The notes under the pieces were generated by a model. That model was not told the DNA's origin. It saw nothing but the letters and a program-made list of their open reading frames with translations, and made no database searches. Below are positions 1-64,000 of a stretch of DNA of 64,000 nt, piece by piece. Position numbers and translations under genes: made by a program. The stretch lies in the IMG/VR virus record IMGVR_UViG_3300027754_000044, one strand, 5' to 3'. The DNA is from a virus. Each line of letters starts with the position of its first letter. Positions within the stretch are counted from its first letter, which is position 1.

Positions 1-427
1 CGATCACGATCGCTTTGCTCGGCTTCTTAGCGGCTTTCTTCGCATGGATGCCCACCGGATTCTTCAGAGCATCCAGTTTCGCTTGGATCGCATCGATACG
101 CGCGGCCTTCTTCGCTGCACGTTCTGCGGCTTTCTGAATGCGAGCATCTGCTTTGAGCGCTTTATTGATACGACGCTGATTCGCTTTCATCGCGCGAGCA
201 TCTTTCTTCTCGGCTTTGATCTTCGCAGCAGCGACCTTTCGTGCGAGCTTGAAGTTGGTGTTATCCGTCTTGACGTTCTCGCGGAGCATCTTGATCTCGC
301 AGCGAAGCGTGGCTGTGTCTTTTTTGACGCCGGCGAAGGCACGCTTGTAAGCTGCTTTGATATCCTTCAGTTCCTGACGCTTGAACTCAAGGGCCTTTTG
401 TGTTGCGGTTTTCGTAGTGTTTTTCAT
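1..427 (-). CDS. Lys/Ala-rich basic early protein (3' end runs off the window)
   Basis: Hand-translated open frame from ATG at 427 (MKNTTKTATQKALEFKRQELKDIKAAYKRAF...AAKKAARIDAIQAKLDALKNPVGIHAKKAAKKPSK), with no stop before base 1. Consensus promoter at 457-485. Absent from the ORF track. Confidence 0.75.
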   Translation of the reverse strand, partial: MKNTTKTATQKALEFKRQELKDIKAAYKRAFAGVKKDTATLRCEIKMLRENVKTDNTNFKLARKVAAAKIKAEKKDARAMKANQRRINKALKADARIQKAAERAAKKAARIDAIQAKLDALKNPVGIHAKKAAKKPSKAIVI

Positions 428-456
428 ATAGTTTCTTTCTCAGTTATTGAACAGCT

Positions 457-485
457 ATTATAGAGCATTTGCGGCTAAGTGTCAA
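457..485 (-). promoter_or_regulatory. sigma70-type early promoter
   Basis: Minus strand TTGACA-17 nt-TATAAT. Confidence 0.85.
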
Positions 486-491
486 GGCTTA

Positions 492-662
492 TTAACACAT
501 CCAGTCACCTGCATTTGCTTGGGGATCGATCCCTTCGGCGATGCAGATGTCGACCCAGTTGCGTTCGCGCTGCGCTTTAGCCAGTGCTTCCTCGAACTTG
601 TCACGCGCAACAGCCGCTTTGAGAGCCAGCTTGTGGAGCCTTGTAATCTTTTTATTTATCAT
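492..662 (-). CDS. small hypothetical early protein
   Basis: MINKKITRLHKL...; start overlaps the end of the upstream ORF. Confidence 0.55.
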   Translation of the reverse strand: MINKKITRLHKLALKAAVARDKFEEALAKAQRERNWVDICIAEGIDPQANAGDWMC

Positions 663-894
663 ACTGCTGCGCAAAGGTCAAACGCGGATCATACGGCCTT
701 GCGCGCGCATCGGCGTAGGCTTTTTTCTGCGCAGAGGTCAAAGGCCGTTTCTCGGGCTGATAGCCGTCGGCTTTTTGCTGCGCAAAGGTCAAAGGCTGAT
801 TCGCTGGACGATTCGTTTTTGTTTCTTCAGGAACGTATTTTGCATGTTGGTCGAAATGAATCGTTTTCATCTTTGTTTCCTTTTTAATTTTCAT
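652..894 (-). CDS. small early protein with repeated PLTFAQQ motif (alternative start 870)
   Basis: ORF track. ATG 6 nt after the -10 box; second ATG at 870 has SD AAGGA. Confidence 0.6.
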   Translation of the reverse strand: MKIKKETKMKTIHFDQHAKYVPEETKTNRPANQPLTFAQQKADGYQPEKRPLTSAQKKAYADARARPYDPRLTFAQQYDK

Positions 895-934
895 ACAACC
901 ATTATACCTGGGTTTCACCTAATTGGCAAGGCTT
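861..934. repeat. 74-bp exact direct repeat, copy 1 (promoter + RBS + first codons)
   Basis: Identical to 1325-1398. Confidence 0.95.
901..929 (-). promoter_or_regulatory. sigma70-type early promoter
   Basis: TTGCCA-17-TATAAT, inside repeat copy 1. Confidence 0.8.
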
Positions 935-1358
935 AGATTTCACCCAGAGCAAACAGAAAACGAATATCATTGACCGAATGGAACATGTCACGCATGATGA
1001 GCTTCCCGTTCTCTTTGATATCGAGGCGGTTGTGACTATTGCGAACCAGCTTAATCACACGACCATTATACTGCAGAGTGGTCGTCTCTCCGGTCTTGGA
1101 ATAGGTCACTTCAGCACGCAGTTCTTTTTCATATTCACGCATTGCTGCGGTGGCCAGTTCAAGCTGCTTGGAAGCCTGAACTTCGATCGCGCACAGGCGC
1201 TTGTAATTACGCTGCTGCGTGATCGCTGCGGCACGGCGATTTAGTTCCTGATTGAAGGTCAGAGGGTTCAGCGTGATCGCTGCGGCACCGTAGGCTTTTT
1301 CCTGGTTGAAGGTCAGAGGCTGATTCGTTTTCATCTTTGTTTCCTTTTTAATTTTCAT
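933..1358 (-). CDS. early hypothetical protein with PLTFNQE repeats
   Basis: ORF track; same start cassette as 652-894. Confidence 0.7.
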   Translation of the reverse strand: MKIKKETKMKTNQPLTFNQEKAYGAAAITLNPLTFNQELNRRAAAITQQRNYKRLCAIEVQASKQLELATAAMREYEKELRAEVTYSKTGETTTLQYNGRVIKLVRNSHNRLDIKENGKLIMRDMFHSVNDIRFLFALGEI

Positions 1359-1398
1359 ACAACCATTATACCTGGGTTTCACCTAATTGGCAAGGCTT
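1325..1398. repeat. 74-bp exact direct repeat, copy 2
   Basis: Identical to 861-934. Confidence 0.95.
1365..1393 (-). promoter_or_regulatory. sigma70-type early promoter
   Basis: TTGCCA-17-TATAAT, inside repeat copy 2. Confidence 0.8.
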
Positions 1399-1533
1399 TT
1401 TTGGGCTTTTCTGGTTTATTTTGGTCACCGGCTTCAACCACGTTTCCACGGCTGTAAAGCGGCGTAGATACTGGAGTGTAGCGTTAACCTTTTGATTCTT
1501 AAGGGTTTTCTTCATTTTGGATTTTGTATTCAT
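1366..1533 (-). CDS. 55-aa basic hypothetical protein
   Basis: Hand-translated MNTKSKMKKTLKNQKVNATLQYLRRF...; directly downstream of promoter 1546-1574. Confidence 0.45.
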   Translation of the reverse strand: MNTKSKMKKTLKNQKVNATLQYLRRFTAVETWLKPVTKINQKSPKKPCQLGETQV

Positions 1534-1545
1534 TATCGACACTAT

Positions 1546-1574
1546 ATTATACCGTATATAGGGGTAATTGTCAA
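1546..1574 (-). promoter_or_regulatory. sigma70-type early promoter
   Basis: TTGACA-17-TATAAT. Confidence 0.85.
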
Positions 1575-1597
1575 GGCAATTCTTTTACCGTTAGGAA

Positions 1598-1801
1598 TCA
1601 AGGGGTTACGAGCAGACCGACAGCGTAGATCAGCAGCAGGCCGCCGTTCACTATGATCAGCGATAAGTCTTTGATCTTAAACGAATATATTAGGAACAGC
1701 GACGTGCCAGCGTTGAGCAGGTAGATGTTAAGCGGATCTACGCGAAGAGCCGTTGCGAGAGCGCCGGCGAGAGTGATGATTACAGCAGAGTATCTAAGCA
1801 T
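1598..1801 (-). CDS. small membrane protein (about 3 TM segments)
   Basis: Hydrophobic 67-aa ORF immediately after promoter 1811-1839. Confidence 0.7.
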   Translation of the reverse strand: MLRYSAVIITLAGALATALRVDPLNIYLLNAGTSLFLIYSFKIKDLSLIIVNGGLLLIYAVGLLVTP

Positions 1802-1810
1802 TATACAGCC

Positions 1811-1839
1811 ATTATGCGCCTCTTCTGGCTAATTGTCAA
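1811..1839 (-). promoter_or_regulatory. sigma70-type early promoter
   Basis: TTGACA-17-CATAAT. Confidence 0.75.
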
Positions 1840-2006
1840 GGCATATACCGGCGAGCAGAACCGTAAAAAACGGGCCTTTTTTTCTCCCTACGGTTTTATA
1901 CGGTTATTCTTGGCTTTTAACTGAATCCGACTCCATTTCCCCTATATAATTATGTGCAGCGATTTTGTTGCATAACACACAGTAACATCACACACAGGAG
2001 AACACT

Positions 2007-2231
2007 ATGAGTAAAACACCGTATGAAATTCGATTTGATCTATTGCAGTTGGCTAGAGATATCCTTTCTCAGCCTATCTATGAAGAAGTGAATGCTCGAA
2101 AAGAGAAGTGGCATGGACTGAGTGATGCTCTTCGAAATACAACTGAGTATCCTACTATGCCTACATTCCCTTCCTCTACTGAGATTATTAGTAAGGCTGA
2201 GGAATTAAATAAATTTGTGAGTGGATCTTGA
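2007..2231 (+). CDS. conserved small phage protein (TPYEIRxDLL...AEELNKFVS type)
   Basis: Strong SD AGGAG; N- and C-terminal motifs typical of large T4-like phage hypotheticals. Confidence 0.8.
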   Translation: MSKTPYEIRFDLLQLARDILSQPIYEEVNARKEKWHGLSDALRNTTEYPTMPTFPSSTEIISKAEELNKFVSGS

Positions 2232-2244
2232 TCTGAGTTGATCT

Positions 2245-2276
2245 AACGCAAGGAATGTTTTATTGTTCCTTGCGTT
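2245..2276. terminator. probable bidirectional intrinsic terminator
   Basis: AACGCAAGGAA...TTCCTTGCGTT, an 11-bp inverted repeat between convergent genes. Confidence 0.7.
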
Positions 2277-2293
2277 TCTTGGCTTTCATTCTT

Positions 2294-2644
2294 TTATTTC
2301 GTTCCGCCCACCGATTTCCTGACGATGTCATCCATGTTTAATTCTTGGCTCCAATACGTTTCAAATGCAATTGTTGGTTGCAATGCTTGGAATTGATGGA
2401 ACTCGCCCGGTGCGACGGATGTGAAGTCGCCCGCTTGTAATACAGTTTCATCTATCAGATCATAGTTGTTCTTCCATACTCTAATCATCAGCAGGCCGGA
2501 CTCTACAAAGAATCCATTCCACTTGTGTTCGTGCTTGTGTATAGAGCAGAACCCATCCTCTACTATCTGTATTCGATGAAACTCATATGCTGCGTTGGAA
2601 TGTATACATTGTGTGTGACCCCAGACTTTACCCTGTTTGTTCAT
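2294..2644 (-). CDS. cupin-domain protein (mannose-6-P isomerase-like)
   Basis: KVWG...CSIHKHEHKWNGFFVESG...PGEFHQF cupin motifs. Confidence 0.8.
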   Translation of the reverse strand: MNKQGKVWGHTQCIHSNAAYEFHRIQIVEDGFCSIHKHEHKWNGFFVESGLLMIRVWKNNYDLIDETVLQAGDFTSVAPGEFHQFQALQPTIAFETYWSQELNMDDIVRKSVGGTK

Positions 2645-2648
2645 TCGT

Positions 2649-3086
2649 TTATTCCTTTATTGTTTTAGCCCAAGAGAATCTATTCCAGATTCTCTCGTGC
2701 GTATAGTATATAATTGCGTTGAAAATAGTTGCGAGTGTGAGGAATGCGAGTGCTTTTCCGATCGATCCCGTCAGTAGATATGGTATGAGAAAGTTAGATG
2801 TGGTTATCAATAATCTCCATGTTACAGATTTGCTTATGGTTCTCGGATGACCATCTTTGAAGAATCGATCGTCTGCGGGCTTTCTATTCCATTGGAACCA
2901 ATTCCACACTCTCTCGTGCGCCCAAAATAGGAACATGTTAATCAATGTTGCAACAGATGCGATTTGTGCGGCTGCAGCCAATGTTCCCGTTACGATAAAG
3001 CCATTCAGAAGATGACTCAGTGTGAAACAGATTCGAACAGTGATTGTTTTAGCCAGGCTTCTTCGATGCATCTCTACATATTTCAT
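2649..3086 (-). CDS. tandem DUF2061-like membrane protein
   Basis: Two copies of RSxxKxxTxR...HERxWN. Confidence 0.75.
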   Translation of the reverse strand: MKYVEMHRRSLAKTITVRICFTLSHLLNGFIVTGTLAAAAQIASVATLINMFLFWAHERVWNWFQWNRKPADDRFFKDGHPRTISKSVTWRLLITTSNFLIPYLLTGSIGKALAFLTLATIFNAIIYYTHERIWNRFSWAKTIKE

Positions 3087-3087
3087 A

Positions 3088-3921
3088 TTACAAATCCTTT
3101 ATTAGACGATCGACAATTGTTTGCACAGATTCAATCGCATTAATATTGTCCAGAGCTTTTCCAGCCCAGATAACTCCTTGGTCCTTTGTGTCGCGACCCA
3201 ACCTCAATCCATCCGTGTGATTATTATCTGTATCTGGTGTCTCTGAAAATACGATTCCGTTCATACGATTCACGCCAATAGATTTGACGTCGCTAAACGA
3301 TTTCTTTATCATCTCCAATTTCTTATCTGGATGTATGCGCGACTCTTCCGAAAGAGCAAATATCGTTCCTAATCCTACTGCCTCTGCACCAGCATCTAGA
3401 TACATTTTTATCTGCTCTGACGTAGAGATTCCACCCGTGACAATAATTGGCATATCTGGATTCATAGCTTTCTGTTCTAAGAATCTATCCATCGTTGTCT
3501 GATTTGTATCCAGAACTCTAGAAGCAGCATCTGGGCTTTTCAGATCTATTGCATCTATCATTTTTGAGACATTAGATATGTCTTCCGGTTTTAATAATTT
3601 ATGTATGAACTTTGTGTGAGGAGCGTTTTTCCTATAATATATAAAATCGTTTGGGAAATATGATAGCAATTGCATGTGCGATACACGATACCATCTTGCC
3701 AAGTTTAAAAATCCTGGTGTCAGTTTTAATGAACTAACAGCCAAAATTATATCGCCGTCTGGACAAGAATCACGAAATTCTTCTAGCTGTTCTTTTATCT
3801 TGTCGTTACTCACTAAACTCGGAACGATTCCGGCTTTATTACAGGCGATCGCTAATCTTGCATCGCTCACGAAATTCATTGGAGTGCATATGATCGGATA
3901 ACGAGAATTGAATAGACTCAT
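3088..3921 (-). CDS. nitronate monooxygenase/FabK-like flavoprotein
   Basis: YPIICTPMNFVS...PIIVTGGI...LDAGAEAVGLGTIFALSEES. Confidence 0.8.
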   Translation of the reverse strand: MSLFNSRYPIICTPMNFVSDARLAIACNKAGIVPSLVSNDKIKEQLEEFRDSCPDGDIILAVSSLKLTPGFLNLARWYRVSHMQLLSYFPNDFIYYRKNAPHTKFIHKLLKPEDISNVSKMIDAIDLKSPDAASRVLDTNQTTMDRFLEQKAMNPDMPIIVTGGISTSEQIKMYLDAGAEAVGLGTIFALSEESRIHPDKKLEMIKKSFSDVKSIGVNRMNGIVFSETPDTDNNHTDGLRLGRDTKDQGVIWAGKALDNINAIESVQTIVDRLIKDL

Positions 3922-4184
3922 AAGATCATCCTTATAAGTCCAACAGAATCGATCAAAGTCAGTATTAGATAATTAGCAAAAAGCCAAAACGATCCTCGCG
4001 AGTAAGAGCATCCTGCTGCTATTATGCATCCAGTCATCCATATCGGATAGAGAATCAGCAGCGGAGGATTCGGAACCGTTATGGCCATTGCGACGCAACA
4101 ACCAATAGAAATCAACCAAGCAATAGATTCAAATACGAACCGTAATTTGTGGCTTCTATAGTCTGTAATGAAAAAATCATACAT
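3918..4184 (-). CDS. small membrane protein
   Basis: Three hydrophobic segments; 4-8 nt overlaps with both neighbours. Confidence 0.7.
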   Translation of the reverse strand: MYDFFITDYRSHKLRFVFESIAWLISIGCCVAMAITVPNPPLLILYPIWMTGCIIAAGCSYSRGSFWLFANYLILTLIDSVGLIRMIL

Positions 4185-5019
4185 TGAACGGCTGCGACAA
4201 TCTGATCGACCCGTGAATTGCTTGACGGATTACTGTATTAGATACCTCTCCGCGAGCGTGGAATCCAAACGTGTTAGCGATCACTAATGTATTCGCTTTG
4301 ACTGGATATGCTTTACATTCTGGATCGAATCCCATCTCAATTAATTCTTCATCGAATACTCGTAGAGATCCCTCTGCATGACCATATGTTCTTCGTGGAT
4401 CTACTTTACCATCAATAATATCTTCCCACTGTTTTCGCATCCATTCTTTTCTTTTATCTGTAAGAATATTAGATCCAGCCACATAGCAGAACGGACCGTC
4501 CTTTATCGTCACATCTTGAGGAAAGAACCAAAATTTAACAGTCGGGAAAAATGTGTCCATGTGCATCACTTTCTGCACATCATTATTATCTGGGCTATTC
4601 TGGAGACGCTGAACGAATGTATTTTGTTTGAATTGTGGGTCTAGAGTAGGTAGAGCGTGACAATCCTTGACAATATAATATAGATCCGCAATATCAGAAT
4701 ACCACCGAGTATCGAATTTTTGGCGGCCAGTTTCATCAAATAGTAGATTATGTTCGTTCTTATTTTCAGCGATAGGATACTTTTCAATCTCCTCCACAAA
4801 TCCGGTCATATCGCTCATGAAATTCGAAATGATTACAATTCCTCGTTCATCAAACTCTTTAGAATATAAAGTTTTGTATCCATGTTTCGCTCTGCGTTGT
4901 TGTTGAGCTTCATACGCTCTTTCAGCTCGTTCAATATGCATATCAGGAACGAATCCTTGTAGCTTGTCTGCAGATTTAGCAGAGCTCTTGAATATACTCT
5001 CAAGTTCTTTTATCTTCAT
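4177..5019 (-). CDS. PhyH-family Fe(II)/2OG dioxygenase
   Basis: HMD...DGPFCYVAGS...GFHARG facial-triad pattern. Confidence 0.8.
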   Translation of the reverse strand: MKIKELESIFKSSAKSADKLQGFVPDMHIERAERAYEAQQQRRAKHGYKTLYSKEFDERGIVIISNFMSDMTGFVEEIEKYPIAENKNEHNLLFDETGRQKFDTRWYSDIADLYYIVKDCHALPTLDPQFKQNTFVQRLQNSPDNNDVQKVMHMDTFFPTVKFWFFPQDVTIKDGPFCYVAGSNILTDKRKEWMRKQWEDIIDGKVDPRRTYGHAEGSLRVFDEELIEMGFDPECKAYPVKANTLVIANTFGFHARGEVSNTVIRQAIHGSIRLSQPFNV

Positions 5020-5028
5020 AGCAACACC

Positions 5029-5733
5029 TCAAATAATAGACACATTCGGACAGAATTTCATGGCCTCTCTGAGGAATAGGAAATCTCCAGCAGATGCAGG
5101 ATACTCTCCATCACACATATCTTCATTCATAAAGATCATTTTCTTGGTCGGATTAAACACAAGCATGCTCATGATGAATGCAGATGGAGCAGCATAGATG
5201 ATAGGAGAATTATACATATCGATCCAGTCATCAATATCCAATTCGTTTTTGCTGATCTGATGATCTGGAGATACGCTTTTGGCTTTCTCTTTATCATCTG
5301 TGTATATCATCGCGTTAGATCCAGCCATAGCTAGAAGTTTTCTGCAAGATTCAACAGATGCTACATTTTTATCGTTTCCTCTGATATGAACTGCAACAGA
5401 TTTACCATCAGAGAATGGGAAGATGTTCTCGATCATATCTGTTCTGGGAACAAGAAACTTGAATATGTTTTCTCTGTTCTCAAATATAGAAGTTGCTGCA
5501 CCCTCAACCCAATATGGCGTTTTCTCTTTGCAATCTATATCTACAACTCTGCATCTAGCATCAAATACGTGATGGAGTTTATTGGATAATCTATCAGACG
5601 AAAGAACTTCAGTCTTTTCATTGTTGATACAGATAACACAATCGTCTGGATCTTTATCAGACTCTTTAGATAATCCTACTGCTACTTGAAGAATCTGAAC
5701 ACCCATTAATCCTCTTACATGGATTCTGCTCAT
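5029..5733 (-). CDS. GT11-like (alpha-1,2-fucosyl/colitosyl) transferase, divergent
   Basis: RGLMGVQILQ (cf. GGLGNQMFQ), VAVHIRGND (cf. VHIRRGD), YTDD, PSAF (cf. NSTF). Confidence 0.6.
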   Translation of the reverse strand: MSRIHVRGLMGVQILQVAVGLSKESDKDPDDCVICINNEKTEVLSSDRLSNKLHHVFDARCRVVDIDCKEKTPYWVEGAATSIFENRENIFKFLVPRTDMIENIFPFSDGKSVAVHIRGNDKNVASVESCRKLLAMAGSNAMIYTDDKEKAKSVSPDHQISKNELDIDDWIDMYNSPIIYAAPSAFIMSMLVFNPTKKMIFMNEDMCDGEYPASAGDFLFLREAMKFCPNVSII

Positions 5734-5936
5734 TTGGCAAACAGATCAAGTTGTTGTGCAAATATAGCTGGGCGAGGAGTATTATTTTGCATTACAGTAA
5801 GAATATTTTTGATCTGTTCCATCTCATCAAATGTTAGACGCACACTAGCGTCTTTGGTAGCTACATCTAGTTTATGTATTAGAGTAGAGACATCCACAGG
5901 CAGTAGTTTCTGTATATCAGATCTTTTATTATTCAT
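5730..5936 (-). CDS. hypothetical protein
   Basis: ORF track; operon packing. Confidence 0.55.
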   Translation of the reverse strand: MNNKRSDIQKLLPVDVSTLIHKLDVATKDASVRLTFDEMEQIKNILTVMQNNTPRPAIFAQQLDLFAK

Positions 5937-5946
5937 GATTAATCCC

Positions 5947-6327
5947 TTAGTGAGTGTCCATGATGTAAAACTGAATATCTTCTGAGATATGGCGTGGCAT
6001 GACTTGTGCTATTTTATCCAATAGCTCAAAGTTTCTGCATTTTTTTGAGAGGAGAGAAGCGCATGCAACCAACACGAGATCAGTGTTTCGTTCAGCCATA
6101 AACTGAACGATCTTATCACCTTTAGTGATGTGGAATTTATACAGAAGACTTTCTGCATACTCTCCGATCTCATCTACGATCAGTTTTCGATCTGCATCAA
6201 TCTCATTATATACGTTTTGGTATTTGCATACATTTATTACATCTTCTGAGCAAATCCAATGACGAAGGATTTCTGCTGGTTTATCGTATGTTCTGTAGAT
6301 GTGTTCACTTACTTTATCTGATAGCAT
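5947..6327 (-). CDS. hypothetical protein
   Basis: ORF track; operon packing. Confidence 0.6.
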   Translation of the reverse strand: MLSDKVSEHIYRTYDKPAEILRHWICSEDVINVCKYQNVYNEIDADRKLIVDEIGEYAESLLYKFHITKGDKIVQFMAERNTDLVLVACASLLSKKCRNFELLDKIAQVMPRHISEDIQFYIMDTH

Positions 6328-6506
6328 ATTTTATTCACAAAGTGATTGGCTTTTTTTTCACCTTCAAAAAAGCCAATTCGAGTTTCCTCAGTTATAGAAT
6401 TGAGCATAACGACTAATATATGCCCCTTCATTATAGAACAACGAACGAACCAATCTTCTACAAGAACTGTATCTAATGAGTGAATTGGAAGTTTAGCTGT
6501 TTTCAT
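6309..6506 (-). CDS. hypothetical protein
   Basis: ORF track; late-like AATAAATA just upstream. Confidence 0.55.
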   Translation of the reverse strand: MKTAKLPIHSLDTVLVEDWFVRCSIMKGHILVVMLNSITEETRIGFFEGEKKANHFVNKICYQIK

Positions 6507-6533
6507 AATGTTATTTATTAACTCAATTTCATA

Positions 6534-7877
6534 TCAACCGAAGAACTCATCTAAGTCTGAGGCTGTTTGAAAATGATCTTCGAATATCTTTCTACCATTT
6601 CTAGGTATGGCTGGATCGTGATTCGTTTTTATTCTAAGTTCAGTAAGATATCCCGTTTTCTTACCTATGGCTAAATCGATGTAATGTTGTGCGATCACTT
6701 TTTGATCAAATTGTTCAATCAATTCATAGTTATTTTGTTGCATCTGTTTATAATCAGCTTCAGACATATCACAAAAGTTAGAGATCGCTTCGCCATATTG
6801 TTTCGGTGTATAATCTTTCTTCAACATGCAATAGTGAGTGCCAGCCTTTAAAACAGCACCGATACCCTCTGCATTGTTGGAAACTCCGAAATTAACTGCA
6901 ATGGGCACAGTGCCAATGCGCATTGCATCAATGACTACTCTATTGAAATGCTCACCAAAAGTGTTAGACCAAGAAGGATCAACAAGAAATTTACAAGTTG
7001 CAAGAATTTTATCACGCTTTGCTCCAGAGATAAAACCAAGATATTTAAAATTGCCAGATGTTTCTGCATTTTCCCAGATACGTTTTCCCTGACGTTTTTC
7101 AGTTACATTTGGATCATACTGAGATGTAGCATAATATTCTTCTTTACACTTATCCTTCGACATCATATAAGCAGCTTCGATACCAGCGCCACCAACAAGA
7201 GTTTCGACTTCAGGCATGTAAGGCACAGCACGAATCAAATCATCGACACGTTTCCAACGCTTGAATGTTTGAATAGATAGGATTTTCTTCTCACGTTGAG
7301 CATAAGATGGTGTTTCAGGAATACCAGAGATATCCTGTGGATTTAAAATTAAAGCACGAGGAACATCCATAAAATCAGCTGAATCATAAGCAGCCGGATG
7401 CACACACGCGAGACCTGTAAAATATTTCTCATATATCTGAATCCATGGATACATTTTCTTCAGATTCGCATCGTGAATGATTGGAATTTGTTTAGCTGTT
7501 ACCTTCTCGATCATAGGCAACCACTCTAATGATTTTTCAGTGTCTTTGTTTTTAAAACCAAAAATAGACTGCCAAATGATCAAATCGTGTTTGTTGGCAT
7601 CTTCAACAAATTTATCAATAGATTCTTTGACTTTATAAGAATAATATGGCGCAATCCAACCAAGGCCTTGATGAACTGGATAGCCAGTTCCAATACCAAT
7701 TTCATAACCTTCCTTCAAGTCGATTGGAATTTCAACAGGACGAACTGCTTTATTACCTTTAAGATATGCAAAAGTTACTTCATGACCAAGTTCTTTCAAT
7801 CCTGCTATAAGATGCTCACAGTGATTGATAATGCCACCAAAGTTATTGAATGTATGCACAACCATCATAATTTTCAT
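6534..7877 (-). CDS. GT-B fold glycosyltransferase, candidate DNA hydroxymethylpyrimidine glycosyltransferase
   Basis: N-terminal FGGI...LKELGHEV, KRWKRVD, EHFNRVVIDAM (GT4-like ExFxxxxxEAM); 4-nt overlap with the JBP/TET gene. Confidence 0.75.
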   Translation of the reverse strand: MKIMMVVHTFNNFGGIINHCEHLIAGLKELGHEVTFAYLKGNKAVRPVEIPIDLKEGYEIGIGTGYPVHQGLGWIAPYYSYKVKESIDKFVEDANKHDLIIWQSIFGFKNKDTEKSLEWLPMIEKVTAKQIPIIHDANLKKMYPWIQIYEKYFTGLACVHPAAYDSADFMDVPRALILNPQDISGIPETPSYAQREKKILSIQTFKRWKRVDDLIRAVPYMPEVETLVGGAGIEAAYMMSKDKCKEEYYATSQYDPNVTEKRQGKRIWENAETSGNFKYLGFISGAKRDKILATCKFLVDPSWSNTFGEHFNRVVIDAMRIGTVPIAVNFGVSNNAEGIGAVLKAGTHYCMLKKDYTPKQYGEAISNFCDMSEADYKQMQQNNYELIEQFDQKVIAQHYIDLAIGKKTGYLTELRIKTNHDPAIPRNGRKIFEDHFQTASDLDEFFG

Positions 7878-9235
7878 AGGAAGTCTAACACATTTACGTT
7901 TTCGCTTTTAGATACTTTAGCTGCTTCTTCTGCAAATCCATTATTGCTTAGATAATCTGACCACTCTTTTGTTTCCCACATTCCAGCTGAGACTCCATTC
8001 CAACCTTCATGCCATTCCTCATGATCTTTATTATCTTTTCTTGTGTAAACAAATTTCCTGCGAAGATTTTCTTGTTCGACAGAAGAACAATTTATCATAG
8101 ATGATCTGAAATACATTACGACGGAAATTCTTTCAAATCCTTCATCAGATGAAATCAGAGGAACGTTGCCATGGATTTGATGAGCATCCATAAGCAATAG
8201 ATCTCCAGGTTTCACATCTACGCAGACTTTATACTCAGGCATGCAGAGATACATACCATCAAAGTTCTTTCCGTCACTCAATACTGTAAGATTGCTGAAT
8301 CCTGCTGGAGCATTGATTCGTTCTGTTTCACATAAATCTCCGGCATCTCGGTGACAAGCTGTTCTGAAATCTTTATTGATCGTTATAGTTGTGTAAACTG
8401 AATTACCAATACGCCAGCCAGTATCTTTCAGTTGCTTGACGGATTCATTCTGTCCATTCCATCTAATCGGAAAGTTGTCTTTAAAAACTTTAGACGCTGC
8501 TTCGAATAGAGGATATCCTTTTTGAAACAGATCTGGATTTGCGGCACTCCAAGCAGTTTCTCTGCAAAAAGGAATACGAGGATAGCGATCAAAATATCCA
8601 GCAGTTCCAGAATATACAGAATTACCATAAGATGTATCTGATATCAACTTGCGAACTTCTATTGCAGCCTGCTTTCTTTCTTTCCTAGATAATTGTCTAG
8701 TCGTTTCTACCCATTGTGTGAAATCAAATTCTGCAGTTTTCTTTACTATCCATATTGCTCCGCCTTTAATATTGCCACCACCAGCAGCACCACGACCTTC
8801 TAATGGTTCATTAGGCGTTTCACGTAGGATATCATCTAGCTGATCTGTTCCAGATGCAGATATTGGAGAACCCGCTAGAAAGTAATTGATGATTGCTTTT
8901 TCTAGCTTAGTGATCCATCTGCGTTTCCCATGTCCAGTATCAGTCGGCATTATCTGGAACTCATCACGATGAGTTCCTGCGGCAAGACCACGATTGTCAG
9001 ATTGACTAGCACCTTCGCGCAATCCGATATATGCCGGATCAGTAATGCTCTTAGGAAATACGTTCTTACGAAACTTCAATAGACAATTATTCTCGTGTGG
9101 ACTTTCACCTGGGCCCAAAGGCTTATACACATCGCAATCTTCATTAACAATATAATTGTATGCGTCGTGCTCTAGAAATTTACCTAATAGATGCTCACAG
9201 TCAATCTGCTCTGTCAATATTATCTGCTTTGTCAT
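7874..9235 (-). CDS. TET/JBP-family 2OG-Fe(II) 5-methylpyrimidine dioxygenase
   Basis: SGTAGYFDR..CRETAW, YTTITINKDFRTACHRDAGD (HxD), LLMDAHQIHGN, RISVVMYFR; matches the JBP1 oxygenase motif order. Confidence 0.85.
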   Translation of the reverse strand: MTKQIILTEQIDCEHLLGKFLEHDAYNYIVNEDCDVYKPLGPGESPHENNCLLKFRKNVFPKSITDPAYIGLREGASQSDNRGLAAGTHRDEFQIMPTDTGHGKRRWITKLEKAIINYFLAGSPISASGTDQLDDILRETPNEPLEGRGAAGGGNIKGGAIWIVKKTAEFDFTQWVETTRQLSRKERKQAAIEVRKLISDTSYGNSVYSGTAGYFDRYPRIPFCRETAWSAANPDLFQKGYPLFEAASKVFKDNFPIRWNGQNESVKQLKDTGWRIGNSVYTTITINKDFRTACHRDAGDLCETERINAPAGFSNLTVLSDGKNFDGMYLCMPEYKVCVDVKPGDLLLMDAHQIHGNVPLISSDEGFERISVVMYFRSSMINCSSVEQENLRRKFVYTRKDNKDHEEWHEGWNGVSAGMWETKEWSDYLSNNGFAEEAAKVSKSENVNVLDFL

Positions 9236-9250
9236 AATATAATTCCAATG

Positions 9251-9850
9251 TTATTGTGTATCTTTATGTATGTTCAATTTTAGAGTTCTGTATGGTATTG
9301 TGAAAATATTTTTTGCACCAATTGGGACTTTCGGAAATAGATCTTCAAGAACAAAAATAAAAACAACATCTTTATTTTTTCTTGCAAACCATTCTAGATA
9401 ACGAATTCGACCAGCATTATCTTCTACTTGCGCACGAGTTTCTGGACCATAGTTTGCAGTTCCGGCAAACAGATTTGAGCAGGAAAAATGATTATCATTA
9501 ATCAAAAAATCAAATCCTAGACATATGAGCACATTATAATTTTTTTCTATTGCGCGCTGCATAGCATACATCCCAGAATTATTTCTAGGATATCTGTTTC
9601 TGCCTGGATGCATATCTGCTGGTTCGTATTCTTCAGCTTTTGATCTAGGAAATAATGTATACTCTACAGGAAAATCAGAAGCACTGATCTCATCCATCAT
9701 TCCCTGATCAACAGCAACCAACCAGTCTGGTTTGAATGTTCTATAGAGGGCATTACATCCAAATATCGGAGATACACCATTAATAGAACTTAGGTCAAAG
9801 TTTTTTCGACTCTCACCATTCCCTATGATGAAAGCTGTATTGTTGCTCAT
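9251..9850 (-). CDS. MAF/DUF115-like Rossmannoid protein (sialyltransferase-like fold)
   Basis: AFIIGNGESR...IFGCNALYR...LVAVD...NSG..A...LGFDF. Confidence 0.65.
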   Translation of the reverse strand: MSNNTAFIIGNGESRKNFDLSSINGVSPIFGCNALYRTFKPDWLVAVDQGMMDEISASDFPVEYTLFPRSKAEEYEPADMHPGRNRYPRNNSGMYAMQRAIEKNYNVLICLGFDFLINDNHFSCSNLFAGTANYGPETRAQVEDNAGRIRYLEWFARKNKDVVFIFVLEDLFPKVPIGAKNIFTIPYRTLKLNIHKDTQ

Positions 9851-10281
9851 TTTTTCCAGTTTGCGGTTAGATTAGGAAATGCGGCTTTTACAGCATCCAT
9901 CTTAACCTTTAGGCCGCGATTTTTCATACGAAGAACCAACTGCGCATCATGCACATCTAAAACCTCGAGCATTTGAATAAACATCTGTTCGCGTTTTAGA
10001 TTCGATATCCTTCGTCCATCTGGTGAATCTACAAAGTAGATAAACTTTCGATGTTCAGCCACCAGGCGACCGTGTGCATCTGATCCTTCTGGCATTGGAC
10101 GAAACGGAGGATCTGTTTCTGGAAGAAGGAATTTAACGCCGGGATCCATTCCATATCCAATGATAGCTTTCAACGCAGCGGATGCATATTTCTTTAGAAG
10201 TTTAGTCTGTGCTGCAGAAGTTTTTTGTTTCTCAATCTCATCAATAATTTCAGCCATACTTTTAGTCATATAAATCTCCAC
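9847..10281 (-). CDS. conserved T4-like phage protein (DUF6433-like)
   Basis: LLPETDPPF...KREQMFIQMLE; position next to rnh. Confidence 0.7.
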   Translation of the reverse strand: MEIYMTKSMAEIIDEIEKQKTSAAQTKLLKKYASAALKAIIGYGMDPGVKFLLPETDPPFRPMPEGSDAHGRLVAEHRKFIYFVDSPDGRRISNLKREQMFIQMLEVLDVHDAQLVLRMKNRGLKVKMDAVKAAFPNLTANWKK

Positions 10282-10306
10282 ATTTCATTAATTAAAACCA
10301 CTCTAT

Positions 10307-10314
10307 TATTTATA
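10307..10314 (-). promoter_or_regulatory. T4-type late promoter
   Basis: TATAAATA in the intergenic gap, upstream of the 10281-6534 gene run. Confidence 0.7.
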
Positions 10315-10316
10315 CA

Positions 10317-11180
10317 TTAAAAATCGGAAATTGATTCTGTAAGACTTCCGAGACGATTCTGTATGAAGTAATTGAAGATCTTAGAACGATCATTACAATT
10401 TGCAGATTCAAATTCTGATATACATTGATTCTGTAAATCCTCTGGGATCATATCTAGATCAATGAGCATCTGATTTCGTTTATATCCACGGAGCATTTCT
10501 CCAGAACAAAATTGCTCAGGTTCCATACGAGACCACTCAGCAATCTTATCTCTACGCAGAGGTTTCTGTCGCTTATCTACTACAAATGTATCGTCATCCG
10601 AAATGAAATTTGGCACTCCGTCTGATCTATCTCCGAGCATAATATGCTCTTTACGAAAGCTCTCTGGATTATTGATTGCGATCATCTTCTTTTGAACAGG
10701 CGCATACTGATAAACATTACAGTATTTCTGAAGTTGTGCAAAGTCCTTATCACCAGAAAGAATCAAAATCTTATCTGTATTTGCGCCTAAGAATCTACCA
10801 TACTTATGACAAATTGCGGCAATAACATCATCTGCTTCGCATCGGTCGATACGTATGACTTTGTATGGAAGATGGTCACGGATTTCGTCACGAATCTTAT
10901 TGAGAGCCTCAAATAGTGTATTCCAGTCAAGACCAGATGAATCTCGTGATTTCTTTCGACTCGCTTTGTAGTGTGGAAATATACTCCTGCGCCAATAATT
11001 TTGGGCGTCACAGCATATAACCAATTCTCCGTATTCCTGATAGAATTTTGAACGATAGGATCGTAGAGAATTAAGGATCATGTGTCGAAGCATTTCTTCA
11101 TCTACGATGTTGTCTTTCGTATATGAAAGATGCATCATCAGATTAGAAATCATCGTCTGATTCAAATCAACAAGTATCAT
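10317..11180 (-). CDS. rnh: T4-like RNase H / 5'-3' exonuclease
   Basis: MILVDLNQ, YWRR..FPHYKASR, EADDVIA, ILSGDKDFAQL, GDRSDGVPN. Confidence 0.95.
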   Translation of the reverse strand: MILVDLNQTMISNLMMHLSYTKDNIVDEEMLRHMILNSLRSYRSKFYQEYGELVICCDAQNYWRRSIFPHYKASRKKSRDSSGLDWNTLFEALNKIRDEIRDHLPYKVIRIDRCEADDVIAAICHKYGRFLGANTDKILILSGDKDFAQLQKYCNVYQYAPVQKKMIAINNPESFRKEHIMLGDRSDGVPNFISDDDTFVVDKRQKPLRRDKIAEWSRMEPEQFCSGEMLRGYKRNQMLIDLDMIPEDLQNQCISEFESANCNDRSKIFNYFIQNRLGSLTESISDF

Positions 11181-11187
11181 ATTAGTC

Positions 11188-12348
11188 CTATACCACTCGA
11201 AGAATTATTGAAAACGCATTTAGACGTCCAGTGCTTTTGATTGGTTTAGTCTTAATGGCATCAAAATATTTTGTGGCACCACGAGATGTTCCCATAACAA
11301 TATTCTTAGAAACTTCTAATGGCTTTCTAATCTTCTTCGCTATGGAAGTTGTTTCATTAATGTTCTGCAATGTAGAACCTTTAATAGAGATACCATCAGC
11401 ATCGTTTGAGAAATAATGATCAACACGACGAGTTTTCACATTGAAGATCCATGCCTCGGAAGCGCCGATAAGTTTCGTAGGCTCAATGCTAGTGAGCTTC
11501 AGATCTGCGTCACCTTTCATATACTTCAGTCGTTGAATCAATTGATCTGCGCTCTTGACTTTTTTCTTACGCGGTGCTTTGATTTTCTTCAGATGATCTG
11601 CCCACAATTTAGAATCATCAATTATCTTTTGATAGAAGTCGTGCAGCTTCTTAATCTCTCGCGGTTTGAAATTAGAATATCCTTCGTTCAGCTGCTCGTC
11701 TTTTCCACGAATAACTTCTTTGATCTCTTTAAGTTCTTTCATATAGATCTCAGCGATTCGCTTTGCGTATAGTGGTTTCACTGAGTTGCTCTTCAGAAAC
11801 GCATAAGAATCAAATGGGATCTTACACTTAGATAGAACAAATTCGTCGATCTTATTATCAAATTCTGCTACAGTCTTATGAATTGCTTCTGTGGTTCTCT
11901 TTTGAATATCAATCGGCGCAACCTTCTGAACATCACGGCGCGTTGTGATTTTTTCTTTCCCCGATATGATTAATTTTTTGAATCGATCTTCGATATATTG
12001 TAGTTCTTTGGAACTCATAACATAGCCAGCAGCATTCATACGACACAACCACGCCAACGGACCATAAAGTTCTTGGTCATTGACGTGATTGATCATATCT
12101 ATTTCTTTAGGCTTTTTGTTAAGAGTCTTGATATATGTTTCAACATATGATCGCGCATCTTTTTCTGAACACTGACTGTTATAGAAATTAAAGCAGCGAA
12201 TGAGTTCTACATTTCTATTATTACCAAGATTCGATTTAGAATCCCAAATCTTTTCCACTCCGAACAATAGTCCTTCTGTGCCAGTAGGCGAAATTCTCTT
12301 GATGGTAGACGCATCACGTATTTGAGCTGTTTTCAATTTTTTATCCAT
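11188..12348 (-). CDS. conserved T4-like hypothetical protein
   Basis: 386-aa ORF with LTSIEPTKLIGA..WIFNVKTR; own promoter. Confidence 0.75.
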   Translation of the reverse strand: MDKKLKTAQIRDASTIKRISPTGTEGLLFGVEKIWDSKSNLGNNRNVELIRCFNFYNSQCSEKDARSYVETYIKTLNKKPKEIDMINHVNDQELYGPLAWLCRMNAAGYVMSSKELQYIEDRFKKLIISGKEKITTRRDVQKVAPIDIQKRTTEAIHKTVAEFDNKIDEFVLSKCKIPFDSYAFLKSNSVKPLYAKRIAEIYMKELKEIKEVIRGKDEQLNEGYSNFKPREIKKLHDFYQKIIDDSKLWADHLKKIKAPRKKKVKSADQLIQRLKYMKGDADLKLTSIEPTKLIGASEAWIFNVKTRRVDHYFSNDADGISIKGSTLQNINETTSIAKKIRKPLEVSKNIVMGTSRGATKYFDAIKTKPIKSTGRLNAFSIILRVV

Positions 12349-12398
12349 ATCTATATTTGTGATACCGGTAGATACATATATATCTATATTGTGATACC

Positions 12399-12427
12399 AT
12401 TATACGCTCATTCAAAAGAATTGTCAA
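12399..12427 (-). promoter_or_regulatory. sigma70-type promoter
   Basis: TTGACA-17-TATAAT. Confidence 0.85.
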
Positions 12428-12431
12428 GGCT

Positions 12432-13457
12432 TTATTTTTTGCCCAAAATGCCTTCTAGAAGAGATGTCCACTGAGCAGCACGAAGATCCCAATTGTAGAA
12501 ATTGTCAAAATAGATCTTTTGAAATCTCAATCTGGTCTGATTGGTTTCATCCCAGTGATTGCGAATCGCCATCAAAAGAACATTCGCGAACATATTTGCG
12601 TGATCGTTATATTGTTCATGAAAAGGATACATCGTAGCAAAATTTGCACAAGTTTCTGGCAACACAGAAAAATTCGGGCAGACAACCGCGCAGCCAGCAG
12701 ACATCGCTTCAATCACTGAGATGCAAGATGTTTCCGGCCAGATATTCGGATACGCATAGATATGAGCTTTTTCCAGTGCTTTACGAACTACGTGATTTGG
12801 TTGGAAACCGTGGTAGTCGATGTTAGGGTGTTTCATGCATCGATCAAATAGATGTTTGTATGGTTCATCTCGCGCGGGCCAGCCATAGGCAGCGAACGAA
12901 GAATATACATCTAGATGCAGATTGATTTCTGGCAATGCATCACAAAGTCTCTCGAAAACAGGAACTAGGATTTCTAGGCCACGATGAGGAGTTGTATGAT
13001 AGATTAGATTGATTCGTTCTTGAAGCGAGCTCGCCAGCACGCTTCGTATTTTTTTAACTTCAGGAAAGGGAACGATTGCATTCTGAAGAACAATTCCATC
13101 TGAATAGGGAACGTCGCGCCCTATCTGAAATGTAGCTTGTTGGAAATGCGAAACGAAAATCAATTTCGAGAAGTTCTTTCGACTTTCTTCTTTCGAAAGA
13201 TGTTCAGACTCAGGATCATCCCATGTATCATGCAACCAGAGAATATTTTTCTTATCTTTCCTAAGATTTTCTGGGCGATAGCGTGAGCAGATAATGTTGA
13301 AATGATCTAGAAGATCTGGAGATACTCTCTCACGAAGACCAGCCATCATCATTTCTGTTCCACCCTGTGAACCTATATGAGCATAGGTTCCATCTGATGC
13401 TGGCTCGATGCTTTGAGCCTCTTCAAGAATGCCAGTAATATTTAATTTTGTCCCCAT
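12432..13457 (-). CDS. GT4-like glycosyltransferase
   Basis: GGTE, WLHD, YHTTPHRGL, YPNIWPETSCISVIEAMSAGC. Confidence 0.9.
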   Translation of the reverse strand: MGTKLNITGILEEAQSIEPASDGTYAHIGSQGGTEMMMAGLRERVSPDLLDHFNIICSRYRPENLRKDKKNILWLHDTWDDPESEHLSKEESRKNFSKLIFVSHFQQATFQIGRDVPYSDGIVLQNAIVPFPEVKKIRSVLASSLQERINLIYHTTPHRGLEILVPVFERLCDALPEINLHLDVYSSFAAYGWPARDEPYKHLFDRCMKHPNIDYHGFQPNHVVRKALEKAHIYAYPNIWPETSCISVIEAMSAGCAVVCPNFSVLPETCANFATMYPFHEQYNDHANMFANVLLMAIRNHWDETNQTRLRFQKIYFDNFYNWDLRAAQWTSLLEGILGKK

Positions 13458-13696
13458 ATTTCCACACCTTTCACAGATTCAATACGAAACGAACGCCATG
13501 CATTATTATCCAAATCCCAAACAGGAAGAACATCGTCATTGGGTTTACGAACCGAAGTAGATTCTTTTTCCTTTACACCAATTATATATTCATCCTTTAG
13601 ACTACATTTCATCGTTCGTGTTTTGCCGTCTTTCTTAGTAAAGGTTACAGAAATAATATTGTTACGTGCCAGATCTTGAATTTCGTTTCGTGTCAT
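13442..13696 (-). CDS. WYL_2/DUF2693 SH3-like protein
   Basis: VTFTKKDGKTRTMKCSL...VWDLDNNAWRSFR; start reassigned to MTRNEIQ, which has an SD. Confidence 0.8.
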   Translation of the reverse strand: MTRNEIQDLARNNIISVTFTKKDGKTRTMKCSLKDEYIIGVKEKESTSVRKPNDDVLPVWDLDNNAWRSFRIESVKGVEIWGQN

Positions 13697-13798
13697 ATAT
13701 CTCACCTGTTTAGTTAAGTCACCGCATATGTTTCTAGGACAACGCAAATCGTTTTGAATCTCACCACAAAAATGACAAATAGATTTATCTTTTTTCAT

Positions 13799-14632
13799 TT
13801 AAGTCCACAGCGAATTTCGAATTTTGATAAGACGGATCATCATTTGTTCGTCTTCCTCCTCGTATTCTTTTTCAAGTTTAGTTAGAAGTTCACTAGAAGT
13901 ATCACACATCTTTTGAAGTTCTTCGCTCTTCTCAGAAAAGTTAAGGCGTCCTCCATTAGCAATTCGACTCGCTTCGCAGTATTGAGACCAGCCACTGGCT
14001 TCATAAACATCTGGACGATTACGATAAGTTTCTGTCCACCATGTATATAGATCTAATATTTCTTTCGCAGCAATTGCCTGACTGGTGGGTTTTCCGTATT
14101 CGGGATTATCTGGATTGACACCCATTTCTTCGTTCATAATTAATTTACGTTGCCATTCGAGATTAGCCAGTCCAGCTTCGGGACTGCGCCATGTCCGCCA
14201 ACGAAACCAACCACTAGCATACCTGGGAGCTTTGTATTTTTTATGAGCCTCTTCGTCCCAAGCGATATTCCACCAAGCTAACTCTAGCTCGACATAATCA
14301 ACAAGCTCATTGAAAAGACAAGGAAGGAAACGATATCCAACATCCCTCCATTCGCCACGTTTAATATCTTTAGGATGCGCAGTAAGAGAATGGGTATGAG
14401 TAACCCAACGATTATTGATGTAATATTTGATGGCGTGAAGAGTAGTTATTGGCCAACAGATAATTATTTGCAGCCTATCAAGAGCATCATCAGCCAACCA
14501 AAAACGAAATGGATGTGCAGCCTTAGCCGTTTCATTCCACTCATGCCATCCTTCGCTACTCGCAGCTGCCGGCTTTGGTGTTCCACGAAGCCAATCGGCA
14601 AATTTACTGCATGTCCAATAGTTAGAAATCAC
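13799..14632 (-). CDS. Trp-rich conserved phage hypothetical protein
   Basis: 277-aa ORF; EILDLYTWW..Y..RPD, MMIRLIKIRNSLWT. Confidence 0.75.
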   Translation of the reverse strand: MISNYWTCSKFADWLRGTPKPAAASSEGWHEWNETAKAAHPFRFWLADDALDRLQIIICWPITTLHAIKYYINNRWVTHTHSLTAHPKDIKRGEWRDVGYRFLPCLFNELVDYVELELAWWNIAWDEEAHKKYKAPRYASGWFRWRTWRSPEAGLANLEWQRKLIMNEEMGVNPDNPEYGKPTSQAIAAKEILDLYTWWTETYRNRPDVYEASGWSQYCEASRIANGGRLNFSEKSEELQKMCDTSSELLTKLEKEYEEEDEQMMIRLIKIRNSLWT

Positions 14633-14835
14633 TTAATATTCCCTCCGAAATAATCATATACTGCTTCTAGATGCAGAAGAATTTCTTCACCATGCTTCAA
14701 ATCTGCATCTTCATATGGAGCACGTGATTTATTTTTCTTAAGAGCTTTAATATCTCGCTTTACGCCATCAATCGACTCACGCAATTCAGTTTTAATAATG
14801 TGATCTACAATTTCTTCATTAATTTCAAGTTGCAT
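14629..14835 (-). CDS. hypothetical protein
   Basis: ORF track; overlaps both neighbours. Confidence 0.6.
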   Translation of the reverse strand: MQLEINEEIVDHIIKTELRESIDGVKRDIKALKKNKSRAPYEDADLKHGEEILLHLEAVYDYFGGNIK

Positions 14836-15163
14836 AATTTATCTCCAACCAGTTAGTTTCTTCGGGAAGAATTTCAATCGTAACGCCTGCTTTTTCACCC
14901 ATTTTACGCATACTATTATGGGCAGACTCTACCGCAAAATTTATTCCATAGGCATTTTTATGGCAATTATAAACCGAACCAGAATATCCCTCAAAAGAAT
15001 ATATATTATCCTTAAGAGAAACTTTGGTAATACCGCTATTCAATTTCCAAGAATCTGAACCAGCGAACCCACCATACCAAGAAGCAAATACCTTATAAAT
15101 TGATATTGAATCTCTATTTGTAATCTTAAAAACTACCCATTTGTCTGGATTATAATCACTCAT
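14825..15163 (-). CDS. conserved phage hypothetical protein
   Basis: PDKWV...YKVFASWYGG..GSDSWKLNSGI...GYSGSVYNC. Confidence 0.75.
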   Translation of the reverse strand: MSDYNPDKWVVFKITNRDSISIYKVFASWYGGFAGSDSWKLNSGITKVSLKDNIYSFEGYSGSVYNCHKNAYGINFAVESAHNSMRKMGEKAGVTIEILPEETNWLEINYAT

Positions 15164-15164
15164 A

Positions 15165-16022
15165 TCATACCTCTATGTATTTTAATTTGAAATCATTTGC
15201 GCGTCTTTCTTCACCAGAATATCCACGCGGATTACATAAAACTCGAGTATCGCCAATCATATAATCCCAAGGATCGTGCATATGTCCATGGGTCCACAGA
15301 ACAATCTGTGGATGATCTAAAATAAACTCGCTTAGATCACTATAAAATGCACCGTTCATAAGAACATCACGAGCATATCTCTCATGAACGCTTTTCGACG
15401 ATGGAGCATGATGACCAACAACCACGACTTTACCTTTAGTGTTATCTAGAACGTGCTTGATATATCTCTTAGTCTTGTCATGACGATAGCTGGTATGAAC
15501 CGGACGCAATTTTGTGTAACCTGCTTCATCGTTTTTAATTGCGGTATAATCATACATAATTCCGACTAAACTATGTAGAGTCAGCGGATCACTCTTATTA
15601 CAATCGGTCCATAGTGTTCCACCAGTAAATGTTATGCCTTCAATCACTTTCGTATCGCATTCAAGAAAATGTATATTTGGATATCTAGAACACTCGCGAC
15701 GCAATACTTCTATAGTCTGAAGCCATTTTCCATGATAGAATTCATGATTACCAGCTACATATATAACATGCTTAAATTCTGCAGCCACGTTATCTAAAAA
15801 TTTTCTATACATAACCGCGGCTTCACCACGTGAAGTTTTATACACCGCTTGATCAAATTTTTCAACATCTGAAAAACCACAATTAGAGCATAGTGGAGTT
15901 TTTCGAAGATCTTCGGCGACCATGATATCTCCACTCATAATCAATACATCTGCGTTCTCAGTATTTTTTAAAGTGATCGATCCAAACTCTAGATGCAAGT
16001 CTGAACAAAGTGCAATTTTCAT
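15165..16022 (-). CDS. calcineurin-like metallophosphoesterase
   Basis: SDLHLE, GD, GNHE, HHAPS, HGHMH, NPRGY. Confidence 0.95.
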   Translation of the reverse strand: MKIALCSDLHLEFGSITLKNTENADVLIMSGDIMVAEDLRKTPLCSNCGFSDVEKFDQAVYKTSRGEAAVMYRKFLDNVAAEFKHVIYVAGNHEFYHGKWLQTIEVLRRECSRYPNIHFLECDTKVIEGITFTGGTLWTDCNKSDPLTLHSLVGIMYDYTAIKNDEAGYTKLRPVHTSYRHDKTKRYIKHVLDNTKGKVVVVGHHAPSSKSVHERYARDVLMNGAFYSDLSEFILDHPQIVLWTHGHMHDPWDYMIGDTRVLCNPRGYSGEERRANDFKLKYIEV

Positions 16023-16396
16023 TAGCGTCTCATCTTAGAAATATCAATTGCTGCTTGTTTATTGAATACCGGAACTGCGTTTGACTTATGCATCGTAGAA
16101 ATACCTACAATTGCATCACCAGTATATACTTTGTCTTCCGACTTGGTGCATGGCTCGAATGTGCATTTGACAGAAGGTATCTTAGGCAAATCACTTCCAC
16201 GGTATGAAAGGGGTTTCCGCTGAAGTGTCACGAAAGTCTTAGAAGTTTTCTGCTTCTTCACATCATGAGATAGAAGAATCTTTTTCCAGTTCTCTTGATT
16301 CTCACGTGATACCTTCGCTGCAGCTGCATTAGAAAACTTCTGTTTCTTTCGTTTCTTGAAAGAAGTAGTCGTGAAATAAACTGGCATCATACCCAT
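16022..16396 (-). CDS. conserved T4-like basic protein
   Basis: YTG..IVGISTMHKSNAVPVF...ISKMRR. Confidence 0.75.
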   Translation of the reverse strand: MGMMPVYFTTTSFKKRKKQKFSNAAAAKVSRENQENWKKILLSHDVKKQKTSKTFVTLQRKPLSYRGSDLPKIPSVKCTFEPCTKSEDKVYTGDAIVGISTMHKSNAVPVFNKQAAIDISKMRR

Positions 16397-16435
16397 AACG
16401 AAATCCTATTAATATTGACCCTTCGGAACACATGT

Positions 16436-16464
16436 ATTATATCAGGAACCAACCTAATTGTCAA
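16436..16464 (-). promoter_or_regulatory. sigma70-type promoter
   Basis: TTGACA-17-TATAAT. Confidence 0.85.
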
Positions 16465-16793
16465 GGCAAATGTTTACACTTACCACGAAATTTAAATCCA
16501 TTACACGAGCAAGTCTTTTCATCTAGATTCACGATATACTTGTCGCCTTTACTTCCGATAACAATTTTGGTATTGGCTTTCGTATCTGGTGCGGTATATT
16601 TGAACTGTGCAGCATCTACCTCTACGAATTTACGATATCTTTTATTTAGCGGAAATTTACCAGTCGAAAAGATAGGTTTGCCTTTGTGCCATTTCTTATA
16701 CGCAATTATGTTATCACGATCATCAATCAAATATGTATGATTGATCTGACGTGAAACTCCAGCCCATTCTGAAATTTCTTTCAATGCTCTCAT
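16461..16793 (-). CDS. SWIM zinc-finger protein
   Basis: GSKGDKYIV...CSCNGFKFRGKCKH. Confidence 0.85.
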   Translation of the reverse strand: MRALKEISEWAGVSRQINHTYLIDDRDNIIAYKKWHKGKPIFSTGKFPLNKRYRKFVEVDAAQFKYTAPDTKANTKIVIGSKGDKYIVNLDEKTCSCNGFKFRGKCKHLP

Positions 16794-17185
16794 CTATCTA
16801 CTCCAAATAGACCTGCTGCTAATTCTAGCTCGCCACGGTCAATATTAAAAAATCTTTCCAATATATCGAATTCTAAATCTACAAAATTTCTGTCATGATA
16901 ATCACGACCCATAGCATGGCACATTTCGTGAACAAGAGTCAAATAATTTCGCTGACCAGGAGCCAGATGGATTTCATTTTCCAAATTATACGACAACCAT
17001 TTTCCACAGTAAAGAACTCCTTTGCTTTCGAAGAGAATAGGAAAATCTGAATCTTTATATTCTTTCCAGATATATTCCATTTTCTTCTGTAAATCTTTCA
17101 TCGATCTTTGGATGACGATGTCCATCCCGAGAAAATACACATCTTCAAAGCGATATAGATTTCTTGTATGAATACCAGTGTTCAT
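16790..17185 (-). CDS. HExxH zincin-like protein (SprT/WLM-like)
   Basis: LVHEMCHA...HDRNF; leaderless start geometry. Confidence 0.7.
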   Translation of the reverse strand: MNTGIHTRNLYRFEDVYFLGMDIVIQRSMKDLQKKMEYIWKEYKDSDFPILFESKGVLYCGKWLSYNLENEIHLAPGQRNYLTLVHEMCHAMGRDYHDRNFVDLEFDILERFFNIDRGELELAAGLFGVDR

Positions 17186-17191
17186 ACAACC

Positions 17192-17220
17192 ATTATACGT
17201 GGTTTGTAGTCAAATTACAA
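17192..17220 (-). promoter_or_regulatory. sigma70-type promoter (leaderless geometry)
   Basis: TTGTAA-17-TATAAT-GGTTGT-ATG. Confidence 0.75.
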
Positions 17221-17256
17221 GGGTTATTTTGGCTATTCAAATCAATGAGTTAGCGT

Positions 17257-17264
17257 TATAAATA
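17257..17264 (+). promoter_or_regulatory. T4-type late promoter for the plus-strand operon
   Basis: TATAAATA about 65 nt upstream of ORF 17329. Confidence 0.75.
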
Positions 17265-17328
17265 GACATAGTATTGAAAATTTCGTAGTTTCTGCACTGA
17301 ATACATCATACAAACAATTTATTCTGGA

Positions 17329-18105
17329 ATGATGACTATGAAAAAATTAATGCTTTTTTTGGCTTTATGCGTTTCTTTGCAAACATTTGCAAATCCGATA
17401 GACGATAACTGTCCACAATTTGTTGTTCGTGGCGCACCTGTTAGCAAGCTAACAAATACTCAGTATCTCTGCAAAAAAAATTACGCGATTCATTATCGTA
17501 ACGATACAAGAACTGCAGAATATGTGGTAGAACACATAACGAAAGAATCTGTGTCTGGTCCAGCTCATCGCGCCGATGACTTCAGAGCAGATCCAGAAAT
17601 TCCAAAACAGAATCAATCTGTTCTTTCAGACTACGCAGGAAATCCATATGATCGTGGACATCTTGCTCCCGCAGGAAATAACACAACATCAGAAGAAATC
17701 ATGAGCGAGAGTTTCTTTCTGTCCAACATGGTTCCACAAGTTCCAAATCACAATCGTGGAATATGGAAGCAACTAGAGACCTATATCAGAAATTGGGTTC
17801 TTGAAGGTAAAGATATCTATGTCGTTACCGGAACTGTGTACGAACAAAATCATCTGACTATAGGTAACAACAAGGTTGGCGTTCCTACCAAGTTGTGGAA
17901 AGTTATTATCGATCGTAAAACTGCTAAGGTAATCTCTTTTATCTTCCCAAACGAAGCACTACCAGTTCGTGATCTTCCAAAATATGTAACAACTGTCAAA
18001 GCAATTGAACTAGAGACAAAAATCAATTTCATGCCACAGCTTCCAGAGGGTATGCAGAAAATAGAAATCACTCCACCAGTATTAAGTGATTGGAGTGGTC
18101 TGTAA
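17329..18105 (+). CDS. exported DNA/RNA non-specific endonuclease (NucA/EndoG family)
   Basis: Signal peptide; YDRGHLAPA, SFFLSNMVPQ, NRGIWKQLE. Confidence 0.95.
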   Translation: MMTMKKLMLFLALCVSLQTFANPIDDNCPQFVVRGAPVSKLTNTQYLCKKNYAIHYRNDTRTAEYVVEHITKESVSGPAHRADDFRADPEIPKQNQSVLSDYAGNPYDRGHLAPAGNNTTSEEIMSESFFLSNMVPQVPNHNRGIWKQLETYIRNWVLEGKDIYVVTGTVYEQNHLTIGNNKVGVPTKLWKVIIDRKTAKVISFIFPNEALPVRDLPKYVTTVKAIELETKINFMPQLPEGMQKIEITPPVLSDWSGL

Positions 18106-18383
18106 TGGATTTTTTCAAACTTGTAGCAGAAGTAGGATTTCCGATCGCGGCTGCATGCGCTGGTGGGTATTTCGTATTCCTAACTCTGAAATTCATTCTA
18201 CAAGGTGTTCTGTCGTCTGTTAAAGGATTGAGTGGAATTATTGCATCATTGGATAATCGTGTCAAGACAATGAACCACGACGTGATACGTATCGACACTT
18301 TAGTTTCAAATGCTCTTGGAGTCAAGCCGGATATTGACCGAATTGCGAGGGCAGATGGAAAAAATGACGCCCGGAGAGACTAA
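18105..18383 (+). CDS. single-TM + coiled-coil membrane protein (holin-like), paralog 1
   Basis: VGFPIAAA..GGYFVF; start at the TAATG overlap. Confidence 0.7.
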   Translation: MDFFKLVAEVGFPIAAACAGGYFVFLTLKFILQGVLSSVKGLSGIIASLDNRVKTMNHDVIRIDTLVSNALGVKPDIDRIARADGKNDARRD

Positions 18384-18557
18384 ATGCGACTATTCAAAAA
18401 TAACAACAAATGGGTCATATGGTGGGATAGCTTACCGGAGAACACACGAACTTATTTAAACTCTCAGCCAATTTGGCATGATAGTGATGTAGTTAGGTTC
18501 ATTAGTTTAGCTTTGGTAGTAGGATTTATAATCGGATTCTTTACAGGATATCATTGA
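18384..18557 (+). CDS. 57-aa protein with C-terminal TM segment
   Basis: Hand-translated MRLFKNNNKWVIWWDSLPENTRTYLNSQPIWHDSD...; fills the gap exactly. Confidence 0.6.
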   Translation: MRLFKNNNKWVIWWDSLPENTRTYLNSQPIWHDSDVVRFISLALVVGFIIGFFTGYH

Positions 18558-18830
18558 ATGGACTTAAACATAGTAGAGGCTATCAACAAATACGGATTTC
18601 CAATCGTTGCCGCTGGAGGCATGGGATATTTGATTTTCTATGTGTGGAAATGGGCCACGCAAGAAATTAAACCAGTCCTGAGTGAAACGAGTGGTACGTT
18701 AATAGGTCTGATCGATAGAATAAGAATGTTAGATAACGATCTGATTAGATTAAATCAGAAGATAAACATTGTTCTCATGCTAAGAGAAGTTCGAGATGAA
18801 AAAAATACTATTACTAATCTTCTTAAGTAA
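18558..18830 (+). CDS. single-TM + coiled-coil membrane protein (holin-like), paralog 2
   Basis: YGFPIVAAGGMGYLIF...LIDRIRMLDNDLIRL. Confidence 0.7.
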   Translation: MDLNIVEAINKYGFPIVAAGGMGYLIFYVWKWATQEIKPVLSETSGTLIGLIDRIRMLDNDLIRLNQKINIVLMLREVRDEKNTITNLLK

Positions 18831-19227
18831 TACTTGTTATGCTGAACAAGTATTCCAATTTAAATCCCCATCCTTCACTGGTGTGGGATATTCGTCACAC
18901 GTTCAAACTATAGAGAATACAGAAAAAACTAGAAAAGATGCAATTGATGCAGCAAAATTTCAAGCTGCGAAAGATGCAGCAACAGCAGTGAATAATACAA
19001 ATCTACAGAAATTCCTAAATAACTTTGAGTCACGTGTTTATGCTCAGCTATCTTCCCAATTAGTCAATAACTTGTTTGGGGAGAATCCTCAAAACTCTGG
19101 AACTGTAAGTATTTCGGGAAATACAATTCAGTATTCTAAATCCGGTGATGAGATTAATCTGACAGTAAAAGGTCAGGATGGTAGCGTGACCCAGATAATT
19201 ATACCTGTTGCGCAGTTCAAGTTCTGA
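18796..19227 (+). CDS. csgF: curli assembly protein CsgF-like
   Basis: Signal peptide followed by VFQFKSPSFTG (cf. FQFRNPNFGG); adjacent to csgG. Confidence 0.8.
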   Translation: MKKILLLIFLSNTCYAEQVFQFKSPSFTGVGYSSHVQTIENTEKTRKDAIDAAKFQAAKDAATAVNNTNLQKFLNNFESRVYAQLSSQLVNNLFGENPQNSGTVSISGNTIQYSKSGDEINLTVKGQDGSVTQIIIPVAQFKF

Positions 19228-20012
19228 TGAAATATCTAATATTATTTTTGATTTTTATATTGACTGGTTGTGTTTCATCACCAATCAATTTTATTGATAA
19301 TGAAGCTGAGATTGCACCAGTAACGAAATTCAAGAGACCATTTCCTAAGCCAGAAAATGGTCAACCGATTGTTGTAGCAGTATATGCATTTACAGATAAG
19401 ACAGGACAGAGAAAAGATAGTTCAAATATAGCGAAGTTTTCTACAGCAGTCACGCAGGGCGGCGAATCATTGCTACTCAAAGCTCTAGCTGATGTAGGTG
19501 ATGGAGATTGGTTTAGAATTGTTGAGCGAGTAGGATTGGATAATCTTTTAAAAGAGAGACAATTAATTCGAAGCGCAAGAGAAGAAGCCAGTGATACGAA
19601 TAAATTGAGACCAATTCTATATGCAGGTATGATTATAGAAGGAGCCATAGTATCTTATGATACAAATAAGAGAACTGGCGGTTTTGGTTGGAGATATCTT
19701 GGTATTGGTCCCACTACACAATACCAAGAAGATATTGTAACTGTTTCACTAAGAACAATTAATGTGCAAACGGGTGAAGTATTATTAACAGTCAACACAC
19801 AGAAGACGATTTTAAGTGTTGCAACATCGTTGGCAGTATTTAAGTTTTTTGATCAAGGCACAAAAAACTTTGAGAATGAAATTGGTAGCACAAAAACTGA
19901 GCCTGGAGTATATGCCGTTAAATCTGCTGTAGAATTAGCTGTTGAAGAAATTATCTATCAAGGTGAGAAAAAAGGATTGTGGAAATTTAAACAAGGAGAA
20001 GAAATCAAATGA
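19227..20012 (+). CDS. csgG: curli secretion channel lipoprotein CsgG
   Basis: Lipobox LTGC; VAVYAFTDKTGQRK, FSTAVTQG, WFRIVERVGLDNLLKERQLIR, QYQEDIVTVSLR. Confidence 0.95.
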   Translation: MKYLILFLIFILTGCVSSPINFIDNEAEIAPVTKFKRPFPKPENGQPIVVAVYAFTDKTGQRKDSSNIAKFSTAVTQGGESLLLKALADVGDGDWFRIVERVGLDNLLKERQLIRSAREEASDTNKLRPILYAGMIIEGAIVSYDTNKRTGGFGWRYLGIGPTTQYQEDIVTVSLRTINVQTGEVLLTVNTQKTILSVATSLAVFKFFDQGTKNFENEIGSTKTEPGVYAVKSAVELAVEEIIYQGEKKGLWKFKQGEEIK

Positions 20013-20710
20013 AACACATCATTTTTATTATGATGTATATGTTTGCGCTTAATTCGTTTGGTCAGTCTAGCGGAGGAAACTCTGTATACATCGATCAAAC
20101 AAATGCTGACGGGTCTACGCTTTCAATTACGCAAACGGGATCTGGAAATAATGTGGGCGATCCAAGTAGCATGGGTTCCCCAAGTTTCGTTATTGAAGGA
20201 AATAATATGGATCTGACTATCGTTCAAGATGGTATGAACAATAGTGTGACTGGTAATTTTATTGGCGGAGATTCTACTGGTGTAATTACACAGACAGGTT
20301 CAGGCAACTCTACTGTGTTAAATCAAGGAAACTTTGGCACAAGCGCAGGAACATTGGGCATCACTTTGACTGGTGATAATAACACCACGACGTTGAACAT
20401 GGGCACTACCACAAATGCTGGTAACTATAATTATTCTCTGAGCGTAACAGGTGATACCAATACTATAACCAGCACAATGAATAGTAAGTATATTACAAAC
20501 ACCCTCACTTTGACGGGTAATTCAAATACACTTACTACGATTCAAAATGGCGCAAATGGAACAAATTCTGTGGCTGGTCATTCAATCACTTCGACGATAA
20601 TTGGAAACAGCAATACCGCATCAATAACTCAGAACGGAACAACAACTCCAAATGCAGTCACACTCAATGTTACGGGTTCTAACACTTCTACTGTTATTGT
20701 GCAGCATTAA
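20009..20710 (+). CDS. curlin-like beta-solenoid repeat protein
   Basis: Signal peptide; about 8-9 repeats of xxIxQxG(S/D/N)xN, rich in G/N/T/S. Confidence 0.8.
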   Translation: MKHIIFIMMYMFALNSFGQSSGGNSVYIDQTNADGSTLSITQTGSGNNVGDPSSMGSPSFVIEGNNMDLTIVQDGMNNSVTGNFIGGDSTGVITQTGSGNSTVLNQGNFGTSAGTLGITLTGDNNTTTLNMGTTTNAGNYNYSLSVTGDTNTITSTMNSKYITNTLTLTGNSNTLTTIQNGANGTNSVAGHSITSTIIGNSNTASITQNGTTTPNAVTLNVTGSNTSTVIVQH

Positions 20711-21692
20711 TTGTTATGGTGGAATAGGCACTATCACTGAAGGCAAGGGCAGTAGTGAGATAATAAGAAACAAATCCAAGATCGATGCCAAAATCAACAT
20801 TGGCATCGAGTCTATGGACAACGTGCAAACTGCAAATGGTGTTATTGGTATTACATTTGAAGATGACACTAAGGTCCGAGTAACAGAACACTCCAAGCTG
20901 ATCATCGATGATTTTGTGTATGATCCTAAATCAAAAGGTGCTGGTAAACTCGCAATGAGAGTTGCTCTTGGCACCGTGCGATACGCATCTGGAAGTATTG
21001 CAAAAGAAAATAATAAGAATGTTGATATCAAGACTCCTACAGCAACGATTGCGGTTCGTGGCACTGCTTTCACTATGACCGTAGATGAGATTGGTCAGTC
21101 GATGATTATACTTCTGCCAAATGTAGATGGATCAGTGGGTGAAATTGAGGTTAAGACGTCGGCTGGTAATGTGGTACTCAATCAAGCATTTCAAGCCACA
21201 CTAGCAACAAATTCAGAAATAAAACCATTGAAGCCTGTATTGTTAGGTTTGAATGAATCTGCGATTGATAATATGTTAATCGTCAAACCACCAAAAGAAA
21301 TATTGACTAGAGTTATGGAAGAATCAGCTAAAAGCGGTGATGCTCTTTTTTTTAATGATCTAGATAAAAATTTACTTGACGTTAAGATATTTGTAGATAC
21401 ATTAAAATTTGATGAGTTGAACGTAAATATGTTAGATGTAGATTATCTTACTAATGCTCTGGACAATCTAGTATTGAATGCGTTTCAAGTTGGCTACAGT
21501 TCAATAACCCAGTTATACATTTTCGACAAGAGTGATGTGTGGCAAATCGAGCGACACGTAAATCAAAATGCAGTCATTCGGATCAGTAAAGAAAAAGGTT
21601 ACGATATCACTTTGATACAGGATGGATCGATACTAAATATTAAGAATAAAGAAGACGCCACTAACAGAATTTACATCAAACAATCTAAATGA
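20667..21692 (+). CDS. FecR-domain periplasmic protein
   Basis: Signal peptide; FEDDTKVRVTEHSKLIID, GTVRYASG, TPTATIAVRGTAF. Confidence 0.85.
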   Translation: MLRVLTLLLLLCSINCYGGIGTITEGKGSSEIIRNKSKIDAKINIGIESMDNVQTANGVIGITFEDDTKVRVTEHSKLIIDDFVYDPKSKGAGKLAMRVALGTVRYASGSIAKENNKNVDIKTPTATIAVRGTAFTMTVDEIGQSMIILLPNVDGSVGEIEVKTSAGNVVLNQAFQATLATNSEIKPLKPVLLGLNESAIDNMLIVKPPKEILTRVMEESAKSGDALFFNDLDKNLLDVKIFVDTLKFDELNVNMLDVDYLTNALDNLVLNAFQVGYSSITQLYIFDKSDVWQIERHVNQNAVIRISKEKGYDITLIQDGSILNIKNKEDATNRIYIKQSK

Positions 21693-21707
21693 AAAAAGGC
21701 ATGTGGG

Positions 21708-21896
21708 ATGAAAATATCTTTAAAATGCAAATGCGGTGCTGTAGGGGAGTGGGATGATCCGAATAACATTAGAGACAAAAATAGTCCAGTTCGTGCATAC
21801 CTGATAGTAATAAAATCTGACGAGTGGCTTAAACTTCATTCCAAATGTAGTAAAGAAAATAGTGACGAAACAAAAGCGATTGGATTTTTAGTATGA
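21708..21896 (+). CDS. small Cys/His protein
   Basis: CKCG...HSKC; 4-nt overlap with the cyclase gene. Confidence 0.5.
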   Translation: MKISLKCKCGAVGEWDDPNNIRDKNSPVRAYLIVIKSDEWLKLHSKCSKENSDETKAIGFLV

Positions 21897-23902
21897 AAAA
21901 ATATATTCTCTCACCATGGACCGCTCTCATAACATTAATGCTGTTAGTATGCTTGAGAATGGCAGATCCTTCCCTTGTAGAGTCGATTAGACTTCGATAC
22001 TTCGATACGCTAATATCAAATAAAGAGTCTACTGTATCTAAACAGGTGCACGTAGTAAATATCGACGATGAGTATATTCAAAAAGAAGGTCAGTTCCCAT
22101 TCCCTCGAGATAGATATTCCAAAATCATTACTGATTTGTATTCTCGTAATGCTGGGATGGTTGTCTTTAACGTCTATATGCCCGAGCCGGATCGCTTTGG
22201 TCAAGATAATAAACTAGCACAGACACTGAAACAATTTCCTGTTGTTCTACCTCACACAGGAAGTGATGATCCAGTAAGAGTAAAATATGAACCATTCAGA
22301 CCAGGTGTATCTATTATCGGAACTGGAGATGTTGGTATTTCCTATAACAGTATACAACCTAACACGAGGATAATAAATGAGACTGCTTCTGGCATTGGTG
22401 TTGTTAACACTCTCCCCGAAATTGATGGCGTCACCAGAAGAATACCAATGGTCGTCAGATTCGAAGATAAATTGTATCCAAGCATTAGTCTGGAAACATT
22501 GCGAGTCGCATCTGGAGACCCAAGTTTTCAAGTCAAAGTATCCGACAATGGAATCGAAGCAGTCAGAATACCTAAGTTTGGCAAAATCACAACGGATGCT
22601 ATGGGTAGAATTTGGGTCGATTGGGCAGCAAGACCTATTGAACACTCTCTATCTAAACTCCCAAAAACTTTCGACGGCGGAATTGTCATCGTCGGTCTTA
22701 CTGCGAAGGGGTTCAACAACCCGGTTGCTACTTCTGTCGGAGCAGTTTGGCCTCATTATTTTCAAGCGGCCGTTCTAGATACGTTAATCAGTGGAACAAA
22801 CATTACTAGACCCGATTGGGCTAGTGGTGCCGAGATACTTGTAATTATACTAACTGGAATTATTCTATTATTCTTAACGAGGTGGACTTATGTCGGTCTT
22901 GGATCAGTTATTATTTTTTCTATCGCGGCTACTTATGGTAGTTACTTTGCTTATAGCATGTATCTTTCTTTATTTGATGCTACGGCCCTTATCTGTTCAA
23001 TTATCTTGGTGTCATTACATGCCTACGGCGTTAAGTTCGTCAGTGAATTTTTGCAGAAGCAGCAAATAAAGAAACAGTTTGGAACATATTTGAGTCCAGA
23101 TCTTGTTGCTCAATTACAAAGACAGCCGGAGCTTCTTCAGCTTGGAGGAGACGAGAAAGAATTGTCCATCATGTTTACCGACGTTCGTGGGTTCACTACG
23201 ATATCGGAGCACTATGGAAAAGACGTTCAGGGTCTTACTAAGATCATGAATCGTTACATGACCGCTATGACCAAGAAGATACTAGAGAACAAAGGAACTT
23301 TGGATAAGTATATCGGTGATGCTCAGATGGCATTTTGGAACGCACCAATAGAGAGCGTAGGACACGCTAAACTAGCTGTGAAAACAGCATTAGAAATGAT
23401 GGAGAGTCTAGATGATTTTAATAAAGAAATTACCGCTGAAGGAATCCCTGCTTTTGGCATGGGCTTGGGTATTAATACTGGAACTGTTGTTGTGGGGAAT
23501 ATGGGGTCAGACCAAAGATTCGACTACACATGCCTAGGTGATGCTGTTAATACTGCATCGCGCCTCGAAGGACAGAGTAAAAATTATGGTGTAAGAATTG
23601 TGTTGGGTCCTGAGACCGCGAATCAGGTTAAAGATGAATACGATGTATTTGAGATGGACTGTATCGCGGTTAAGGGAAAGAAAGAAGGCGTTAGGATATA
23701 TACCATAGAAAAACAAGATAAAGCACAGAATGCTTTCCTATACTGGTATTATGAAGGTAAATGGGAAGATTGCATTCGAATTGCTAAACAACAAATAACT
23801 GAGAAAAGCCCAATGTCGGAGTATTATTCTTTGATGCTAGAAAGAATGGAACAAGGAAAACCGGAAGACTGGCATGGAGTCTATAAAGCAACATCAAAAT
23901 AA
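21893..23902 (+). CDS. CHASE2-domain class III adenylate cyclase
   Basis: CHASE2 (VVNID, GQFPFPR, DGVTRRIP), 3 TM segments, FTDVRGFT, DKYIGDA, FDYTCLGDAVNTASRLE; K/D specificity residues indicate ATP. Confidence 0.95.
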   Translation: MKKYILSPWTALITLMLLVCLRMADPSLVESIRLRYFDTLISNKESTVSKQVHVVNIDDEYIQKEGQFPFPRDRYSKIITDLYSRNAGMVVFNVYMPEPDRFGQDNKLAQTLKQFPVVLPHTGSDDPVRVKYEPFRPGVSIIGTGDVGISYNSIQPNTRIINETASGIGVVNTLPEIDGVTRRIPMVVRFEDKLYPSISLETLRVASGDPSFQVKVSDNGIEAVRIPKFGKITTDAMGRIWVDWAARPIEHSLSKLPKTFDGGIVIVGLTAKGFNNPVATSVGAVWPHYFQAAVLDTLISGTNITRPDWASGAEILVIILTGIILLFLTRWTYVGLGSVIIFSIAATYGSYFAYSMYLSLFDATALICSIILVSLHAYGVKFVSEFLQKQQIKKQFGTYLSPDLVAQLQRQPELLQLGGDEKELSIMFTDVRGFTTISEHYGKDVQGLTKIMNRYMTAMTKKILENKGTLDKYIGDAQMAFWNAPIESVGHAKLAVKTALEMMESLDDFNKEITAEGIPAFGMGLGINTGTVVVGNMGSDQRFDYTCLGDAVNTASRLEGQSKNYGVRIVLGPETANQVKDEYDVFEMDCIAVKGKKEGVRIYTIEKQDKAQNAFLYWYYEGKWEDCIRIAKQQITEKSPMSEYYSLMLERMEQGKPEDWHGVYKATSK

Positions 23903-24121
23903 TTAGACTGTTATGTCTACGTTCTTTCCCTTACCATCTAACGATTCTCTAATCTGCTTTATATCTTGTAAGTGATTTGTCATTTCTTTAGCCGCTTCTT
24001 GATCTATTCGAATAGATTTTGTCAGCTGATTCAATCTATATTCGGCTATCATACGCGCAACAGATGGACTTGCAATTTCAGCTATCCGCGTCATTTTTTT
24101 CTTTCTGTATATAACCCTCAA
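23903..24121 (-). CDS. hypothetical protein
   Basis: ORF track; ends KGKNVDITV. Confidence 0.55.
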   Translation of the reverse strand: MRVIYRKKKMTRIAEIASPSVARMIAEYRLNQLTKSIRIDQEAAKEMTNHLQDIKQIRESLDGKGKNVDITV

Positions 24122-24248
24122 TCAGCGAGCACATAAAGAAATATGCAGATACAAACATCCACCCGATTGCTCCTAGAGGACTACTTTCATTAATCCAACA
24201 TACATATACGAAAAAACTAGCGATTGCAGAGATTCCTACATTAAACAT
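24078..24248 (-). CDS. small 2-TM protein
   Basis: Start reassigned to MFNVG, overlapping the deaminase stop. Confidence 0.5.
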   Translation of the reverse strand: MFNVGISAIASFFVYVCWINESSPLGAIGWMFVSAYFFMCSLIEGYIQKEKNDADS

Positions 24249-24717
24249 GATAGACTTTTTCCAAAAGAAGAAGTTCAACTCCAGCTTCATCAAATAATTC
24301 CTTTGCTAATTTAAAACTATCTGCCCAACGATTTTTTGATTCTTCTATTTCGTACGATATAACTCTAGAAATTCCACTCTGAATGATCAGAGAAGCACAT
24401 CGACTGCACGGCTGAAATGGAGTTGTGTATAGCGTCATACCATTCATACGTTGATGAGCAAAAAGAATAGCATTCGCTTCTGCATGGATTATCATTTGAT
24501 ATTTAGTATCACGATCAGTCAAACGATCATACGAATCCATAACTCCGACAGGAAATCCATTATATCCGGTTGATACAATTCTACGATTTGTATCCACAAT
24601 CACGGCACCCACTTTCGTAGAAGGATCTTTACTCCATTTAGAAATATGCTCAGCTAGATCTAAAAATCTCGTGTCCCAGTCTCTCAGATCCCTAAGACCT
24701 GAATCTACTTCACTCAT
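24241..24717 (-). CDS. cd: dCMP deaminase
   Basis: SKDPSTKVGAVI, GYNG, HAEANA, PCSRC; start reassigned to MSEVDSG. Confidence 0.95.
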   Translation of the reverse strand: MSEVDSGLRDLRDWDTRFLDLAEHISKWSKDPSTKVGAVIVDTNRRIVSTGYNGFPVGVMDSYDRLTDRDTKYQMIIHAEANAILFAHQRMNGMTLYTTPFQPCSRCASLIIQSGISRVISYEIEESKNRWADSFKLAKELFDEAGVELLLLEKVYHV

Positions 24718-25321
24718 TCGGCAACTCCTCATTAGGAAACTCTTCAGTTGGCCTAAACACATACTCTGACTTTGGTGTGTAGGGAAACACAATCGGCACT
24801 TGTGAATCTCCACCGGTGAAATATGACTTAGACATTTCACCATCATCACTCTTATACCACTCCCAAAACACTTTGCCATCAAGATAATACGGTTGTCCAT
24901 CATCTTCTTTAAATACAGCACCGCATCGTTTGTTCTGATACATTTTAACCTCGTCACAATCAGACACCACACTCCATTCCCAGTCCTCACCAGTCAATGG
25001 AACAATCGGATCAAACTTTGCTAATTTAGAGAACAACTCGATAGTGTATGGCGCTGTTGTGCCAGAATGTCCTTCATCACCAAAGACATCCAATAGGGCA
25101 AGAACATGATTACATATCATCTCTTGCATCTCATCTTTGTATTTGTCATTCTCGTCCACCCATCCTGCAGCACGGAATTCGTTCATTGCGTGAAATTTAT
25201 AAACGGTCGTTCCCCGTTCCTTCAACAGCTTCTCCTCCAATTCCGCGACCCGCTTCTCAAGCCAGATGATCTGCGACGATGCCGGTGTCCCACCTTCTGG
25301 GTAGTTTGATCCTCTACTCAT
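24710..25321 (-). CDS. conserved phage hypothetical protein
   Basis: EGHSG..APY...PLTGEDWEW...QNKRC..VFK...FPYTP; start reassigned to MSRGSN. Confidence 0.7.
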   Translation of the reverse strand: MSRGSNYPEGGTPASSQIIWLEKRVAELEEKLLKERGTTVYKFHAMNEFRAAGWVDENDKYKDEMQEMICNHVLALLDVFGDEGHSGTTAPYTIELFSKLAKFDPIVPLTGEDWEWSVVSDCDEVKMYQNKRCGAVFKEDDGQPYYLDGKVFWEWYKSDDGEMSKSYFTGGDSQVPIVFPYTPKSEYVFRPTEEFPNEELPNE

Positions 25322-25508
25322 CTTTAACTCCAAAATGTCGTTTAATACACTCATAGGGATCATGATCTTCGCGCAGGGCGATCTCGGCACATTCTTTTAC
25401 AATCAACTCGGCGAACTTTTTACACTCTGGCATATCCCAGTGTCCGATGCCAAACATGTCAGGTAAGTATCCAGCCTGTTCGGCAAGTAGTTTAATTCGT
25501 TCGTTCAT
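25314..25508 (-). CDS. small phage protein (MNERIKxLAEQA...KFAELIVxECA type)
   Basis: Motif pattern; overlaps both neighbours. Confidence 0.7.
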   Translation of the reverse strand: MNERIKLLAEQAGYLPDMFGIGHWDMPECKKFAELIVKECAEIALREDHDPYECIKRHFGVKDE

Positions 25509-26800
25509 ATTTTTTCTCCCGCTTCAAAGCCACGAAAACATTTGAATCGTGGGAATCGCAAACTATACGATCCGTCTTGATTTTGTGTGATAGCATCAGC
25601 ACGGACTTCAACAATCTGACCATCTACTCTACATGACCAAAAATCATCTCGCTGAACGTCGGTAAATCCAGAGCCAACATTAACTTTGATCAGCTTTCCA
25701 TCATCTACACCTTCGCAGATTAGTGCGCCCATTTTCCCCAGATTCTTTCCGGTTCCTTCTTCTGTAGAAACAACAGTCAGACTTACTTCTATGAATGGTT
25801 TGAGTTTAAGCCACGATATGGTTCGCTTACATTCATATGGAGCCATAGGATCTTTAATCATGATACCTTCGAATCCATTATCTATGGCATTCTTATTATA
25901 TCTTTTAAAAGTATCCTGACCTTGCTGAGTGTCTAGATTAATAGTTTCGTGATTTAGAACAGTAACATTTTCAAGCGACTCTTTATTATTCTCATACCAC
26001 TGTCTAAGGGCTCTTGTCCTTTCCCTCTGCGGGACATTGTATACTCCGATATTGAAATCTTTCAGAGGAATCATATCAAACAAATTCAATACTGCATCAT
26101 CGGAATCCACATTATCTTTTCGATGGACTTGCTTCATCAGATTTTGAAAACTCCCCGACATAATCTCTCCATCCAAAACCATATTTTCTTGAAATGAAGA
26201 AGCGATGCATCTAATTTGCTCTTTGATTTTAGGAAAATTATTTAGATCTTTTCCGTTTCTAGAATATTGAGCAAGAACACCGTTTGTCAATACGATTGTA
26301 AATACACGAACTCCATCAAGTTTGTTCTCGATTATTCGTTCGCCAAACACTTTCTTTTCGTGCTTGAAATATTCATGAGCAAGCTGACAGGAAAATTTTC
26401 TTTTCCAATATGTTTTTGGAACGACGCTGTTTATCGTCGCATCAGATACTCCACAACGGAGATCTTTAATAAGAATCCTACGATACCAATTATTCCACTG
26501 GTCTTTTGTGGCATGCTTCATTATTTCGGATAAGGCATCCTTTGCAGAATTTCCAGTGACAGTTCTTTTCACAAAAGTCTGACACATTTCATTGAAAACA
26601 TTCCAAGCAAGCCCTGGACCGTCTTCATCAATTTTCTCTGGAACTTTCTTTACGCCGAATGTGATTTGCCCGTCCAATGCGAGATTTATTCCCTCAAAGA
26701 ATTCCCAATTTTTTTGTTTGAATTGTTCATCTATAATTTTCTCTTTGAAAATACGAGAGTTGTTTGACTCTAGACGAAGAATTATTTCCCACGGTTTCAT
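25505..26800 (-). CDS. gp30: ATP-dependent DNA ligase
   Basis: KLDGVR, SRNGK, LDGE, EGIMIK, WLKLK, VGSGF, SLRFPRF. Confidence 0.95.
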   Translation of the reverse strand: MKPWEIILRLESNNSRIFKEKIIDEQFKQKNWEFFEGINLALDGQITFGVKKVPEKIDEDGPGLAWNVFNEMCQTFVKRTVTGNSAKDALSEIMKHATKDQWNNWYRRILIKDLRCGVSDATINSVVPKTYWKRKFSCQLAHEYFKHEKKVFGERIIENKLDGVRVFTIVLTNGVLAQYSRNGKDLNNFPKIKEQIRCIASSFQENMVLDGEIMSGSFQNLMKQVHRKDNVDSDDAVLNLFDMIPLKDFNIGVYNVPQRERTRALRQWYENNKESLENVTVLNHETINLDTQQGQDTFKRYNKNAIDNGFEGIMIKDPMAPYECKRTISWLKLKPFIEVSLTVVSTEEGTGKNLGKMGALICEGVDDGKLIKVNVGSGFTDVQRDDFWSCRVDGQIVEVRADAITQNQDGSYSLRFPRFKCFRGFEAGEKI

Positions 26801-26809
26801 TTTGAATCC

Positions 26810-27007
26810 TTAGTATTTAAATCCGAATTGTTCATTATATTGTGACATGAATGCTATTGCAAAATTTTCAACATCTTCGACTTGAACTAATGCTGGATCA
26901 GCGACTCCATTCCACCAATAGAAAGCGGATCGAATACCCCACTCGCCATTGGCGTCAACAATCTGTTGGATGTCTTTTAGTTCATCTTCAGTGAATTTGT
27001 GTGTCAT
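26810..27007 (-). CDS. hypothetical protein
   Basis: SD GGAG; own promoter. Confidence 0.65.
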   Translation of the reverse strand: MTHKFTEDELKDIQQIVDANGEWGIRSAFYWWNGVADPALVQVEDVENFAIAFMSQYNEQFGFKY

Positions 27008-27029
27008 AAAATCTCCATTCAGTTCATAT

Positions 27030-27058
27030 ATTATACGTCACTATGAGCTAAATGTCAA
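27030..27058 (-). promoter_or_regulatory. sigma70-type promoter
   Basis: TTGACA-17-TATAAT. Confidence 0.85.
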
Positions 27059-27959
27059 GGCGTTTTAAAATCTCACTGATGCCTTGATCTAGAGATATTT
27101 TAGACTTCCATCCAAATTCTGTAATTTTAGAGATATCTAGACACTTCTTCATCATACCATTTGGCTTAGATGAATCGAAATCTATAGATATATTCCTAGC
27201 ATTAGCTAATTCTAATATTTTTATGGTCAAATCGTGGATAGAAATATCCTCACCGGAGCCGATGTTTATATAATCTGTAAAAATATTATGAGCAGCGAAA
27301 ACTATTGCATCAGCTGCATCATCTACATGAAGAAATTCCCGTCTTGGTGATCCGTCACCCCATACGCTTATGCTGTATTCTTTTTTGGCCTTAGCATCTT
27401 TAATCTTATTGATGATAGATGATATGACATGGCCTCTTTCGGAAAAATCGTCATCGTATCCATATAGATTACAGGGTATCATAGAACGATAATTTGCACC
27501 AAATTTGATTCTAGCTTCTCTGGTTGCTTCCATTCCAAGAAGTTTAGCTACAGCATATCCTCTATTCGTATCTTCAACTGAGCCTGTAAAAATCTTTTCT
27601 TCTTTCATAGGCTGAGAACACTGAGATGGATACACACACGAGCTCGACATATAGAAAAAATTTTCGATCTCACAAGAAACTGCAGCATCAATAACATTGA
27701 CAGCCATCTTGGCATTATGAACTAAAAATTCATATGGATTAGCCATATTTGCACCAATCCCACCAACAAGACCCGCGCAATGATATATTGTATCAGGCTT
27801 AATCTTTTTAAAAAGTTTGACCAGTTCGTCTTGTTTTTTCGGATATGCTAAATCACAATCCTTAGATGAAAATGAAACAACTTCATTATCATCAGTCTGT
27901 AGTCTACGAACTATAGCAGAACCAAGTAATCCACTTCCACCCAATACTAAAATTTTCAT
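27048..27959 (-). CDS. colC: GDP-L-fucose/colitose synthase (Fcl/ColC)
   Basis: GGSGLLG, VGGIGAN, SSSCVYP, YAVAK, PCNLYG, HVI, WGDGSPRREFLHVDD. Confidence 0.85.
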   Translation of the reverse strand: MKILVLGGSGLLGSAIVRRLQTDDNEVVSFSSKDCDLAYPKKQDELVKLFKKIKPDTIYHCAGLVGGIGANMANPYEFLVHNAKMAVNVIDAAVSCEIENFFYMSSSCVYPSQCSQPMKEEKIFTGSVEDTNRGYAVAKLLGMEATREARIKFGANYRSMIPCNLYGYDDDFSERGHVISSIINKIKDAKAKKEYSISVWGDGSPRREFLHVDDAADAIVFAAHNIFTDYINIGSGEDISIHDLTIKILELANARNISIDFDSSKPNGMMKKCLDISKITEFGWKSKISLDQGISEILKRLDI

Positions 27960-29104
27960 CCTATAACCTTTCTAACATATTTTATTTTATCAGAAAGATC
28001 ACGATGATCATTCCCAAAAAAGAATCCATTCTTATCAAGATATTCCGCGTTCTTTAATTCACCATGAATTCTAGAGTTTAAATATTTCATGACTGGTTGC
28101 TTTGTAAAATTTCCGGTTACAATCGGACGAACTTCGACGCCAGATGATTGTAGTTTTTTGATGATTTCTTCTCTATTATTCTCACGACGACCTCTCAAGA
28201 CAACTCCAAATCCAAACCAACTAGATTTTGCTGCGTATTCTTTTTGCGTGATAAAGTCACAGCAGAATTCATTGAGAAACACTTCTGCATTTTCTCTACG
28301 CTTGGATATGATCTTATCCATTTTCTTTAACTGGACTGATCCTATAGCCCCACTCATCTCTAATGGTCTTACGCCGTAACCTGGAAGAATGAATTTAAAA
28401 CTATCTTCAAACGAATTGCCACTCTTAGTATGGAGCTCTGAAGTTCTTAGATCTCGTACCCATCCGTGCGCTCTCAAACTTCTCATATAGTCTGCAAGAG
28501 TATCATCGTCAGTAACTATCATTCCACCTTCCATCGTTTGAAGATGATGACTAAAGAAGAATGAAAATGTTCCAAATGTTCCAAATGTTCCTGTTTGTTT
28601 TTCGTAAAAGGTTGCGCCCAAGCTCTCACAATTATCTTCTATCAATTCGATTTTGTGATTATAACAAATACTTTTAAGAAAAAATAGATTGCAAGGATTA
28701 CCTAAAAGATTTACTGCTAGGATTGCGCAAGTTTTTGGTGTGATTGCGCGAACAATATTTTTTGTGCATATATTGAATGTGTTGATATCTATGTCAACAA
28801 ATACTGGAACCAATCCTAATTGCACGATTGGAAAATATGTTGTTGACCAGCTAACTGCAGGAACAATAACTTCACTACCGGGTTTTATTTTTTGCTTTAG
28901 AATTAAAGCATGAAGTCCGACTAGATTTGCGGAGCTTCCAGAATTCGTCATGATCGCATTGCGCGATCCGATTTTATCGGCAAATTCTTTTTCAAATTTA
29001 GCAACGTGAGGGCCCATGGTATATCTACCACCGACCATCACTTTAAGTATTGCTAATTTTTCTTTCCAATCCCAACTATCAGTCGCCAGAGGATAATTTA
29101 TCAT
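27956..29104 (-). CDS. colD: PLP-dependent GDP-4-keto-6-deoxymannose 3-dehydratase (ColD-like, DegT family)
   Basis: NSGSSANL, PAVSWSTT, EDNCES, SFFFSHHLQTMEGG (His in place of the Schiff-base Lys), RAHGW. Confidence 0.85.
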   Translation of the reverse strand: MINYPLATDSWDWKEKLAILKVMVGGRYTMGPHVAKFEKEFADKIGSRNAIMTNSGSSANLVGLHALILKQKIKPGSEVIVPAVSWSTTYFPIVQLGLVPVFVDIDINTFNICTKNIVRAITPKTCAILAVNLLGNPCNLFFLKSICYNHKIELIEDNCESLGATFYEKQTGTFGTFGTFSFFFSHHLQTMEGGMIVTDDDTLADYMRSLRAHGWVRDLRTSELHTKSGNSFEDSFKFILPGYGVRPLEMSGAIGSVQLKKMDKIISKRRENAEVFLNEFCCDFITQKEYAAKSSWFGFGVVLRGRRENNREEIIKKLQSSGVEVRPIVTGNFTKQPVMKYLNSRIHGELKNAEYLDKNGFFFGNDHRDLSDKIKYVRKVIG

Positions 29105-29184
29105 GATTATACCATTTCGTCAATAAGGTCATTAAAATAAGTTCCAACGAATATATTTAGTGCCTTAGAGACACGATGGTATAA

Positions 29185-29655
29185 TCATGCGACCCTAATG
29201 CTTTTTAATCTATCTGCTGCGTATGATGCGGCAAAGGCATTTGGTTTAACAAGAGGAATAACATTACACATTCCTTTGATATAACCAATCGCTTGATTGA
29301 TAACGCAGCTGCTACCATATTCCATATCTGGATTGATGTCAAGATGAACTTCAACATCGCGACCTTCCAACACTTCTCCAAGTTTCAGATAAAGTTCAGC
29401 CACTTTATAGACTTCATTCATCAGTCTGAGCGATGGTTTATTGGCTTTGGTATCATAGTCTTTTTCGGTATGAACTTCACCGAAAATTTTGCACCCCCGA
29501 GATCCATCGATATGCACAACAATCGCTAAGATGTAATCAGCATACCATTGCCCATTAACTCTATATTTTTCTGAATCACAACCAAGATAAATTTTAGTGG
29601 AAGGATTTTGCGCTTCTATAAAAGTCTTAACTTCTTGTAAATTTAATTTCTTCAT
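29185..29655 (-). CDS. RNase H-like YkuK family protein
   Basis: YLGCDS, RLMNEV, EVHLDIN, KPNAFAASYAAD; start reassigned to MKKLNLQ with SD AAAGGAG. Confidence 0.85.
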   Translation of the reverse strand: MKKLNLQEVKTFIEAQNPSTKIYLGCDSEKYRVNGQWYADYILAIVVHIDGSRGCKIFGEVHTEKDYDTKANKPSLRLMNEVYKVAELYLKLGEVLEGRDVEVHLDINPDMEYGSSCVINQAIGYIKGMCNVIPLVKPNAFAASYAADRLKSIRVA

Positions 29656-29679
29656 ACAAACTCCTTTCATTAAAAATAT

Positions 29680-29757
29680 TGGCCGGTCTTGAGGGATTCG
29701 AACCCCCGACTTCCAGCTTCGTAAACTGGCACTCTGAATCCGCTGAGTTAAAGACCG
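29680..29757 (-). tRNA. tRNA-Arg(ACG)
   Basis: Hand-folded cloverleaf; loop TT-ACG-AA; encoded CCA. Confidence 0.9.
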
Positions 29758-29765
29758 ATATTCGT

Positions 29766-29841
29766 TGGGGTGACTAGAGAGGATCGAACTCTCACTACCT
29801 AGTTCACAGCCAGGTATGCAGACCACTACATTATAGCCACC
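29766..29841 (-). tRNA. tRNA-His(GUG)
   Basis: Loop CT-GTG-AA; G-1:C73; CCA. Confidence 0.9.
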
Positions 29842-29850
29842 ATTGTTCTT

Positions 29851-29928
29851 TGGTAGATGGACTCAGAATCGAACTGAGTTCTCATGCTCTTCAGGCATGC
29901 GCTGAATCACCAGACTAGCTCTCCATCT
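29851..29928 (-). tRNA. tRNA-Phe(GAA)
   Basis: Loop CT-GAA-GA; CCA. Confidence 0.9.
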
Positions 29929-29933
29929 AAAAC

Positions 29934-30009
29934 TGGCATCCCTAGCAAGATTCGAACTTGCGACCGCTTCGTTAGGACCGAAGAACTCTGTCCGCTGAGT
30001 TATAGAGAT
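29934..30009 (-). tRNA. tRNA-Arg(CCU)
   Basis: Loop GT-CCT-AA (unusual G32); CCA. Confidence 0.85.
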
Positions 30010-30011
30010 AT

Positions 30012-30085
30012 TGGCCCCGGCGGAGAGAATCGAACTCCCATAAGCAGATTTGGAGGCTGCCGTAATACCATTATACTACACCGAG
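30012..30085 (-). tRNA. tRNA-Trp(CCA)
   Basis: Loop CT-CCA-AA; G73; CCA. Confidence 0.85.
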
Positions 30086-30090
30086 AAATT

Positions 30091-30165
30091 TGGTACCATC
30101 TAGTGGGATTGAACCACTGACCAACGCGTTATCAACACGCTGCTCTACCGCTGAGCTAAGATGGT
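30091..30165 (-). tRNA. tRNA-Ile(GAU)
   Basis: Loop TT-GAT-AA; CCA. Confidence 0.9.
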
Positions 30166-30171
30166 AAATAC

Positions 30172-30248
30172 TGGTGCGCCCAGACAGATTCGAACTGCCG
30201 ACCTAACGGGTAGAAACCGTTGGCTCTAATCCACTGAGCTATGGGCGC
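30172..30248 (-). tRNA. tRNA-Arg(UCU)
   Basis: Loop TT-TCT-AC; CCA. Confidence 0.9.
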
Positions 30249-30255
30249 AAAAATT

Positions 30256-30331
30256 TGGTAGTAATGGTTGGACTCAAACCAACGATCTTTTCCGTATGAA
30301 GGAACTGCATTAGTCACTATGCTACATTACC
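30256..30331 (-). tRNA. tRNA-Met(CAU), elongator (Ile2 not excluded)
   Basis: Loop TT-CAT-AC; CCA. Confidence 0.8.
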
Positions 30332-30496
30332 ATAAGAAACTGCACTGGCAGGTGGGGTATCCAGCTAGTCAAGATGTCTACTATCCTGAAATCATCGCTT
30401 GCCCATCCTCCTTTTCTCCGCTGCAGGCGGAGTTACGAGCATATCTCCTCGAGAAAATATGAACGTATCTTTCCTTACCAATGCAGTTACTTATGG
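30330..30496 (-). ncRNA. closing-helix RNA cassette 1 (candidate ncRNA)
   Basis: CCA-UAAGUAACUG-CAUU-GGUA ... UGCC-AGUG-CAGUUUCUUA-UGG, about 20 bp; internal hairpin CUCCGC/GCGGAG. Confidence 0.65.
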
Positions 30497-30570
30497 TGCC
30501 CCAGAGGAGACTCGAACTCCTAAAATTCGGCTTCTAAGACCGACACGTATGCCAATTCCGTCACCGGGGC
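30494..30570 (-). tRNA. tRNA-Leu(UAG), short variable loop
   Basis: Loop CT-TAG-AA; 77 nt; CCA. Confidence 0.9.
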
Positions 30571-30572
30571 TT

Positions 30573-30647
30573 TGGTAGAAGTTAAAGGGATTGAACCTTT
30601 GACCTTCGCCTTGTAAGGGCGTTGCTCTACCGCTGAGCTAAACTTCC
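30573..30647 (-). tRNA. tRNA-Val(UAC)
   Basis: Loop CT-TAC-AA; CCA. Confidence 0.9.
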
Positions 30648-30653
30648 ATATAA

Positions 30654-30728
30654 TGGTGGAGATGGAGAGAATCGAACTCTCAATTTCTGGTTGCAAACCA
30701 GATGTGTTCCCATTAGCACTACACCCCC
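30654..30728 (-). tRNA. tRNA-Ala(UGC)
   Basis: Loop TT-TGC-AA; G3:U70; CCA. Confidence 0.9.
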
Positions 30729-30744
30729 AAATACTGAATTACTA

Positions 30745-30831
30745 TGGTGCAAGTGGCGGGAATCGAACCCGCATGCCCTTGCGAGCGAGAGATTTTAAGT
30801 CTCTTATGTATACCTGTTCCATCACACTTGC
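30745..30831 (-). tRNA. tRNA-Leu(UAA)
   Basis: Loop CT-TAA-AA; long variable arm; CCA. Confidence 0.9.
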
Positions 30832-30836
30832 AATTC

Positions 30837-30912
30837 TGGTCGGTGTGGAGAGTTTCGAACTCCCGACCTCATGGTCCCAAACCACGCACTCTACCAGCTG
30901 AGCTACACACCG
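30837..30912 (-). tRNA. tRNA-Pro(UGG)
   Basis: Loop TT-TGG-GA; CCA. Confidence 0.9.
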
Positions 30913-30920
30913 AAAAATAC

Positions 30921-30999
30921 TGGTTGCGGAGGCAGGATTCGCACCTGCGATCTCCAGCTTATGAGGCTGGCGGGGACGACTGGGCTCCCCTACTCCGCG
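30921..30999 (-). tRNA. tRNA-fMet(CAU), initiator-like
   Basis: Loop CT-CAT-AA; C1:A72 mismatch; CCA. Confidence 0.85.
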
Positions 31000-31006
31000 A
31001 TCGTTC

Positions 31007-31081
31007 TGGCTCCTCGACGTGGGATCGAACCACGGACCAATTGATTAACAGTCAACTGCTCTACCGCTGAGCTATCGAGGA
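31007..31081 (-). tRNA. tRNA-Asn(GUU)
   Basis: Loop CT-GTT-AA; CCA. Confidence 0.9.
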
Positions 31082-31088
31082 ATAAATC

Positions 31089-31181
31089 TGGTGGAAGCAA
31101 CTGGAGTCGAACCAGTAATGTTTACCCTGAGGGATCGGATTTACAGTCCGAGGATGCACACGCCGTAGCATCAATACTTCC
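31089..31181 (-). tRNA. tRNA-Tyr(GUA)
   Basis: Loop CT-GTA-AA; long variable arm; CCA. Confidence 0.85.
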
Positions 31182-31772
31182 GAATAAAATTCGTTTTGCT
31201 TCATCATAATACATAGATCCAGGATTTTCAACTCTTAATGTAAGTATCACACGAGGATTAGATGAGTTTGTATTATCCCACGAATGAAACATCTCTGTGT
31301 TAAATAACAAACACTCATTTGGTTGTGCTATCATAATTTTGTTCGCAGGAGGTAATTTTTTACCTTTGGTTACCAATTTTCTTGAGTAATGATCAAATTC
31401 TCTTTCCCAACCTTCAAAAGATTCATCACACCACCACTGAGTGATACATTTTTCATCGAGTATTTTGATAGGAATATTAATACTAAATCTATGATCACAC
31501 GAATCCTTATGAACTCTAGAGCCACCGTTTGGCCGCGTGCTAAAAAATGCAACTCGATCTTTTATAAAATCAAATTTATTGTTCATAGGGAGATGTTTTA
31601 TGATTTTATTTGCAGTTTCAACATCAAAATTAATATGATCGTATGTTGAGCCTTTTCGAATATTGCTATTATCGAGTGATTGCTGACTTATAAAATTAAT
31701 TACATCTGATAATCCATCCCAGGTAAATCTCACATAATATGGACTGCAGTCTTCGATTATAGTGTAATCCAT
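31122..31772 (-). CDS. cupin/2OG-Fe(II) oxygenase-like protein within the tRNA array
   Basis: VHKD...SINIPI...LFNTEMFHSWDN...RVILTLR; SD AAAGGA; last 20 codons (incl. stop) lie in tRNA-Tyr. Confidence 0.75.
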   Translation of the reverse strand: MDYTIIEDCSPYYVRFTWDGLSDVINFISQQSLDNSNIRKGSTYDHINFDVETANKIIKHLPMNNKFDFIKDRVAFFSTRPNGGSRVHKDSCDHRFSINIPIKILDEKCITQWWCDESFEGWEREFDHYSRKLVTKGKKLPPANKIMIAQPNECLLFNTEMFHSWDNTNSSNPRVILTLRVENPGSMYYDEAKRILFGSIDATACASSDCKSDPSG

Positions 31773-31789
31773 TTATAATCCTTTATGTT

Positions 31790-31864
31790 TGGTGCCCGAT
31801 GTCTGGATTGAACAGACGACCTGCCGCTTACAAGGCGGCTGCTCTGCCACTGAGCTAATCGGGC
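31790..31864 (-). tRNA. tRNA-Thr(UGU)
   Basis: Loop CT-TGT-AA; CCA. Confidence 0.9.
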
Positions 31865-31880
31865 GTTGTATTCAGTTACT

Positions 31881-31909
31881 ATTATACTCGCCATTGACTT
31901 AAAAGGCAA
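31881..31909 (-). promoter_or_regulatory. internal promoter of the tRNA array
   Basis: TTGCCT-17-TATAAT, 16 nt upstream of tRNA-Thr. Confidence 0.7.
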
Positions 31910-31918
31910 GCATTATTT

Positions 31919-31996
31919 TGGAAGTGAGGGTCGGATTCGAACCGACGATTTTAGAGTTTTGCAGGCTCTTGCATTTGACCACTCTGCCACCCCACT
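31919..31996 (-). tRNA. tRNA-Cys(GCA)
   Basis: Loop CT-GCA-AA; U73; CCA. Confidence 0.85.
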
Positions 31997-32136
31997 AATT
32001 CTTCAATTCTATTGGCCGCTTCTTCTAACAAATCTGCAATTCTATCTGGTGCATTTTCTTGCACAGACTTTCTTGTAGAAATCTGCCTACGAATTTCGGC
32101 TCGTTTTCGTAACCGATAAATTAAATCTTCATCCAT
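31951..32136 (-). CDS. small conserved phage protein (LRKRAEIRRQI..RKSVQE..PDRIADLLEEAA)
   Basis: SD GGAG; C-terminus reads into tRNA-Cys. Confidence 0.7.
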   Translation of the reverse strand: MDEDLIYRLRKRAEIRRQISTRKSVQENAPDRIADLLEEAANRIEELVGWQSGQMQEPAKL

Positions 32137-32169
32137 AAAAACTCCATATCATCCATAAAAACTCCATAT
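32130..32169. repeat. 20-bp perfect tandem duplication covering RBS and start codon
   Basis: CATCCATAAAAACTCCATAT x2. Confidence 0.9.
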
Positions 32170-32170
32170 T

Positions 32171-32266
32171 TGGTACTCCCCGAAGGTTTCGAACCTTCCC
32201 GTTCCAGCCTATCTGACCAGTCTCCACGCTTTATAAGGGCATGCCGCACGCCGAGTGCTGGGGAGC
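32171..32266 (-). tRNA. class II (long variable arm) tRNA-Ile(UAU)
   Basis: Acceptor GCTCCCC/GGGGAGT; loop CT-TAT-AA; T-arm GAAGG-TTCGAAA-CCTTC; minimal D-loop; CCA. Confidence 0.7.
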
Positions 32267-32280
32267 AAAACTTTTAATTT

Positions 32281-32375
32281 TGGCGGAGAATATTGGATTC
32301 GAACCAATGGACCGAACTCATCGCCCGGTCGGCGGTTTAGCAAACCGCAGCCTTCGACCACTCAGCCAATTCTCC
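32281..32375 (-). tRNA. tRNA-Ser(GCU)
   Basis: Loop TT-GCT-AA; long variable arm; CCA. Confidence 0.9.
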
Positions 32376-32384
32376 TGTAATTCT

Positions 32385-32460
32385 TGGCGACTCGTAGGGG
32401 TTTCGATCCCCTTACCTCATGCGTGACAGGCATGTGCTCTCCCGATTGAGCTAACGAGCC
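32385..32460 (-). tRNA. tRNA-Asp(GUC)
   Basis: Loop CT-GTC-AC; CCA. Confidence 0.9.
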
Positions 32461-32464
32461 GAAA

Positions 32465-32630
32465 ATTGTAGAGTCGCAGTTTCTAGGCCCGACCCAATGG
32501 ATAGTCTCTACTATCGCCATAGTGAACATTTTTCGCAAACTGTATTGATTAATTTGCAGGTTCGTTAAACCTTCAGTGGGCACAAATATCCCATTTCGGG
32601 AATCCCCAATCGGAGCATTCTTTGGCGCCA
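32465..32630 (-). ncRNA. candidate multibranched structured RNA between tRNA-Ser(UGA) and tRNA-Asp
   Basis: Nested helices CGCCA/UGGCG, UCCC/GGGA, GAAC/GUUC, GCAAA/UUUGC, GUAGAG/CUCUAC. Confidence 0.45.
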
Positions 32631-32634
32631 ACTC

Positions 32635-32724
32635 TGGCGGAAGCGGTGAGATTCGAACTCACGGACCCTTGCGGGCCGCTAGTTTTCAAGACTAGTGCCT
32701 TAACCCAGGCTCAGCCACACTTCC
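32635..32724 (-). tRNA. tRNA-Ser(UGA)
   Basis: Loop CT-TGA-AA; long variable arm; CCA. Confidence 0.9.
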
Positions 32725-32733
32725 TTATCCTAA

Positions 32734-32813
32734 CATATGGAAACACACTGCCTCTCTTTGTAGTCGGAGCCCATGGAAAGAATTCGCCCCATCGGCAATG
32801 TGTTTTCATATGG
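32734..32813 (-). ncRNA. closing-helix RNA cassette 2 (candidate ncRNA)
   Basis: CCA-UAUGAAAACA-CAUU-GCC ... GGC-AGUG-UGUUUCCAUA-UG. Confidence 0.65.
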
Positions 32814-32887
32814 TGGGAGTGGTAGGAATCGAACCTAACTCTTAGCGGATTAAAAGTCCGTTGTGCAAGCCTTTACACCACACTCCC
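32811..32887 (-). tRNA. tRNA-Lys(UUU)
   Basis: Loop CT-TTT-AA; CCA. Confidence 0.9.
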
Positions 32888-32919
32888 TATGTCTTGCGTG
32901 TTTTGGATTTTCGCTTCAT
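32887..32919 (-). CDS. 10-aa mini-ORF MKRKSKTRKT
   Basis: SD AAAGGA 7 nt before ATG; the G of its TAG is G1 of tRNA-Lys. Confidence 0.45.
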   Translation of the reverse strand: MKRKSKTRKT

Positions 32920-32950
32920 ACAATTTCCTTTCTGTTAAATTAAAATTTTT

Positions 32951-33026
32951 TGGTAGGGGATACAGGGATCGAACCTGTGTATGACGGAATCAAAATCCGT
33001 TGCCTTACCATCTTGGCTAATCCCCA
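32951..33026 (-). tRNA. tRNA-Gln(UUG)
   Basis: Loop TT-TTG-AT; CCA. Confidence 0.9.
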
Positions 33027-33033
33027 ACAATTC

Positions 33034-33107
33034 TGGGGCGGCTAGAGAGAATCGAACTCTCGTCCTGAGCTTGGAAGGCTCTCATTCTACCATTGAACTA
33101 CAGCCGC
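33034..33107 (-). tRNA. tRNA-Gly(UCC)
   Basis: Loop CT-TCC-AA; CCA; C73 is atypical. Confidence 0.85.
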
Positions 33108-33118
33108 ATTACTAATTC

Positions 33119-33204
33119 TGGTGAAGCATACTGGAATCGAACCAGTGTAGGAAAGTCACTTTATGTGTCTGGGCTACCAACAGCGCCTCTACTCCCAATG
33201 CTTC
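33119..33204 (-). ncRNA. tRNA-like RNA: acceptor stem, T-arm and CCA, no canonical D/anticodon arms
   Basis: GAAGCAU/AUGCUUC-A-CCA; ACUGG-UUCGAUU-CCAGU. Confidence 0.7.
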
Positions 33205-33327
33205 ATATTAGATCATACTCAATAATTCCTTAATGCTGGCACACTAAGTTTTCGCACCCTGCCAGGGGCACCGAATTCAGCTACGCCGAGAGCTTTGCCA
33301 AACCCGTCGAATATGATTTAATATGAA
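33202..33327 (-). ncRNA. closing-helix RNA cassette 4 (candidate ncRNA)
   Basis: UCA-UAUUAAAUCA-UAUU-C ... G-AGUA-UGAUCUAAUA-UGA. Confidence 0.65.
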
Positions 33328-33440
33328 CCATATTGAAGCACACTCTGCAGGAATCGAACTCTGCCAACTCAGCACCTAGACGCCAAGCTATCAACCATTA
33401 TATCTGCGTGGCCTACGCATTTGAATGTGCTTCAATATGG
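33328..33440 (-). ncRNA. closing-helix RNA cassette 3 with T-loop (candidate tRNA mimic)
   Basis: CCA-UAUUGAAGCA-CAUU-C ... G-AGUG-UGCUUCAAUA-UGG; contains GCAG-A-GUUCGAUUC-CUGC. Confidence 0.7.
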
Positions 33441-33513
33441 CGTCCTGTAGGGGATTCGAACCCACTCTTGCCACCTTGAAAGGGTGGTGACCTCACCAGA
33501 AGTCAAACAGGAC
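33438..33513 (-). tRNA. tRNA-Glu(UUC)
   Basis: Loop CT-TTC-AA; CCA. Confidence 0.9.
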
Positions 33514-33574
33514 ACTATTTTTCCAAATTTTTAAAGATCGTTTTACTGCTTGTGCTACCATTTAATATACAACC

Positions 33575-33603
33575 ATTATATACCATGTTTCGCTAAATGG
33601 CAA
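33575..33603 (-). promoter_or_regulatory. promoter of the tRNA array
   Basis: TTGCCA-17-TATAAT-GGTTGT. Confidence 0.8.
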
Positions 33604-33632
33604 GGCTTATTTTGGTCATTTAAAAACATCAA

Positions 33633-33672
33633 TGAAAACAAGGGGTTAGCAACAACCGACCCCTTGTTTTCA
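33633..33672 (-). terminator. hairpin/terminator downstream of the porin gene
   Basis: TGAAAACAAGGGG...CCCCTTGTTTTCA, a 13-bp inverted repeat. Confidence 0.7.
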
Positions 33673-33688
33673 AATAAGTCGTCGTAAA

Positions 33689-34396
33689 TTAGAACGCTTT
33701 AGAAACAGACACAACTACAGAATTTTTGTAGAGCTTTTCTGCAGAAATGGTATTTGCCAGTTGTGTGGCAGCTGTCATACCACGATTCGTGTAGTAATGA
33801 GCACCAACATCAAGACCAGCTAGAGCATACGTTGCGCCAACCTTAATGTCTGTGTAATTACTCGCTGAGTGATTAGCAACACTTGTTCGTCCTATATGAG
33901 CATTACCAGTCAATTTTGGCATGATTGGCATATTCAGATCAGCTTGCATATACTTCGTTCCTTTGCTATTCGCAACGGCAAAGTAATCACCAAGCGACTG
34001 ACTATACTTCAAGCTAATAGGACCAGTGGCCACTCCAGCATAAACTTCATGCGTATTGCTGACACTGTTGAAAGCATTACCTGAACGTGAGTAGTAATAG
34101 TTGTAAGAACCAACATCTACTGTTACGCCTTTAGCAACTTCTTTCTTAAATCCAGCATACACATCATTTTCCATACCAATACTGTCTGTGTATAGAAGGC
34201 TGCTGACGCTGCTATTCCAGTTACCAGCATAAAATCCACTCTTATCTGTATAATCAATTCCACCTTGGAGAGCTTGTGAATTTTGCGTTTGACTAATCCC
34301 ACGGAAACGATAGTCAGAAGTTACACCAACATTACCAGTAATTTGAGCTTGTGCAACGCCAGTTACGAACAACAGTGCAAAAATAATTTTTTTCAT
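33689..34396 (-). CDS. TorF/Gcw_chp (TIGR02001)-type outer-membrane beta-barrel
   Basis: Signal MKKIIFALLFVTGVAQA; SDYRFRGISQT, ALQGGIDY, GFYAGNWNSSV; C-terminal Phe. Confidence 0.85.
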   Translation of the reverse strand: MKKIIFALLFVTGVAQAQITGNVGVTSDYRFRGISQTQNSQALQGGIDYTDKSGFYAGNWNSSVSSLLYTDSIGMENDVYAGFKKEVAKGVTVDVGSYNYYYSRSGNAFNSVSNTHEVYAGVATGPISLKYSQSLGDYFAVANSKGTKYMQADLNMPIMPKLTGNAHIGRTSVANHSASNYTDIKVGATYALAGLDVGAHYYTNRGMTAATQLANTISAEKLYKNSVVVSVSKAF

Positions 34397-34463
34397 ATTT
34401 TTCTCCGATACATTAAGTTTAATTAAAACCATCATGGTACTCTATATATAATAAATTCTCAGT

Positions 34464-35459
34464 TTATTTTGGTAATTTAATAAAGTCCTCCCCCTTCGTT
34501 GAGTCATAACAAGATTTCCACCAATTATTGTAGAAATTACACACTTCATCGTATTTGAAAAGACTATGACTTGCTAATTTTATAGTTTTTCCAAGATCCG
34601 TGTCTTTATCCACTTTATATGTAACGCAGTCGTATTCTGATCTTCCAAATGTTACAACTGGAACCTGATGCAGAAGAGATTCGAATCCGACACCAGAATT
34701 TACAGTCACTGTGCAGCGAGCAGTTTGAATCAATTGATGGATGGATACATCATCATACCAAAAGACATGAAGATACTTTTTGGCAATTTCTTTCAATGAT
34801 TGCATGCTGCCAGGATTGACTGGATGGCCCTTTACCACCAAATTCATTCCCACTTCTTGAGTGGCTATACAAGTTCTTTCTAATGCTTCTTCCACAGTGA
34901 CGTTGGAATGAAATCTGATTGTCTCATCGTGAGGAATCTGGCAAGGAAAAAATGCATAGTAATCTGGCAGATTTATTTTTTCTCGACTCTGATAAACAGG
35001 CTGATCAAATTTACTCTGATTATCGTTCATGCGATTCTGAAGCATGCGGAAGATCTTAACTCCTTCTAGTGTATCGGATCCATCATTCTTGAATGGATAT
35101 TTAGATGATCCAGCTCCCCATCCTTTACTATCGACAGAGAACATCCACGGGAATGCAGTCTGCATGTAGTAATACACTTCGCAATTTTCTATAGGAAAGC
35201 TATGCGCTTCTTTATGCGGAACAAATAAAATGTCCGGCTTCAGTTCATTCACGAGTTCTGGAGTAAATTGCCAGAGCGGTAATTCTAGAACTTTGAATGA
35301 AATATCAGATCTGCTGGAGTATTCAGCTATGACACGTTCTACAAAATTTCTCCAGTGCTTTCTGATTGGAGGAATTGATCCAGTTTCAAACGGAACTGGG
35401 CCCTTCTTAAACATAACATCAAGTCTGGGTGACAGCAATAAAACTTTTTTCATAACCAA
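34464..35459 (-). CDS. KpsS/KpsC-like capsular polysaccharide (GT-B) protein
   Basis: FPCQIPHDETI, VKGHP, VTVNSGVGFESLL..VPVVTFG. Confidence 0.75.
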   Translation of the reverse strand: MVMKKVLLLSPRLDVMFKKGPVPFETGSIPPIRKHWRNFVERVIAEYSSRSDISFKVLELPLWQFTPELVNELKPDILFVPHKEAHSFPIENCEVYYYMQTAFPWMFSVDSKGWGAGSSKYPFKNDGSDTLEGVKIFRMLQNRMNDNQSKFDQPVYQSREKINLPDYYAFFPCQIPHDETIRFHSNVTVEEALERTCIATQEVGMNLVVKGHPVNPGSMQSLKEIAKKYLHVFWYDDVSIHQLIQTARCTVTVNSGVGFESLLHQVPVVTFGRSEYDCVTYKVDKDTDLGKTIKLASHSLFKYDEVCNFYNNWWKSCYDSTKGEDFIKLPK

Positions 35460-36217
35460 TATTCCTCAGAGAGTTTAGGAAATATATCATAATATCGTTT
35501 TTTCATAGCAAGATACTTCGGATTGCTGTATTTCCTATCTCCCTTTCCAGTCCAGATCGTGGTTCCATGAAGAAATTCCCAGTCCATAAAATCTGTTCCG
35601 AATGCAGTACATGAGTATTTAGTCTTGAAATGCTGATAGGAAACGCTCAATGCAGTCTGATCTAAGAACCATCTCAATTTGTTGTCTAAAATTATCTGAG
35701 CAGTAGATTCCAAAAAGTCTTTTGCAGTTTCTTTAACAAAGACTGCGCCTGCAGCGACTCTGGATCCTTCTCTTTCCCAATCATTCACGCCCGGAAGAGG
35801 CTCTCGAAGAAATATTCCAAGATCTGTATCAAGAGGATCTATGTGTGACATTATCAAACAATCAATGTCTGTGATTAACATCGGCGCAGTAATTATCGAA
35901 GAAGCAACAATGAATCTATTACAAGCGTAATATGTTCGTTTTTCTTCCTGAGAGATCGTTGGCAGTTCTGTATCCTCTGAAGATATAGTCATTTCACCAG
36001 ATGGGAACATACGTTTATATCCCATCTTCAACGTCTGCATATATGTCCAGTCATTTACGCTCGCATTGATCACATGAAGATGAACATTCATGTCTGCTTT
36101 AGCGCAAGAAGAAATATATGCTTGAGCATGATCTCTTAGATACTTAGGATCACATGATGTGAACAAACAAAATTTTCTAGGACGCTCACCAATAACATTC
36201 CAATTTATATTCATCAT
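35450..36217 (-). CDS. GT-A nucleotide-diphospho-sugar transferase-like protein
   Basis: YYACNRF, LITDID (DxD), AAGAV, WFLDQTAL. Confidence 0.7.
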   Translation of the reverse strand: MMNINWNVIGERPRKFCLFTSCDPKYLRDHAQAYISSCAKADMNVHLHVINASVNDWTYMQTLKMGYKRMFPSGEMTISSEDTELPTISQEEKRTYYACNRFIVASSIITAPMLITDIDCLIMSHIDPLDTDLGIFLREPLPGVNDWEREGSRVAAGAVFVKETAKDFLESTAQIILDNKLRWFLDQTALSVSYQHFKTKYSCTAFGTDFMDWEFLHGTTIWTGKGDRKYSNPKYLAMKKRYYDIFPKLSEEYWL

Positions 36218-36933
36218 CTGCCTATAAAATCATATATCACATCATTATTAACGACGTTTGGTTTGTGTCCTTCTTCTAAGATCTTATCGCGATAATCAAA
36301 CCAAAATTGGACTAACTCCGGACGAGGATGATTAGCAGTTTCTCCAGTATACCATTTCGGCATCCATGGCTGAGTGCTCATTCTAGAATAATGAAGTTGC
36401 CACATATCTTCTATTTTGAGATTATCTCCGTCTAGACAGTTCCATCTTGGATCAAGTTCCTTTACAACTTCACTTCCACTGAATGCGTGAATATATCTTG
36501 AATGAGATTCTGGGATGACTTTCATTCTTTCTATCGGAGCGACTTCTCCCTTCATGGCAGCACAGTCAATAACCATAACACAAAATTCATGTCCACCAAA
36601 TCTTGGACCAAGACGAGCGCCAACCCAGTTATCCTCAAGATCTGTATTCCATAGCTCATTGAGATCTCTGAAATTAATCATATCCACATCGGTGTAAATT
36701 GCACGACCCTCAAAATTACAAACTTCTGGTATTGCCCAACGATAGCCACTGAATGGAGTTGGCCAGCATGAAGTATTCCATCCGCCCCATACACTAGACG
36801 TATCATTCGTTTGACGCATCCATGTAATATCTATAGGAACTGAACAGTTTTTCTTTAAAGAATATTCATATACCATTTCTGCATCTGTGTCCTCACCATT
36901 AGCAGATGTCCCGATGAACAGTCTAATTGTCAT
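36214..36933 (-). CDS. GT8-like glycosyltransferase
   Basis: IRLFIG, TPFSGYRWAIP, GRAIYTDVDM, VMVIDC, LDPRWN, LHY. Confidence 0.8.
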   Translation of the reverse strand: MTIRLFIGTSANGEDTDAEMVYEYSLKKNCSVPIDITWMRQTNDTSSVWGGWNTSCWPTPFSGYRWAIPEVCNFEGRAIYTDVDMINFRDLNELWNTDLEDNWVGARLGPRFGGHEFCVMVIDCAAMKGEVAPIERMKVIPESHSRYIHAFSGSEVVKELDPRWNCLDGDNLKIEDMWQLHYSRMSTQPWMPKWYTGETANHPRPELVQFWFDYRDKILEEGHKPNVVNNDVIYDFIGR

Positions 36934-37519
36934 AATGAAATCTCCGATAGAACATTCCATTCATTTGCAAGAATGGTTTTTTCATAGATGATGTGTCTTT
37001 AATTTTAGATGTCATATCTGCATCGTAATAGAATCCACTAGCATTAAATGCACCTTCCCAATAATCTAGATTCCTACAGTTTACGTGATGATGTCCTGCG
37101 TAACCAGGAGGAGCAGCAGTAACCATCAAGAATTTGCATCGCTGAAAAGCATGCATGATTGCTGGAACATGTTTGGATTCTACGTGTTCTAGAAATTCTA
37201 CAGACCAGCCGAGATCAAATTCAATATCGTCGTTTTCCCAATTCAGAAACGGACCTGTCGTGAAGTCGTGGATATGAACATTTCGTCTGCGGGAAAGTGT
37301 ATAGTCTCCGTCTAAACCAACAGAATGTATTCCACGATCGCGAGCTAGATCTAACATTCCACCAGGCCCACATCCAATATCTAGCATTGTTGCGATGTCA
37401 AAATTTTCAATTAGAAAATCTAGAGCGCCTTCGTCTACATGGGTTTTATTTAGATGACCTCCAAGATGTTCTGGAAGTCCGTCATCCGATGGTGCAGAAT
37501 CAATTATATTAATTTTCAT
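36923..37519 (-). CDS. class I SAM-dependent methyltransferase
   Basis: MLDIGCGPG, FDLGWSVEFLEHV, GHHHVNC. Confidence 0.85.
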   Translation of the reverse strand: MKINIIDSAPSDDGLPEHLGGHLNKTHVDEGALDFLIENFDIATMLDIGCGPGGMLDLARDRGIHSVGLDGDYTLSRRRNVHIHDFTTGPFLNWENDDIEFDLGWSVEFLEHVESKHVPAIMHAFQRCKFLMVTAAPPGYAGHHHVNCRNLDYWEGAFNASGFYYDADMTSKIKDTSSMKKPFLQMNGMFYRRFHYDN

Positions 37520-37530
37520 TATAACTCCAT

Positions 37531-37538
37531 TATAAATA
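37531..37538 (+). promoter_or_regulatory. T4-type late promoter
   Basis: TATAAATA 26 nt upstream of ATG 37565. Confidence 0.65.
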
Positions 37539-37564
37539 TCAAATTATCATACACTATTATATAT

Positions 37565-37927
37565 ATGAGAAAAAAGAAAGAAAAGAAATCCTTTAAGGTC
37601 TATGTGACGTATTGGCCTGATGGAAAATTCTATATTGGATTCTCTTCGAAAAGTGGAATACAATATGAGAAATATTTTGGATCGTCAAAACTGATCTTAG
37701 ACGAACTAAAAAGAAATCCTAAATCACACGGCTTTACAAAAGATACAATCGGTGAATTTGAAAAAAGATCCCACGCTAGAGCAACTGAACATATACTTCA
37801 ATGGAACAACCGACTTAATCCGCTGATGAAAAATGATATGTGGAATGTTCGATTGCGTCTGAGCTATTTGAAGGATCTTTCTATTCCTAACTGGGTCGCG
37901 CCCACACCGAAGACCAATCTCCCGTAA
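37565..37927 (+). CDS. GIY-YIG (Seg-like) nuclease catalytic-domain protein
   Basis: KVYVT...KFYIG...YFGSSK...E...N. Confidence 0.7.
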   Translation: MRKKKEKKSFKVYVTYWPDGKFYIGFSSKSGIQYEKYFGSSKLILDELKRNPKSHGFTKDTIGEFEKRSHARATEHILQWNNRLNPLMKNDMWNVRLRLSYLKDLSIPNWVAPTPKTNLP

Positions 37928-38882
37928 GAGCTCCCTTGGCATAGTCTGTAGCGCGATTTTCAAAGAAATTCGTATGCGTCGGAGCATTGATCATTTCTTC
38001 TACCCAAGGTAGTGGATTTTTCTTTACCTTGTAAATCCCGCGCATACCCATAGAAATCAATCTACGATCTGCGATATATTTAATGTATTCCTTTACTTCA
38101 TCAGCGGTGAGTCCGATGATACCGCCCGTCGAAAATGAAAGATCAATAAATTTATTTTCTAGTTCTACCATCTTTTCAGCGATCGCATATATCTTGGACT
38201 TGAGTTCATCGTTCCAAATTTCTTTATTTTCTTCGATATATGTTCGGAACAACTTAATCATCGATTCGGCATGCATGGTTTCATCAACGATCGACCAAGT
38301 AATTATTTGACCCATACCTTTCATTTTGCCGTGGCGAGTAAAATTAAGAAGCATAATAAAAGAGCTAAAGAGTTGCATACCCTCAGTGAACGCCGAGAAC
38401 GCAGCAATATTAGTAGCGACGGACTCAATGGTTCCATTCTTTCCTGAGAGTTCGAGGAAGTATTCATGCTTTTCTCGCATTTCTTTATATTCGAGGAAGT
38501 CTGCATATGTAGAGTCAGGCATTCCTAATGTTTCGATTAGATGAGAATATGCAGCTACGTGTAATGCTTCCCTTGCTGCAAATCCAAGTAGCATCATACG
38601 AATTTCTGGCTGTTTGAAATATGGCAAATAGTTTTGAACATATCCACCAGCGACGTCTAGATCCCCTTGTGTGAAAAATCTAAAGATCTGAGTTAAGAAT
38701 TGTTTTTCTTCTTTGGTTAGATTTTTTTTCCAGTCTTTAACATCCTCTGCCATTGGAACTTCTGAATGCAACCAATGAGATTGCTCATGCTTAAGCCATA
38801 CATCATAGGCCCAACTGTATGAGAAGGGTTTGAAGTGATCTCGTGAATCTGTTAATTTAGTCTTTACTTTTCCTGCGCTCAT
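37887..38882 (-). CDS. nrdB: ribonucleotide reductase class Ia beta subunit
   Basis: FFTQGD, EALHVAAY, EGMQLFSSF, DETMH, NFFENRATDY. Confidence 0.97.
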   Translation of the reverse strand: MSAGKVKTKLTDSRDHFKPFSYSWAYDVWLKHEQSHWLHSEVPMAEDVKDWKKNLTKEEKQFLTQIFRFFTQGDLDVAGGYVQNYLPYFKQPEIRMMLLGFAAREALHVAAYSHLIETLGMPDSTYADFLEYKEMREKHEYFLELSGKNGTIESVATNIAAFSAFTEGMQLFSSFIMLLNFTRHGKMKGMGQIITWSIVDETMHAESMIKLFRTYIEENKEIWNDELKSKIYAIAEKMVELENKFIDLSFSTGGIIGLTADEVKEYIKYIADRRLISMGMRGIYKVKKNPLPWVEEMINAPTHTNFFENRATDYAKGALTGDWSSVWARPS

Positions 38883-39111
38883 ACTTTGCTGCTCCCAATA
38901 TTGTTACATCGTTTTCTGTTTCAATCCAAACTCTTGCTCCGCAAGAGAGAGGACTGTCTTTGCTATACACAACTCGTGATGGCCCGTTGATAATAACTTC
39001 ATGACCATAAGTATTTTTTGATCCTTGCTTGACGGTTATTATCGGATCGTTAGCATCGTATTTTTTATTTGATCGTATCACATTCTGATTCACATGAATA
39101 TAGGTTTTCAT
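38857..39111 (-). CDS. conserved small phage protein
   Basis: MKTYIHVNQ.VIR.N...P.ITVK...PLSCGARVWIET; late motif at 39135-39142. Confidence 0.75.
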   Translation of the reverse strand: MKTYIHVNQNVIRSNKKYDANDPIITVKQGSKNTYGHEVIINGPSRVVYSKDSPLSCGARVWIETENDVTILGAAKYERRKSKD

Positions 39112-39112
39112 A

Positions 39113-40429
39113 TTAGTCAAAAACTTTTGGAGAATATTTATAAAGTAGTTCGTAGACGTCCGGTAAATTTTTCTTCCAATCATGATTTCGTAATTTGTCT
39201 AATTTATCCATATTAGTGACAAACTCACGAATTATGTTAGGATCATAACTATTCATAAAAGTTTGTAAGAAGTTAATTTGTGTTTGATAAATGTTTTTTG
39301 TTAGATCGTTAGAAGCAGAATTTTTCATAGAAGTTAATTCACGAATCATTTGCATTTTAGAACCAGGCGACATATACTTCAAACTAAGCCAATTTGGTCC
39401 CTCCATATATCTAAAAAAAGTTTTACAGTTTAATTCTTCAGCCAAAGGAATTATTCTAGAAGTCACATAAGGCGAAGCTACTCCAATACAACTCGTGATT
39501 GTCATATTGATATTAATATTGTGTTTTTTATCTTTCATGGATAAAATATTTTTGATATTGTCCAATACGACAGCATATTTTCCTGGATTTCTAATTAATT
39601 CGAATCGTTCTTCTGTATCGTCTACACTGGCTGCAATAGAAATACCTTTAAACTTTTCAAATTTCTGTATGATATTATCGTTAATCACTGACATGTTGCT
39701 ATCGTATTGTAGAGTTATATTTTTTGAAACTCCTGCGTCAATAAGTCGATCCAAACATTTACCCATCGCTGGAATTAAAAATGGTTCTCCACCAGTAAAA
39801 TACATAGAACTCAAAGTAGGTACAACTTCATCGAACTTTTTCCACCATTGATCAGTTTCCCACCACGGAAATGATTTTGCATCATACTTTCCATTACTAT
39901 TCAATAGTATTTCGTAAATGCTACTTCCTTTATCAAATTTCGTAGTTCCATACAATTCAACATGATCATCAGCCCACAAATGACTATGTTTTGGTCCACA
40001 CATAATACACTTAAAGTTACAAATATTTCCGAGACGGAGACTTAACATTTTAATTTTCGAAATATGTGTCAACGAACCATCGTTCTTTGTATATAGATGA
40101 GCTTCATTCGCTTTTACATAATACATTCTTGATAGATTCACAAGACGCTTTGTCGTAAGACTTTTTGCAGCCTCTTCCTGATAACAAGTCTTACATCTTT
40201 CAGGTTTTATATTATCTTTCAATAGAAGTCTGTGAGCGTTATGTGTAGGACTATTGATCGCTTCGTAAATAGAATGCGTCATGATATTCATCTTAACGCC
40301 ATCTTGAGTCATCGCTACACCAAAATTTGCATCAGAATTGGCTAGACAACATATTTTGAAATCGCCCTGCTCGTCGATTTCAATCGCGTTATATAATTCC
40401 GGACAAAAACTTTCTACATTAAATGCCAT
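39113..40429 (-). CDS. radical SAM protein with twitch/SPASM-like N-terminal domain
   Basis: CNFKCIMC, FTGGEPF; N-terminal FC..., ICC, CKTC. Confidence 0.9.
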   Translation of the reverse strand: MAFNVESFCPELYNAIEIDEQGDFKICCLANSDANFGVAMTQDGVKMNIMTHSIYEAINSPTHNAHRLLLKDNIKPERCKTCYQEEAAKSLTTKRLVNLSRMYYVKANEAHLYTKNDGSLTHISKIKMLSLRLGNICNFKCIMCGPKHSHLWADDHVELYGTTKFDKGSSIYEILLNSNGKYDAKSFPWWETDQWWKKFDEVVPTLSSMYFTGGEPFLIPAMGKCLDRLIDAGVSKNITLQYDSNMSVINDNIIQKFEKFKGISIAASVDDTEERFELIRNPGKYAVVLDNIKNILSMKDKKHNININMTITSCIGVASPYVTSRIIPLAEELNCKTFFRYMEGPNWLSLKYMSPGSKMQMIRELTSMKNSASNDLTKNIYQTQINFLQTFMNSYDPNIIREFVTNMDKLDKLRNHDWKKNLPDVYELLYKYSPKVFD

Positions 40430-40430
40430 A

Positions 40431-42215
40431 TTAACCTTCGCAAGCTAAACAGGAATCCCCATCAACAAGTTGTTTCAGATCAATTTCGTCGATCACTTGT
40501 CGTTCAATCTTCTTTGCGACTTTGTCAGCTTTACCAATTTTCTCAGAACGGCAATAATACAGAGTCTTCAATTTTTGTTTCCATGCTTGGAAATGGACTG
40601 CGTGGATATACTTTATATTCGAATTTGGTCGAAAAAATAGGTTAAGGGATTGTGACTGATCAATATAACTCTGTCGGTCAGCTGCGTGCTCCACAATCCA
40701 TCTTTGGTCAATCTCCATACTCGTTTTGAAAACATCCCTCTGCCAGTCGTCGAGAATGTCAAGGTGCTGGACTGATCCATCGTTTGCAATGATAGATGAC
40801 CAAACTTCGTTGTAGTCCAAATCTTTATCGGCATCACATTTATCCTTTATAATTTTATCAAGATATTTGTTTTTATTCAGAGAAGCGCCAGACATCGTAT
40901 CTTGACGATACGCATTGGCTCTAAACGGCTCGATTGATGGAGATGTATTTCCCATGATAATTGAACTTGATGCATTTGGTGCAATTGACATCAGATGTGA
41001 AAGTCTTAGACCCGTTCCTTCTGCATCTGGGGCAGTTCCTCTTTCTGTTCCTAATTCTAAATTCGCTACATCTAATCCTTCTCTGATGTGTTTGAACATT
41101 TTTAAATTTTTACTTTTTGCTAATGCGCTTTCAAATGGAAGGTTATTTTTCTGAAGATACGCATGAAATCCGAGAGCTCCAATTCCTATGGAACGTTCCC
41201 TCTGTGCTGAATACTTTGCGCGTTTAATTTCTTTAGGTGCATTGTCGATGAAGCATTGAAGAACGTTGTCTAACATTTCAGCAACGTCTCTCAAAAATTG
41301 TTTATTCTTTTTCCATTCGTCAAAATACTCTAGATTCAATGACGATAAACAACAAATCGCTGTTCGCTTTTCGTTTGTTGGAAGGATGATTTCTGAGCAG
41401 AGATTCGATTGATGAACGCGAAGTCCTCTATCACTCAACCACTTTGGAAGCTTGCGATTAGATTCATCAATGAAATGAATGTATGGCTCTCCGGTTAGCA
41501 TTCTCATTTCTAATATACTTTGCCAAAGAGCTTTAGCTGATACTGTCTCACGAATTTCTTTTGAGTGAGGATCGACTAAATCCCACTTATCATCGAACTC
41601 TGGATCAATCATGCAGTTTTCGATAATCTGCATAAAGTCATCAGTGATATTAATTCCATGGTGCATGTTTTGGCAACGAACGTTCAGATCACCAGTAGGC
41701 TTGCGCATATCAAGAAAAGAAATAATATCGGGATGATTAATATTAAGATAAGCAGCATAAGACCCACGGCGAGTGCGACCTTGGCGATAGGCCAAAGAAC
41801 TAGCGTCGTAAATTTTAAGATGAGCCATAACACCAGTAGACTTATCGTCAGCACTGCGAATACCGAAACCGATTCCAACACCACCTCCCATCATAGAAAG
41901 CCAATTTGTTTCTGATAAATTTTCGACTAAACCTTCCGCAGTATCTTCAATATAATTAAGGTAACATGATACAGGAAGGCCACGGCCACTATCATCATAA
42001 GAAAGAACGGGAGTAGAATAAGATAACCAATGCTTACTAGAATAATCATAAAGACGTTGAGCATGATCCGAATTACTTCCAAAAATTTTGGATACATATG
42101 CAAACCTTTCTTGAGGCGATTTCTCATCTTTCTTCATGTATGACTCTTTTAACCGCTTGATACCCAGCTCGTCGAATAAATTGTCACGCGAATAATCTAT
42201 CTTAATTTCCGACAT
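40431..42215 (-). CDS. nrdA: ribonucleotide reductase class Ia alpha subunit (short, no ATP cone)
   Basis: STPVLS, PVSCY, SNLCSEI, APNASSS, TLYY, CLACEG; start reassigned to MSEIKID. Confidence 0.97.
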   Translation of the reverse strand: MSEIKIDYSRDNLFDELGIKRLKESYMKKDEKSPQERFAYVSKIFGSNSDHAQRLYDYSSKHWLSYSTPVLSYDDSGRGLPVSCYLNYIEDTAEGLVENLSETNWLSMMGGGVGIGFGIRSADDKSTGVMAHLKIYDASSLAYRQGRTRRGSYAAYLNINHPDIISFLDMRKPTGDLNVRCQNMHHGINITDDFMQIIENCMIDPEFDDKWDLVDPHSKEIRETVSAKALWQSILEMRMLTGEPYIHFIDESNRKLPKWLSDRGLRVHQSNLCSEIILPTNEKRTAICCLSSLNLEYFDEWKKNKQFLRDVAEMLDNVLQCFIDNAPKEIKRAKYSAQRERSIGIGALGFHAYLQKNNLPFESALAKSKNLKMFKHIREGLDVANLELGTERGTAPDAEGTGLRLSHLMSIAPNASSSIIMGNTSPSIEPFRANAYRQDTMSGASLNKNKYLDKIIKDKCDADKDLDYNEVWSSIIANDGSVQHLDILDDWQRDVFKTSMEIDQRWIVEHAADRQSYIDQSQSLNLFFRPNSNIKYIHAVHFQAWKQKLKTLYYCRSEKIGKADKVAKKIERQVIDEIDLKQLVDGDSCLACEG

Positions 42216-42238
42216 TCTTAACTCCAATATTGTTATTA

Positions 42239-42913
42239 TTAATTTACAAATTCTGTGATCATCGGAAATATAGATTCCAAGGCATATGCACATTCCAAAG
42301 CAATTAGTCTATGTTCTTTTTGAGTTTCAGGACCACTTCGTAGTTGTATATAGTGAATCCAAGAACGGATCGATCCAGTCATATACAATTTCGATTCGAT
42401 CAATCCTTCTGGTAAAACAGCACGAGCCTGTTCCTTGGCAATTCCTTTGCGTATAGCCCAACGATATGTTTTAATCGCTGCGTCCATAATATAACTCTGT
42501 TGAGTTTCCCAGTTCGAATTCAGAGCAATATCATCCGTCTCAATGCTATTCTGTCTGTTCTTAGAATCTTGCAGTCGTGCTTCACGTGTTACGAAATTCA
42601 AATCTTTCGTCGGATCAGCATAACGCTGACTAAATTCCTGAAAGCTAAAAGAACGATGACGAAGAATCTGACGCGCAATATCTCGAGTTGTCGTAATTTC
42701 TAAACACGCAGTGACCATTTCAAATGGAGACCAATGATTATTCTTAATGAGATAGCGAATAAGTTTTTCATTCGTTTCGGTGTTATTCTGATTACTTGGA
42801 TTTGAAACACGTGCACAAAACGCTATGATATCCAACAAGGAGTTTCCACTGCAGCGACATCCTTCTGGTTGTTGCGAATAAGATATAAGTGAAACTGTCA
42901 TATTTTTTTCCAA
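42239..42913 (-). CDS. thyX: flavin-dependent thymidylate synthase
   Basis: HWSPFE, RQILRHRSFSFQEFSQRY, KEQARAVLP, TQKEHR. Confidence 0.97.
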   Translation of the reverse strand: MEKNMTVSLISYSQQPEGCRCSGNSLLDIIAFCARVSNPSNQNNTETNEKLIRYLIKNNHWSPFEMVTACLEITTTRDIARQILRHRSFSFQEFSQRYADPTKDLNFVTREARLQDSKNRQNSIETDDIALNSNWETQQSYIMDAAIKTYRWAIRKGIAKEQARAVLPEGLIESKLYMTGSIRSWIHYIQLRSGPETQKEHRLIALECAYALESIFPMITEFVN

Positions 42914-43905
42914 TTTCTTAAAGCTAGTTTTAGAGATAAGTCTTTGTGGGAGTTTCTATTTAGAACATCTTCTACGTCTTTTGAATTCAAGCCAGAAATA
43001 ATTGCTTCGTTGATGTCCTTAAAGTTCCACGTATTTGGCCAAATGACGATCTTATGCCCATAGGATATCATTTTTTCCATACGCTGTATAACTTCTTTAT
43101 TCCTTGGCTGATTGTCAAAAACTAAAATTGCATTTTCTTTTGGTATCATATTTGTTGCTTTGATGAAATCCGTTCCACCAGGCGCGATAGAGTTTTCAAT
43201 GAACATACTATCAAATGGGCCTTCAATCACATATATGGTCTTGTTTAGATCAACACGTTGAATTCCATAAACAAGAGGATCGTTTGTCTTTCTAACAGTC
43301 AGATACCGTAATGAAGAATTTCCCATCGCTCTGCAACTGAGACCGATGAGTTCATTTTCTTTGTTGTAATATGGTATAGCAATTCGTTCTTCTTTAGAAA
43401 GTTTGCCCTCATACATCGGACTGAATCTTTCTAACTCTTTCATCGAAGGAACATAATATAATTCCGGATAAAATTTTACTGGAATTTTTCTAGATTCTAG
43501 ATAAGAAAGAGCGCGATGCGAAGACAATTCTGAAATTGGAATAAGCCCATATTCACTCAAATCAACTTTAGGAATAACAATGTTCTTAATGACATCATTT
43601 CGAATTATAGTGAAATCTGTATTTTGCTTACTCTTAAACTTTTCTAATCGATAAGCACGCTGTAGACTAGGATCTAAATGTTCGATCAGTTTATCTAAAG
43701 AGATGGCTATATTACAATTATGGCATTTGTAAAGAAAACTTCCCTTATATTCTAAGACGTATCCTCGCGAACGAAGACGATTCTTTTTAGAATCACCACA
43801 AAAAACACAACGACAATTATAGAGTCGTTCTGTTTTTTTCTTAAATAGAGGGAGTTTGGCTGATACTAGCCCAATGTATTTTTGATCAATCTGAAGTGTC
43901 ATCAT
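42898..43905 (-). CDS. gp61: DNA primase
   Basis: CRCVFCGDS...CHNC zinc ribbon; EGPFDS; FDNQPRN; KDINE. Confidence 0.95.
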   Translation of the reverse strand: MMTLQIDQKYIGLVSAKLPLFKKKTERLYNCRCVFCGDSKKNRLRSRGYVLEYKGSFLYKCHNCNIAISLDKLIEHLDPSLQRAYRLEKFKSKQNTDFTIIRNDVIKNIVIPKVDLSEYGLIPISELSSHRALSYLESRKIPVKFYPELYYVPSMKELERFSPMYEGKLSKEERIAIPYYNKENELIGLSCRAMGNSSLRYLTVRKTNDPLVYGIQRVDLNKTIYVIEGPFDSMFIENSIAPGGTDFIKATNMIPKENAILVFDNQPRNKEVIQRMEKMISYGHKIVIWPNTWNFKDINEAIISGLNSKDVEDVLNRNSHKDLSLKLALRNWKKI

Positions 43906-43911
43906 ACCATC

Positions 43912-43940
43912 ATTATATAATACTACTCGACAAATTACAA
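43912..43940 (-). promoter_or_regulatory. sigma70-type promoter (leaderless geometry) for primase
   Basis: TTGTAA-17-TATAAT-GATGGT-ATG. Confidence 0.75.
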
Positions 43941-43943
43941 GGG

Positions 43944-44111
43944 TTATTTCTTAATACTTTTCCACAAAGCCATTAAAAGAAGTAAACCAATCACAGAACA
44001 TATTCCATACTCAACATAAGAAATTTCTCCGTCGAACGGATCGACTGTTGTATGTGAAATATTATTAACAGGATGTTCAGCTACATACTTTTCACGGGCT
44101 TTATTATCCAT
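43944..44111 (-). CDS. 55-aa protein with C-terminal TM segment
   Basis: Hand-translated MDNKAREKYVAEHP...; fills the gap. Confidence 0.5.
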   Translation of the reverse strand: MDNKAREKYVAEHPVNNISHTTVDPFDGEISYVEYGICSVIGLLLLMALWKSIKK

Positions 44112-44113
44112 GA

Positions 44114-44320
44114 TTATGCTAACAACGATGCGAAATCAATAACACCAACAATAATTTTTCTAGTTGTTAGATTTTCTTCAAGTTCTAATGCGTCATTATT
44201 TATCGTTTCTACTACGATCATATCGTTAACGAGTTCTTTAAATTCTTCTCGGCTCAAATTTCCAGATTCAAACATCTGCTTCAAGTCTTGCGCTTTTACT
44301 GCCAGCTCTTCTGGTGTCAT
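44114..44320 (-). CDS. small hypothetical protein
   Basis: ORF track; coupled to the upstream lipoprotein. Confidence 0.65.
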   Translation of the reverse strand: MTPEELAVKAQDLKQMFESGNLSREEFKELVNDMIVVETINNDALELEENLTTRKIIVGVIDFASLLA

Positions 44321-44736
44321 GGTCTTGGCCTTTTCACGATAACTTTTTGTATGGTATTTGCAGAGTCCGAAATTGATTGTAGTTTCAGCTCACAATAAGT
44401 TTTGTTGACTTCTTTTGCGGTATCATATCTTTTATATAGATCATCGACAAGGATGAATAGAGAATCTGTCATCTTTATTGTCGATGAATTATTCGGAAGA
44501 TTTCCACTGAAGCCCTTTAGCTGACTAGATAATGAAAAAAGTTTTACCGCTGAAGTTTTCGCAGCTTCGTGGTTTGCACAGTTTCTTTTTGAAAATTCAG
44601 AATAGACTTTAATCTTATTGACTAGTAAATGCTCATTAGTATCGTATGGTGCCATAAAATATGAATCATAAAAATTGGATATAGTCGCACATCCGCTCAA
44701 AGAAAAAATAAGTATGATTGATGTTAACAGTTTCAT
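44317..44736 (-). CDS. lipoprotein
   Basis: MKLLTSIILIFSLSGC lipobox. Confidence 0.75.
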   Translation of the reverse strand: MKLLTSIILIFSLSGCATISNFYDSYFMAPYDTNEHLLVNKIKVYSEFSKRNCANHEAAKTSAVKLFSLSSQLKGFSGNLPNNSSTIKMTDSLFILVDDLYKRYDTAKEVNKTYCELKLQSISDSANTIQKVIVKRPRP

Positions 44737-45020
44737 TAGCAATTCCATTTTCTCAGGGCAAGAGCTTTACGACTTGGCTCGCCATTTGGCTTTGTCATCG
44801 GACCATCTACACCACCCATACGAGCGCAGAAAGACTTTCTCCGGTTAGCAGCTTTGCTTCCAGCTTTTAATTCTGAAGGAGGAGTTGTGACTGGTGCTTT
44901 TAGATTCCCACCAGATTTGTTGTTATAATAGTCACGACCCTTTTGGGTTAAACCACCAGTAGAGCTCTTATGCCCTTTGGCGTCGACTGCTGCTTCTGAA
45001 AATTCTTTGAAGGATTTCAT
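44736..45020 (-). CDS. DUF6321-like basic protein with capsid-targeting-like N-terminus
   Basis: MKSFKEFSE; GGLT.KGR, RRKSFCARMGG, LALRKWNC. Confidence 0.8.
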   Translation of the reverse strand: MKSFKEFSEAAVDAKGHKSSTGGLTQKGRDYYNNKSGGNLKAPVTTPPSELKAGSKAANRRKSFCARMGGVDGPMTKPNGEPSRKALALRKWNC

Positions 45021-45187
45021 TTGGCTGCAGCTTTTAAATTCGCAGCGGTAGGTGCACCTTTACTTCCAGGTTTGCGCATACGCTCACCAGAGCCACTCGC
45101 GATTCTTTTTCGTTTAGCATGGATATTATCCCACAATCCACGTTTGCCTTCTTCCATTTGTTCTAAGAATTTTTTAAATTTTTTCAT
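45017..45187 (-). CDS. 56-aa basic protein with capsid-targeting-like N-terminus
   Basis: Hand-translated MKKFKKFLEQMEEGKRGLWDNIHAKRKRIASGSGERMRKPGSKGAPTAANLKAAAK; start/stop overlaps on both sides. Confidence 0.75.
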   Translation of the reverse strand: MKKFKKFLEQMEEGKRGLWDNIHAKRKRIASGSGERMRKPGSKGAPTAANLKAAAK

Positions 45188-45609
45188 TATTCTTCATCCT
45201 CTTTATGACTTCTTATGTGACGCCAAATTCTATTACCACCATCATCGGGATGGTGACGTTCATTATCTTTATTATGAAAGAGATGAGCATTATTTACAGA
45301 ACGCTTATAAAAATCAAACTGAACCATTCTTCTAATCTCGGTTCCGTCTTTTTTCTTTTGTGGATCAACTGGTGCTGCTAGAACATGCTCATGACCATTT
45401 GAATCACGATGATATTGATACCCAGCATGCGAAACATTGTTAAAATACTCCCGATGAAATGGATGTTTAGCCATAGATCTTATCTTCGAACGTCCGATGT
45501 GCTTTAGCAATTCATCTGAGGTGATCGTCTTGGTATGAACTGGTTTATCCATAACAAGTGTCCGCCGAGATTTAAATTCTTCATTTAAAAATTCTTTGAA
45601 ATTTTTCAT
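45187..45609 (-). CDS. His-rich basic protein with capsid-targeting-like N-terminus
   Basis: MKNFKEFLNEE. Confidence 0.75.
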   Translation of the reverse strand: MKNFKEFLNEEFKSRRTLVMDKPVHTKTITSDELLKHIGRSKIRSMAKHPFHREYFNNVSHAGYQYHRDSNGHEHVLAAPVDPQKKKDGTEIRRMVQFDFYKRSVNNAHLFHNKDNERHHPDDGGNRIWRHIRSHKEDEE

Positions 45610-46193
45610 CTTATACCCTCGAATACTTTTTTCTGTTCAGAGTACCACATCTGCCAACCTAATACTTGCTCTCTTACTTGATAATAGAGTCCGTAGTTTT
45701 CTGCGACGGCTTTGACAAGTTCACTGGCTTTAACATCGGAGGTTCCTTCAACAGTTGCTCCGGAACTTGGGGCCACAACATTTTGACTGGCGCTGTTGTG
45801 GAGCACGATTGCAGCATTAGAAAGGGTGCACATATTGTCATACTTAGTAACAATTTTCTCAACCACTTGCACGTTAGCATTTGTTGTCTCCTTGACTACC
45901 TTAATCTTTTCTACAATTTTTGTTTGGACTACAGTATTTACCACTGCAGATTTTGTTTCTGCTTCAACAAGTTTTTCTTCTAATGCAGAAACTTTTAATC
46001 TCCATTCTTCCTCTACAAGATATCCACCCTCACAATAAACGCCAAAGATCAATAGAATAATTGACAAAATAGATATGATTTTTTGATACGGAGGGAAAAA
46101 GAAACTTGCGATGTATATAATGAATCCTGATAAAACGATTATATGAATCGCCCAACGTAATATGTCAGTAGGTATGAAACTTAATAGCCACAT
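45606..46193 (-). CDS. Rz-like inner-membrane spanin
   Basis: N-terminal TM segments, coiled coil, single periplasmic Cys; hosts a nested lipoprotein ORF. Confidence 0.7.
   Translation of the reverse strand: MWLLSFIPTDILRWAIHIIVLSGFIIYIASFFFPPYQKIISILSIILLIFGVYCEGGYLVEEEWRLKVSALEEKLVEAETKSAVVNTVVQTKIVEKIKVVKETTNANVQVVEKIVTKYDNMCTLSNAAIVLHNSASQNVVAPSSGATVEGTSDVKASELVKAVAENYGLYYQVREQVLGWQMWYSEQKKVFEGIR
45674..45880 (-). CDS. Rz1-like outer-membrane spanin (nested)
   Basis: Lipobox LQSC; Pro-rich mature part STTAPVKMLWPQVPEQLLKEPPMLKP; fully embedded in another frame. Confidence 0.7.
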   Translation of the reverse strand: MLTCKWLRKLLLSMTICAPFLMLQSCSTTAPVKMLWPQVPEQLLKEPPMLKPVNLSKPSQKTTDSIIK

Positions 46194-46744
46194 GATTTAA
46201 TTCCATGCGTAGGACAATTTATTCCTGCACGTGTTTTATTACACGCACTTTCTTCAGTCTTAACTTTTTGTCTACGGAGAATTACACTAGAAATAGTTTT
46301 GCTTTTTCTAGTTTTAGTTCCTTTAAATGACGCGATATCGTCTCCCGTTCCGACGACCGCGGCTCCAGTTGCATTTGCAGCTGCACCCATGTCTTCGTTC
46401 AATTCTAAATATTTCATCTGCTCATATAATTTTTCGCGAAGCTGTAATGGATAGTCTCCGATTAGAGTTGCTTCGTTCTTTTCCCTCAATAGAAGTAAAG
46501 CAGCTGCGTATGATGCAATCTGACTTTTACCAAAGGGAACTTTTTCTAAAATTCTTTTTAGATTAAACACAAGACGATCGAAATAACCCATCGCATCTTT
46601 TTCTTGTGAAGTAATCGCATTCCTGATCTTCTTACCATCAGCGTCAATAAGACCAAGAGAAAATGCTTTGGTCTTATTAAATGGAGTAACAAGTCTTTTT
46701 AAGAACTCATAAACCAAATAAATGTCTATGACTGGAGAGGTCAT
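46181..46744 (-). CDS. conserved T4-like hypothetical protein
   Basis: FLKRLVTPF..TKAF.LGLID.DG...FDRLVFNLKRI...SYAAALLLLRE. Confidence 0.8.
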   Translation of the reverse strand: MTSPVIDIYLVYEFLKRLVTPFNKTKAFSLGLIDADGKKIRNAITSQEKDAMGYFDRLVFNLKRILEKVPFGKSQIASYAAALLLLREKNEATLIGDYPLQLREKLYEQMKYLELNEDMGAAANATGAAVVGTGDDIASFKGTKTRKSKTISSVILRRQKVKTEESACNKTRAGINCPTHGIKSCGY

Positions 46745-47133
46745 TATATTCTTCTTAGTGTATTTACTATATTGATATCCATAGGAATATCGCTACTTAT
46801 AATTGTCTCGTTGCTACTACCTATTCCGTCTATCCTGTCTGGCCAATATCCAAGAAGAATTAAAAATGGTTTCAAATAATAGAGATAGTTGTATAATTTA
46901 AAGACAAGAATTCGAGTAAGTGCAGGATGTTCGAACACATTATATAAAATCGTAAGGTGATTCAAAATCAATTTATCGTTCAACTCGCCACTTTTCATGT
47001 AGCGGTTGAACAATTTACTCAAACTCTTTATCTTTGACAAATCATCATAAAATTCCTTTTCATCAGTGCATGATATATTTTTATAATGTCTTGCTGCGTA
47101 TAATATATAATTAGTCTCAGTCAATTGCTGCAT
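46744..47133 (-). CDS. conserved T4-like hypothetical protein
   Basis: YAARHY...EFYDDL...LILNHL.ILYNVF...LKPFL..L. Confidence 0.8.
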   Translation of the reverse strand: MQQLTETNYILYAARHYKNISCTDEKEFYDDLSKIKSLSKLFNRYMKSGELNDKLILNHLTILYNVFEHPALTRILVFKLYNYLYYLKPFLILLGYWPDRIDGIGSSNETIISSDIPMDINIVNTLRRI

Positions 47134-47139
47134 ATTTTG

Positions 47140-47670
47140 TTAGTAACTTGGATACCATTTAACAGCAGTCGCATCATAAGTCATAATGAGAGCCTTACTA
47201 ACAACAGCTGTTGATGCCAGCGCGATATTTCCAGCAGTTGTAGTTGTAAAAGCTGCTGTAGGAATCAATGTTATCTGACCACCACCTATTGAAATCGGAG
47301 TTGGCGCAGTAATAGTAGCTATTGCAGCTGTGCCGGAAACATATGCAATTTGAGTCGTTGGAGCAATTGTTGTTGCGCTTGCGACAGTAGGTGCAGATGA
47401 TCGTTGTGAAGTCAATCCAAAATGAACTGCAACATTCATAGTCGTTGTTTTCGTGAACGTCGTATTACCAGCAGGAAAGACAGTGTTCGCACTTCGAATA
47501 ATGTTCTTTGCACCAGAAAATACTGTGTTGGAAGAAACAGCACCAAAGAAATTCTTTACAGTAATATTCTTCGAAGATGGAGTTCCATTCGGATCATCAA
47601 CAATCAATAATAGGTCGTCCGACGAAGTTGTCGAAAGAGCCGTCAGTTGGGATATTTTTTTATCAGCCAT
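47140..47670 (-). CDS. virion structural/fibre-like protein
   Basis: MADKKISQLTAL...DDLLLIVDDP; T/A-rich beta C-terminus. Confidence 0.7.
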   Translation of the reverse strand: MADKKISQLTALSTTSSDDLLLIVDDPNGTPSSKNITVKNFFGAVSSNTVFSGAKNIIRSANTVFPAGNTTFTKTTTMNVAVHFGLTSQRSSAPTVASATTIAPTTQIAYVSGTAAIATITAPTPISIGGGQITLIPTAAFTTTTAGNIALASTAVVSKALIMTYDATAVKWYPSY

Positions 47671-47672
47671 AA

Positions 47673-48419
47673 TTAAACACCTTTAGGTGATACTGTGAAG
47701 TTAGTGATACGAGTTCCAAAACCATTGTTCAATCCATTCGCAACTGCACCAGTAATTGTAGTATTTGCTGCAGCTGTAATTCCAATTTCTGGATTATAAA
47801 GCGGCATTCCTACTACTGCAACACCAGTCGTTGGACCAAAGAATTTAGCAGCGGCGTTGATATGATAAGTCGCTTTCAATGAACCAGCACGACCTTGAAG
47901 TTTAGGCATCACGAATACAAGAATGTTATTTGCTCCGTTTGCACGACGACCAGTTGCAAACACTGCGCGACCGTGATTTCCACCAGCAGTATTGCTTAAT
48001 TGAAGATGGAAGGAGTTACCTGAAGCCTTGAAATGAACAGGTTGATTGAAAACGACATAAAGATTTGCAGATACGTTTGCAGAAATAACATTATTCGCAT
48101 TCAGCTTAACATATATTTCTGAGATATCTGCAGGACCCAAATTCGTATTAGCTACATATGTGAATGCAACTGAACCACCGCCATATTCGCGGCCTGGACT
48201 TCCGGCAATAAGAATTTCATCGTGAGTTCTCTGTCCATTGACAGTTCCTCTATTTGTTCTACGAACCCATCCAGCTGTTGTAGCGACAACATTACGCTTC
48301 CATGGTTCATTTCCGTCGGTCATTCCAGCAAATGGTTGCTGACCAGCTTTCAGTGAAGCCTCAGTATTTGCGCCACTTTTTACCTGACTGTTTTCTCTAC
48401 TAAATCCAAATTGTGCCAT
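47673..48419 (-). CDS. probable virion structural protein
   Basis: G/N/A/T-rich; AGWVRR; SD AGGAG; late promoter upstream. Confidence 0.65.
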   Translation of the reverse strand: MAQFGFSRENSQVKSGANTEASLKAGQQPFAGMTDGNEPWKRNVVATTAGWVRRTNRGTVNGQRTHDEILIAGSPGREYGGGSVAFTYVANTNLGPADISEIYVKLNANNVISANVSANLYVVFNQPVHFKASGNSFHLQLSNTAGGNHGRAVFATGRRANGANNILVFVMPKLQGRAGSLKATYHINAAAKFFGPTTGVAVVGMPLYNPEIGITAAANTTITGAVANGLNNGFGTRITNFTVSPKGV

Positions 48420-48483
48420 TTCTTTTCTCCTAGAATTTCACAGTTTCGTCGAAATTGACTACTCTGCATAATATAGTATCGTC

Positions 48484-48491
48484 TATTTATA
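48484..48491 (-). promoter_or_regulatory. T4-type late promoter
   Basis: TATAAATA. Confidence 0.75.
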
Positions 48492-48498
48492 AACTTTA

Positions 48499-49302
48499 TT
48501 AGTATTGTGCTTTGAGTTTACCTTTAATCTTCTCATAAGATTTCGTATTGAACCGTCTCGCCATGGTTCCTTGTGGACCACTTTTACGTTTTGGTTCTGG
48601 TTTTTTCATGTCGGCTGCAGTTTCATCTTCACCTTCTGGATCTTTATAGTCTGCGCCATAAGATTTACCAACAACTTTTCGTATGTTGCTTTTTGGAGCT
48701 TCTTTTTGTTTTGATCCAAATCCATATTTGTCCATAACCGAATCAACTTCACGACGGCTTTGAGCGCCGGATTTCATTGGCGCTTCATCCATCTGTTCGA
48801 CTTCTTCTTTCTTAAGATTAGAATGAAATTTAGTGTTTACTACACTTTTCAAAAAGTTATGAGCACCTTCGCCACCCTTACTTCTACCATAGGGAACTTT
48901 TTTACCATGAAGATCTGCATCGTAGAAATGACCACCATAATCATTATAATGATGAAGAATATTACCTACCTTTTTGTCGTTGTGATGAACTTCATAATGT
49001 TTTTCAATAGCCTTTACTGGTTCGTCTTGATCATCAGTAACATCTTTCGGATGAGTCGTCTTGGTCAATTTCAGTTTATAGCCATGTGCTGCTGCTTCAT
49101 CTATTTGTTCTTCTTCTTTCAACTTAGGCTTTGTATCGACGGTATCTTTCTTAGCGCGCAGAGAAGCAAAATCTGTCTTTTCTAGCTTACCATCTTTATC
49201 GACGTCCAATTTCTTCTGACCGCCTACAAGAGCTTCTTCGACAGCTTTTCTTACCGCATCGATAAGTGAATTGGATAATCCGTAATTTACTGTTGGTTTC
49301 AT
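48499..49302 (-). CDS. probable internal head protein with EEQIDE/EEVEQMDE linkers
   Basis: VEEALVGGQKKLDVDKDGKL..DF..LR; two linkers; start reassigned to MKPTVNY with SD AAGGAG. Confidence 0.7.
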   Translation of the reverse strand: MKPTVNYGLSNSLIDAVRKAVEEALVGGQKKLDVDKDGKLEKTDFASLRAKKDTVDTKPKLKEEEQIDEAAAHGYKLKLTKTTHPKDVTDDQDEPVKAIEKHYEVHHNDKKVGNILHHYNDYGGHFYDADLHGKKVPYGRSKGGEGAHNFLKSVVNTKFHSNLKKEEVEQMDEAPMKSGAQSRREVDSVMDKYGFGSKQKEAPKSNIRKVVGKSYGADYKDPEGEDETAADMKKPEPKRKSGPQGTMARRFNTKSYEKIKGKLKAQY

Positions 49303-49303
49303 A

Positions 49304-49567
49304 TTATTCTCCTTTTGAAATTTCTTGAATGGATTCAAGAAGATCATCAGCTTCTTCGTCTGAGATATCCAAGTCGAAGGACTCTTTCATCTTCTTCTGC
49401 ATTGCTCTACGAGCTAGGGCTTTAGCAGCATCCATCCCTGTTCTATTTTTGTTATTCGCTTTCTTAAAAGAAGATTTTTCATCTGGTTCAAATGGAGGAT
49501 CGTCTTTTTTATGTGATTCTGTTACAACTGATCGTATAACTGAAGCGAGTGTCTTGTAAGTTTGCAT
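49304..49567 (-). CDS. small probable head-associated protein
   Basis: MQTYKTL...VTE; DPPFEPD motif. Confidence 0.65.
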   Translation of the reverse strand: MQTYKTLASVIRSVVTESHKKDDPPFEPDEKSSFKKANNKNRTGMDAAKALARRAMQKKMKESFDLDISDEEADDLLESIQEISKGE

Positions 49568-49571
49568 TTTC

Positions 49572-52500
49572 TTATTCCTTATCTTGTGAACTTAATTTTG
49601 CAGCAATGGCCATTTGACGTCTTTTTTCGACACTCTTACCTTTAAACTGAGGCGCATCTGATTTTTTAAAATCTTTAATTACATCGCCCATATCAGCAGT
49701 ATTCATATTTAGTATCTCTTGGCATTGTCCAGGTGTTTCTCTTGCGTAATTTTTCGTAAGTTCTGGAGTTCCAAACTCACCAGCTCCACCCTCTTCAGAC
49801 ACAGCTTTTTCTTTCCTTAATTTATGATAACCTTCGCTGCTATTAACTGTACCGCCAGTCTTTTCGGCATGTGCTTTAGCACCTTCGCGCGTTTTGAATA
49901 TTTTTGGATCGGTAAATTCTTTATGTGATATCCAAGAACCAAGGGGATCAGCTTTTGCTTCCGTCACACCTTGTTTTTTTCTAGCACGAACGATCTTGAA
50001 CTCATCATCGCTATCACGCATATTTGCATCAAGAGCATCCTCCGCGTCTTGGCGACCGCGATGCGGGCTTACAATTTTTCCTGTAGTAGTGTTCTTGATG
50101 AAATGTGTTGTGTCGTTTGTGGCACCCAGGTCTGCATACTTGGACACGTTGGTTTCCGCCACACCTTGCTTCTTTTCTTTCTCAGCTTTTTCCTGCTCCG
50201 CGTTATGTCTTGCTAAAGCATCATCGGTCATCTTTTTACGAATAGCCATTTGTTGTATTTTTTTAGCTAAGATTTTATGTGCATTGGATTCTTTAAGATG
50301 ATTACCTACGCCACCCAGAGCTTCAATCTGATCTTTATGCTTATGATACATCTTAGCGTGATGATTTTTTGTCGCTTCTAGTTTAGATTTCTTAGCAACG
50401 TGATATCCTTTAAGGTGAAACTCCATAGCAGAAAGGTGGTCATCTACAGATGTGTCTTTATGCATGAACTTTCTTCCCTTGCCACGACCACCTTGAATCG
50501 TTAGAAGATGATCACCTCTAGCCTCGTGTATTTCTGGAACATACATTTCGATTTCGAATATAGAATCTGCATCTACATCTTCTTTCATACCTTGCTTATT
50601 TTCTTTTGATGCAAGAGCTTTATGCTTCTTGTGTCGTTGAAGGTAATGATTAGCCATAACGCCATTGCCTTGGCTAGTTGCAGCAATATATGCTTTGTGA
50701 GCTAAAGCAGCTAATTCAGAATGACTAGCAACTTCGTCGATCTGTTCTTCTTTTACATCTTGGAGCAGAGATGTTTTACTCACTTTAGGTGCAGGCGAAG
50801 TATTTTCAAAATCTTTTTCAACATATTGATGGTCATGAACTTTATAACCTTGTTTCTTATAATGATTAATTGCAGTATCTATAGCATGTTCACGATCTTT
50901 TGCTGTTACTGAAGCACGTCTTTGCATTGTTTCTTTACGCTTAGAAACCATAGTGTGATTTGGATCAGATATAGTTACATTAACTAAATGTTTTTCGTCA
51001 ATCTGATCGACTTCTTCTCTACGAACATCATAGTGCTGGTCTCCAGTGTATGCACGACGACCAAGTCCACTTCGATCTTTCCGTAATCCAGCAGCGGCTT
51101 TGTTTCTTTCATCTTCAGAACCTGGTGTTCCTTTTGTAGCGATCTTTCTATTCAGCTTTGGATATCCGACTAAAGCGGAAACAGCACGCAATGGTGCTTC
51201 GTCCATCTGTTCGACTTCTTCGTCTTGAACCCCAGTTTCTCTGCGATCATTTCTCCACACAATCCTACCATCTGGAAGACGAACCTTAACACGATTAACA
51301 TCAGCACTTCTCTGAACTTCATCCATCTGTTCGACTTGCTCTTTGATGTGTGCAATATAATCATAGTCGTCCATAGTCAATATACCTTTGTTGCGAATAT
51401 TGATTAATTTTTCTACAACTTTATGCAAATCCATATCACTCTTTAAATCTTCGCGAGCTAATTCCAGAACACGAATCAACAGAGGGATATCCATTACTAC
51501 TGAATCCTTCTCGTTGACAGCTTCCTGTTGATTTGCTAAAAATGAATTGACTGCATCAAAAGCGACGCTTTCATTTCCAGAATCTTTAAGAGCATCTTCA
51601 TAAACTTCAACGACGGCATCTATAGAAACATTATACTTTACTGATTTGTTGTATAGACTCTCTGCAATTTTATCTTCAGCCAAAGGATCATATTGATCCT
51701 TCATCTTTTCTCTAAGCGATGCAAAAGTTTTAGATTCGTGTTGACGAATCATTTTCTTACGCAAAGTCAAATGACCTTCTTCGGGAGTCGGATCCATTTT
51801 ATTAATTTTAAGTGGATCTACTTCAAGGGGGTCGTTTTCAAGAGGATCTTTTGAAATATTTTTTTCCTCATTCTGTGGATTCTTTTTAAGAACTACCATA
51901 GCACGTATCCTAGCGAATGTTTGTGGGTCATCTGTAGCCATCTTTAAAATCTTATCTAACATTGAAAGAATTTTACTGCGCAATTCTGGTGACGATAAAG
52001 CCTTTTCACCAATCTTAAGAGCGCGACGGTATTTTTCGATTTCATCTTGATCAACTAGACCAAGACGAAGAAGCATATTAACTTTTGGTGTCAGTAGATG
52101 ATCGTTGTTAGTTGAAATATAATCTGGATCTTCTTTAACATCATAAGACTGATATAAAGATTTTGACTGTGCTGGCATAGTTACATTTTGCCCCCGCGCT
52201 TTGGCAAGACGTGTCATTTCCTTCTTACGAATCATCGGAAGAGTTCTCTTGGATAATGTTCCGACTAGTTTATCTAGATTTTTTCCATATCTTGCCTGCA
52301 CAGCTTTATCTATAGCATATCTTTGCGATGGTGGAAGTTTGTGATATGACAAACCTTTTTGTCCAGCAATACGTTTACGCAGCATCATAAGCGCAGATGT
52401 TCTAGCGCGATAAGTTAATCTCTGAGGAGTAGCCATACGTTTGCGTTTCAGTTCGCGCATTCTTTTCATGCGTGGCTGACGCTGTTTGAATTTCATTTTT

Positions 52501-53342
52501 GCTCTTTGGCGCTGCAGGATCGAAAGAACGCGGCTCTCATCTAGATCTTCTTCGATAGATTCTCCGACCAACGTTTCTATGAAGTCAGAATCATTTTCAT
52601 TTGGATCTAAATCACTGAAACTTGTTTGATCAACAACATTCCAAAGCTCTGCATCTGAAAATGATTCACTATCTTCAATCATAAATTTTTCGAATAGATT
52701 GTCCAATGATTCCATTTCTAACCCCTCATTCTTTTTAGTCTTTTGTCCGTTTCTAACATCGTTCATTAAGTCTTTGGTATGCGAATCAGAAACATGAGAA
52801 GGAACGCCTTTACGGAATTCTTTGAAATTACCAGAAGCTGCATGTTCGCGTTGCTTGGTTGCGCTAACGCCGGATGTGCCCTCTGCATCTGGATCTCTTT
52901 CCCCAGCAGAATGAATTGTTATCTTTTTAAATTTGTAATATCCGTGACCTGCTTTTTTACCATTATAAGCATTCGTCAATTTACTCATCTCATCGTGGCG
53001 ATCAGACCCAGCAACGATATGAGCGTGCGTAACTCCAGCTTTGTGCAATGATGAAAGATGATGAAGAATCGTTGGATGTTCTTTAGACGAAGCAACGACA
53101 TTAGTTTCTGATGAAAATCTTTTAAGATGTTTCTTTTTCTGATCAGAAGATAACGGATTCTTTTTAGGATCCTGTGAATGCGACACAACAACTGAATGAT
53201 CTGCACTATGATCTTTTGCGACTGCATGAACCTTGTCAATCAACTGCATATGTCCTGTTGTTGGAGGATTCATACGCGTGAATGCAGTCACATGATGTTG
53301 ATCTGCTTTAGTTGATTCTGATAATTGAAAAAGTGTTTTCAT
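49572..53342 (-). CDS. cytidylyltransferase-like N-terminal domain + modular linker-separated C-terminal region (putative polyprotein)
   Basis: FTRMNPPTTGH, KNPL, VAGSDR, SAGERDPDAEG..GVSATK.R; repeated EEVEQMDE/EEQIDE/KKQGVxE linkers. Confidence 0.8.
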   Translation of the reverse strand: MKTLFQLSESTKADQHHVTAFTRMNPPTTGHMQLIDKVHAVAKDHSADHSVVVSHSQDPKKNPLSSDQKKKHLKRFSSETNVVASSKEHPTILHHLSSLHKAGVTHAHIVAGSDRHDEMSKLTNAYNGKKAGHGYYKFKKITIHSAGERDPDAEGTSGVSATKQREHAASGNFKEFRKGVPSHVSDSHTKDLMNDVRNGQKTKKNEGLEMESLDNLFEKFMIEDSESFSDAELWNVVDQTSFSDLDPNENDSDFIETLVGESIEEDLDESRVLSILQRQRAKMKFKQRQPRMKRMRELKRKRMATPQRLTYRARTSALMMLRKRIAGQKGLSYHKLPPSQRYAIDKAVQARYGKNLDKLVGTLSKRTLPMIRKKEMTRLAKARGQNVTMPAQSKSLYQSYDVKEDPDYISTNNDHLLTPKVNMLLRLGLVDQDEIEKYRRALKIGEKALSSPELRSKILSMLDKILKMATDDPQTFARIRAMVVLKKNPQNEEKNISKDPLENDPLEVDPLKINKMDPTPEEGHLTLRKKMIRQHESKTFASLREKMKDQYDPLAEDKIAESLYNKSVKYNVSIDAVVEVYEDALKDSGNESVAFDAVNSFLANQQEAVNEKDSVVMDIPLLIRVLELAREDLKSDMDLHKVVEKLINIRNKGILTMDDYDYIAHIKEQVEQMDEVQRSADVNRVKVRLPDGRIVWRNDRRETGVQDEEVEQMDEAPLRAVSALVGYPKLNRKIATKGTPGSEDERNKAAAGLRKDRSGLGRRAYTGDQHYDVRREEVDQIDEKHLVNVTISDPNHTMVSKRKETMQRRASVTAKDREHAIDTAINHYKKQGYKVHDHQYVEKDFENTSPAPKVSKTSLLQDVKEEQIDEVASHSELAALAHKAYIAATSQGNGVMANHYLQRHKKHKALASKENKQGMKEDVDADSIFEIEMYVPEIHEARGDHLLTIQGGRGKGRKFMHKDTSVDDHLSAMEFHLKGYHVAKKSKLEATKNHHAKMYHKHKDQIEALGGVGNHLKESNAHKILAKKIQQMAIRKKMTDDALARHNAEQEKAEKEKKQGVAETNVSKYADLGATNDTTHFIKNTTTGKIVSPHRGRQDAEDALDANMRDSDDEFKIVRARKKQGVTEAKADPLGSWISHKEFTDPKIFKTREGAKAHAEKTGGTVNSSEGYHKLRKEKAVSEEGGAGEFGTPELTKNYARETPGQCQEILNMNTADMGDVIKDFKKSDAPQFKGKSVEKRRQMAIAAKLSSQDKE

Positions 53343-54478
53343 TTCTTTTTAAACTTATCAGATGCTTTTAAATTGGCTGCTGAGAATCCTGCACGATCAA
53401 CAACCTTAAGTCCATTCGCTACATAGCCTTCACCACCGCTTTTGTTTCCTTCGATGGAAGTTTGGAATGGGTGTTTGGATGCAGCATCTAATCCTCTAGC
53501 TAAATGATTAGTAGCTTGTTGAACGTGATGGTGAATATTAAAGGAACGTTGAAACGCACCTTTATGCTTATCTACGTGTGATAGAGAATTATTTTTCTCA
53601 TCGGTTTTAATAGCCTTTGTTTTTTCCATCTTAACTGCAGCGATCTGCTTATCGTGATGAGCAGCCAGGTGAGCTTTATATGCTGGGACGCTAGGAGTTT
53701 CTCCGGAACGAACAGTTGAGTTTATGTATGTTCTTAGATGACCTTCATGACCAGCCAGATGACCATATGTGTGATCCTTCATTAACTTCTCAGCTTCTTT
53801 AACGTGATGGTCTACAGCTTTTTGATGTTCTGGTGATAACTTGCGCTCATCTTTTCCAACGATGTGATCTACCTGATGCACGTCTGGATGACTACCAAAA
53901 CCTTTGGCTTCAGTAATAGAAATCGACTCGGTAATAGGATGAGCACGACCTTCTGCATCTATTTTTGTATGAATGACTGTGCTTACTTTAGATTTCTTAA
54001 GTTTCTTACCTTCTTCAGATTTAGCATCAGTTTCGTATTTTAGAGTGTTTGGTGTATGTGAAATCTTTCCACCAGATGTAGCTCTTGTTTCTGGAGTGCT
54101 CATAAAGCCGCCCTGATATTCGCCATGACCTTTTGGAAGAACTTTTCCAACGTGGCTCAGAAGAGCATGAAGCGGATGAGCAAGATATGGCTTATGACCA
54201 TGTTGCTTATCAATATCTGAATGAGAGAAATTGTAATGTGATCCTGCGCCCTTGTATTTAACTCCAACGCGACCATTTTTATCTCGAATCGCTTGATAAG
54301 ACATCTTATCGTCGATCTTACGGGTGATTGGAGTTTTACCTGAAGCCACGCTCTTGATAGTATTGAGAGCGTGATGAGCAGCGTCCGGACCGTCGAATGT
54401 TCGATCGGATGGGTGCTCTATATGTGATATTCCTCGCTGTTGTGCTGCTTCAGCGAGGAAACTAGTAAATCTTAGCAT
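53339..54478 (-). CDS. DUF6267-like His-rich protein with capsid-targeting-like N-terminus
   Basis: MLRFTSFLAE; HIEHP.D, TRKIDD, YQG, PNTLKY, EGYV...LKVVDR..FS.AN. Confidence 0.75.
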   Translation of the reverse strand: MLRFTSFLAEAAQQRGISHIEHPSDRTFDGPDAAHHALNTIKSVASGKTPITRKIDDKMSYQAIRDKNGRVGVKYKGAGSHYNFSHSDIDKQHGHKPYLAHPLHALLSHVGKVLPKGHGEYQGGFMSTPETRATSGGKISHTPNTLKYETDAKSEEGKKLKKSKVSTVIHTKIDAEGRAHPITESISITEAKGFGSHPDVHQVDHIVGKDERKLSPEHQKAVDHHVKEAEKLMKDHTYGHLAGHEGHLRTYINSTVRSGETPSVPAYKAHLAAHHDKQIAAVKMEKTKAIKTDEKNNSLSHVDKHKGAFQRSFNIHHHVQQATNHLARGLDAASKHPFQTSIEGNKSGGEGYVANGLKVVDRAGFSAANLKASDKFKKK

Positions 54479-54531
54479 ATTATATCCTTGTTCGCAGGTT
54501 TACCTAAGCCTAACTGCGGTTAATCATGATC

Positions 54532-54539
54532 TATTTATA
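54532..54539 (-). promoter_or_regulatory. T4-type late promoter
   Basis: TATAAATA. Confidence 0.75.
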
Positions 54540-54550
54540 ATATCAAAAAT

Positions 54551-55465
54551 CTACCAAGGGTCTCCTGACAATTTTAAAGAAGAAGCCATTTTTTCTGACT
54601 CAAATTTAAATCTTATTTTCATAATTTTTTTACTACCAGCTTCAACTCCAATCGATTCATTTCCAACTTTTGATAATTTTATAGGATATTTACTTAATGC
54701 GGAAAGTTTTGGATTATTCACTGGGTCCATAACAATCGCTTGATATGGTGGTTTATTTCCTTGACCAGTAACTTTAATGTATGGTGGTGCAATTACTTCC
54801 GCGTCCATCCAATCTGATAGAAGATATTTTTTCAAATCAGATTGTTTCATTTTACTAAGTTTGAAAATTAATTCGTCGCGCATATCAGAAAGAAGTTTTA
54901 CACCGATTTTCTCCGTTTTTTCTTTAATACCCGGATTTGATCTAATATATTCTTTTCTCTTTTGAGCTGAATCGGGTAATGATAATTTCTTAATTGTTTC
55001 ACTTAGAAGTTTATCGTAAGCATCCGATAATTTCATTTTTAAATTTCTATCGACAGTACCTACTCCAGGATTCTTAAAACCGATATCCCCTTTACCTTGT
55101 GTAGCTTTGGCAGATAATCCAAGAAATGCTTTTGATGGACCACTAGTAAACTTCACTAGGATATCTGTCGGATTTTTTTTCTGATCAACAGATTCACCAT
55201 AGGCAGAAGACATTGATCCAGGTCTAGCAGTCCACCACACACCTTTTATTGAACCACCATATCCATTACTTTTTGCCCAACTGATAAATTCCTTTGCCAT
55301 TACTATGGCTTTATTTTGTGCATCATTAACTTCTTCTGGTTGCGCCTGAATAATTCTCTGCTGATATTGCATCTTTGCTTCATTGCTATACCATTTATTA
55401 TTATTTAAAACATAGCCAGTATAAATTTCATTAATATCAGATAATACAGTATTTGGAGTTGCCAT
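54551..55465 (-). CDS. putative PD-(D/E)xK-fold endonuclease
   Basis: N-terminal INE, NPTDILVKF...FLGLSAK; start reassigned to MATPNT with SD GGAGG. Confidence 0.55.
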   Translation of the reverse strand: MATPNTVLSDINEIYTGYVLNNNKWYSNEAKMQYQQRIIQAQPEEVNDAQNKAIVMAKEFISWAKSNGYGGSIKGVWWTARPGSMSSAYGESVDQKKNPTDILVKFTSGPSKAFLGLSAKATQGKGDIGFKNPGVGTVDRNLKMKLSDAYDKLLSETIKKLSLPDSAQKRKEYIRSNPGIKEKTEKIGVKLLSDMRDELIFKLSKMKQSDLKKYLLSDWMDAEVIAPPYIKVTGQGNKPPYQAIVMDPVNNPKLSALSKYPIKLSKVGNESIGVEAGSKKIMKIRFKFESEKMASSLKLSGDPW

Positions 55466-55469
55466 AGCA

Positions 55470-56081
55470 CTATCCTCCGTATCTAGTAATCGAACCATTC
55501 TCGTGTATCAAGAATGCTTCGAAATTAACTTTTGGAAATTCTCTTTTGAGCGCAAGGAATGATTGGAGATTTTTTACAGCGTCATCAAACATTCTTGCAA
55601 CTGTATAATTTCCTTTTTGTAGATACTCAGAAGTGATCTGTGCTTTTGCAGCAGGACCAGGAAGATCTCTATTACCCGCACGTTCAACATGAACACGATT
55701 AATATCGAATCCATATTTTTTAAATGTAGCTAGGAATAGTTTTTTATCATCTAGATCAGCTCTAGCTGTGATGATAATGATTTTTTTCTGAGGACTGTCT
55801 CTGAATTTACTCAGCATCTTCTTTGCTGTTTTAAATACAGTATCGACAGGACGCGCAGTGGCGTTGAATACTTCAGCCGAACGAAACTCGGAGAAGTCGA
55901 ATTCTTCTCCAGATTTTAATTTGTAGACATTAAATTCTGCTGGTGTTAATGTTCTAACACGTCTATCACCTTTTACAACGAACACTTTGGTTGTTGTATG
56001 GAAAAGTGTATCGTCTATGTCAAAAATAGAAAGCGAACTTGCTCTCATATCTTCTGCGATGAATTCTGTGAATTTTAACAT
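55470..56081 (-). CDS. HAD-superfamily phosphatase-like protein with capsid-targeting-like N-terminus
   Basis: MLKFTEFIAE; FDIDDTL, ITAR, K, MFDD. Confidence 0.85.
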   Translation of the reverse strand: MLKFTEFIAEDMRASSLSIFDIDDTLFHTTTKVFVVKGDRRVRTLTPAEFNVYKLKSGEEFDFSEFRSAEVFNATARPVDTVFKTAKKMLSKFRDSPQKKIIIITARADLDDKKLFLATFKKYGFDINRVHVERAGNRDLPGPAAKAQITSEYLQKGNYTVARMFDDAVKNLQSFLALKREFPKVNFEAFLIHENGSITRYGG

Positions 56082-56086
56082 ACACT

Positions 56087-56094
56087 TATTTATA
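56087..56094 (-). promoter_or_regulatory. T4-type late promoter
   Basis: TATAAATA 5 nt before the ATG. Confidence 0.65.
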
Positions 56095-56106
56095 ATACCA
56101 AAAGGG

Positions 56107-56607
56107 CTATTTTTTCTTATGTATGAATTTTGTGTTTCCTGTTTCTTCGGCCCATGAAATAATTAGACTTCTTTGTAGTTTGTATGCTTCTTTTTCCCAA
56201 GGCAGATCTTCGTAATCAGTTTTCTCTACATTAATCTTTCTTCGTTTCCATCTAGTAATTTCTGGGCGATAAGCATAATCATAAAGTTCACCTTTGGCGA
56301 ATTGTTTCATATGCACCAATTCGTGGCTTAATGTAGTGAATTGCTGGAATCTTGTCATGCTAGAATCTATGCGTATCGTAAACAATCTTGGCGGAGAGCT
56401 ATCATCTTCCCAGCCACAATCTCCATAAACGAACTCTTTTTTACAGAGATCCTTACAGAATATTAGATGTATAGATATTACTTCTGAAAGTCGACTACCC
56501 AGAAGATGAGTGGATATCCATCGTGTAGCTGATCTAAATTGCTTTAGAGTTCCTTTCGGAGCATTTCGCACAGATAATGATACAGAATTCCTCATCAGAC
56601 TCTCCAT
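56107..56607 (-). CDS. HExxH metallopeptidase-like protein
   Basis: TLSHELVHMKQ..GEL...Y.DLPWEKEAY. Confidence 0.8.
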   Translation of the reverse strand: MESLMRNSVSLSVRNAPKGTLKQFRSATRWISTHLLGSRLSEVISIHLIFCKDLCKKEFVYGDCGWEDDSSPPRLFTIRIDSSMTRFQQFTTLSHELVHMKQFAKGELYDYAYRPEITRWKRRKINVEKTDYEDLPWEKEAYKLQRSLIISWAEETGNTKFIHKKK

Positions 56608-56619
56608 GAAGATATATCA

Positions 56620-56799
56620 CTATTTATTATTCTCCGCATCTTCATCTTCGTATTCTGGGGGCTTATACCAAATTTCATCAATGATTTTCTGGATATAACC
56701 CTCATCTTCTTCAACCCAACACCTTTTTTGGCTTTTAGCAAAACTACGACTAGATCCTTCGTCTGATTCGTAGCGTTCTTTTCTCCAAGTTTTTCCCAT
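56620..56799 (-). CDS. 59-aa acidic hypothetical protein
   Basis: Hand-translated MGKTWRKERYESDEG...; fills the gap after the helicase. Confidence 0.5.
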   Translation of the reverse strand: MGKTWRKERYESDEGSSRSFAKSQKRCWVEEDEGYIQKIIDEIWYKPPEYEDEDAENNK

Positions 56800-56807
56800 A
56801 TTACACC

Positions 56808-58223
56808 CTATTTAAATCCGCTGAAGTCTTTACGACCCATTTTTTTAGTAGCCCAACGCATAGAATCATCTTCATTCATACGCGCACCAAATTTACTTTT
56901 ATCAAACGCTGGCTTATCTACGATGAGATCTTCCTGCGCTGATTGCTCAACATCATATAATCTAAACTTAGATCTATCAATACCGACAACGAACTTAGAA
57001 TGAAGCGTGAGATCGTTGTATCGATTCTTTAATTGCTTAATCATCAATTGATTTAAATTTTGTAGTTCTTCCGATGATATAAGTGCTATCATGAAGTCTG
57101 CTGTGGCTGGAAGACCAAAGGATTCTGAGGTGTCAGTTAAATCCGGATCTGAGTTACTAAAACCAGATCGAGTTGTTTGTGTTGCGCTAACGATAGGAAC
57201 ATTGAATTCAACTGCTAATCCTCTCAATTCTTCTGCGATAGATTTAATATAAGTGTAACTATTTATATTTGCTCCGGGTTTAACTCTCGAAGACATAGAG
57301 ATATTCAGATAATCTAGGTAGATAATATCTGGCTTGAAGGTTCGCTTTAGATTTAGTTCATTGAGTAGATGGCGGAAATGCCCAACGTGAGCAGTTGCTG
57401 TTGGATATTCCTTTACGATGAGTTTTCCGGAAGTTTTAGAACGAACTTTAGAAACTTTCGTTTCATACATATCTTTCGAAAGATTGGCTAGATCTTCACA
57501 AGCTACGTTCAAAAGATTTGCATCAATACGTTCTGCGATCTTTTCTTCGGCCATTTCCATAGTCAGATAAAGAACATTTTTTCCGAGCATCATATTGGAC
57601 GCAGCCAAATGACACATCGCTAGAGTCTTACCTACTCCAGTTCCAGCCATAATGATATTCAACGACTTCTTAGAAAATCCGCCGCGAGTTATCTTATTCA
57701 TCATATCCAGATCGAAAGGAACTTTCTCTTCGACGCGATGATAAAAATCATATCGCTCAGCAAAGTCCTCTAGAAAATCATGGCCAATATGATTGTCGAA
57801 AGAGATAGCAAGAGCATCAGTCAATATCTGTGGTATATTTCCTTTATCCTGATGCTTTTCTTTTCCGTCAAGAATATGAATGCTATCCATAATAGCATTA
57901 TATACAGCTTTCTCCTGACAGAATTTCTCAGTTGTATTGAGCAACCAAGTTTCGTCTATCTTTTCTGGAGGAGTTAAGGCGTCGATGAGTTCTGAAGATT
58001 GCTTATGCTCAGACTCACCAACTCCGGTCAAATTATTTAACTCAATTGAAAGTGCTTCTTTTGTGGGTAGTGAATTATATTTTGAAACGAAAGACTCGAT
58101 CTGTTTAAAAACGAGCCTTTCGCTTGAATCTACAAAATACTTTTCTTTAAGAAAGGGAATAACTTTTCGTGCATAACTATCATCATGCAATAGATGATTC
58201 AGTATCGTCGATTCGATTCTCAT
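56808..58223 (-). CDS. gp41: DnaB-like replicative helicase
   Basis: AGTGVGKT, TMEMAE, VKEYPT, DYL, SATQTTR, SESFGLPATAD, QLKNRY. Confidence 0.97.
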   Translation of the reverse strand: MRIESTILNHLLHDDSYARKVIPFLKEKYFVDSSERLVFKQIESFVSKYNSLPTKEALSIELNNLTGVGESEHKQSSELIDALTPPEKIDETWLLNTTEKFCQEKAVYNAIMDSIHILDGKEKHQDKGNIPQILTDALAISFDNHIGHDFLEDFAERYDFYHRVEEKVPFDLDMMNKITRGGFSKKSLNIIMAGTGVGKTLAMCHLAASNMMLGKNVLYLTMEMAEEKIAERIDANLLNVACEDLANLSKDMYETKVSKVRSKTSGKLIVKEYPTATAHVGHFRHLLNELNLKRTFKPDIIYLDYLNISMSSRVKPGANINSYTYIKSIAEELRGLAVEFNVPIVSATQTTRSGFSNSDPDLTDTSESFGLPATADFMIALISSEELQNLNQLMIKQLKNRYNDLTLHSKFVVGIDRSKFRLYDVEQSAQEDLIVDKPAFDKSKFGARMNEDDSMRWATKKMGRKDFSGFK

Positions 58224-59292
58224 TTACTTTCTTCTGTGTAGTTTCAATTGATTCATCGTCGGACTTTGTTTCTTGTCCATATTTAAATTCGCGAGCAGCT
58301 GCAACTTCTAATTGATCTAGCAGATCTTTTGTAAAGTATTTTTCTGGTTCATCATTAATTGTTTTGCCAAAAACTTTAGTTCCATCAGGAAGTTCATAAC
58401 GGGTGCTAACCTTCTTAATGATACCATATTTTTCAGCAAGATCCAATAGACCGTAATAGCGATCCAGACCTTTAGAATAAGAAAGTTTAACATCAACCAT
58501 CTTATTTTCCTTCGTCATTCGACTCTTATGCATCTTACAGTGAATGATATTTCCTACAACTTCTGTTCCCTCTTTGTCTTTTTTCTTTGACAGCATTACA
58601 ATCTGTGATGCTGCGTATTTCAATCCTGATCCACCAGAGATTTCATTTGTTGGAAAGAAAGAACCGATAGCTGCATAGACGTGATTGGTGATGATCAGAG
58701 GAACATTAATTTTTGCCAGCTTCAATGAAAGCACTCGAAATGTTGCTTTAGCTAAAGCAGCTTTGGTCATATCTTTGGTTTCTGAACCTTCGGTAGAATC
58801 AGAAATTTCTTTCGTGCTCGACAACATACCAAATGAATCTAGAATCATGAGCATCGGAGGACGGTCATCCTTTTCCATTTTGGCATAATTGTCTAGAACT
58901 TTAATTGCATGAGTTCTAAAATTTTGAATGGTATCAGTTTCAACTATGATGACTCGCTTTGTATCAAGTCCACGATCAAGCATCATCTGTTTGGTAACAG
59001 CAGCTTCTGTATCGTAGTAGAAAATTGCGGCATCTTTGTTATCGTCCAGAAACTGTTTAGCAATCCCTAGAACGAAAAATGTTTTTCCTGTAGCACTTTC
59101 ACCTGCGAATGCGGTGATTTTATTATTCGGAACTCCACCAAAGATACTTCCAGTCAGAGCAGCATTAAGAATATAACTACCAGTGTCAATTGCTCCAGAA
59201 TATTCTGAGGAATGTAAACCATCGTCCGCAAGATGTGTATCAACATCACCTAGATCCTTAATCATGTTTTTAATAAAATCGTGTTTCGACAT
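58183..59292 (-). CDS. uvsX: RecA-like recombinase
   Basis: AGESATGKTF, YYDTE, LDSFG, ITNHVY, SGGSG..YAAS. Confidence 0.97.
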   Translation of the reverse strand: MSKHDFIKNMIKDLGDVDTHLADDGLHSSEYSGAIDTGSYILNAALTGSIFGGVPNNKITAFAGESATGKTFFVLGIAKQFLDDNKDAAIFYYDTEAAVTKQMMLDRGLDTKRVIIVETDTIQNFRTHAIKVLDNYAKMEKDDRPPMLMILDSFGMLSSTKEISDSTEGSETKDMTKAALAKATFRVLSLKLAKINVPLIITNHVYAAIGSFFPTNEISGGSGLKYAASQIVMLSKKKDKEGTEVVGNIIHCKMHKSRMTKENKMVDVKLSYSKGLDRYYGLLDLAEKYGIIKKVSTRYELPDGTKVFGKTINDEPEKYFTKDLLDQLEVAAAREFKYGQETKSDDESIETTQKKVNENRIDDTESSIA

Positions 59293-59314
59293 ATGTTGCT
59301 CCTTGTATGAGTGT

Positions 59315-59343
59315 ATTATATACTATATTTCGAGATATGTAAA
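59315..59343 (-). promoter_or_regulatory. sigma70-type promoter for uvsX
   Basis: TTTACA-17-TATAAT, followed by SD AAGGAG. Confidence 0.75.
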
Positions 59344-59346
59344 GGT

Positions 59347-60234
59347 TTATTTTTTCGTTTTTGTTACAGTGACGTCTGGCATTTCCATCCAATTCTTACC
59401 ATCTGTCGCTACAGCGTTTGCGTTGCTCTTGAACCACTTCTTAGCTTCCATAGAATATTTATTAGAAATATCTGTCGGTTTGGATTTTTGAGAATAATTA
59501 ATATTGGCAGAAACTATGAGTAATAAAGCCAATGGGTCTAATACTAAAACCAAAGCAATGATCATAAATCTTACGGCCTTCTCCAATATTTCTTTATTAG
59601 ATTCTCCGTAGATCAATTCAGCTACATAACGAATTGGTCCGACTTCTTTTTCGGCCGCCCGTATCTCTTTGGCTAGTGGCATCTTTTCTGTCTGAAGTTC
59701 ATCAATAGATTTTTGTGCATCCTTGATTTCTTTGTTTATCAACAGCCGTTCTTTTTCTTGGCTCTTTCTGTAACGCAATCCTTGTTCTGCATCTTTATCA
59801 GAAATGATTTTATTGACTGCAGAATCTAATTGTTTAAGCGCAAGTGCACTAGTATCTATACGACTCTTTTCTCTTTCTATTTTAGAGTCTATCATTTCAA
59901 TCTTAGACTGAAAGTCGCCTGAAGACAGATTCTGGTCTATATGTGCTTTGGAAAGGAAACCAAAAACACCCATACTTGTAATGAACATTAATATAGTGAC
60001 AGCAATTGAAAAATATGTTTTCATCAGTAGCGGTAAGATACTCCAGTTTCTATACAGATACGAAGCTGTAATAATTTTACCTATTTCTAGAGTAGTTCCC
60101 ATTATGATGATGGGCCAAAACGATGCAGAAAATATAGCAGCCAATCCAGTTATAGCATACCACGCGGATACAAATGAAAGTGTAATCCCTGTAAAAATTG
60201 CTAATGATCTGTCTATATTAGGCTTCAGCTTCAT
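59347..60234 (-). CDS. membrane protein with long coiled coil
   Basis: 3 N-terminal TM segments, FITSMGVFGFLSKAH, EVGPIRYVAE, DPLA. Confidence 0.8.
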   Translation of the reverse strand: MKLKPNIDRSLAIFTGITLSFVSAWYAITGLAAIFSASFWPIIIMGTTLEIGKIITASYLYRNWSILPLLMKTYFSIAVTILMFITSMGVFGFLSKAHIDQNLSSGDFQSKIEMIDSKIEREKSRIDTSALALKQLDSAVNKIISDKDAEQGLRYRKSQEKERLLINKEIKDAQKSIDELQTEKMPLAKEIRAAEKEVGPIRYVAELIYGESNKEILEKAVRFMIIALVLVLDPLALLLIVSANINYSQKSKPTDISNKYSMEAKKWFKSNANAVATDGKNWMEMPDVTVTKTKK

Positions 60235-61033
60235 ATAAACTTCTTCCTAGTTTATTCCAATCGCGACATATATCCATAATTCGAATTCGTTTCTTAAAAT
60301 TAATTCTATCATTTTCTAAAAGACTTTCGAACAACTTATCTATATTGGAACCTAATTGCAAATTTATATGCTTCTTAAACTTACCAATCAGTTTAAATTC
60401 AGAGAATGCGGTTACTACGTGATGTTTCTGGAATGGTTTATTTAGTTCATACCAGTCATACTGTCGGAAAAAATCAATCACATTTTTTTCTAAGTAAGGC
60501 GCAATGATTTTTTTATCGTATTGTTTAGCTAGAATTTTTTGCTGAATCAGACCAGCTGGATTCTTTTGTGCAAAATAATCTACGCGAAATTCATCAAATT
60601 TAGATTTTGGTGTTTTGTAATGGATACATGCTTTCTTAGAAACGCCATAGTGACCATCAGCTGCAATTCCAGAAATTACTTCAAATTCCTTGATCTTCGG
60701 ATACACATATAGAAATGGGAATGTGCATTCGAAGTGAGTTTTCTTTTTGCATTCAATATCTGTAGCTAGATATATGAAATCGCTCTCTAGATTTTTGGCA
60801 GGAACTTCAATTAGAGTATACTCCCAATTCATAATCTTAGCGACTTCAATTGCTTTCATTGCGTCATAAGAAGGGTCGTTTTCTAAATGAAACGTATATA
60901 CGTGAACCTTCTTACCTAACCTATGCGCAGAGAAAGCACAAGAGATACTATCAACTCCACCAGACATTAAGACCGCTACAGAGTCTGATTTGGAATGTTT
61001 CTGTATCTCATTGCATAATAACTGATCAATCAT
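60218..61033 (-). CDS. stand-alone asparagine-synthetase-like PP-loop ATPase
   Basis: VAVLMSGGVDS, ISGIAADGHYG (cf. SGEGADE.FG), APYL. Confidence 0.75.
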   Translation of the reverse strand: MIDQLLCNEIQKHSKSDSVAVLMSGGVDSISCAFSAHRLGKKVHVYTFHLENDPSYDAMKAIEVAKIMNWEYTLIEVPAKNLESDFIYLATDIECKKKTHFECTFPFLYVYPKIKEFEVISGIAADGHYGVSKKACIHYKTPKSKFDEFRVDYFAQKNPAGLIQQKILAKQYDKKIIAPYLEKNVIDFFRQYDWYELNKPFQKHHVVTAFSEFKLIGKFKKHINLQLGSNIDKLFESLLENDRINFKKRIRIMDICRDWNKLGRSLYEAEA

Positions 61034-61402
61034 TTAGCCTCTTGTGATAGCTAATACTGCATCCAATTGTTTTTGAACTACTGGACCGCGATTTGGCCAC
61101 AGGATATATTCTTTATCTGCAGTCTTCAGGAGATTATTTAGAAGCGGAACAATGATTGCTTCTAGTTTTCGAATTTTATCTTTCAACTGCGCTTCTGTTA
61201 TATTTTCATCTCCACGTTCTTCTAACTTAAATACCAACGACGTCAGAGCATCAATTTTTTCTTCAAGACGCTGAACATCTTGAGAAGGAACGATATCATT
61301 AGTTGTTGTAGGTTCGAGCGGTCTTATAGCACTTTCGTCGATAGCTGAAAATCCATAATCTAATGAAAGATATTCTGCGGGAACTACTGCGTGTGTGGTC
61401 AT
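61034..61402 (-). CDS. conserved T4-like hypothetical protein
   Basis: DYGFSAIDE...IVPLLNNLLK...YILWPNR; start reassigned to MTTHAVV. Confidence 0.75.
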   Translation of the reverse strand: MTTHAVVPAEYLSLDYGFSAIDESAIRPLEPTTTNDIVPSQDVQRLEEKIDALTSLVFKLEERGDENITEAQLKDKIRKLEAIIVPLLNNLLKTADKEYILWPNRGPVVQKQLDAVLAITRG

Positions 61403-61410
61403 ATTAATCC

Positions 61411-63912
61411 TTAAAAAAAGTTTTCTAGAGACGAAATCGGTTCTTCTTTCCAATGAATCACGTTCAATATAGATCTCAGTGGATCTAGAAATGCCTTCTC
61501 AAATTGTAAATCGTAGTCAATGTATGCGTTCATTTTAAATTCTTTTGGAAGAACAGATACGATCGATAAAATATTCTCCTGCAATGGATTTGGCATTTTC
61601 ATGTAGCAGTATTTTATTTTCTCGCCATCCTTGATCGACTCATATTTCTTTGTTAGCTTGTAATCTTTCAGAGCTTTATTGAAGGATATCGCACCACGAA
61701 CTGCAATTGGTATAGCTTTCGTTTCCTTAGAATAATATTGAACATTCTGAACGCTTCTCGGAAACGATATATCCTCAAATGGTAGAGTTTTAAACTTCTT
61801 CTTAAACTCTTTGATGTGTTCTTGAATACGTTCTTCGCTATGATTCATGATAATATTCAGCGATTCCGTTAAGGCTACTCTACAACTAGACGGAGTCGAC
61901 GATTTAACAGTTTCTACGCCCATCATTTTCAATTTTGGTTTTTCGTAACGAACGCCTTCACTATCATAAACATTCAGGATATATCTTTTCTTAGCTGTCC
62001 ATATTCCTCTATCGGCGATAACTTCTCGCTTCATGTTCATTTTCTGTTGGAACGCACCACACCTTTTAGCAAGTTTCTCATAAATATCATCAATGACAGG
62101 TTCAAACTTCTCACGTGCAACCCTATCCAAGAATTCGACAATTCTTTCTTTAGAAATATCGTCTCTATCCTTGAACACACTTCGCACAAGCCCACCAAAA
62201 GTAATATATAAGCTGTCTGTATCGGACGCAATAACATAATCAATATCATTTGTTTTTAATAATCTATTTATATAGATATTCAAATGATTTTCTGCCCAAC
62301 GAATAGCCAACTGACCACCCATGGTAATTGCAGTTGCGTGATCTATGTCGAAGAATCTAAAGTATTGATTACCAATCGCGCCATAAGCACTATTCAGTTG
62401 AACCTTTCTAGCCAACTGGATATTTTTGAAGCGTGATATTTCTTTAGAATACTTTTTCTTCTCTTCTGGAGTTTTTGCTACTTCGTATTTCTTTTGAGAA
62501 GCGATCATCTTCTCTTTATAGATCGTTCTATCTGCATAGAGCCTTTCCATAATCTCAGGAAGAAACCCCTGCTTATCATTCTTAAAATAACTACCATTTG
62601 GTGCAAGACAATATCCATTGATAAGAGGAAGCTGACTATCACTTAAGAATTCATCTATCGTGATGTTAGCTTTTTTACCCTTGAGCATAGTTTCTGGAGA
62701 AATATTATACTGCATGATCAAGTGTGGATACAATGAATTCAAGTCAAAAGACATTACCCAGTCACTCGATCCTACTTGTGGATCCTTAACATACGCACCA
62801 ATAAACTGCTCTGATTTGTGTCCTCCACCAGAAAGAGGAATGGCGATCTTCTTTTTATATAGATGATTGTGAATGATAACATCCCACATCTTAACCTGTG
62901 TAAAGGTATCTGCCATATTAACTTTAGCATCATACGCCAGAGTTAATACCATCTCAATAAGTTTCATCTTATCGTCTAGCTTATCTACAAGCTCAACGTC
63001 TCGAATATTATAATTGATGTAATTGACGAAATCGTTTTCATAGAAGTCGTGAATAGTTTCATAGCCTAGTTCGTGGAAATCTAATTTCTTTTCACCAAGT
63101 TCAACAAATGCTATATGATCTAGACGATATGATTCTTGTTGTGTGTATGTAAATTTCCTATACATCTCTAGATAATCAAGGACGGCAACACCTACGATGG
63201 TTATCAGTATGTGTTCCTTTCCCATAACTTTAGTGGTTTTCTCATTCACATGCTTCCATGGCGAAAGGCGTTTACATTCTTTTTCATCTAGAACATTACG
63301 AATACGATTTACCAGATACGGAATATCAAAGAAAGATACATTCCATCCAGTCAAAATATCTGGCACTCCATAGCGTTCCCATTCATCCAAGAATGCCATC
63401 AGCAGATGTCTTTCATTCTTACAATGGATATACTTTACATCGTCGCGTTCTGGTTCATAATTATTACAACCAAACACATAGAAAGTTTTGTCTTTTTTGA
63501 GCGTGATTGCAGTAATTTCTTCGCTCGCAGAATTTACGTTTGGAAATCCATTTCCGGCATAGACCTCAATATCGATATTAGCGATTCGAATTCTATCAAT
63601 ATCGTATACAACTTCATTTCGATATTCTTCATTCAGCCACGCATATTCGTATCTGGAAAATCCATAGATTGGAAATCCAGTAACGTCTTTATAATTGTCG
63701 ATGAAGTTTTTAGCTTCTGTAACAGAATCGAACTCTAATGGTTCTAGAGCTTGCCCTTCGATACTAGACCAAAACGCTTCTGATTTATTTTTGGCTGGAA
63801 TAAATAGTTTTGGTTTATAGTGTATCTTTTTAGAGAATGCCCCGCCGTCATCATATCCACGAACAAGAACATTATCGCCCCACAGAATAGCTGATGTGTA
63901 AAATTTGCTCAA
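61411..63912 (-). CDS. gp43: family B DNA polymerase (TTG start)
   Basis: DIE, GWN..FFD, SFDLNSLYP, KVQLNSAYG, ASDTDS, KKRY. Confidence 0.98.
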   Translation of the reverse strand: MSKFYTSAILWGDNVLVRGYDDGGAFSKKIHYKPKLFIPAKNKSEAFWSSIEGQALEPLEFDSVTEAKNFIDNYKDVTGFPIYGFSRYEYAWLNEEYRNEVVYDIDRIRIANIDIEVYAGNGFPNVNSASEEITAITLKKDKTFYVFGCNNYEPERDDVKYIHCKNERHLLMAFLDEWERYGVPDILTGWNVSFFDIPYLVNRIRNVLDEKECKRLSPWKHVNEKTTKVMGKEHILITIVGVAVLDYLEMYRKFTYTQQESYRLDHIAFVELGEKKLDFHELGYETIHDFYENDFVNYINYNIRDVELVDKLDDKMKLIEMVLTLAYDAKVNMADTFTQVKMWDVIIHNHLYKKKIAIPLSGGGHKSEQFIGAYVKDPQVGSSDWVMSFDLNSLYPHLIMQYNISPETMLKGKKANITIDEFLSDSQLPLINGYCLAPNGSYFKNDKQGFLPEIMERLYADRTIYKEKMIASQKKYEVAKTPEEKKKYSKEISRFKNIQLARKVQLNSAYGAIGNQYFRFFDIDHATAITMGGQLAIRWAENHLNIYINRLLKTNDIDYVIASDTDSLYITFGGLVRSVFKDRDDISKERIVEFLDRVAREKFEPVIDDIYEKLAKRCGAFQQKMNMKREVIADRGIWTAKKRYILNVYDSEGVRYEKPKLKMMGVETVKSSTPSSCRVALTESLNIIMNHSEERIQEHIKEFKKKFKTLPFEDISFPRSVQNVQYYSKETKAIPIAVRGAISFNKALKDYKLTKKYESIKDGEKIKYCYMKMPNPLQENILSIVSVLPKEFKMNAYIDYDLQFEKAFLDPLRSILNVIHWKEEPISSLENFF

Positions 63913-63942
63913 AGTATTCCCAATAAGTCATTATCATATAGT

Positions 63943-63971
63943 ATTATACTTCATCTACATCAAAATGTAAA
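63943..63971 (-). promoter_or_regulatory. sigma70-type promoter for gp43
   Basis: TTTACA-17-TATAAT. Confidence 0.75.
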
Positions 63972-64000
63972 GGCCTATTTTGTAAATGGTAGGATATTTC

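Follow-up and report, generated by a model that had tools for sequence, protein, structure and literature searches.

A common closing helix with exchangeable cargo in a phage tRNA array

The tRNA array of the IMG/VR virus record IMGVR_UViG_3300027754_000044 contains four segments in which two distant arms can pair with each other in nearly the same way, and the question is why one type of helix should close RNAs that otherwise have nothing in common. We analyzed the stretch of 64,000 nucleotides that holds the array, here called the window. A sequence-only reading had described the segments as RNA cassettes, and its coordinates for the helices, on the strand of the tRNAs, were confirmed, except that the ends of the fourth were shifted by 1 nt (33326-33203 rather than 33327-33202).

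All four cassettes are located on the minus strand. Cassette c3 (33440-33328, 113 nt) starts on the CCA of tRNA-Glu (33513-33438, minus), for which the Rfam tRNA match covers 33441-33513, so that the CCA at 33440-33438 provides the first three pairs of the stem. It consists of a 5' arm (33440-33423), a cargo (33422-33346) and a 3' arm (33345-33328), all on the minus strand, and 18 of its 18 stem positions are paired. Cassette c4 (33326-33203, 124 nt) abuts c3 directly, with no preceding tRNA; its arms, UCAUAUUAAAUCAUAUUC and GAGUAUGAUCUAAUAUGA, pair at 17 of 18 positions, and the final 2 nt of the 3' arm overlap the start of a tRNA-like RNA at 33204. Cassette c2 (32813-32733, 81 nt) starts on the CCA of tRNA-Lys(UUU) (32811-32887, minus, ARAGORN), which forms the base of the stem, and encloses a cargo of about 45 nt; position 8 of its stem is an A.C mismatch. 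Cassette c1 (30496-30330, 167 nt) likewise has at its base the CCA on which it starts, that of tRNA-Leu(UAG) (30494-30570, minus, ARAGORN). Its arms, CCAUAAGUAACUGCAUUGG and CCAGUGCAGUUUCUUAUGG, pair over 19 bp around a cargo of 133 nt, with U.U at position 8 of the stem, and its 3' arm overlaps G1-G2 of tRNA-Met (30331). Thus, the opening CCA is a tRNA 3' end in three cassettes (Leu, Lys and Glu), and the helix covers the 5' end of the next RNA in two (c1 and c4), as the sequence-only reading had it. A promoter-like site, TTGCCA-17-TATAAT (11/12; 33575..33603, minus), was identified by a consensus scan ahead of tRNA-Glu and is likely to be the start of an array transcript that includes c3, c4 and c2. 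Just before this site lies a hairpin of the upstream gene that resembles a terminator.

The stems in the window are all 18 to 20 bp long and have a common register, YCAUA-NNN-AA-NNNN-AUU / AGU-NNNN-U(U/C)-NNN-UAUGR, with the same wobble pair, U16.G16', in each of them and a defect at position 8 or 9 (U.U, A.C, G-C and A.C). Folding of the entire cassettes gave z-scores of -5.6, -3.5, -4.6 and -5.4 for c1 to c4, and 0 of 200 shuffles folded equally well. The interiors were mutually unrelated and fell into separate BLAST clusters, as had been claimed. That they are structured held only in part: covariation argues for it in c1, as compared with a close relative, and in the family of the c3 cargo, which resembles a tRNA and has a degenerate T-arm, but folding of the cargo alone does not (z-scores of -1.4, -0.7, +0.9 and -1.2 for c1 to c4).

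The close relative, L081, contains a near-identical array that illustrates how the cargo is exchanged. In its slots after tRNA-Glu and tRNA-Lys, the stem has been kept at 83% to 94% identity between flanking tRNAs that are 97% to 100% identical (100% for tRNA-Lys), and the cargo is unrelated, which supports the proposal of a cassette family with a common closing helix and exchangeable cargo. Cassette c4 is absent from this array. Cassette c1 is 89% identical to L081:10758-10924, and the differences include 4 double compensatory changes, which are located in its internal helices. No close cultured relatives were found: a megablast search with the array matched tRNA fragments only, and the DNA ligase was at most 37% identical to that of any cultured phage. 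An ORF in the array (31122-31772) had no relatives in IMG/VR.

The sequence-only reading had recognized no named family. Consistent with this, no family in Rfam 15 matched a cassette or its cargo in the window, either at the gathering score or at E<=10; searches of fourteen cassette-rich loci returned tRNA, tmRNA and group I introns only, and at E<=10 on locus L166 there was no match to any cassette. A full-text literature search did not find a description of the element, although one may exist.

How widespread is the helix? Two scans identified at least 294 copies of the stem in at least 173 phage loci in IMG/VR. In contrast, a search of 185,579 species genomes of bacteria and archaea gave only 7 matches, all of them in MAG contigs. 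Much of the apparent conservation of the stem sequence is a product of the search pattern used, and stems enclosing a cargo of more than about 95 nt were sampled by a custom script only. Divergent CCA-anchored stems are also present in the same arrays. The carriers are uncultured, mostly freshwater phages, in which the cassettes are located inside tRNA operons with up to 6 per array. Among the matches listed, stem length peaked at 18 to 20 bp (median 20), 170 of 294 cassettes started exactly on a tRNA CCA, and 62 of 294 ended at, or at most 2 nt into, the next tRNA. The stems were preferentially associated with tRNA-Lys, tRNA-Glu and tRNA-Gln, and 70% of the tRNA-Lys(UUU) genes carried such a stem (family-wide, among the matches listed). 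A pure processing role does not account for this preference, part of which may be due to common ancestry of the arrays.

Variable inserts flanked by inverted repeats might also be DNA elements with MITE-like ends, or an attC-like recombination site, and such an origin would fit with the swapping of cargo between relatives and with the finding of the same cargo family behind different tRNAs. The pattern of substitutions in the arms argues against it. Among the matches listed, the 5' arm covaried with its own 3' arm across the family: at least 8 of the 10 unforced positions were paired in 222 of 273 raw pattern matches, and all 10 were paired in 89, as compared with 9.8 expected when the partner arms were shuffled. 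Wobbles at the unforced positions 11-14 and 18 were strand-specific, with 147 G.U versus 6 A.C, and a position-8 mismatch was present in 37% of the copies (both among the matches listed). The covariation that had been predicted among homologs was therefore observed, with shuffled partners falling far short, and from covariation and strand-specific wobbles we conclude that the pairing of the stem is kept at the RNA level. The placement of the cassettes points in the same direction. They are always oriented like the tRNAs (2345 tRNAs within 1.5 kb on the same strand versus 161 on the opposite strand, among the matches listed), and in two complete cassette-bearing genomes the pattern occurred on the forward strand only and within the array only. 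There is no direct target duplication, since the CCA...UGG is inverted and part of the helix, and unlike MITEs, the cassettes of one genome do not share a conserved interior. Strand-specific wobbles and placement in arrays only, on the tRNA strand, thus disfavor a DNA-level element, which we consider extremely improbable.

The cargo is as diverse as the stem is uniform in its pairing. Among the matches listed, 269 unique cassettes fell into at least 179 sequence clusters, with cargo sizes of about 30 to 130 nt and up to about 180 nt. As a class, the cargo exceeds random sequence in stability only slightly (mean z-score of -0.58, as compared with -1.67 for tRNAs and -0.33 for random segments). 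This weak folding signal, the extreme diversity, and differences in presence or absence between close relatives, such as the absence of c4 from L081, are what would be expected if the cassettes were selfish or neutral passengers, similar to intervening sequences (IVSs), that are excised by RNase III and discarded with a functionless cargo. However, cargo families are 80% to 93% identical between loci of which otherwise only about 1% to 9% can be aligned, and compensatory changes were found in cargo families A1, A2 and A4. The family of the c3 cargo, which is common to loci L103, L221, L293 and L168, has a variable internal hairpin that covaries. The GC content of the cargo is 48.6%, about 10 points above the 39% of the loci. 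About 13% of the cargos, including that of c3, contain a T-arm, a 13-fold enrichment among the matches listed (34 observed versus 2.6 expected), and the T-loop was the only motif found to recur across clusters. A functionless passenger is very unlikely given these observations. The cargo of some families is structured, as judged by covariation, whereas cargo overall is not, as judged by folding energy.

If not a DNA element, what would the helix do in the transcript? Bacterial RNase III acts on duplexes that are some two helical turns long, and the stem probably marks where the long transcript gets cut. We infer the cleavage, its site and what becomes of the cargo as follows. The cassettes would be co-transcribed with the tRNAs of the array, and the 3' CCA of the upstream RNA together with the next ~15 nt would pair with ~18 nt located before, or just overlapping, the next RNA to form a helix of ~18 to 20 bp. 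RNase III, a double-strand-specific enzyme that the host is assumed to have, would cut this two-turn duplex a few base pairs above the CCA. The sequence-only reading had likened the stems to a half-site consensus for E. coli RNase III and predicted a cut about 4 nt after the CCA that would leave 2-nt 3' overhangs. The cut would open the upstream tRNA to 3' trimming back to its CCA, make the leader of the tRNA that follows accessible to RNase P, and free the cargo with a residual stem of ~11 to 13 bp that could shield its ends. The conserved arms and the flanking tRNAs would also provide homology for cargo swaps between phages. We put the chance that the cassettes are stem-closed small RNAs of this kind, with RNase III freeing the tRNA ends and releasing a clamped cargo, at about even. 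Positions 3-10 of the stem are rich in A-U, with invariant A9-U and A10-U pairs near the predicted cut, although the boxes of an RNase III site can be placed only relative to a cut site. As described in a previous study, RNase III favors AU/UA pairs in the proximal box beside the cut, with AU/UA at positions 2 and 4 and no GC antideterminants (PMC3074117).

Alternatively, the stem may be an end clamp that is not cut by RNase III. The cargo would then be freed by the tRNA enzymes, with RNase P acting at the next tRNA and an endonuclease or exonucleases acting on the upstream CCA side ("tRNA punctuation"), and the stem would only protect its ends. For the 62 of 294 cassettes (among the matches listed) that end at or near the next tRNA, RNase P alone would leave a near-blunt hairpin. 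Furthermore, the cultured phages DLP6, BUDD, VH7D and DSS3P8 process tRNA arrays without such stems, and no phage-encoded RNase III was found in the two complete cassette-bearing genomes. A Pfam scan of 20 proteins from the window did not identify RNase III, Ro60 or RtcB. On the other hand, 18 to 20 bp is more than a clamp needs, and stems of this length are RNase III substrates in most bacteria. In addition, with the upstream CCA and the leader of the next tRNA both hidden in the stem, 3' exonucleases and RNase P would be expected to act poorly as long as the duplex stays closed. We therefore consider a clamp alone possible but rather unlikely.

A dedicated phage nuclease or binding protein might also read the stem, including its U.G pair and position-8 defect. 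One candidate is a DUF458/YkuK RNase H-like protein encoded within the arrays. Of the genes in the window, its gene was by far the most often shared with cassette loci (48 of 171, among the matches listed), and it was located within 100 nt of an upstream same-strand tRNA in 47 of these 48. Both complete cassette-bearing genomes contain it, and by inspection its four invariant acidic residues (D32, E65, D111 and D153) fit an RNase H-type D-E-D-D site. However, the gene is also present in the tRNA arrays of DLP6, BUDD, DSS3P8 and VH7D, which have no such stems, and it therefore accompanies tRNA arrays in general rather than the cassettes in particular; we rejected it as a stem-specific reader. 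The existence of divergent stem sequences also speaks against any dedicated reader, which we regard as improbable.

Beyond cleavage by RNase III, the stem could be the "socket" of a phage small-RNA platform. Hundreds of swappable cargos, some of them tRNA mimics, would be placed behind tRNA-Lys, tRNA-Glu and tRNA-Gln, exchanged via the arms, and act as decoys or inhibitors of host defenses that target tRNAs, or of other factors, with their diversity reflecting an arms race. These three tRNAs have thiolated wobble uridines and are targets of anticodon nucleases. We think this broader scenario unlikely as a whole, and roles of the cargo as decoys, antitoxins or sponges are speculative. If the stems are processing sockets, phage tRNA arrays would not serve codon supply alone. 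As operons, they would give rise to a large set of so far uncatalogued small RNAs, with at least 179 sequence clusters, and would represent a new layer of phage-host biology, a new source of structured RNAs, and a model from nature for how small RNAs with protected ends can be expressed within tRNA operons. For annotation, a CCA plus ~15 nt that pairs with a segment 30 to 180 nt downstream may serve as a signature in stretches that are now left blank or miscalled as ORFs.

Several known systems resemble the cassettes in part. The YrlA Y RNAs (RF02553), which are bound by Ro60/Rsr, also have a long stem formed by their 5' and 3' ends plus a tRNA-like domain, but most cassette cargos are not tRNA-like. 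RF02553 matched no cassette even at E<=10, with sub-threshold matches on tRNAs only, and TROVE/Ro60 (PF05731) was absent from 5 cassette-bearing contigs, 2 of which are complete genomes, in searches that detected the controls; we therefore rejected this identity. Species 1 and 2 of T4 (rnaC and rnaD) are small stable non-tRNA RNAs that are co-transcribed with phage tRNAs, and the T-arm of rnaC (CCGGGUUCGAAUCCCGG) and the ACCA end of rnaD are features also seen in some of the cassette modules. However, they have no 18-20-bp closing helix, and the upstream CCA is unpaired in folds with flanks (L336:1405-1552 and L336:1550-1680). They were rejected because of this difference in architecture; a phage DNA search found no similarity between them and the window beyond tRNAs. 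The hairpins in the early transcripts of T7 and T3 likewise punctuate a polycistronic phage transcript and are cut by the host RNase III, as the cassettes would be, but they are located between mRNAs, have short tops without a cargo RNA, and are not anchored on a tRNA CCA. The RNase III stems of rRNA operons and the IVSs of 23S rRNA share with the cassettes a long helix of about two turns in which the two flanks of the RNA to be released pair with each other; the former are also part of a polycistronic stable-RNA transcript that carries tRNAs, and the latter are sporadic insertions with variable tops. Unlike in these systems, the helix of the cassettes starts precisely at the CCA with which the preceding RNA ends, be that RNA a tRNA or another. 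Cleavage of this helix is predicted, and it encloses small (30 to 180 nt), hyper-diverse cargos, with up to 6 cassettes per array.

The 24-25 tRNA genes of the window, identified with ARAGORN and Rfam tRNA matches, make up a minus-strand operon (33513-29680). A promoter-like site found in a consensus scan (33603-33575, minus strand) lies ahead of it, and directly after the last tRNA comes a DUF458/YkuK RNase H-like gene (29670-29185, minus strand; Pfam PF04308). The source is an uncultured large phage. A comparison with 50,697 phage records gave no near DNA match beyond tRNA fragments, and the DNA ligase of the phage shares no more than 37% identity with that of any cultured phage.

Sequence reading and folding confirmed the four closing helices that the sequence-only reading had claimed in this array, all on the minus strand, at 30496-30330 (c1), 32813-32733 (c2), 33440-33328 (c3) and, directly after c3, 33326-33203 (c4). 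The four stems indeed share one register, YCAUA-N3-AA-N4-AUU / AGU-N4-U-N4-UAUGR, and the U.G wobble, which lies at position 16; their arms differ compensatorily outside the fixed positions, as had been claimed, and a defect at either position 8 or position 9 is common to them. The described CCA openings correspond to the first three pairs of c1, c2 and c3, which involve the CCA of tRNA-Leu(UAG), tRNA-Lys(UUU) and tRNA-Glu, respectively, and the two helices said to cover the 5' end of the next RNA are c1 and c4, the 3' arms of which overlap its first two nucleotides. The whole cassettes folded far better than shuffled sequences (z -3.5 to -5.6), a signal that came mainly from the stems. For the enclosed interiors, or cargos, alone, the z-scores were -1.4, -0.7, +0.9 and -1.2 for c1 to c4. 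The claim that the interiors are structured was only partly borne out: it agrees with internal compensatory changes in c1, as compared with the close IMG/VR relative L081, but not with the weak cargo-only scores.

Searching IMG/VR in two scans with a two-arm pattern of 18 bases, and then applying our own filter, yielded at least 294 stems in at least 173 loci, with up to 6 per locus among the matches listed; all counts from this search are minima. The raw matches were bimodal, with at least 8 of the 10 positions not forced by the pattern being paired in 222 of the 273 listed, and perfect pairing at these positions was seen in 89 of the 273, as compared with 9.8 when the partner arms were shuffled. 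Stem lengths peaked at 18-20 bp. Wobbles at the unforced positions 11-14 and 18 were G.U in 147 cases and A.C in 6, with position 8 as an exception (G-C 110, A.C 92, A-U 52). The tRNAs within 1.5 kb of the stems were on the same strand in 2345 cases and on the opposite strand in 161, and in two complete phage genomes of 214 and 329 kb the pattern occurred solely within the tRNA array and solely on its strand. The pairing of the stem acts at the RNA level, and that it should instead belong to a DNA element is very improbable. A stricter pattern gave only 7 stretches in 185,579 prokaryotic species (one genome each), all of which were short contigs or contigs from freshwater MAGs. The cassette family is real, and its stem is widespread and phage-specific. 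Because many conserved stem positions were fixed beforehand by the search pattern, and because divergent stems that likewise start on CCA were found in the same arrays, the architecture more than the sequence is constant.

Altogether, 170 of the 294 listed stems began precisely at the CCA of a tRNA called by ARAGORN, and most others came after further RNAs ending in NCCA. The stem ended at, or at most 2 nt into, the next tRNA in 62 of the 294, mostly Met and His. When tested without bias from every tRNA CCA, stems followed tRNA-Lys(UUU) in 70%, Lys(CUU) in 51%, Glu(UUC) in 44% and Gln(UUG) in 30% of cases against a background of about 5%, counts that are not independent because the arrays share ancestry.

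The arrays also contain further unnamed CCA-ended RNA families. A recurrent non-tRNA module was located just upstream of cassettes at six loci (L095, L102, L148, L154, L158 and L167); it ends in ...GGGAUUCC...CAGCAACACUG..ACCA, and its CCA is the base of the next stem. In the window, two CCA-ended tRNA-like RNAs not called by ARAGORN (33119-33204 and 32171-32266, minus strand) each have a perfect acceptor stem and T-arm and an aberrant interior. The 96-nt RNA at 32171-32266 is almost unchanged in L081 (about 9884-9979), and the 86-nt RNA at 33119-33204 is replaced there by a different tRNA-like RNA (about 9083-9210). A non-tRNA spacer of ~166 nt without a cassette stem separates tRNA-Ser(UGA) from tRNA-Asp (32465-32630, minus strand); the matching L081 slot holds a different, shorter sequence (about 9585-9690) that ends in a T-arm and CCA. 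The spacer before tRNA-Lys (32888-32950, minus strand) is nearly identical to L081:9371-9432 and holds a Lys/Arg-rich mini-ORF of 10 codons, which together with its SD-like sequence is letter-for-letter the same in both phages. It was also noted that group I introns (RF00028) reside inside cassette-bearing arrays (L095:926-1123 and L159:13185-13378). Permuted, two-piece tmRNA genes were seen in relatives of the window phage (L175:6826-7224; L082-L086 and L092); the one in L175 scores as the Betaproteobacteria type, a hint at the group to which the host belongs. Of the 7 bacterial-genome matches, two were contigs assigned to the bin of a Polynucleobacter MAG. Among cultured phages, a variant of the element was seen solely in Synechococcus phage BUCT-ZZ01 (L325:5978-6100). 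Its stem, ACCAUAUUAAAGCAUGCUUG / CAAGCAUGCUUUAAUAUGGU, is a perfect helix of 20 bp around an interior of about 83 nt, starts like the family consensus and adjoins a tRNA-like RNA.

Comparison with L081 showed that cargos are exchanged between phages. Its tRNA array is syntenic with that of the window, and its neighboring Gcw_chp protein is 82% identical. Between the two phages, identity is 97-100% for the flanking tRNAs and 83-94% for the arms, which show compensatory changes, whereas the slots after tRNA-Glu and tRNA-Lys hold unrelated cargos. Cassette c1 is retained (89% identity) and shows four double compensatory changes within its internal helices; c4 is absent from the L081 array.

Among the matches listed, 269 unique cassettes fell into at least 179 BLAST clusters, and one cargo family can occur behind different tRNAs. 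Cargo families show compensatory changes and are 80-93% identical between loci of which the other DNA is about 1-9% alignable. The cargo GC content is 48.6%, as compared with 39% for the loci. As a class, the cargos exceed random segments only slightly in folding stability (mean z -0.58 versus -0.33; tRNAs, -1.67). A passenger resembling the 23S rRNA intervening sequences, with a cargo devoid of function, is an explanation to which we give little credence. The only motif common across clusters was the T-loop, present in 34 cargos from 25 clusters, where 2.6 were expected, and frequently placed 4-8 nt ahead of the 3' arm; the c3 cargo belongs to a tRNA-like family with this motif. The same cargo contains a promoter-like match, TTCAAA-17-TATAAT (10/12; 33397-33425, minus strand), a consensus match only, in a region where such sites are no more numerous than in shuffled sequences. 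No named family had been recognized by the sequence-only reading, and the Rfam search of the window and of cassette-rich loci likewise matched neither cassettes nor cargos; no description of the element was found in Rfam 15 or the searched literature.

Neither Ro60/TROVE nor RNase III was encoded by five cassette-bearing contigs, two of which are complete genomes. The DUF458 gene was present in both complete genomes and embedded in the arrays of 48 of 171 cassette loci, within 100 nt of an upstream tRNA in 47 of the 48; the homologs in these 48 loci show 57-75% identity. Its invariant acidic residues (D32, E65, D111 and D153) look like an RNase H-type site. More distant homologs (39-60%) were located in or beside the arrays of the cultured phages DLP6, BUCT-ZZ01, BUDD, DSS3P8 and the KVP40-like VH7D. 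Since the gene is also found in arrays of cultured phages without the stems, it accompanies tRNA arrays in general, a linkage of which no description was found in the searched literature. That a dedicated phage protein reads the stem seems improbable to us.

We propose that a perfect duplex, about 20 bp long, sequesters the CCA on its upstream side together with the leader that follows, and that host RNase III, which favors A-U pairs adjoining the cut (PMC3074117), would cut this duplex, thereby freeing the tRNAs and releasing a stem-clamped small RNA. A stem that serves only as a clamp, without an RNase III cut, is rather unlikely, albeit the most plausible of the alternatives. A YrlA/Ro60 reading was rejected, as both the YrlA and the Ro60 tests failed. 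The closest known systems are YrlA, a bacterial Y RNA bound by Ro60, the T4 stable RNAs rnaC and rnaD, which lack the closing helix of the cassettes, and the processing stems of rRNA operons together with the 23S rRNA intervening sequences.

Follow-up and report, generated by a model that had tools for sequence, protein, structure and literature searches.

Genes at the locus

The window, by which we mean the whole stretch of 64,000 nucleotides that was analysed, comes from an uncultured T4-like water phage (a T4-like myovirus). It contains a long modular open reading frame (ORF) of 1256 amino acids (49572..53342, minus strand, as are all genes, modules and linkers given below) and a short modular ORF (48499..49347), listed with 282 amino acids, although most relatives start instead at MKPT, position 49302. 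The preliminary description of this DNA had reported both ORFs, nine linker peptides and two DNA matches between linkers, and all of these are found at the positions claimed. The long protein is made up of a leader (MKTLFQLSE), a nucleotidyltransferase (NTase) domain (residues 10-215), an acidic stretch (residues 216-269) and, beyond it, some 13 more modules with Glu-ended linkers between them. The short protein comprises three modules and two linkers, and its N-terminal module contains an EF-hand-like loop.

Both genes belong to an operon with the order DUF6267 gene, long ORF, 87-aa ORF, short ORF. The DUF6267 protein (53339..54478) starts with MLRFTSFLAE, which resembles the capsid-targeting leader (CTS) of T4, and the stop of its gene and the start of the long ORF overlap. 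The 87-aa ORF (49304..49567) starts with MQTYKTL (compare MKTYQEF in the T4 CTS), and the relative P0147 has the homolog of this ORF joined in frame to the short ORF. A T4 late-promoter-like box, TATAAATA, lies 54 nt upstream of the operon (54532..54539, minus strand). Boxes of this kind are found upstream of this operon and of two neighbouring ones; one (56087-56094) is next to the gene (55470..56081) for a HAD-type phosphatase-like protein, which also has a CTS-like start, MLKFTEFIAE. Three small genes (44736..45609) also have CTS-like starts (MKNFKEFLNE, MKKFKKFLEQ and MKSFKEFSEA); in another relative (L011), the modules of the 56-aa and 94-aa small genes are fused in frame within one 869-aa protein. 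The window genes are situated between gp41 and gp61 (helicase and primase), that is, in the replication gene region. None of the 64,000 nt of the window encodes head genes, and so the protease discussed below is deduced from relatives.

Linker peptides and linker DNA

In the long protein, the linkers IKEQVEQMDE (residue 666; KEQVEQMDE is 51318..51344), DEEVEQMDE (residue 707; 51198..51224), REEVDQIDE (residue 775; 50994..51020), VKEEQIDE (residue 863; 50733..50756) and KQGMKE (residue 916; 50580..50597) come after modules D, VQR, APL, KHL and VAS, respectively. A second class, QGV[AT]E, is represented by KKQGVAE (residue 1057; 50154..50174) and KKQGVTE (residue 1122; 49959..49979), which bracket the 58-aa module TNV. 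The short protein contains LKEEEQIDE (residue 76; 49096..49122) and KEEVEQMDE (residue 180; 48784..48810). As had been claimed, linker DNA is near-identical across the two genes: positions 48778-48807 and 51192-51221 agree at 28/30, and 48783-48803 is the same as 51317-51337 (21/21).

A six-frame scan of the whole window gave six occurrences of Q[MILV]DE in real ORFs, all within the long and short genes, and a seventh in a frame broken by stops; Q[MI]DE is absent from every other real ORF of the window. The linker Val codon is GTC in four of four cases (usage in the window's genes, 15-18%) and the linker Gln codon is CAG in five of six (usage, 37%); thus, linker copies within this genome have more in common than the peptide. 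Across phages, the octapeptide EEVEQMDE is present in 59 IMG/VR contigs, 66 times in all; the modules on either side of it are unrelated and its synonymous codons differ, so selection acts on the peptide itself. The residue that follows it is Ala in 30 of the 66 occurrences; T4 gp21 was originally described as cleaving a Glu-Ala bond.

Module turnover among relatives

Sixteen close orthologs retain an N-terminal core of NTase, acidic, basicA, B and C modules, and across the same sixteen the modules D, VQR, APL and KHL appear in nearly every order, number and combination. The ortholog alignment, which had been proposed as a check, is not colinear: modules are gained, lost, duplicated and re-ordered exactly at linkers. 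Module TNV, for example, is missing from several orthologs. Module APL (51021..51197), part of the long gene in the window, belongs to the short gene of two relatives, L001 and L002; DNA identities to those short-gene copies are 95.1% (L001) and 89.2% (L002). Identity is mosaic: KHL is 100% identical to L002, and basicA is 79% identical to L002 versus 99% to L001. At the junction between D and KHL in L002, every base of the 5' half agrees with linker 1 of the window and every base of the 3' half with linker 3; a further two junctions fall in common AAAGAAG and GAAGAAGT-type microhomology. Turnover and chimeric junctions together strongly support the earlier proposal of an in-frame cassette array in which the linkers serve as recombination joints.

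The roughly 13 modules besides the NTase domain occur independently in other proteins. Most are basic, and none has a recognisable function. Module D (51345..51521), a predicted four-helix unit of 60 aa, is 65-78% identical across very different proteins and is carried by 1,864 protein clusters, some of whose members also hold ART-PolyVal, N6_Mtase and Eco57I domains.

Putative cleavage motifs and leaders

The T4 prohead protease gp21 cuts after L/I-x-E (PMC9026906, PMC8442874). Among 64 non-redundant contexts upstream of module starts, [ILVM]-x-E is the ending in 37 (58%; background 2.3%) and Glu in 49 (background 8.2%); because such motifs had served to define the module starts of the window protein in the first place, the count of 37 is biased. 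In an independent set of 128 module D instances, non-redundant at 50% identity, [ILVMF]-x-E precedes 65 and Glu precedes 86. The Glu persists even where P3 is not hydrophobic, so it could be part of the domain itself and not of a cleavage site. The long protein has 31 [ILVM]-x-E sites against about 20 expected, which makes that motif alone weak evidence, and T4 gp21 itself leaves some such sites uncut. Overall, the motif statistics would fit cleavage of the linkers by a gp21-type protease.

In the T4 CTS (MKTYQEFIAE), residues 4 and 7 are needed for targeting and residues 8 and 10 for processing (PMC9026906, PMC8442874). The long protein's leader, MKTLFQLSE, is only a loose fit to this pattern; strict fits among the neighbouring genes are MLKFTEFIAE, MKNFKEFLNE and MLRFTSFLAE, and the short ORF has a different conserved leader, MKPT. 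Within the window, CTS-like leaders cluster solely in this block. Such starts are present in just 29 of 230 proteins that share modules, and thus other leader classes exist. Stand-alone D genes begin with MITFKQYLE, MKTFKQHITE or MKSFKSFIT and stand-alone DUF6321-like genes with MKTYKQLQE or MLKFKDLME, and internal copies of the same modules come after x-[ILV]-x-E. Judged from these starts, leader and linker are interchangeable in front of modules.

These observations bear on whether the protein is cut at all. It could be packaged yet remain whole, like a polyvalent protein, and perhaps be injected as one chain; the linkers would then be flexible spacers as well as recombination joints, and hydrophobic-x-Glu would reflect composition. 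Many-domain polyvalent proteins are common in phages, some are packaged unprocessed (e.g. the N4 virion RNA polymerase; PMC5512222), and module D is found in proteins with ART-PolyVal and N6-methylase domains. However, the same modules exist as separate genes with leaders that match the T4 CTS, which gp21 removes; the P1 Glu and hydrophobic P3 are kept while the remaining upstream context varies; the octapeptide is conserved as protein despite its different codons; and the phage family has a protease of exactly this specificity. We regard an uncut protein as rather unlikely.

The C-terminal module and the head-gene slot

The long protein ends in GGAGEFGTPEL and a DUF6321-like module (49575..49790). 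Among the 79 best loci with homologs of this C-terminal module, 38 are in the slot between portal and prohead protease, the position of gp68, and 26 are in the NTase locus. One complete relative (G002) encodes a gp21 protease (PF03420, Peptidase_S77, E 2.8e-42) and, between its portal and gp67-like genes and gp21, a 152-aa protein in which a leader and the window's C-terminal module are joined through an EEVEQTDE linker to the EF-hand-like module that the short gene also carries. The window genes themselves, lying between gp41 and gp61, are not at the gp68 position (portal/gp67 to gp21). Alignment of the C-terminal module profile with T4 gp68 by hhalign covered 19 columns with 47% identity (E 0.016, probability 2.9%), which is not significant; locally, the two resemble each other weakly over a KRRQ[IM]A stretch.

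The slot homologs and this weak resemblance would suit a prohead core or scaffold accessory comparable to T4 gp22, gp67 and gp68. The T4 core proteins are cleaved into many fragments that leave the head, and here too the pieces would mostly exit before DNA packaging; the modules would be assembly parts, and only the enzyme might stay. Yet modules turn over fast among close relatives, an unusual behaviour for components of an assembly apparatus; most modules are basic, like the internal proteins that T4 keeps with its DNA; and peptides of the syntenic S-SM1 proteins are present in mature virions (see below). We therefore think a core role improbable.

The nucleotidyltransferase domain and published virion proteomes

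The N-terminal region, a CTS-like leader with a cytidylyltransferase/NMNAT-like domain (52698..53342), is matched by PHROG 3041 (E 8e-53) and PHROG 395 (E 1e-41), so that the cytidylyltransferase-like domain of the preliminary description is real. Pfam PF01467 scores 18.7 bits on it, under the 21-bit cut-off. The translation contains TTGH and SATKQR, motifs of the (H/T)xGH and ISxTxxR types, and sequence search found no solved structure for the domain.

Its counterpart in the cyanophage S-SM1, SSM1_190 (T4-GC190), is 39% identical (E 2e-35), starts with MKKFSAFLNE and is likewise encoded between gp41 and gp61. This cytidyltransferase was detected in S-SM1 virions with 25 peptides, as were the neighbouring clusters GC1453, 1454 and 1455 (SSM1_188, 191 and 192) (PMC3037559 Table S8); the genes of the detected proteins make up the syntenic gp41-gp61 locus. 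The S-CREM2 virion also holds its cytidylyltransferase (PMC10665884). In the virion proteomes of S-PM2 and Syn9, the cytidyltransferase was not detected.

These last two proteomes, together with the location in the replication region, could point to a cytoplasmic, non-virion multidomain protein of nucleotide metabolism or associated with replication, with the detections of homologs in virions explained as contamination. Such an account would have to dismiss two independent virion proteomes, one with 25 peptides, and three proteins from neighbouring genes. It also sits poorly with the late-promoter-like boxes, the confinement of CTS-like leaders to this block of the window and the modules in common with the head-gene slot, and we consider it very improbable.

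Comparison with known systems

The closest parallels are the T4 internal proteins (IPI, IPII and IPIII) and Alt. The phage is T4-like, and gp21 (Peptidase_S77) is found in a relative; the short leaders resemble MKTYQEFIAE, with aromatic or hydrophobic residues at 4 and 7 and a terminal hydrophobic-x-Glu; the bodies are basic and the genes highly polymorphic among relatives; and, as with Alt, an enzyme is carried as cargo. Unlike the T4 internal proteins, which are separate genes with a single leader each, many cargo units are chained here in one frame, the cutting motif is repeated internally, and the locus is among replication genes. In PHROG and Pfam scans, neither the proteins nor the modules matched a family of IPI, IPII, IPIII or Alt; since the T4 internal proteins are themselves polymorphic, this absence of homology is a weak feature.

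The polyvalent proteins of phages and conjugative elements (Iyer, Burroughs, Anand, de Souza and Aravind 2017; PMC5512222) likewise unite many unrelated domains in a single chain predicted to accompany the DNA, and they are extremely mosaic; module D is common to the present proteins and those with ART-PolyVal and N6-methylase domains. Those authors propose that a metallopeptidase domain of the polyvalent protein itself does the processing; PHROG and Pfam scans found no peptidase family in the long or short protein, where there are instead repeated putative sites for a separate prohead protease. ART-PolyVal, DarB-like methylase/helicase, MuF and other polyvalent signature domains are absent from the window proteins. 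That paper makes no mention of linkers, prohead-protease sites or cyanophages.

With T4 gp67 and gp68, core proteins that gp21 cleaves at several sites, the locus shares the placing of C-terminal module homologs between portal or gp67-like genes and gp21 in many relatives; unlike gp68, the window module forms the end of a 1256-aa protein whose gene lies in another part of the genome. The inner-body or ejection proteins of the giant phages phiKZ, 201phi2-1 and SPN3US are head-internal; a prohead protease related to that of T4 processes them after Glu at a short motif, in some of them at several sites, and leader sequences recur among paralogs (PMC5694885). They differ in their A/S-x-E motif and long propeptides, and in-frame arrays of exchangeable modules have not been described for them. 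The published T4-GC190 cytidylyltransferases of cyanophages (S-SM1 and S-CREM2; 190-460 aa) were reported just as virion-detected, and neither account (PMC3037559, PMC10665884) discusses leader, linkers or cassette structure.

Proposed explanation

The reading that we favour, and hold to be somewhat probable, is a late-expressed polyprotein packaged in the head and cut by a gp21-type protease at linkers that double as in-frame recombination joints. The leaders, the late-promoter-like boxes, the slot homologs and the virion mass spectrometry of homologous and syntenic proteins in S-SM1 and S-CREM2 support packaging of the window polyprotein indirectly. Both cargo genes would be transcribed late, in one operon with the DUF6267 protein, and uptake of the polyprotein into the prohead core would depend on a short T4-like capsid-targeting leader, on the C-terminal DUF6321-like module or on the two together. 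The protease would then cleave after Glu at hydrophobic-x-Glu sites, concentrated in the repeated linkers EEVEQ[MI]DE, QGV[AT]E and V-x-E-E, and free the nucleotidyltransferase together with roughly a dozen small modules, most of them basic. The freed products would stay on the DNA and probably accompany it into the host, where one might imagine them as injected effectors.

Recombination between the short, DNA-similar linkers would delete, duplicate, re-order and transfer modules in frame, and may do so inside one gene, from gene to gene and from phage to phage. Because modules are swapped, lost and duplicated exactly at the linkers, the locus gives the impression of a protein set that is packed into the phage head and rapidly reshuffled.

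Genes and linkers in the window

The window carries part of an uncultured T4-like myovirus, with genes for gp43 DNA polymerase, UvsX, gp41 helicase, gp61 primase, NrdA/B and ligase; no head genes are found in its 64 kb, and a megablast search with 20 kb of it returned no match among cultured phages. The long open reading frame (ORF; 49572-53342, 1256 aa) and the short ORF (48499-49347, 282 aa) are both present on the minus strand as the preliminary description had them, and all of the Glu-ended peptides that it quoted as linkers between modules were found where it placed them. The linker DNA matches that it reported between the two genes were reproduced as well (28/30 and 21/21). When the whole 64 kb was scanned in six frames, Q[MILV]DE was found six times in real ORFs, in the two modular genes only. 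The N-terminal 215 residues of the long protein form a cytidylyltransferase/NMNAT-like (NTase) domain (PHROG 3041, E 8e-53), in which TTGH and SATKQR motifs are present and the Pfam score falls just under the cut-off. It is followed by an acidic stretch and by further modules that include basicA, B, C, D, VQR, APL, KHL and VAS and, at the C-terminus, a DUF6321-like module. Sequence searches of the PDB with the NTase domain and with the adjacent DUF6267 protein (53339-54478) gave no match.

Between the two modular genes lies an 87-aa ORF (49304-49567, start MQTYKTL), the end of which coincides with the start of the short ORF (49302-49347) in another frame. In a related protein (P0147), the two form a single 366-aa chain; the arrangement in the window reflects a genuine split of the gene or else a frameshift.

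Three intergenic late-promoter-like TATAAATA boxes, identified by consensus match only, lie on the coding (minus) strand at 48484-48491, 54532-54539 and 56087-56094. They share the extension (A/G)TATTATAAATA and head three tightly packed minus-strand operons spanning 44.3-56.1 kb. One box precedes the DUF6267 gene by 54 nt, and this gene is the first in an operon that continues with the long, 87-aa and short ORFs; the others are found just upstream of a HAD phosphatase gene (55470-56081) and 65 nt upstream of a gene for a 248-aa protein.

Module turnover between relatives

Modules were mapped by searching with each one separately; gapped BLAST alignments bridge absent modules. The cassette array suggested in the preliminary description was checked for colinearity in two close IMG/VR relatives, L001 and L002 (85-90% protein identity), and the orthologs proved not to be colinear: long and short genes differ by whole modules. 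L002 is without VQR, APL and VAS, L001 has VQR twice, and APL is located in the long gene of the window and in the short gene of both relatives. The APL DNA of the window is 95.1% identical to that in the short gene of L001, not below the 88-99% of flanking orthologous genes, and thus its move is recent. Identity between the window and L002 swings from 100% in KHL down to 79% in basicA, the mark of a mosaic at the scale of modules. More widely, modules were found to be shared by 115 long proteins in a search of 5.8 billion proteins. Of these, 16 keep the core at the N-terminus (NTase, acidic stretch, basicA, B and C), and among the 16, D, VQR, APL and KHL occur in nearly all orders and numbers.

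Linker junctions

The junction between D and KHL in L002 combines the 5' half of the first linker of the window with the 3' half of the third, and the crossover falls within the common GTCGA.CAGAT. Two other junctions fall in 7-8 nt of common sequence at Glu-ended linkers. Within the window, unusual codons are common to the linkers (GTC for Val, 4/4; CAG for Gln, 5/6). Across phages, the exact peptide EEVEQMDE occurs 66 times on 59 IMG/VR contigs, between unrelated modules, with Ala as the next residue in 30 of the 66 and Ile in 16, and its synonymous codons vary freely. Selection therefore acts on the peptide itself, and DNA-level descent alone was rejected as the explanation of linker conservation. 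It is conceivable, and we put this forward tentatively, that the acidic linker of about eight residues is under selection for two purposes, the peptide as a prohead-protease site and the DNA as an in-frame recombination joint, with a cassette system as the result.

Linkers and leaders as candidate protease sites

The T4 prohead protease gp21 cuts after Glu in L/I-x-E, and the T4 capsid-targeting sequence (CTS) is the 10-residue MKTYQEFIAE, with residues 4 and 7 used in targeting and 8 and 10 in processing (PMC9026906, PMC8442874). In other proteins, [ILVM]-x-E closes 37 of 64 non-redundant contexts just upstream of module starts, against a background of 2.3%, and Glu is the last residue in 49 of 64 (background 8.2%); these counts are to be read with the caveat that module borders were first set with such motifs in the window protein. 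For module D, which 1,864 protein clusters carry, 128 instances made non-redundant at 50% identity were compared; [ILVMF]-x-E precedes the module in 65 of them and Glu in 86.

Copies of D or of the C-terminal module that open a small gene of their own follow a CTS-like leader (e.g. MITFKQYLE, MKTFKQHITE, MKTYKQLQE or MLKFKDLME), and internal copies come after x-[ILV]-x-E. Two genes of the window with CTS-like leaders (94 aa and 56 aa) correspond to internal modules of a single 869-aa protein in the relative L011. Many D-bearing proteins (P0162-P0235; L004:8684-9958) share a second class of leader (MSRAQLLKSLIK and MDSKAQKLKAIVK are examples), after which DPWS...YLKSRGINP...HSK..F..WK units recur; these leaders may be another targeting signal.

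Our preferred reading, which we consider probable, is that the two modular genes encode late-made, head-packaged polyproteins and that a gp21-type protease cuts the linkers, which double as in-frame recombination joints. An unlikely alternative is a polyvalent protein that is packaged and stays uncut. One feature of the motif counts calls for care: Glu is kept before D even when the hydrophobic P3 residue is missing, and so it may belong to the domain. In T4, processing is blocked when Asp stands at the cleavage position. Processing has been proposed for polyvalent proteins by a metallopeptidase acting in cis (PMC5512222), whereas we propose a separate gp21-type protease; the polyvalent-protein paper mentions neither linkers nor cyanophages.

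Link to head genes and virions

A complete relative (G002, 171.6 kb) encodes a gp21-type protease. Between its portal and gp67-like genes and gp21, the position of gp68 in T4, it encodes a 152-aa protein made up of a CTS-like leader, the C-terminal module of the window, a linker (EEVEQTDE) and the EF-hand-like module found in the short gene; no PHROG family was found for this protein. The C-terminal module is present at at least 576 IMG/VR loci; among the best 79, 38 are in the head slot between portal and gp21, and 26 in the NTase/gp41-gp61 locus. Another explanation drawn from the head slot is that these proteins are core or scaffold accessories and their fragments leave the head; we regard it as unlikely.

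The C-terminal module was also considered as a homolog of T4 gp68. Residues 91-109 of gp68 (NAFQTTGLSKAKRRQIARK; L104:2524-2949) are 47% identical to the DUF6321-like core DAPQFKGKS.EKRRQMAIA (alignment A1), and the KRRQ[IM]A stretch is suggestive by eye; the match is too short to be significant. In the cultured Synechococcus phage Sf-CH8 (L018, 70349-71557), the gene of a 402-aa DUF6321 protein has the two terminase subunit genes, small and large, on either side of it and also neighbors that of a 'virion structural protein'. The terminase region is a third genomic site of the module.

This locus is also present in cultured cyanophages for which virion mass spectra are in the literature. P-TIM68 and SynMITS9220M01 encode a long modular protein beside the cytidyltransferase; in SynMITS9220M01 it is divided over two ORFs. 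In S-SM1 virions, the cytidyltransferase T4-GC190 was detected with 25 peptides, and three gene clusters, 1453, 1454 and 1455, were detected as well (main text and Table S8 of PMC3037559). We find these genes to be SSM1_188, 190, 191 and 192, which together make up the syntenic gp41-gp61 block; the SSM1_190 protein shares 39% identity with the N-terminal domain of the long protein and starts with MKKFSAFLNE. S-CREM2 virions contain their own cytidylyltransferase, and according to the authors cyanophage virions often contain such enzymes (PMC10665884). In view of these virion detections, a cytoplasmic protein is very improbable. The cited papers, including the S-SM1 and S-CREM2 proteomes (PMC3037559, PMC10665884), do not mention leaders, linkers or cassettes. 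In the literature searched, the linker peptides VEQMDE, VEQIDE and EQIDEA were not found, and "capsid targeting sequence" and "cyanophage" appear together in one T4 review only.

Module functions and neighboring enzymes

Ten modules were scanned one by one against Pfam (E up to 1), and no match rose above the cut-off. Weak matches were EF-hand/dockerin-like for the module that opens the short ORF (below cut-off, E 0.006-0.07) and DpnD/PcfM for KHL (E 0.0012). Residues 16-84 of the short ORF (49096-49302; L016:9856-10314) include DVDKDGKLEKTDF, DANKNGKVDGHDF in G002; by sequence fit, the DVDKDGKLEKTDF motif agrees with a 12-residue EF-hand calcium loop at all liganding positions. The AlphaFold model of D has four helices (pLDDT 79), and a Foldseek search with it against the PDB gave no match with E below 7. 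D also occurs inside giant proteins of 1477-2136 aa (P0056, P0059, P0063 and P0071) that carry ART-PolyVal, N6 DNA methylase/Eco57I, DUF5824, DUF6496 and DNA polymerase III beta domains; judged by domain content, these are classical polyvalent-protein architectures.

The DUF6267 protein contains KIDD at the place of KYDGS in the L004 homolog, which resembles ligase motif I (KxDG). Its neighbors are a HAD phosphatase with DxDxT and the NTase; CTS-like leaders are present on both flanking proteins. At the L004 locus (4284-5492 and 5489-7378), a kinase-like domain with a P-loop (GGPGSGKD) is joined to the NTase in one protein. In its motifs, this set resembles a packaged nucleic-acid end-repair kit.

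Implications

The T4-like phages that live in lakes and oceans rank with the most abundant viruses, and a role has yet to be assigned to most of their variable genes. Under the tentative reading of the linkers as dual-purpose elements, aquatic T4-like phages would run a system of cassettes, similar to exon shuffling, for proteins delivered by the head. Hundreds of small effector modules would be combined and exchanged between genes and between phages, and also between the genome locations described above, head-gene slot and NTase locus. If this is true, modular proteins now called "hypothetical", a large class, could be read as head cargo, with leader and linker motifs in the sequence serving to predict the cargo units, and in-frame exchange of cassettes at protease-site linkers would be a simple route to diversify the cargo that accompanies the DNA. 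Such exchange of delivered proteins would bear on the search for counter-defence proteins.
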